DNA from: a bacterium
Lineage (GTDB): Bacteria > UBP7 > UBA6624 > JBBIMK01
DNA: 17,578 nt
Reading direction: 5' to 3'
NCBI GenBank assembly: GCA_037444445.1
Contig: JBBIMK010000032.1
Span: 1-17,578 of the forward strand
The notes beneath the pieces were generated by a model that saw nothing but the letters and a program-made list of their open reading frames with translations, did no database searches and was not told the origin of the DNA. Below, piece after piece: positions 1 through 17,578 of this stretch. Both the position numbers and the translations under genes were made by a program. The number at the start of each line of letters is the position of its first letter. Position 1 is the stretch's first letter.

Positions 1-140
1 GCCGTTGCCATCCGAGGTGACGGTGGTGGTTCCCACAGGCCAGGGGAAGGGATTGTATTCCCGAAGGCTTCATTCCTGTTACCATCTTCCTTCACCTCCA
101 GAAAGAATATCATAACTTTTCATGAGAAGCAACTTATCAC

Positions 141-174
141 GGGAGGAGGCGAGCTCCTCCCCTACATTTTTTTT
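141..174 (+). terminator. Putative rho-independent terminator for a + strand transcript entering from the left of the window
   Basis: 8-bp GC-rich stem GGGAGGAG (141-148) / CTCCTCCC (154-161) with a 5-nt loop GCGAG. A 5-nt spacer separates it from a T8 tract (167-174). There is a U-tail only in the + orientation. The spacer between stem and T-tract is longer than ideal. Confidence 0.45.
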
Positions 175-183
175 CTTACTTTT

Positions 184-320
184 CAAGCGGGGTGGGGGGG
201 ATGAAATCCCGCTTCAGAGGTCAGTGAGATGGGCATTTCGCCCTGCAGGAAAACTACTTGCGATGTGAAAAAGAAACTTAAAGTTCCTCCTCACAAATCA
301 AAGACAGATGAAATTATGAC
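184..320. repeat. Copy A of a duplicated intergenic element (core 194-294); partner at 12124-12255
   Basis: Hand alignment at a constant offset of 11936 nt: positions 194-294 vs 12130-12230 are ungapped with 82/101 identical. Identical blocks include the 22-mer GGGGGGGATGAAATCCCGCTTC and the 14-mer GCAGGAAAACTACT. Weaker similarity (TGAAATT block) continues to about 320. Contains the hairpin GGGAT-GAA-ATCCC. Confidence 0.85.
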
Positions 321-344
321 ATTTATCATTTCTTTCTTTATTTT
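316..344 (+). promoter_or_regulatory. Possible sigma70-type promoter of the kor-hdr operon (ATGACA-N17-TATTTT) in an AT-rich tract
   Basis: ATGACA at 316-321, a 17-nt spacer, TATTTT at 339-344, about 18 nt upstream of ATG 362. Both hexamers are imperfect, and other alignments in this T-rich stretch are possible. Confidence 0.3.
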
Positions 345-361
345 TTTATCTTTTAATTACT

Positions 362-700
362 ATGGTTAGGATGAACAAAGAGGCGGTGAAATTCTCGGTG
401 GAGACGGACGGCGAGAAAGGCTCTTTCTGGAGAATTCCTCTGGATGTAGAGGCCTGGAAACGAAGTCAGGGGAAGGTGGTGGTGATCACCGAGCGGTGTA
501 AGGGGTGTAAGTTTTGCATCCAGTTCTGCCCCCTGAATGTGTTGAAGGAAAGCACCGCCATCAACAGCAAAGGGTATCACTATCCGGAAGTGGTTCTACC
601 GGAGGAATGCACGGGGTGCGGGCTTTGCGAGCATATTTGCCCCGAATTTGCCATCATCTCTAAAAAAGAGGGCGAGGTGCCTGTATGCGTGAAGTTCTAA
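362..700 (+). CDS. korD: 2-oxoacid:ferredoxin oxidoreductase delta subunit (2x[4Fe-4S] ferredoxin-like, OorD/KorD type)
   Basis: 112-aa ORF with two CX2CX2CX3CP motifs (CKGCKFCIQFCP, CTGCGLCEHICP). It is first in a D-A-B-G gene order like OorDABC. An alternative start is ATG 371. Its stop overlaps the next gene by 16 nt. Confidence 0.85.
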   Translation: MVRMNKEAVKFSVETDGEKGSFWRIPLDVEAWKRSQGKVVVITERCKGCKFCIQFCPLNVLKESTAINSKGYHYPEVVLPEECTGCGLCEHICPEFAIISKKEGEVPVCVKF

Positions 701-1848
701 CCGGGGAGCACTTCATGATGGGGGATTTTGCGAGCGCGGAGGGCGCCATTGCGGCAGGGTGTCGTTTTTTTGCCGGCTATCCGATTACCCCTTCCACGGA
801 GGTGGCGGAGCGGATGGCAGTCCGCCTGCCAGAGGTGGGGGGAATTTATGTTCAGATGGAGGATGAGTTAGCCTCATTGGCGGCGGTCATCGGCGCCTCC
901 TGCGGTGGCATGAAAGCGATGACCGCCACCAGTGGGCCCGGCTTCAGCCTGATGATGGAGCATATCGGCCTGGCCGTTATGCTGGAGGTTCCCTGCGTGG
1001 TGGTCAATGTCATGCGTGGAGGTCCCTCCACCGGCTTGCCCACCCTCGTAGGCCAGCAGGATGTGATGCAGGCTCGCTGGGGCTCCCACGGCGACTACGA
1101 ACTGATTGCCTATGCCCCCTCCAGCGTGCAGGAATCCTTTGACCTCACCGTGAAAGCCTTCAATATGGCTGAGCGCTATCGCGTCCCCGTCCTCTTGATG
1201 ATGGATGAAACCATCGGCCACATGACAGAGAAACTCAGAATCCCTGATAAAAGTGAGATTCCTCTAATGGAGCGGAAACGCCCCCGCCTTCCCCCCGGCA
1301 ATGGCTTTCTTCCGTATGAACCCGACCCCGATGACCTGGTTCCTCCCTTCCCACCTGTGGGTGAAGGCTATTTCTTCCACATCACCGGCTTGACCCATGA
1401 TGAGCGCGGTTATCCGGTGATTACCCACACCGCACAGGAAGCCCTGGTGGAACGCCTTGTTCAGAAAATCCGAAAAAATGCCCCTCAGATTATTGAATAT
1501 GAAGAATATCAGGTGGAAGATGCCGAAGTGCTGGTGGTTTCCTACGGCGTGAGCGCTCGCTGTGCTCTCTCGGGTGTGAAAAAAGCCCGGGAAGAAGGCA
1601 TCAAAGCAGGCTACTTACGCCTCATCACACTCTGGCCCTTCCCCGAGCAACGCATCTATCAACTCGCCCGTCAGGTGAAAGGCTTTGTGGTGGCGGAAAT
1701 CAACGCCGGGCAGATGATTCGGGAAGTGGAACGCTCCGCCAGAAAAGATATGCCTTTCGTTCTCGTGAAAAAACTGGGGGGCGCCATTATTACTCCCGAG
1801 CAAGTTCAGGAGGGAATATGGCTGGCTCTGAAATCGTTCAGGAAGTAG
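685..1848 (+). CDS. korA: 2-oxoacid:ferredoxin oxidoreductase alpha subunit
   Basis: 387 aa. The N-terminus MREV...GDFASAEGAIAAGCRFFAGYPITPSTEV is the typical OFOR alpha signature. A GAGGTG SD lies 6 nt upstream. Size matches OorA/KorA. Confidence 0.92.
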   Translation: MREVLTGEHFMMGDFASAEGAIAAGCRFFAGYPITPSTEVAERMAVRLPEVGGIYVQMEDELASLAAVIGASCGGMKAMTATSGPGFSLMMEHIGLAVMLEVPCVVVNVMRGGPSTGLPTLVGQQDVMQARWGSHGDYELIAYAPSSVQESFDLTVKAFNMAERYRVPVLLMMDETIGHMTEKLRIPDKSEIPLMERKRPRLPPGNGFLPYEPDPDDLVPPFPPVGEGYFFHITGLTHDERGYPVITHTAQEALVERLVQKIRKNAPQIIEYEEYQVEDAEVLVVSYGVSARCALSGVKKAREEGIKAGYLRLITLWPFPEQRIYQLARQVKGFVVAEINAGQMIREVERSARKDMPFVLVKKLGGAIITPEQVQEGIWLALKSFRK

Positions 1849-2687
1849 AAACCACCGCTTCCGTTCATTCCTTAGAAGAGTATCTTCGTTCCGACCGAAT
1901 GCCCCACATCTGGTGTCCGGGGTGCGGGCTGGGAACCGCCATGGGTTGCTTCATCCGCGCCCTGATGGAATCCCACATTCCCCGGGAAAAGGTGGTAGTG
2001 GTCTCCGGCATCGGGTGCACCGGGCGGATTGCCGGCTATGTGAAACTGGATTCTTATCATGTCACCCACGGACGCCCGATACCCTTTGCGATCGGATTAA
2101 AACTGGCTCGCCCGGATTTAACCGTGGTCGTGTTCTCCGGCGATGGAGATTTAATCGCCATCGGTGGAAATCATTTCATCCACGCCGCCCGACGCAATGT
2201 GAACATCGTTGTCTTCTGCGTGAACAACTTCAACTACGGAATGACAGGTGGTCAGTTTGGCCCCACCACCCCCCTGGGCTCTTTGACCACTACCACCCCT
2301 TACGGATGCATAGAACATCCATTCAATCTGCCCCATCTGGCCACCGCCTCCGGCGCCGTCTATGTGGCCCGCTGGACCGTTCTTCACATGTATCAACTCA
2401 AGAGAAGTATGAAAGAAGCCCTGGTGAAGAACGGGTTCAGTTTCATTGAAATCCTCTCCCCCTGCCCGGTGAGCTTCGGCCGCCCCAATCAGTGGGGTGA
2501 GGGTGTGGATGAACTCCTTCATTACCAGTCCCACTGCATCATTAAGCACGGCGCTGACCCTGCTGAAGCAGGCATTGGCCTGGATACCCCTATCATCGTA
2601 GGGAAATTTGTGGATATAGAAAAACCCACCCTTCTGGATACCCTCCAGCAACTGAACGAGAAGGTAATGGGAGGTGTGAAGAAATGA
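1818..2687 (+). CDS. korB: 2-oxoacid:ferredoxin oxidoreductase beta subunit (TPP- and [4Fe-4S]-binding)
   Basis: 289 aa. Carries the WCPGCGLG...GIGCTG cysteine motif and the SGDGD...N TPP/Mg motif typical of OFOR beta subunits. An AGGAGGG SD lies upstream. Overlaps korA by 31 nt. Confidence 0.92.
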   Translation: MAGSEIVQEVETTASVHSLEEYLRSDRMPHIWCPGCGLGTAMGCFIRALMESHIPREKVVVVSGIGCTGRIAGYVKLDSYHVTHGRPIPFAIGLKLARPDLTVVVFSGDGDLIAIGGNHFIHAARRNVNIVVFCVNNFNYGMTGGQFGPTTPLGSLTTTTPYGCIEHPFNLPHLATASGAVYVARWTVLHMYQLKRSMKEALVKNGFSFIEILSPCPVSFGRPNQWGEGVDELLHYQSHCIIKHGADPAEAGIGLDTPIIVGKFVDIEKPTLLDTLQQLNEKVMGGVKK

Positions 2688-3259
2688 GTATTGAAGTTCG
2701 CATTTCGGGATTCGGTGGTCAGGGCATTATCCTATCGGGATTCATCCTGGGCAAGGCCGCCTCCCTTTATGATGGAAAAAACGCTGTTTTCACCCAGAGT
2801 TATGGACCGGAAGCACGAGGAGGGGCCTCCGCCGCCGACCTGGTGATTGCCACCTCCCCGGATGAGGCCGTGGATTACCCCAAGGTTCAAAACCCCCACA
2901 TCCTCGTCGTCATGTCCCAGGATGCCTACTTTACTTACCGAAACACCCTGCGCGAGAATGGGCTTCTCATCTACGACTCCGACCTGGTAACTGTGGAGAC
3001 GCAAGGCAAGAATGAACACCCCGGCTTGCCCTTCCCCGCCACTCGCCTCGCAGAGCAGGTGCTGGGGAAACGCCTCGTCGCCAACATCGTTATGCTGGGT
3101 GCTCTCTCCGCCGTCACCTCGGTTGTTTCCCTGCCCGCCCTCCAGAAAAGTGTGGAAACCAGTGTGAAGAAAGCCTTCGTGGACCTGAACTTAAAAGCCC
3201 TCCAGGAAGGTTATCTTTCCGCAGAAAGGATGGCTACCCCCTATGCGATTAGAGCCTGA
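2684..3259 (+). CDS. korC: 2-oxoacid:ferredoxin oxidoreductase gamma subunit
   Basis: 191 aa. The N-terminal ISGFGGQGIILSG motif and the size are typical of OFOR gamma subunits. ATGA start/stop overlap with korB. A GGGAGGTG SD is present. Confidence 0.9.
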   Translation: MSIEVRISGFGGQGIILSGFILGKAASLYDGKNAVFTQSYGPEARGGASAADLVIATSPDEAVDYPKVQNPHILVVMSQDAYFTYRNTLRENGLLIYDSDLVTVETQGKNEHPGLPFPATRLAEQVLGKRLVANIVMLGALSAVTSVVSLPALQKSVETSVKKAFVDLNLKALQEGYLSAERMATPYAIRA

Positions 3260-3785
3260 CCTGAAACTGAAAATTGTGGACATTCTTGGCTCCAGAGAGT
3301 TTTATCACTGCTACCAGTGCGGACGGTGCACCTCCTTCTGCCCGGTCTTCAACCACTTCCCTCATGCCTTTAATCCCCGCAAGATTATACAAAAAATGTT
3401 CATCGGCTTTACGCCGGTTCTTCAGGACCCTTCCCTCTGGCTCTGCACCACCTGCTATGAGTGCTTTGAGCACTGCCCTTTCGGAATTAACCTCGCCGAT
3501 GTTATCGTCGCGATGAGGAATCTCGCCGGAAAAAGATATGGAACCCGGAAGGAATTAACAGCGGAGTGGAACCAGATGTTATCTTCCGGCTATATCTACC
3601 CTGAAACAGAGCGCCTTCGGAAAATCAGGAGCGAACTCTCCTTGCACCCTCTGGCTCCTGACGGAGCAGAGGATTTGAAGCACCTGGTGTCTGCCCTTCA
3701 GGAATCTTTTCCAAAGGCTTCCGCTTCCCCGATGGCTTCTGCCCCGTCAGGTGCTGAAAACACGGAGTGCCACCCACATGGATGA
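3243..3785 (+). CDS. hdrC: Heterodisulfide reductase subunit C-like (2x[4Fe-4S])
   Basis: 180 aa with CYQCGRCTSFCP and CTTCYECFEHCP (both CX2CX2CX3CP). The start ATG lies 17 nt inside the korC 3' end. It is followed by hdrB and hdrA. Confidence 0.85.
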   Translation: MRLEPDLKLKIVDILGSREFYHCYQCGRCTSFCPVFNHFPHAFNPRKIIQKMFIGFTPVLQDPSLWLCTTCYECFEHCPFGINLADVIVAMRNLAGKRYGTRKELTAEWNQMLSSGYIYPETERLRKIRSELSLHPLAPDGAEDLKHLVSALQESFPKASASPMASAPSGAENTECHPHG

Positions 3786-4671
3786 GAAGTCCGCTGTTTC
3801 CACTTCCTATACCCTTTTCACCGGCTGCCTCATCAACCTGCGGTATCCACATTTTGAGGTAACAGCGAGGGAATCCGCCAATCGGTTTGGAATCCAACTG
3901 CAGAATTCTGCCCATTTCACCTGCTGTCCCGACCCTGTGGGAATGAAATCTATGGATTCCACGCTCTGGCTGACCCTGGCAGCGAGAAACCTCTCGGTGG
4001 GGGAGGAGAAAGGTTTCCCCATCGCCACCCTCTGCAACGGCTGCTTTGAGACCCTCAACACCGCCAACCGCATCCTCAAGTCGGATTCCACTAAAAAGGC
4101 TCAGGTCAATACCCTGTTAATCAAAAGTGGACGCGAGTTCAAGGGTGCCCTGGAAGTCAAGCACCTGGTTCAAATCCTCTACGAAAAAGTGGCACCAGAT
4201 GGTATTCGCAAGGCAGTGCAGAAGCCCCTGACAGGGATGGTGTTAGCCACCCATCCAGGTTGTCATGCTCTCCGCCCCAGCCCCTTCGTCCGATTTGACC
4301 ATCCCATTGAGCCGAAAGTTCTGGATGAAATGGTGGGTGCCCTCGGAGCAAAAGTGCAGGATTACAACCGGAAAATGATGTGCTGTGGCCTCCCCATTTA
4401 CAACTACGATAAACAGGTTTCCACCGGTCTGGCAATGGCAAAAGTCCGGTATCTTCAAGGTGTGGACGGGCTCGTCGTTACCTGCCCCTCCTGCTTCTTG
4501 CAGTTTGAATCCGCTCAACTCCTTGCGAAAGATAAAACCATTCCCCCTCTGCCCATCTTCTACTATTTTGAACTCCTCGCACTGGCTTTAGGTGTGGACC
4601 CCCACCGAATTGGATTTGCCCATCACCGCATTCCGGTGGACGAGGCTATCCAGAAAATTCAGCAGACATAG
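3778..4671 (+). CDS. hdrB: Heterodisulfide reductase subunit B-like (two CCG domains)
   Basis: Two complete CCG modules, counted by hand: C-X31-CC-X35-C-X2-C (TGC...FTCCPDP...CNGC) and C-X39-CC-X32-C-X2-C (PGC...MCCG...CPSC). I prefer ATG 3778, which gives an ATGGATGA overlap with the hdrC stop. An in-frame GTG at 3751 is the alternative start. Confidence 0.88.
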   Translation: MDEKSAVSTSYTLFTGCLINLRYPHFEVTARESANRFGIQLQNSAHFTCCPDPVGMKSMDSTLWLTLAARNLSVGEEKGFPIATLCNGCFETLNTANRILKSDSTKKAQVNTLLIKSGREFKGALEVKHLVQILYEKVAPDGIRKAVQKPLTGMVLATHPGCHALRPSPFVRFDHPIEPKVLDEMVGALGAKVQDYNRKMMCCGLPIYNYDKQVSTGLAMAKVRYLQGVDGLVVTCPSCFLQFESAQLLAKDKTIPPLPIFYYFELLALALGVDPHRIGFAHHRIPVDEAIQKIQQT

Positions 4672-4686
4672 AGGAGTGGAAGGTGT

Positions 4687-7089
4687 ATGATGCAAGCAGA
4701 CGGACAAATCCGCATCGGTGTGTATGTCTGCCACTGCGGGTTGAATATCGCTGGCTCGGTGGACTGTGATGCGGTGGCGAAATACGCCGCCTCTCTCCCC
4801 GGCGTGGTCGTCGCAAAAGACTATCGCTATATGTGTTCCGACCCCGGCCAGGCCCTCCTGAAGCAGGATATTCTTGAGTATAAGTTGAATCGGGTGATTG
4901 TGGCCTCTTGCTCCCCACGCCTTCACGAACCCACCTTCCGAGCCGCCTGCGAGTCTGCAGGGCTCAATCCCTACCTGTTTGAAATGGCAAACATCCGTGA
5001 ACACTGCTCCTGGGTGCACCTGTATGATAAGAAAAATGCTACGGAGAAGGCGAAGGACCTGGTGCGGATGTCCGTCGCCAGAGCCCATTTCTTGAAGCCC
5101 CAGACAGAGCAGGAAGTGCCAGTCCAGCGGGAGGCGCTGGTCATCGGCGGTGGCGTGGCCGGCATTCAAGCCGCTTTAGACCTCGCAGATACAGGCTACC
5201 ATGTCTATCTCGTGGATAAGAATCCCTCCATCGGCGGGCGTATGGCTCAGATTGATAAAACCTTCCCCACTATGGACTGCTCCATCTGCATCCTCGCCCC
5301 AAAGATGTCTGAAGTCGGCAGACATAAGAATGTGACCCTCCTGACTCATAGCGAGGTCAAGAATGTTTCCGGCTACATCGGAAATTTCCAGGTGGAAGTC
5401 CTGAAAAAACCACGCTATGTTACCGATGAATGCACCGCTTGCAACGACTGCTCTAAAGTCTGCCCCGTCGCTCTGCCCAACGAGTTTGATGTAGGGCTTG
5501 CTGTTCGCAAAGCCATTTACATCCCCTTCCCTCAGGCAGTTCCCTCCAAATATATCATTGATATGAATCACTGCCTCTCACGAAGCGCCGTTTCCTGCGA
5601 GGAATGCGTGAAAGCCTGCGGCCCCAAGTGCATTGACTTTGATATGCAGCCCGAAACCCTTTCCCTCCATGTGGGCACCATCATCGTCGCCACCGGCATG
5701 GATGTGTTTGACCCTTCAGCACTCAGAGAATACGGCTACGGTCAGTATGAGAATGTGATTACCAGCCTGGAGTTTGAGCGGCTGATTAACGCAGCAGGCC
5801 CCTCGGCGGGCAGGCTCATTCGCCCCTCCGACCGCAGAATTCCCAAAAATGTGGCCTTCATCCAGTGCGTCGGCTCCCGAACCTTCACCAACGGCATGCC
5901 TTACTGCTCCAATGTCTGCTGTATGAACACCGTCAAAGATTCCCTCCTGATTAAAGAGCACTGGCCCGATATTGACATCTATGTGTTCTATATGGACATC
6001 AGGGCTTTCGGTAAAGGATTTGAAGCCCTCTTCCGCAGGTCCAAAGAGGAAGGCGTCACTTATATCCGGGGCAAGCCCTCACGCATTGAACCGTTAGAAA
6101 ATGGCAATCTGGTGATTCACGCCGAAGACACTCTCCTCGGTGAGCCCATACAACTGGAAACGGATATGGTGATTCTTTCTGTGGGACTGGTTCCTCGCAA
6201 GGACAGCGATGTGGTGCAAAGGCTCCTCTCTCTCTCCCGGACGGAAGATGGCTTTTTCCTGGAATCCCACCCGAAATTGAAGCCCGTGGACACGGCGGTG
6301 GGAGGAGTCTTCCTTGCCGGTACCTGCGAATCGCCCAAGGACATCAAGGATAGCGTCACCCAGGCCTCCGCAGCCGCCGCCAGAGCCAGCATCCTCATGG
6401 CAAAAGGAAAGGTGAAGGTGGAAGCCCTCACCCCCATACTGGTTGCCGAGAATTGCACCTTCTGCGGGCTGTGCGTCAAGGCCTGCCCCTTCCACGCCTG
6501 GCAGATGGAACTGAAAGCCAGGAAGCCACCCACTCTCATTGAGGCTTCCTGCCAGGGATGCGGCAACTGCGGCGCCGAATGCCCCTCCGACGCCATCATT
6601 ATGCGCCACTTCCCCGATGAAGCCATCTTCGCTGAAATTGATGCCCTCACGGAAGAAAACCCCCACAAGAAAATCCTCGCCTTCAACTGCAACTGGTGCT
6701 CCTATGCGGGTGCCGACCTGGCTGGCGTCTCCAGAATCCAGTATCCCCCGGAAGTTCGTATCATCCGAACGATGTGCTCCGCTCGTGTGGCAGAAAAATT
6801 CGTCCTCCACGCCTTCAAACGCGGCATCGGAATGGTCCTCGTCTCCGGCTGCCACCCCGGCGATTGCCACTACATCAACGCTAACCTCCACACAAAAAAA
6901 AGGGTAGAACGCCTCTGGAAGCGCCTGGAACACCTCGGTATTGACAGGAATCGCCTCCACCTGGGCTGGTACTCCGCCGCCGAAGGCGAACAGTTCGCCA
7001 ATAAAATTCGCGAAATGTCCAAACAACTCCAGAAAGTCACCCCTCAAGAAATCGCCACCACTCGCGAAATCCTCGCCGCCAGAGCCTGA
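4687..7089 (+). CDS. hdrA: Heterodisulfide reductase subunit A fused to an MvhD-like (methyl-viologen-reducing hydrogenase delta) domain
   Basis: 800 aa. FAD motif VIGGGVAGIQAALDLA. HdrA signature FIQCVGSR...YCSNVCCM. Ferredoxin inserts CTACNDCSKVCP, CTFCGLCVKACP and CQGCGNCGAECP. C-terminal aa ~661-785 (FNCNWCSYAGADLAG...RTMCSARV...SGCHPGDCHY) is MvhD-like. A GGAG-rich SD precedes the ATGATG start. Confidence 0.92.
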   Translation: MMQADGQIRIGVYVCHCGLNIAGSVDCDAVAKYAASLPGVVVAKDYRYMCSDPGQALLKQDILEYKLNRVIVASCSPRLHEPTFRAACESAGLNPYLFEMANIREHCSWVHLYDKKNATEKAKDLVRMSVARAHFLKPQTEQEVPVQREALVIGGGVAGIQAALDLADTGYHVYLVDKNPSIGGRMAQIDKTFPTMDCSICILAPKMSEVGRHKNVTLLTHSEVKNVSGYIGNFQVEVLKKPRYVTDECTACNDCSKVCPVALPNEFDVGLAVRKAIYIPFPQAVPSKYIIDMNHCLSRSAVSCEECVKACGPKCIDFDMQPETLSLHVGTIIVATGMDVFDPSALREYGYGQYENVITSLEFERLINAAGPSAGRLIRPSDRRIPKNVAFIQCVGSRTFTNGMPYCSNVCCMNTVKDSLLIKEHWPDIDIYVFYMDIRAFGKGFEALFRRSKEEGVTYIRGKPSRIEPLENGNLVIHAEDTLLGEPIQLETDMVILSVGLVPRKDSDVVQRLLSLSRTEDGFFLESHPKLKPVDTAVGGVFLAGTCESPKDIKDSVTQASAAAARASILMAKGKVKVEALTPILVAENCTFCGLCVKACPFHAWQMELKARKPPTLIEASCQGCGNCGAECPSDAIIMRHFPDEAIFAEIDALTEENPHKKILAFNCNWCSYAGADLAGVSRIQYPPEVRIIRTMCSARVAEKFVLHAFKRGIGMVLVSGCHPGDCHYINANLHTKKRVERLWKRLEHLGIDRNRLHLGWYSAAEGEQFANKIREMSKQLQKVTPQEIATTREILAARA

Positions 7090-7109
7090 CCCCCCCCTCT
7101 GATTTTTTT
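7080..7109 (+). terminator. Weak candidate terminator after hdrA
   Basis: 5-bp stem CAGAG (7080-7084) / CTCTG (7097-7101) with a 12-nt C-rich loop that contains the stop codon, then A + T7 (7103-7109). The stem is short, so this is only suggestive. Confidence 0.3.
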
Positions 7110-7363
7110 CCTCCCGAACTCCGCTCTCTGACTCCTGAATCCGGAAATCCTCAATCCAATTAAGACTTCAAATCCTGCGCCTTTCTTCTACCCACTACCC
7201 GCAACGGGAAGAGCGGGGCAATGCCCCAGAGTAAAGTGATATTTCAAGACCTGTCTCCACAGGCGATGTGATGAGGAAGAAAGAAACGCCTTGATAGAAA
7301 AAAGATGCGCCTCACCCTTTTGCAGGTTCTGCTGGTGCACGATAACAGCCCCAATGGTTGGAT

Positions 7364-7690
7364 TCACTGGAAGACCTGGCGCTTGTAATAAAGCCTCCTG
7401 CCGTCAGGGGAAGGGAAAGACCCCGGAGTTTCGGGAAAATCCCGACTATCCGCCCATAGCAAATGCACCGCGTTATCAGACACAGCGCCCCCGGGGAAGT
7501 TCTTAACAGAGAATCCAGAGCTGGCACGGATGGGTGGCAACCCACTTCCGCCCCCGTCACTGCTCCCAATCATATAAACTTCATCAAAGTTCAGGGGGAT
7601 TTTATCAAAAGACCGGTGGATGCGATTTCTCCAGTTCTCCGGGGTCATCAGTAAAACGGGTGGCCCATCGCCCTTCGTCAGAAAAAGCAA
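7364..7690 (-). CDS. Hypothetical 108-aa ORF (possibly a gene remnant)
   Basis: TTG start overlapping the stop of the upstream 1281-aa gene. No SD and no recognisable motif. It is the only moderately protein-like frame in the 7090-7677 gap. Confidence 0.25.
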   Translation of the reverse strand: MLFLTKGDGPPVLLMTPENWRNRIHRSFDKIPLNFDEVYMIGSSDGGGSGLPPIRASSGFSVKNFPGGAVSDNAVHLLWADSRDFPETPGSFPSPDGRRLYYKRQVFQ

Positions 7691-10600
7691 CCGGATGGAT
7701 TCCAGTTGGTGGCGTATTTCAAATCGTCAAGGTTGTCGCCCCGAATGTAGGCAATATGGAGGCAGTTCTGAGAGTCCACAGCAATGGAGGCATATTGGCC
7801 GACATCCCCTTCAGAGTCAATGGTCACAGGTGCTGGAGCGCCGGAGGAGAGAAGGACGAGATTTTTCTTTTGTGTATCGTAAGCGATGGTGCGAAAATTG
7901 CCCCTCAGGTCCTGAACGGCGGAAGAAGGCGTCATCATTGCCATTCTGGATGCGAGGAGTTCCACATTCCAGCCGGTTGCGTTTCTATAGGCGTGATACA
8001 GCTCAGCACCCCCACCTACCTTGTTGTAGAAAATATGCACAACCCCATCCGATGAAATGAGAATGGATGTCTGCCCCACATTGGCAGTATTCGGATTTCC
8101 AGGCAGAACCTCTTCGGTGACCCACGAACCGGGAACGCCCCAGGCGTGCTTCAGTCTTCTATTCGGTCCCCGGTAGGAGATATGGAAGGTTCCCGCACCA
8201 TCCTGGGCGATGGATGTGAAGGCAAATGAGCCGTAGCTGGCGGGGGCATCCTCAATCACCTCAGTCCGCCAGAACATCCCATCAAAATAGGCGATGCGAA
8301 CCTGGGCTCTCCGGTTGAGCTGGGTGATGACATAAACGCCCGCATAGGAAATCACGGGAAGTGAGGAACCGGGTGCCAATACGATGTCGTTGAAAGCACC
8401 CAGGTCCGCCTGAGCATCCACGATGACTGGATTCCCTTGCCATATCTTCAAAAAGCCCCCGCTCTGATAGTAGGAAACGGTGAAATTGTTCCCATCCCGA
8501 ACGGCTATGGAGTTGTATCTGCCCACATCAAAAGGGGCATCCAGCGTGGTTAGCCTCCAGGAGTTTCCCATCGTTCCCACCGCCAGCCTCAAATCTTTCA
8601 TCACCTGCTCGTAATAGGTGATGAGGACGGGTGGGGGAACACCAGGACCGGGCACGGGTCCCACCCCGATGGAAGTTTGCCAGCCGATATTCCCTGCCCT
8701 GTCCACTTCCTGAATCGTCCATTCACTTTCCCGCGCTGTAACTTCAATCAGGAGTGTGGCTTCTCCATCCACCCATACCTGTGCCACAATATTTCCCCCG
8801 ATGACCTGAAAGGGAAGGGCTTGACCGGAGAGCAACTCGGTAAGGGTGACGGTGGCAGGGTTGAGACGCAAAGGCTGGGATTCCAGGGTGAGCGCTGCCC
8901 CGATGGGGGTGGTGGTGGAGTTCCTGACGGTGAAAAAAATCCCACTGGCGGAGGAAGAGCGGGAGCCAAACCGCTCCACCCACACAGAGGGGTTATCCGC
9001 ACGGGCATAGGGAATGGGTTCCCAGCCTGCCCTGTTGATACGCTTGATGAGTGGAATATACTTCCTGAACAGAGGTCGGTCACGCTCGTAAAGCCCCGGA
9101 TTGTCCCAGTATCGGTCCTCCGCCGCATTATGGCTGAACATACTGGGATAAATGCCGTAAAACAGGCAAATCTGGAAATACCTTTCCACCAGTGCGTAAG
9201 TGAGATTGTCAAAGTTGGTGTTCATCAATAAGCCGTAAGGCTTCTGGTAGGCGAGCGTTCGGCGGTAGTTCATCACCGCATCGGAATCCGGGCGAAGGAA
9301 GGCGGTTCCATCGGGTTGCCAATCCACCTCTATCCCCATAAAATCAAACAGTTCCACACCCCAGGGCATAAACCCACTCCAGCCAGTCAGCATAGCATTT
9401 GCCATAGTCCACTTGCGCAGATTGTTGTGCACATCATCGGACAGCCAGCGGGAAAACTCCGTAGTGGCGAAAACTTCTGGCAAGCCGAGGCGCCAGTCCT
9501 GTGTCCGAAAGGTCAGGGGTATGTCCGTCGCCGAATAGTGAGAAACCCGGAAATCCATTCTGATGTTATATCCCAGGTAAGAGTCCACATATTCCCCGTC
9601 CAGCCCCGGATAAGTTCTGTAAGCGTTTCTGGCAGAATCGTTCCAGTGCAGGTTCGCCTTATTGAGTGGATACTGGGGGTCGGTGATGTCCGGGTCGGGA
9701 TTCACGATGAAGGCAGCACACCCAGCCACCCCCCGGCACCAGGGGGGACTGTTCTGGGGGGAATAGGGGATATAGCGATACCTGTTGTTCTCGTCAAACA
9801 TTCCAGAGGAGAGGGTGGCTTCCGCCATCCTCCTTTCCCACGGACTGCCAGTCTGATGCTTGTTCTGCACATACGCCACCACCTGGTCGTAATTGAAGGG
9901 GTCCACATTCGGGTCGTTAATAAGCCACCACATCGACCAGGGTTCCGCAATATAGCGAAAGGAGAGGATTCCCACGCTGTCATCAAAAGCAACTTGATTC
10001 AAATTGCCCAGTTCGTGGAAGGCAATGCCAAAATCCTGAATGTTCGGAATGGGGGAAAGGTCGGAGAAGGCAACCCAGATACCTTCCTGCTCCGGGGGCA
10101 GGCTGCGCTGGAAGAACTCCGGAAAACGGTCATAATAGCCCTTTGCCGCCGAACGAAACCCCCACTGAGAGTCCGTGCGGTAAAGGATGAAATCCACCCA
10201 CGCTTTGCGGGGAAACCTGGAGGTGAGTGGTGAAAGCCCCAGGTCATAGGCGAAAAAGAACAGATTTGCCGAAGGGTTGTATATCAGGCGGAAGAAACGG
10301 GGGTGGTCTGATGGATGCGCCAGAGCAAGCCCCCCAGATGAGCCACTCAGGCTTGCCCAGGGATAGTTGCTGAAATAGCCAGTCGCGCCGATGTCCACAT
10401 TCCAGAGATTCCGATTGATGAACTCGTTAGTGCCAGCGACGATTCTGCTGGAGCGGATGTCATCCCCCCAGGTCCATCCTTCAGCGAGGATGGGAAGGGC
10501 AAAGTAAAGGGTGATCGCTCGGTCCGCTCCGGTCAGGTCGGTGAGCTCCGCGTGAATGGAAATTCGGTCAAAAAAGGCTGTGTAGGTCGCCTCAAAATTC

Positions 10601-11523
10601 AGGTTCAACGGTTCCACGACGGTCTGGTGGAAAATCTCATTTCCGCTGATGGTAAGTGTTCCGCCGGGATGGTAGTAGTCGGATTGGTTCGCCACATCCC
10701 GGATGAAAAACCCACCCGCATAAGCCTGCGACGGGGCATTCACCGAGGTGCCTCCCAGAGCGATGCCGGTGATTGCACCACCCCCGCTGGAAAATGTGAT
10801 GGACAGACCATCCCCGGTGGTTAAAGTGAGGGGAGAACCCCCATAGGGAGGTGAGGGATACACAATCTTCCCAACCGGGTTGCTGTCAAATGTAATCACT
10901 TCGTCCAGGATTTCTTGCACGCTGATGTCGTCAAACCACACTCCGCCCGTGTGAGTCAACCGGAAAAGGCAATAGACTCGGATATTCCTGATGGGCTTTT
11001 CCGGGAGAATGAACCCTTCCAGAAACTGCCAGTCGTGCGTGCCAGTGTTGAAGCGCAAAGTCTGTCCGTAAAGGGGTGTGCCATCGGTATAATACACATC
11101 CAGGTAGATGCTGTAGTGGGCATCTACGACACCAGATACATTTTCCGCCTTGCTCCAGCCGCTGAAATAGATGGGGCGTGGCACCGACTGGTTCAGAACG
11201 ATATTCTGAACAGCCCCGCGGACCTCATCGGGAACTAAACTGGAAAGTTTCAGCGCCCGGCTCCCCAACCTTCCCCACGTTTCATCCACCGTATATCCCA
11301 GCCCGTAAGGGTTCCAATATGTGGCTTGCCCCGGTGAACCGTCTTCAAAACCGGGATTCAACAATAAGTTCCCCGACATCCGCAGGTTGCGGGGATGGAC
11401 GAACACCTTCCAGGAGGGCACCAAAAACGCATCCCCATCCCTCGAAATAACCACCAGAAGAAGGCTTGCCCAAAATATGTGTATCCACAATTTTTTCCCG
11501 CACCGCAAGCCGAAAAATGCCAT
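7678..11523 (-). CDS. Large secreted multidomain protein: signal peptide + CBM4/9-like carbohydrate-binding module + uncharacterised central domain + C-terminal beta-propeller-like repeats
   Basis: 1281-aa uninterrupted ORF. AAGGAGG SD 7 nt before the ATG. The N-terminus MAFFGLRCGKKLWIHIFWASLLLVVI looks like a signal peptide. aa ~50-205 (NLLLNPGFEDG...WFDDISV) resembles galactose-binding-like CBM4/9 modules. The last ~350 aa carry about 7 repeats of the pattern VGxYxSIAVDxxGxxHIxY...LKYA. Confidence 0.9.
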   Translation of the reverse strand: MAFFGLRCGKKLWIHIFWASLLLVVISRDGDAFLVPSWKVFVHPRNLRMSGNLLLNPGFEDGSPGQATYWNPYGLGYTVDETWGRLGSRALKLSSLVPDEVRGAVQNIVLNQSVPRPIYFSGWSKAENVSGVVDAHYSIYLDVYYTDGTPLYGQTLRFNTGTHDWQFLEGFILPEKPIRNIRVYCLFRLTHTGGVWFDDISVQEILDEVITFDSNPVGKIVYPSPPYGGSPLTLTTGDGLSITFSSGGGAITGIALGGTSVNAPSQAYAGGFFIRDVANQSDYYHPGGTLTISGNEIFHQTVVEPLNLNFEATYTAFFDRISIHAELTDLTGADRAITLYFALPILAEGWTWGDDIRSSRIVAGTNEFINRNLWNVDIGATGYFSNYPWASLSGSSGGLALAHPSDHPRFFRLIYNPSANLFFFAYDLGLSPLTSRFPRKAWVDFILYRTDSQWGFRSAAKGYYDRFPEFFQRSLPPEQEGIWVAFSDLSPIPNIQDFGIAFHELGNLNQVAFDDSVGILSFRYIAEPWSMWWLINDPNVDPFNYDQVVAYVQNKHQTGSPWERRMAEATLSSGMFDENNRYRYIPYSPQNSPPWCRGVAGCAAFIVNPDPDITDPQYPLNKANLHWNDSARNAYRTYPGLDGEYVDSYLGYNIRMDFRVSHYSATDIPLTFRTQDWRLGLPEVFATTEFSRWLSDDVHNNLRKWTMANAMLTGWSGFMPWGVELFDFMGIEVDWQPDGTAFLRPDSDAVMNYRRTLAYQKPYGLLMNTNFDNLTYALVERYFQICLFYGIYPSMFSHNAAEDRYWDNPGLYERDRPLFRKYIPLIKRINRAGWEPIPYARADNPSVWVERFGSRSSSASGIFFTVRNSTTTPIGAALTLESQPLRLNPATVTLTELLSGQALPFQVIGGNIVAQVWVDGEATLLIEVTARESEWTIQEVDRAGNIGWQTSIGVGPVPGPGVPPPVLITYYEQVMKDLRLAVGTMGNSWRLTTLDAPFDVGRYNSIAVRDGNNFTVSYYQSGGFLKIWQGNPVIVDAQADLGAFNDIVLAPGSSLPVISYAGVYVITQLNRRAQVRIAYFDGMFWRTEVIEDAPASYGSFAFTSIAQDGAGTFHISYRGPNRRLKHAWGVPGSWVTEEVLPGNPNTANVGQTSILISSDGVVHIFYNKVGGGAELYHAYRNATGWNVELLASRMAMMTPSSAVQDLRGNFRTIAYDTQKKNLVLLSSGAPAPVTIDSEGDVGQYASIAVDSQNCLHIAYIRGDNLDDLKYATNWNPSGCFF

Positions 11524-11570
11524 AAGAACCCCTCCTTTTAACTATTTTCTCCAGACCTGTGCCCCTTTCA

Positions 11571-12079
11571 TTATGACCACCTTTTTCTGAATATTATACG
11601 GGAATGAAAGTGGTGTAGACCTTTTGCCTGAATTCCCCCGGGGTGGAGGAAACCTACCAGGTGCTGAGCCAGTATCTGCCTGCGATGGAGGTGGAGGCGA
11701 TATGCAGTGGGCTGAGGCTGGATGTGTTTCTCGCTTTTGCAGTGGCGAAAAAGAAGGAAGAGAGAGGAGAACCTGCCGTGGACCGGAAATACAAATACGA
11801 TATGCAGGCACTTCTTCGCGGAGTCCCTCCGGATTCCATTCCCATCCCCATCCCCTGATAAAGTGATGACGACTCTGGGCGGGGGAAACCGGTAAACTTT
11901 TCCACACTCTGGTTCAGTGAATTCAATAAAAAGGTTATCATTCAGGAAGTCATAGGTTGGAGGTTCAGCCTCGCCGCCACCGCAGGATGTGAGAATTTCA
12001 AGCAAGATGAAGACTGCAACAAGAAGCGAAATTAAGCCAGAGGACACGGTAGGAATGCCCTATCAATTTTTCTCCTCAT
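11571..12079 (-). pseudogene. Small lipoprotein gene, apparently frameshifted near its 5' end (possibly decayed at the 3' end too)
   Basis: GGGAGGG SD (12086-12092) with a 6-nt spacer and ATG 12079 opens MRRKIDRAFLP..., a textbook signal-peptide n-region that stops after 15 codons. The h-region and lipobox (SSGLISLLVAVFILLEILTSC-GGGE) continue in another frame from GTG 12047. Distal to ~11850 the translation becomes H/R/F-rich and un-protein-like. Confidence 0.4.
11593..11598 (-). promoter_or_regulatory. Perfect TATAAT -10 hexamer upstream of the 1281-aa gene (no convincing -35)
   Basis: The reverse complement of 11593-11598 is TATAAT, about 70 nt upstream of ATG 11523. The hexamer 17 nt upstream (GGTCTA) is poor. 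Confidence 0.25.
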
Positions 12080-12123
12080 TTTTATCCCTCCCAATCTACC
12101 CTACCATATATCCTTCAGATAAG

Positions 12124-12255
12124 TCAAACGGGGGGGATGAAATCCCGCTTCCGATGGCGTTGGAATGGTCCTTTCGCCCGGCAGGAAAACTACTCCCAAC
12201 GGGAAAAAGTAAGTGAAAGTTCCTTCTCACCAGTAAAATGGGTGAAATTTATTTC
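12124..12255. repeat. Copy B of the duplicated intergenic element (core 12130-12230); partner at 184-320
   Basis: Same alignment as copy A (82/101 identical, ungapped). Lies between the fur stop (12374) and the lipoprotein gene start (12079). Confidence 0.85.
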
Positions 12256-12373
12256 AATCAAACTGATTCAGCAGGGTATCCACTCCCTTCCCCCGACATC
12301 GTTAAGAATATGGGAAGAATTTTTCTCCACCGAGAAAAGAGTGGGCCAGAATTCCTGCTGGGTGGCACGAAGA

Positions 12374-12769
12374 TTATCGCTTATGGCAATCCTTGCAGAG
12401 GCCGTAGAAAATCAGGCGGTGAAAATAAATTTTGTGCTCCGATAGAAGCCGTCCCGCCTCGTCCACATCAAAGGTCGGTGGCAGATGAATATCCATCAAT
12501 CTCCCGCAGGACAGGCATTTGAAGTGCTCATGAGAATGAGTATTCACGCAGTATCGGCTCATCCCCTCTCCTTCCACATCCAGTTGGAGGATTTCATGGG
12601 ACTCTGCCATTTTTTTCAGATTCCGATAAACCGTCCCCAGAGAAATTCCAGGGATTTTTTCCTTCACTTTTTCACAAACCATCCCTGCCGTGGGATGAAC
12701 GGAAGATAACGCCTCCAGTGCTCGCCGAATCTCCTCTTTTTGAACCGTTAACCGCTTCTTCATAATCAT
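12374..12769 (-). CDS. fur: Fur-family metalloregulator (Fur/PerR/Zur type; specificity not assignable)
   Basis: 131 aa. Winged-helix segment GISLGTVYRNLKKM. His-rich HSHEH followed by CLSC...CKDC (two CX2C pairs of the structural Zn site). Confidence 0.9.
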   Translation of the reverse strand: MIMKKRLTVQKEEIRRALEALSSVHPTAGMVCEKVKEKIPGISLGTVYRNLKKMAESHEILQLDVEGEGMSRYCVNTHSHEHFKCLSCGRLMDIHLPPTFDVDEAGRLLSEHKIYFHRLIFYGLCKDCHKR

Positions 12770-12774
12770 TCTTC

Positions 12775-12803
12775 ATAATAAAAAAATCTCTGCCTTCTGT
12801 CAA
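12775..12803 (-). promoter_or_regulatory. fur promoter TTGACA-N17-TATTAT; predicts a leaderless or near-leaderless mRNA
   Basis: On the - strand, TTGACA is the reverse complement of 12798-12803, the spacer is exactly 17 nt, and TATTAT is the reverse complement of 12775-12780. Only 5 nt separate the -10 from ATG 12769. No SD is present. Confidence 0.6.
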
Positions 12804-12910
12804 TCATCCGAGTGGGCAAGAATGGCTTATCCCCGCCCGTGTCCTTTCGGATGGAGCCTCACTCCCCCCTCCACAATACCCTCCTGACCTCTAACCTTAT
12901 CACGGGTAAC

Positions 12911-12939
12911 TTGACACCGGCACAGGGGTATGCTATCCT
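12911..12939 (+). promoter_or_regulatory. Divergent + strand promoter TTGACA-N17-TATCCT with an extended -10 TG
   Basis: TTGACA at 12911-12916, a 17-nt spacer ending in TGC, and TATCCT at 12934-12939. Located 22 nt upstream of GTG 12961. Confidence 0.5.
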
Positions 12940-12960
12940 AATTATAGACATGCCTGCCCA

Positions 12961-13275
12961 GTGGCGAAAAGACTAACCATGGAAATCCGGGGATATAGAA
13001 GGCTTGAAAATGGTGTGGAGAAGGGATATGCGGTAGCCATTAACCTGAGCGATATTCCGTCGGCGGAGCAATTCAGCGCTCTCTTCCCCGGCAATGTTCT
13101 CATTCTTTATTTCTCTTCCCGTGCAGATGCAGAAAACGGTGGCAAAGAGCAGATGTCCCGCCTTCATCCATCCTTTCAGAAAGCCGTGGAAGCCCTTCGG
13201 GCGGAAGGCTATTCCCCGGACCCTTCCCCCTTATTTCCTTTCCCTGCTTCCTCCCGCCTCTCCTTTTCATCCTGA
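12961..13275 (+). CDS. Hypothetical protein (104 aa from GTG 12961; 98 aa from ATG 12979)
   Basis: ORF immediately downstream of a good promoter. The N-terminal two thirds look plausibly globular and the tail is P/S-rich. No SD and no recognisable family. Confidence 0.45.
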   Translation: MAKRLTMEIRGYRRLENGVEKGYAVAINLSDIPSAEQFSALFPGNVLILYFSSRADAENGGKEQMSRLHPSFQKAVEALRAEGYSPDPSPLFPFPASSRLSFSS

Positions 13276-13363
13276 CCTTCACCCTGCCCGTCAACTCAAA
13301 ATTCAAAACCCTGAACCCTGTGAAAATTCCCCTTTGATATTTTCAACACCCTTCTCTCCCCTC

Positions 13364-13393
13364 TTGCCTCTTTCGCCTTGCAACTGCTAAAAT
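13364..13393 (+). promoter_or_regulatory. Candidate promoter TTGCCT-N18-TAAAAT giving a leaderless transcript for the 317-aa ORF
   Basis: TTGCCT at 13364-13369 and TAAAAT at 13388-13393. ATG 13403 begins 9 nt after the -10. No SD is present. Confidence 0.4.
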
Positions 13394-13402
13394 GAAAGCA
13401 GT

Positions 13403-14356
13403 ATGCCCGATGAGCGCCTGAAAAAATTTTCCCTCTTTTTCCTTTCAACTCTTTTTTACCTCTTCACTCTCCCTGCCTGGTGGCTGGGCGATGCTTATCA
13501 TTCAACCGACCTCACTCCTGCCGGGAAAAAACTTCTGAAGGAAGAGGAAAAGAAATCCCTCGGCACTCTTACCACCTTATTGTATTCTCTACAATTTTAT
13601 CTTTACGGGGAAAAAAGCCCCCCACCCACCATTGAATCCCTTGTGGCTTCTGTGTACTCTCCTCTGTCCTTCTCGGATTTTCGGAATCCTTACCACAATC
13701 GCCAGACCCATTTTTATTCTTACCTCCAGTTAGTCCCCACCCATTCCATTGCGGGAGATTTCAGCCTCACCCTGGAGGCGGGACAGGGGTTCAGGCTCTC
13801 GGTCTTCTTACCGGATTCTTCTTCCCCATCCCCCTCTGCCTTTTCCGTTTCCTTCCTCCTCCCTCTACAGGTGGTGGAAGAACTCATCCATCGGTATGAC
13901 TTAACCCCGGAACCTCTCTGGAACATCAAAGCCTTACCCGTGGAAGAACAGCGCCTCTACTGGCAGTGCCAGCACCTTTTCGTGGCAGGCCAGTTGCTGG
14001 CTTATCAAACCTTTCCGCCCGACAAAGATTCGTCGGGTGCCCCATCCCATCTTTCGGATTTCCTGAAATACCCTTTCCTGATGAATTTTCACTTCACCAA
14101 TGTATTCACTGGCAAACCCTTGCAGGAAGTTCCTCCAGCGAAGCCCTCTCCCGGAGATATTTCTTTAGTGGTCAAAACCCTGCAGGTGCGAGGAGCAGGA
14201 AATTGGACCGCGCAGGAAAAAACTTTCCCCGTTTTTATCGGTTATAAAAAAGATGGCGCTCCGGTCAATCCCGATACGCTGAAGTTCTTTGAAATCACTC
14301 TAAAAAATCCGCCTGCCCGGAATTCCCCAAAAAGACGCGCTCAACCCCTCCCCTGA
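13403..14356 (+). CDS. Hypothetical membrane-anchored/secreted protein (317 aa)
   Basis: Long ORF with an N-terminal hydrophobic segment FSLFFLSTLFYLFTLPAWWL after a charged n-region (DERLKK). No recognisable catalytic motif. Its 3' end runs into the tandem repeat. Confidence 0.7.
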   Translation: MPDERLKKFSLFFLSTLFYLFTLPAWWLGDAYHSTDLTPAGKKLLKEEEKKSLGTLTTLLYSLQFYLYGEKSPPPTIESLVASVYSPLSFSDFRNPYHNRQTHFYSYLQLVPTHSIAGDFSLTLEAGQGFRLSVFLPDSSSPSPSAFSVSFLLPLQVVEELIHRYDLTPEPLWNIKALPVEEQRLYWQCQHLFVAGQLLAYQTFPPDKDSSGAPSHLSDFLKYPFLMNFHFTNVFTGKPLQEVPPAKPSPGDISLVVKTLQVRGAGNWTAQEKTFPVFIGYKKDGAPVNPDTLKFFEITLKNPPARNSPKRRAQPLP

Positions 14357-14430
14357 CCCGTAAGATGGTTCCCCTCCCCTGACCCGTAAGATGGTTCCCC
14401 TCCCCTGACCCGTAAGATGGTTTCCCTCCC
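14345..14430. repeat. Tandem direct repeat, 26-bp unit TGACCCGTAAGATGGTTCCCCTCCCC x3, plus a partial unit at the CDS end
   Basis: Units at 14354-14379 and 14380-14405 are identical. The unit at 14406-14430 is 25 nt with one internal substitution (C->T), and the following base G14431 replaces the final C of the unit. CCCCTCCCC at 14345-14353 matches the unit tail. The first unit starts with the TGA stop of the 317-aa ORF. Confidence 0.95.
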
Positions 14431-14454
14431 GAAATCAACCCTGAGCCTCCCCTT

Positions 14455-14817
14455 TTATCGGTGGCTGAAAATCATTTCCAGCGCCACCAGAAGGAGAAAC
14501 ACGCCAAAGAGTCGCCTGAGGAGGACATCCGGAATGTCGGAGGCTAAAACCGCACCCCCATAAACTCCCGACAAAAATCCCACCACAATCCACGCCGCCA
14601 CAGGCACCTTCACATATCCTCCCAGGTAGTATTTCCAGACCGCTGGAAGGCCTATGGGCAGAAGGAGTATCGCCAGCGAGGTTCCCTGTGCCTCGTGCTG
14701 GGTGAAGTGGAAAAGATACCGCAGAAGCGGGATGATAATAATTCCTCCTCCCACCCCCAGAAGCCCGCTGGTTATCCCCGCCGCCACGCCCACGACCACA
14801 TACAGAAAAATCGGCAT
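14455..14817 (-). CDS. TauE/SafE (DUF81) family anion-exporter-like membrane protein, half-size (120 aa, ~4 TM)
   Basis: Hydrophobic 120-aa ORF with the family-typical GLLGVGGGIIIIPLL motif near the N-terminus. A GAGGAGG SD lies 9 nt upstream. Last gene of the trxA-mnmA unit. Confidence 0.8.
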   Translation of the reverse strand: MPIFLYVVVGVAAGITSGLLGVGGGIIIIPLLRYLFHFTQHEAQGTSLAILLLPIGLPAVWKYYLGGYVKVPVAAWIVVGFLSGVYGGAVLASDIPDVLLRRLFGVFLLLVALEMIFSHR

Positions 14818-14837
14818 ACTTCCCAGCCTCCTCAGTG

Positions 14838-14866
14838 GATGTTTTTTTCTTTACTCAAAAAACATC
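14838..14866 (-). other. Intercistronic AT-rich hairpin between mnmA and the TauE-like gene
   Basis: Perfect 10-bp inverted repeat GATGTTTTTT (14838-14847) / AAAAAACATC (14857-14866) with a 9-nt loop. It sits 20 nt upstream of the downstream gene's start codon, next to its SD. Confidence 0.4.
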
Positions 14867-14879
14867 GGGCTACATTATA

Positions 14880-15935
14880 TCAGGAAAGCACCGAGTGGAT
14901 AACTCCACCGCCCAGCACCCGGCTCCCATCGTAGAACACGGCGGACTGCCCGGGTGCAGGAGCCCACACCGGCTGTTTCAATGTCAGCAGGGCAGTATTC
15001 ATTCTTTCGTCGTAAGACACTTCTGCAGGCACTTCCTCAGCCCCTGCCCTGTGCTTGACCAGGCAGGTGAAGGAAGTAGCGGGTGCTGGCGTTAAGAACC
15101 TGACCCTCTCCACCCGTATCCTGTTGCCCCATAATTTTTCCCTTCTCGCTACCACCACCTGATTCAATTCCGCTCTTTTCTCCTTCACAAAAAGAGGCTC
15201 GGAGGTAGGGATTCCCAGCCCCTTTCTCTGCCCCACGGCGTAAAAGGGAACCCCCCGATGATGCCCCAGAACCCGCCCCTCTTCATCCACAATTTCTCCT
15301 TCTCGCACCGGGAAAAATTTTTCTCCTTTCCCATTCAGAAAGCAGAGGTCCTGACTTTCCCGCCTCGCGGCGTTGGATAGCCCCGCCTGACGGGCGATTT
15401 CTCTGACCTCTTCCTTCGTCCGATTCCCCAGCGGAAAGTAAATTTTTGGAAGCCACTCGGATTTCAATGTATATAAAAAATATGCCTGGTCCTTCTGAAC
15501 ATCTACCCCTTTATGAAGTTCATATTCCTTCGTGGTGTGATTTTGAAGAATACGAGCATAATGCCCGGTGGCAACCCCTTCTGCCCCCACGGCTTTTGCC
15601 TGCTGGAAAAGCCACTCAAACTTAATTTCCCGATTGCATTCCACGCATGCGTTGGGCGTGCTTCCCCGTTCATATCCCCTCACAAAAAAATTCACCACTT
15701 TTTCTTTAAACCTCTCCTCGCTGTTCACCACATAGAAAGGAATATTCAGGAATTCCGCCGTTTGACGGGCAAATTCCACTGCCTCCAGTGAACAGCAACT
15801 CCGCGGGTTGTTCCCTTTCCACAGGTGCAAAAAAATTCCTACCACCTCGTATCCTTCTTGTTTTAACAGGTAAGCGGCAGTGGAAGAATCCACGCCCCCG
15901 CTTAATCCTACCACCACTCGGGGTCCAGTATGCAC
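14880..15935 (-). CDS. mnmA: tRNA 2-thiouridine(34) synthase MnmA
   Basis: 351 aa. PP-loop VVVGLSGGVDSS. Catalytic-Cys contexts PNACVECNREIKF and ESQDLCFL. Size typical for the family. GTG start. Confidence 0.93.
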   Translation of the reverse strand: MHTGPRVVVGLSGGVDSSTAAYLLKQEGYEVVGIFLHLWKGNNPRSCCSLEAVEFARQTAEFLNIPFYVVNSEERFKEKVVNFFVRGYERGSTPNACVECNREIKFEWLFQQAKAVGAEGVATGHYARILQNHTTKEYELHKGVDVQKDQAYFLYTLKSEWLPKIYFPLGNRTKEEVREIARQAGLSNAARRESQDLCFLNGKGEKFFPVREGEIVDEEGRVLGHHRGVPFYAVGQRKGLGIPTSEPLFVKEKRAELNQVVVARREKLWGNRIRVERVRFLTPAPATSFTCLVKHRAGAEEVPAEVSYDERMNTALLTLKQPVWAPAPGQSAVFYDGSRVLGGGVIHSVLS

Positions 15936-15960
15936 GAGAACTCGTGGGAAGGAGAGAAAT

Positions 15961-16314
15961 TCAGTCGCCCGCTACTCCCATTGCGGTAAGGAAACCCTCT
16001 ACCTTTTTGGCAAAAGTTTTTTTCGGCACATATCCGATGAGCGTGTCTTTTAACTCCCCGTCTTTGAAAAATAAAACCGTGGGGATGCTCATCACATGAT
16101 ACCGGTCCGCCACCTCCGGGGAATCATCCACATTCAACTTGCACACCTTGATGCGGCCGGAGAGGTCATTTGCCACTTCCTCTATGATGGGAGAAAGCAT
16201 CCGGCAGGGTCCGCACCATTCCGCCCAGAAATCCACAATCACCGGTAATTTCTCCTGTAATACTTCCGCTTCAAAATTTTTTGCACTGACCTCTTTCGCG
16301 CTCATAGATTTCAC
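15961..16314 (-). CDS. trxA: Thioredoxin
   Basis: 117 aa with the WAEWCGPCRM active site and a typical thioredoxin fold sequence. A GGTGAGGTGA SD precedes the ATG. Confidence 0.95.
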   Translation of the reverse strand: MKSMSAKEVSAKNFEAEVLQEKLPVIVDFWAEWCGPCRMLSPIIEEVANDLSGRIKVCKLNVDDSPEVADRYHVMSIPTVLFFKDGELKDTLIGYVPKKTFAKKVEGFLTAMGVAGD

Positions 16315-16521
16315 CTCACCTGTATGGCGTTGAAATCAGGGTGGAGAGGACTCCACCGTGCCGTGTCTTACAAAGCCCCGAACCGCAGCCCAATCAGGTG
16401 GGTGCCCGTAGGTGAAGGTCCGGTACCCCGAAGGACGCCTTTCACATCATCATCCGGGCTCCCTGCGGTATGCTTTTGGGGTCGGGCTTCTCCGAATCAC
16501 GCACACAGCAGAGCCTCGTCC
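16315..16521 (-). ncRNA. Highly structured ~200-nt RNA: trxA 5' leader (possible riboswitch-like element) or independent sRNA of unknown class
   Basis: Lies between a strong promoter and the trxA SD. Nested long-range helices exist on the - strand: 16498-16513 with 16351-16365 (contains 4 G-U pairs that would be A-C on the + strand), 16482-16489 with 16373-16381, 16463-16469 with 16382-16388, and 16455-16459 with 16404-16408. There is also an apical hairpin at 16412-16445 with a CC-UUCG-GG tip. Overlapping ORFs are P/S/R-rich junk. Confidence 0.5.
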
Positions 16522-16527
16522 ACTATT

Positions 16528-16557
16528 ACTTTACCACACCCTGAATTTTATTGTCAA
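16528..16557 (-). promoter_or_regulatory. Promoter TTGACA-N18-(TGG)TAAAGT driving the structured RNA/trxA
   Basis: On the - strand, TTGACA is the reverse complement of 16552-16557, and TAAAGT is the reverse complement of 16528-16533, preceded by an extended -10 TGG. Confidence 0.6.
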
Positions 16558-16762
16558 CTCCCTCCCTCATCCCTTTCGCCTGCCACCTCCCCTCCGCTCC
16601 GAGCCTCCACACCCAACAATTCCTGCTATGAATACCGCCAGAGCCACTCTGGCTCCCGGTAAAAAAATTTCCTCACCATTTCTCATAATCCTGAAACCCA
16701 CAATATATTCGCCTTTCCAAACTCTCCTGCCCCCGTTAAATTGCTCTTTTTCTCCATCTCTT

Positions 16763-16780
16763 TGTCAAAACCACTTGACA
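16763..16780. promoter_or_regulatory. Perfect inverted repeat TGTCAA-N6-TTGACA (back-to-back -35 boxes and/or an operator)
   Basis: TGTCAA at 16763-16768, spacer AACCAC, TTGACA at 16775-16780. Confidence 0.4.
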
Positions 16781-16804
16781 AGACTCCACCTTATCCCTTA
16801 TGAT
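16775..16804 (+). promoter_or_regulatory. Candidate promoter P1, TTGACA-N18-TATGAT
   Basis: TTGACA at 16775-16780 and TATGAT at 16799-16804, followed by TCTAAAATC. Confidence 0.45.
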
Positions 16805-16925
16805 TCTAAAATCGGTAATTGAAAGTGAGCAGTGGTGCAAAGACGCTAACGGAGGGTAGAAAAGGGTAAAAAAGCCCATAATGAAGCCATTTCTGAGGTA
16901 TTTCGTGAATCCATTCTTGAAAAAC

Positions 16926-16954
16926 TTGACTTTTTTCTTCCTATCTGATACACT
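16926..16954 (+). promoter_or_regulatory. Candidate promoter P2, TTGACT-N17-TACACT, upstream of the PKD lipoprotein gene
   Basis: TTGACT at 16926-16931 and TACACT at 16949-16954, followed by CCTAAAATC (the same 8-mer as after P1). Located about 110 nt upstream of ATG 17069. Confidence 0.45.
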
Positions 16955-17068
16955 CCTAAAATCAGCAGGAATGAACAAGGAGGTCGGTAAGGCGTGAAAC
17001 CAGAAAAATTTTCTTCGGAGTGGCTTTTTTCTTCCTGTAGAAAAAATCACCGGGGAGGTGTTTTATCC

Positions 17069-17578
17069 ATGATAAAGTCAACCCGAGGTCGCTGGCTTCT
17101 TCTTTTCCTCGGCGTTCTGGTGTTTGCATACGGCTTGAGCGCCTGCGGTGGCGGGGCGGTGAATCAGCCCCCCAGGGGCACTCTCTCCGCCTCTCAGCTC
17201 TCTCAACCCACAGATATTAATGCCCCTGTGGGTGCCACCATCCGCTTCTCTGCCACCTGGTTCGACCCGGATGGCGGTAATGTCATCGCCCATCTGGAAT
17301 TCGGCGATGGCAACTCCTATGATTTCCCCCCGGGTTCCGTTTCCGGGCAGGTGGACCATACTTATACTGCCAGAGGAACTTTTCAAGCCATCCTTCAACT
17401 CACCGATGATGACTCCACTCCTACGGTGCCCATCTATGTGAATGGTGACCCCAATCACCGGATCATCATTGATAACCGTATCCCGGTTCCCATTATCAGT
17501 GCCAATCCCACCTTTGGTAACCGACCCCTCACCGTGACTTTTGATGGCGGAAACTCCTACGACCCCGACGACACTTCT
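17069..17578 (+). CDS. PKD-domain lipoprotein, 5' partial (runs off the window end)
   Basis: Not in the ORF track because no stop is reached. My translation of 170 codons has no stop. A GGGGAGGTG SD lies 8 nt upstream. Signal peptide MIKSTRGRWLLLFLGVLVFAYGLSAC has the lipobox L-S-A-C. A PKD-like module follows (RFSATWFDPDGG...EFGDG...HTYTARGTFQAILQLTDDD) and a second one begins at PLTVTFDGGNSYDPDD. Confidence 0.85.
   Translation, partial: MIKSTRGRWLLLFLGVLVFAYGLSACGGGAVNQPPRGTLSASQLSQPTDINAPVGATIRFSATWFDPDGGNVIAHLEFGDGNSYDFPPGSVSGQVDHTYTARGTFQAILQLTDDDSTPTVPIYVNGDPNHRIIIDNRIPVPIISANPTFGNRPLTVTFDGGNSYDPDDTS

Follow-up and report, generated by a model that had tools for sequence, protein, structure and literature searches.

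A 2-oxoacid:ferredoxin oxidoreductase genetically linked to HdrA2(MvhD)-HdrB-HdrC: a candidate electron-bifurcating or confurcating device

In one bacterial contig, the genes of a four-subunit 2-oxoacid:ferredoxin oxidoreductase (OFOR) run directly into genes for HdrC, HdrB and an HdrA-MvhD fusion. This arrangement raises the question of whether the two sets encode one redox system and, if so, which position the OFOR occupies in it. The pairing may wire a CO2-releasing or CO2-fixing enzyme directly to an electron-bifurcating flavoprotein.

Gene layout and encoded cofactors

The window, that is, the whole 17,578-nt stretch analysed, carries Fur, MnmA and 6S RNA, which mark the host as a bacterium. 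In its ORF list, seven same-strand genes from delta to hdrA-mvhD span 362-7089. Products were assigned with Pfam and NCBIfam profiles, and motifs were checked by script.

301..344, + strand: AT-rich stretch with two overlapping sigma-70-like promoter matches (9/12 matches each)
362..700, + strand: OFOR delta, KorD/OorD-like, two [4Fe-4S] (Fer4 dicluster; nearest profile OGOR_delta/OorD)
685..1848, + strand: OFOR alpha with YPITP motif (POR_N and PFOR_II; NF006412)
1818..2687, + strand: OFOR beta (TPP_enzyme_C; GDGD..NN TPP motif; four cluster Cys)
2684..3259, + strand: OFOR gamma (POR domain)
3243..3785, + strand: HdrC, two [4Fe-4S], non-conserved C-terminal tail (nearest profile TIGR03290)
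3778..4671, + strand: HdrB, two CCG domains (profiles and motif script)
4687..7089, + strand: HdrA2, a fusion of HdrA (FAD, ferredoxin domains) and MvhD [2Fe-2S] (NF040770; FlpD/MvhD domain)
7080..7110, + strand: short hairpin at the hdrA stop (CAGAG..CTCTG, then T7; weak evidence)

The delta and alpha genes overlap by 16 nt (700/685), alpha and beta overlap by 31 nt (1848/1818), and beta and gamma share ATGA at 2684-2687. At the gamma/hdrC junction, the gamma stop runs past the hdrC start, with a 17-nt overlap (3259/3243). The hdrC and hdrB genes overlap by 8 nt (hdrB ATG at 3778, hdrC TGA at 3783-3785), and a 15-nt gap containing GGAGGAG separates hdrB from hdrA. The gene coordinates and junctions of an earlier sequence-only reading match the ORF list exactly; its view that the OFOR and Hdr systems form one expression unit is borne out by the 17-nt coding overlap and the conserved linkage. 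An alternative delta start lies at ATG 371, and the hdrC start codon is backed by an MRLEP N-terminus that is invariant among homologues. The operon plausibly ends at 301-344 and 7080-7110, positions without statistical significance: the promoter-like hexamers lie 18-60 nt 5´ of the first gene in a region where the count of such matches is not above shuffled expectation, and the hairpin with its T-run, a possible terminator, folds no better than shuffles.

The first four products constitute a four-subunit OFOR of the Kor/Oor type, for which 2-oxoglutarate/succinyl-CoA is the most likely substrate. The CX2CX2CX3CP motifs of delta begin at residues 46 and 83. Alpha passes NF006412 (567 bits, cut-off 411); among solved structures, it is closest to 1YD7 (P. 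furiosus 2-keto acid:ferredoxin oxidoreductase alpha) and 8YS5_A (H. pylori OorA). The best solved relative of beta is 8YS5_C (H. pylori OorB); its Cys33/36/66/215 align with the OorB ligands of the proximal [4Fe-4S] cluster named in PMC12307629. The subunits score below the OorA/OorB/OorC/OorD equivalog cut-offs, and the shortfall for OorA and OorB makes the substrate assignment tentative. Profile matches of the operon products include phenylglyoxylate:NAD+ oxidoreductase family names.

HdrC carries CX2CX2CX3CP motifs beginning at residues 23 and 68, and at E<=1e-30 only 7 cluster representatives among 1.84 billion match it. The 10 Cys of HdrB are arranged as two CX(n)CCX(n)CXXC modules, which are predicted to bind the pair of non-cubane [4Fe-4S] clusters of the disulfide site. 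HdrB scores 252 bits against TIGR03288, below the cut-off of 345, and is thus not a CoB-CoM equivalog; since HdrC also falls below its CoB-CoM equivalog cut-off, the disulfide is probably not CoM-S-S-CoB. HdrA passes NF040770 'HdrA2' (1246 bits, cut-off 1100). Its residues 8-654 match M. wolfeii HdrA (5ODC_A) with 873 bits, and residues 661-788, within the MvhD part (~661-789), match MvhD (5ODC_D) with 140 bits. The HdrA part has an inserted and a C-terminal ferredoxin domain and contains the GGGVAG dinucleotide fold, DCSIC, CVGSR...YCSNVCC and three CX2CX2CX3CP motifs; all cluster ligands of structurally characterised bifurcating HdrA are kept. The scripted check of the products thus agrees with the earlier statement that all cofactor motifs are intact.

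Conservation of the linkage

Members of the OFOR clade adjoin members of the HdrA-MvhD clade in ~41 fetched loci with at least five gene orders, from WOR-3/Hydrothermales, Planctomycetota, unclassified 'bacterium JZ-2024 1' MAGs, Rokubacteria, Anaerolineales, an actinobacterial MAG and Bathyarchaeia. The seven-gene cluster itself has at least five flanking contexts that are unrelated to one another and is also present in WOR-3/Hydrothermus genomes; in Planctomycetota, the order is reversed (HdrCBA-DABG). Of 10 lineages with the same gene order, 9 likewise show gamma overlapping hdrC, by 4-29 nt. An adjacent same-clade OFOR was found in 17/18 informative metagenome loci (HdrA at least 64% identical; five gene orders), and Hdr linkage holds for all three alpha homologues that were sampled (62-66% identity). 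Alpha and HdrA have co-diversified (Mantel r = 0.88 between their distance matrices, reached by 0/2000 permutations), a correlation that can also stem from shared vertical descent and does not prove contact. A search for OFOR::Hdr fusion proteins found none, and the OFOR-Hdr clusters compared hold no conserved ferredoxin gene. The neighbourhood survey proposed with the sequence-only reading reveals a linkage that is strongly conserved across phyla, rearrangements and the Bacteria/Archaea divide. It is evolutionarily conserved, not a chance adjacency.

The position of the OFOR in electron transfer

Profile assignment agrees that the operon lacks a Flx, MetFV, hydrogenase, FDH or lipoate-binding partner. 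These are also absent from every same-architecture locus, and roughly 13 loci with the operon's architecture contain no mid-potential partner gene. Related architectures do contain such modules. EtfAB lies beside the Hdr-linked OFOR of two alpha homologues (L173 and L174), and a GltD-like NAD(P)H module with SucCD accompanies the third (L175). L126 encodes a GltD-like protein and an MvhD-HdrCB fusion. L075 contains Flx; its alpha is 61% identical to that of the window and its HdrA, which has no fused MvhD, is 48% identical. The Bathyarchaeia loci place delta-alpha-beta-gamma (alpha 65% identical) 0-76 nt behind an HdrA2-MvhD of 69% identity, and the part of HdrB is taken there by a GltD-type flavoprotein with a fused HdrC domain.

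In the complete three-arm sets of L075, L126 and L173-L175, NAD(P)H would be the mid-potential donor and HdrB the high-potential arm, leaving the low-potential position to the OFOR. Given these NAD(P)H-type partners, the OFOR more likely replaces ferredoxin than the classical donor. The earlier suggestion that the OFOR itself may be the redox partner is partly supported: the linkage is conserved, but the place it takes is more likely on the low-potential arm.

We tentatively favour, at somewhat less than even confidence, an OFOR functionally hard-wired to HdrA2(MvhD)-HdrB-HdrC as a three-port, reversible bifurcating/confurcating device in which it replaces free ferredoxin. In such a putative physical complex, electrons would pass from the TPP site through the beta [4Fe-4S] cluster and the two delta clusters into the low-potential (ferredoxin) port of HdrA, formed by its ferredoxin-domain clusters, and reach the FAD. 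From there, the HdrC clusters and the non-cubane HdrB clusters would lead to a non-CoM/CoB disulfide/dithiol. The MvhD [2Fe-2S] cluster would be the third, mid-potential port, with a partner encoded outside the operon, for which an Mvh-type hydrogenase, reduced ferredoxin and a hydride carrier come into consideration. Thirty-four WOR-3 MAGs are reported to carry Mvh hydrogenase genes (PMC12542636). In the forward direction, electrons from a donor at ~ -320 to -410 mV may be split between exergonic disulfide reduction and endergonic succinyl-CoA carboxylation, analogous to the Hdr-Fmd/Fwd supercomplexes. If no third partner takes part, the device would act as a downhill 2-oxoacid:disulfide oxidoreductase, the counterpart of the ferredoxin:heterodisulfide activity of HdrA2B2C2. 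The fermentative, heterotrophic lifestyle assumed for many carriers speaks instead for the oxidative direction.

A possible but distinctly less probable alternative is that the enzyme is always linear and non-bifurcating: electrons at ~ -500 mV would flow from delta through HdrA, HdrC and HdrB to the disulfide, with no third partner and with the HdrA flavin merely gating one- and two-electron steps. The lack of a mid-potential gene in the roughly 13 loci fits a self-contained, two-terminus enzyme at least as well, and a donor gene is likewise absent from the Bathyarchaeia-type loci, where the same chain would terminate at NAD(P)+. With only the OFOR and NAD(P) as termini, bifurcation in the Bathyarchaeia version would need a ~ -410 mV donor in trans. 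Some loci also have catabolic neighbours (SucCD, 5-oxoprolinase, methylmalonyl-CoA mutase). Phenylglyoxylate:NAD+ oxidoreductase, an OFOR with an additional GltD-like subunit through which it reduces NAD+, is a precedent. Ferredoxin:heterodisulfide oxidoreductase activity was measured for HdrA2B2C2 (PMC5296606). However, a linear chain would waste roughly 300 mV and leaves unexplained why a bifurcation-type HdrA has been retained complete, with its fused MvhD port. It also needs no NAD(P)H module, yet related architectures add one beside HdrB.

The delta subunit of four-subunit OFORs normally donates to free ferredoxin. It is accordingly conceivable, though unlikely, that the operon only matches the expression levels of two physically separate enzymes sharing a soluble ferredoxin pool, a reading in keeping with the missing fusion proteins and with the use of free ferredoxin by HdrA2B2C2 (PMC5296606). 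Linkage that outlasts gene-order shuffling and inter-domain transfer is more typical of the subunits of one complex, and a shared pool sits poorly with clusters that lack a conserved ferredoxin gene.

Docking of the OFOR on the fused MvhD, in place of hydrogenase or FDH and as donor for bifurcation to disulfide and free ferredoxin, appears improbable. In the Mvh-Hdr and Fdh-Hdr structures (5ODC and 7BKB families), the donor does dock on MvhD, and the Bathyarchaeia delta gene lies directly 3´ of the MvhD-encoding end of hdrA. Flx, Etf and GltD-like modules already provide the mid-potential donor in related architectures, and bifurcation from a donor at ~ -500 mV with a disulfide at ~ -150 mV would require a second acceptor at ~ -850 mV. 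We know of no physiological acceptor near this potential in an OFOR-Hdr setting. The earlier idea that 2-oxoacid oxidation drives disulfide reduction is therefore tenable as a linear downhill reaction, not as bifurcation. That two unrelated operons merely abut is scarcely credible given the 17-nt coding overlap and a linkage spanning several phyla and Archaea, and is effectively refuted by the comparative data, including both directed tests.

Comparison with known systems

H. pylori OorDABC (8YS5, PMC12307629) and the Thermococcales Kor-type enzyme (1YD7) share the subunits, D-A-B-C order and cofactor ligands of the window's OFOR, but they stand alone and pass electrons to soluble acceptors, whereas Hdr linkage is systematic in the window's clade. 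FlxABCD-HdrABC of Desulfovibrio and sHdr (HdrC1B1AHypC2B2 with LbpA) are likewise bacterial Hdr-like systems whose substrate is a disulfide of a protein or cofactor other than CoM-S-S-CoB; the window's operon has neither Flx genes nor a lipoate-binding protein. HdrA of the sHdr type (loci L038-L064) is short and matches only in part, at ~36-42% identity.

The sequence-only reading recognised no characterised complex of this composition, but the idea of OFOR-Hdr wiring is not wholly new. In tubeworm symbionts, korABCD is interspersed with flxABCD-hdrABC, and Hdr electrons were proposed in 2019 to feed OGOR directly (PMC6315080); co-transcription was shown in 'Ca. Endoriftia' and the proposal was made again in 2024 (PMC11636981). 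Carriers of this rTCA cluster are 'Ca. Endoriftia', Escarpia symbionts and Thioflavicoccus (PMC6315080; PMC11636981). A four-subunit OGOR is similarly interleaved with HdrABC there, and L075 is a Flx-containing equivalent. The Kor-Flx-Hdr cluster differs in its FlxABCD NADH dehydrogenase module, rTCA context and HdrA without fused MvhD; the 17.6-kb window contains no Flx, NAD(P)H module or rTCA genes.

HdrA2B2C2 of Methanosarcina acetivorans (Yan, Wang & Ferry 2017, PMC5296606) reduces heterodisulfide with reduced ferredoxin as donor and can also bifurcate electrons from F420H2; the passages of that paper matched by a term search do not mention an OFOR link. The window's HdrA-MvhD passes the NCBIfam HdrA2 profile and likewise comes with a two-CCG HdrB and HdrC, but in the window the OFOR and hdr reading frames are translationally coupled and the host is bacterial. 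The methanogen Mvh/Fdh-Hdr-Fmd(Fwd) supercomplexes (5ODC, 7BKB, 8RVU and other structures; PMC13518236, PMC13580544) have a very similar HdrA core and the same MvhD module. Their donor is an established hydrogenase or FDH, their disulfide is CoM-S-S-CoB, and their acceptor is formylmethanofuran dehydrogenase via polyferredoxin, whereas the candidate acceptor here is the OFOR. As in the device proposed here, the low-potential electrons of the HdrA flavin go straight into a CO2-fixing enzyme rather than to free ferredoxin.

Operon and cofactor sites of the two halves

The 2-oxoacid:ferredoxin oxidoreductase (OFOR) and heterodisulfide reductase-type (Hdr) genes of the window form an operon in which the redox cofactor sites are intact, and their genetic linkage is deeply conserved. 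The ORF list is identical to the seven co-directional genes of the sequence-only reading, which are listed below with other features of the window.

Features of the window (first seven from the ORF list)
362-700, +, OFOR delta
685-1848, +, OFOR alpha
1818-2687, +, OFOR beta
2684-3259, +, OFOR gamma
3243-3785, +, hdrC
3778-4671, +, hdrB (from the ATG at 3778; the ORF itself opens with a GTG at 3751)
4687-7089, +, hdrA-mvhD
7678-11523, -, orphan ORF of 1281 aa between hdrA and fur
14880-15935, -, mnmA, beside the thioredoxin gene
15961-16314, -, thioredoxin, beside 6S RNA
16346-16517, -, 6S RNA (Rfam RF00013, 60 bits), beside the thioredoxin gene

The junction sequences agree with the overlaps and the lone hdrB/hdrA gap reported earlier. 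Successive overlaps from delta through hdrB measure 16, 31, 4, 17 and 8 nt, and the sole gap in the seven-gene set is the 15 nt located 5´ of hdrA, which contains GGAGGAG. An AT-rich stretch with promoter-like hexamers lies upstream of the operon at a level not above shuffled expectation, and the small hairpin and T-run located 3´ of the hdrA stop are statistically not compelling.

A perfect 8-bp inverted repeat, GGGAGGAG-N5-CTCCTCCC, was observed at 141-161 (+) before a T-run that extends to ~172. The repeat is located in the 240-nt region that separates a divergent minus-strand gene (start near 71) from the operon. It is terminator-like, yet no co-directional gene lies upstream, so it may be an operator or leader element; the Rfam scan gave no match at this site. 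In the Rfam and tRNA scans, the sole match was the 6S RNA, far from the operon.

All seven products were assigned with Pfam and NCBIfam, and a script found each of the cofactor motifs that had been claimed as intact. The alpha subunit matches POR_N (237 bits) and PFOR_II (81 bits), carries the GYPITPST motif, and scores above the cut-off of NF006412, a curated 2-oxoacid:acceptor oxidoreductase model (567 vs 411 bits). The beta subunit contains the TPP motif SGDGD...VNN, and its Cys33, Cys36, Cys66 and Cys215 align to the OorB [4Fe-4S] ligands. Gamma is a POR domain, and delta contains two CX2CX2CX3CP motifs. By curated models, the OFOR half belongs to the four-subunit alpha-beta-gamma-delta OFOR family. 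The nearest named models are OorA (399 bits, cut-off 579), OorB (239, cut-off 364), OorD (51, cut-off 93) and OGOR_delta (57, cut-off 125), and the closest solved relatives are Oor/Kor enzymes. Because of these named and solved relatives, and because SucCD adjoins the OFOR in the related locus L175, the substrate is probably 2-oxoglutarate, at scores below the equivalog cut-offs. The published description of H. pylori OOR (PMC12307629) does not give the 2-oxoglutarate-binding residues.

The Hdr half belongs to the HdrA2B2C2 subclass by curated models. HdrA exceeds the cut-off of NF040770 'HdrA2' (1246 vs 1100 bits), with a C-terminal FlpD/MvhD domain at residues 663-784. It aligns end-to-end with the M. 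wolfeii bifurcating HdrA of solved structure (5ODC_A; 873 bits) with all cluster cysteines conserved, and its final 140 residues align with MvhD (5ODC_D). Both HdrB and HdrC are encoded beside hdrA; HdrB has two CCG modules and HdrC two [4Fe-4S] motifs. By sequence conservation the window HdrA is of the bifurcating type and is a candidate flavin-based electron-bifurcating enzyme. CoM-S-S-CoB is an unlikely disulfide substrate, since HdrB (252 < 345, TIGR03288) and HdrC (99 < 160, TIGR03290) score too low for the CoB-CoM equivalog models and the organism is bacterial. This host assignment follows from the Fur-family regulator, thioredoxin, MnmA and 6S RNA encoded in the rest of the window.

The inserted-ferredoxin domain of HdrA has a C-X8-C spacing (C-X2-C in M. 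wolfeii), which was rejected as a clade marker because it is also found in HdrA proteins without an OFOR link. In three OFOR-linked Planctomycetota hdrA genes (L018:11966, L021:9637 and L031:11984), an in-frame TGA replaces the second Cys codon of DCSIC (DCSI[TGA]ILGPKM) and homology resumes downstream; these proteins probably contain selenocysteine. The hdrA genes of L126 and L175 also seem split near this TGA position.

Searches of Pfam, NCBIfam, PADLOC and PDB sequences with the 1281-aa ORF gave no match. The ORF looks like a giant orphan gene inserted between hdrA and fur, because it is missing from the otherwise syntenic relative L001, where fur directly follows hdrA. A TauE/SafE-like ORF of 120 aa (14455-14817, -) covers no more than the C-terminal half of its Pfam model. 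L001 has conserved this short form (8834-9196), which makes a recent truncation improbable.

Conserved linkage and architectures of the OFOR-Hdr family

The gene-neighbourhood survey proposed in the sequence-only reading was run from HdrC, HdrA and OFOR alpha, and a strongly conserved linkage was observed. Each of the six database homologues of the window HdrC belongs to a seven-gene cluster like that of the window, and the flanks of these clusters represent at least five unrelated contexts. The GTDB species representatives were scanned with HdrC, and tblastn was then run with all seven proteins. The window gene order recurs at the five best HdrC matches, from WOR-3 MAGs and 'Ca. Hydrothermus pacificus'. 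Planctomycetota MAGs have the reversed order, with HdrCBA before delta-alpha-beta-gamma (DABG), and the OFOR and Hdr genes are interleaved in one actinobacterial MAG (L075). Approximately 65 other loci (Methanoperedens, sHdr-type Sulfobacillus, Syntrophomonadaceae, Asgard and others) encode Hdr without this OFOR.

The best 120 HdrA homologues are mostly 801-aa HdrA2 proteins with ~70% identity, and the named ones are mainly from Bathyarchaeia, in which the OFOR-linked HdrA2 type appears widespread. In Bathyarchaeia, DABG begins 0-76 nt downstream of HdrA2 and belongs to the OFOR clade of the window (alpha 65% identical). Upstream of HdrA2 lies a 477-aa protein in which an HdrC domain is fused to a GltD-type NAD(P)H flavoprotein; HdrB is absent. 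The OFOR adjoins HdrA, in five gene orders, in 17 of the 18 informative metagenome loci with HdrA ≥64% identical, and it is never linked in metagenome loci with HdrA ≤55% identical. Alpha homologues sampled at 62-66% identity are likewise Hdr-linked (3/3). The pairwise distances of alpha, calculated for 29 loci, are correlated with those of HdrA (r = 0.88, a value reached by 0 of 2000 permutations), which indicates that the OFOR and HdrA were inherited, and also moved between domains, as one unit. On these sequence comparisons, chance adjacency is excluded. The homologue linkage from HdrC, HdrA and alpha, together with this correlation, strongly supports the functional linkage of OFOR and Hdr.

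Across these contexts, no extra partner gene recurs in the flanks beyond antisense shadow ORFs and lineage synteny, and the T1 clusters defined below have no conserved neighbouring gene beyond the OFOR-Hdr set. A crotonase-family gene present in three phyla was judged a coincidence in view of the size of that family.

Fusion proteins were also considered. An exhaustive HdrC profile search for a gamma::HdrC Rosetta-stone fusion returned long C-terminal-HdrC proteins of other types, which are tandem HdrC-HdrC, RR-GcvH-HdrC or PAS fusions by Pfam. One match, P0212 (445 aa), contains response-regulator receiver, glycine-cleavage H (lipoyl-carrier) and HdrC domains, and combines a lipoyl carrier with Hdr-type iron-sulfur chemistry. 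P0036, a 913-aa HdrA2, was rejected as a delta fusion because its N-terminal extension is unrelated to delta.

At least five architectures were distinguished in the OFOR-Hdr family. They have no third module, GltD in place of HdrB, a GltD-like protein with HdrB, EtfAB, or Flx.

Architectures of the OFOR-Hdr family
T1: window, WOR-3, Planctomycetota, 'bacterium JZ-2024 1'; OFOR, HdrA-MvhD, HdrC, HdrB
T2: Bathyarchaeia; OFOR, HdrA-MvhD, HdrC::GltD
T3: L120, L123, L126, L170, L175; OFOR, long GltD/NfnB-like flavoprotein, MvhD-HdrC-HdrB, HdrA-MvhD
T4: L173, L174; OFOR, long HdrA-like protein, HdrCB, EtfAB
T5: L075, published Endoriftia cluster (tubeworm symbionts); OFOR, HdrA, FlxABCD, HdrCB

In the Bathyarchaeia version, a pyridine-nucleotide module would in effect stand in for the disulfide-reducing HdrB of the Hdr complex. 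The 477-aa fusion, an HdrC-like dicluster joined to a GltD/NfnB-type protein, was observed at L090:8560-9993 and in 13 similar metagenome loci (e.g. L131, L094, L108). The clusters at L173:11078-17496 and L174:5350-11831 (Rokubacteria and Anaerolineales MAGs) encode DABG of the same OFOR clade, then a double-flavin HdrA-like/MvhD protein of ~1140 aa, a fused HdrC-HdrB and EtfA/EtfB; judged from this predicted content, they are an Etf-linked version of the module. The L175 cluster comprises SucC/SucD, DABG, a GltD-like protein, MvhD, HdrCB and HdrA. In the Planctomycetota MAG locus L018, the OFOR genes are followed by a further Hdr set, HdrC'-HdrB'-HdrA' (17011-20316), so that Hdr modules lie on both sides of the OFOR; its HdrA' has 613 aa and no MvhD domain.

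Proposed position of the OFOR among the electron-transfer arms

The reductive TCA cycle and related routes of CO2 fixation depend on OFORs for the steps that are thermodynamically most demanding, and in anaerobic fermentations OFORs are the principal source of low-potential ferredoxin. The way in which OFORs gain or shed electrons near -500 mV is a recurring question. The sequence-only reading had proposed the OFOR as a possible redox partner of Hdr; the linkage stands, and the role assigned to the OFOR needs adjusting, with the low-potential arm preferred.

Our favored reading, held tentatively and at slightly less than an even chance, is a reversible device with three ports, in which the OFOR takes the one for ferredoxin. 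T3, T4 and T5 would be full three-arm sets with an NAD(P)H-oxidising module (~-320 mV), HdrB for disulfide reduction (~-150 mV, a value borrowed from known heterodisulfides) and the OFOR (~-500 mV). The middle potential equals the mean of the outer two, which is the signature of flavin-based bifurcation and would put the OFOR on the low-potential arm, in the place of free ferredoxin in Mvh-Hdr or Flx-Hdr. In the T1 form found in the window, the mid-potential module is not in the operon, and the fused MvhD would be a natural open port; Mvh hydrogenase genes are reported for 34 WOR-3 MAGs (PMC12542636). In Hdr-Fmd/Fwd supercomplexes, the low-potential arm is channelled directly into a CO2-fixing enzyme. 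For tubeworm symbionts, direct low-potential feeding of OGOR from Hdr has been proposed (PMC6315080), and the Endoriftia kor-flx-hdr cluster is co-transcribed (PMC11636981).

A bolder version of the three-port reading, which we regard as somewhat doubtful, is a ferredoxin-independent, electron-bifurcating 2-oxoglutarate synthase supercomplex. The HdrA flavin would split electrons from a mid-potential donor, one to a thiol/disulfide couple and the other through OFOR delta into succinyl-CoA carboxylation. The donor could be H2, with an Mvh-type hydrogenase docking at the MvhD domain of HdrA; for the Flx, Etf and GltD-like versions it could be NAD(P)H.

Without a third partner, the wiring of the favored reading would give a downhill 2-oxoacid:disulfide oxidoreductase, comparable to the ferredoxin:heterodisulfide activity measured for HdrA2B2C2 (PMC5296606). 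That the enzyme is purely linear is unlikely. Neighbouring genes give mixed hints on the reaction direction: L175/L090 have SucCD and 5-oxoprolinase, whereas methylmalonyl-CoA mutase is found in L002/L005. Still less probable is an arrangement in which OFOR and Hdr are physically separate and have soluble ferredoxin in common. That the OFOR is the bifurcation donor via MvhD is very improbable, because this is thermodynamically awkward and would require a second acceptor near -850 mV.

The OFOR-Hdr module, widespread and not limited to one contig, bears on how OFORs are energetically driven. A compact and conserved operon joining an OFOR to a bifurcation-type HdrA is a concrete, experimentally tractable candidate for direct coupling, with seven genes and no membrane parts. 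Should the coupling prove real, TCA direction, hydrogenotrophy and redox balance need revision in the metabolic reconstructions for the carrier lineages. The supercomplex, if true, would be the OFOR counterpart of the methanogen Hdr-Fmd complex, distributed over many phyla of Bacteria and, among Archaea, in the globally abundant Bathyarchaeia.

Comparison with known systems

In the searchable literature, whose scope does not include the HdrA-module review of Appel et al. (2021), neither a Flx-less OFOR-HdrA2(MvhD) module nor the Bathyarchaeia OFOR-HdrA2-HdrC::GltD cluster is described. The accessible sections of the WOR-3 paper handle kor and hdr as separate systems (PMC12542636), and the Culexarchaeia and Bathyarchaeia passages that were available do not mention an OFOR link (PMC9723716, PMC7886697).

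Domain scans of the window bear out the earlier statement that the operon contains no Flx, MetFV, hydrogenase or lipoate-binding partner. Compared with Mvh/Fdh-Hdr, the module has no [NiFe] hydrogenase MvhAG or FdhAB; neither the window nor the annotated flanks of loci L001-L009 contain these genes. The sHdr system has a short HdrA without ferredoxin and MvhD domains, duplicated HdrC/HdrB, and LbpA; in contrast, the window HdrA has 800 aa and all domains, HdrC and HdrB are single-copy, and no GCV_H/LbpA lipoate-binding domain was found in the window. The hypothesised Kor-Flx-Hdr cluster shares the combination of OFOR and Hdr, but Flx, its defining feature, is missing: FlxA-D-type domains (NAD(P)H-binding flavoprotein, Fer4_22 protein and separate MvhD-like FlxD) are found nowhere in the window and occur in the related locus L075. 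The earlier claim of no precedent needs adjusting, since an OGOR fed by Hdr was already proposed for tubeworm symbionts (PMC6315080). Hdr-based bifurcating modules with exchangeable partners are already known, and an OGOR partner is among those proposed.
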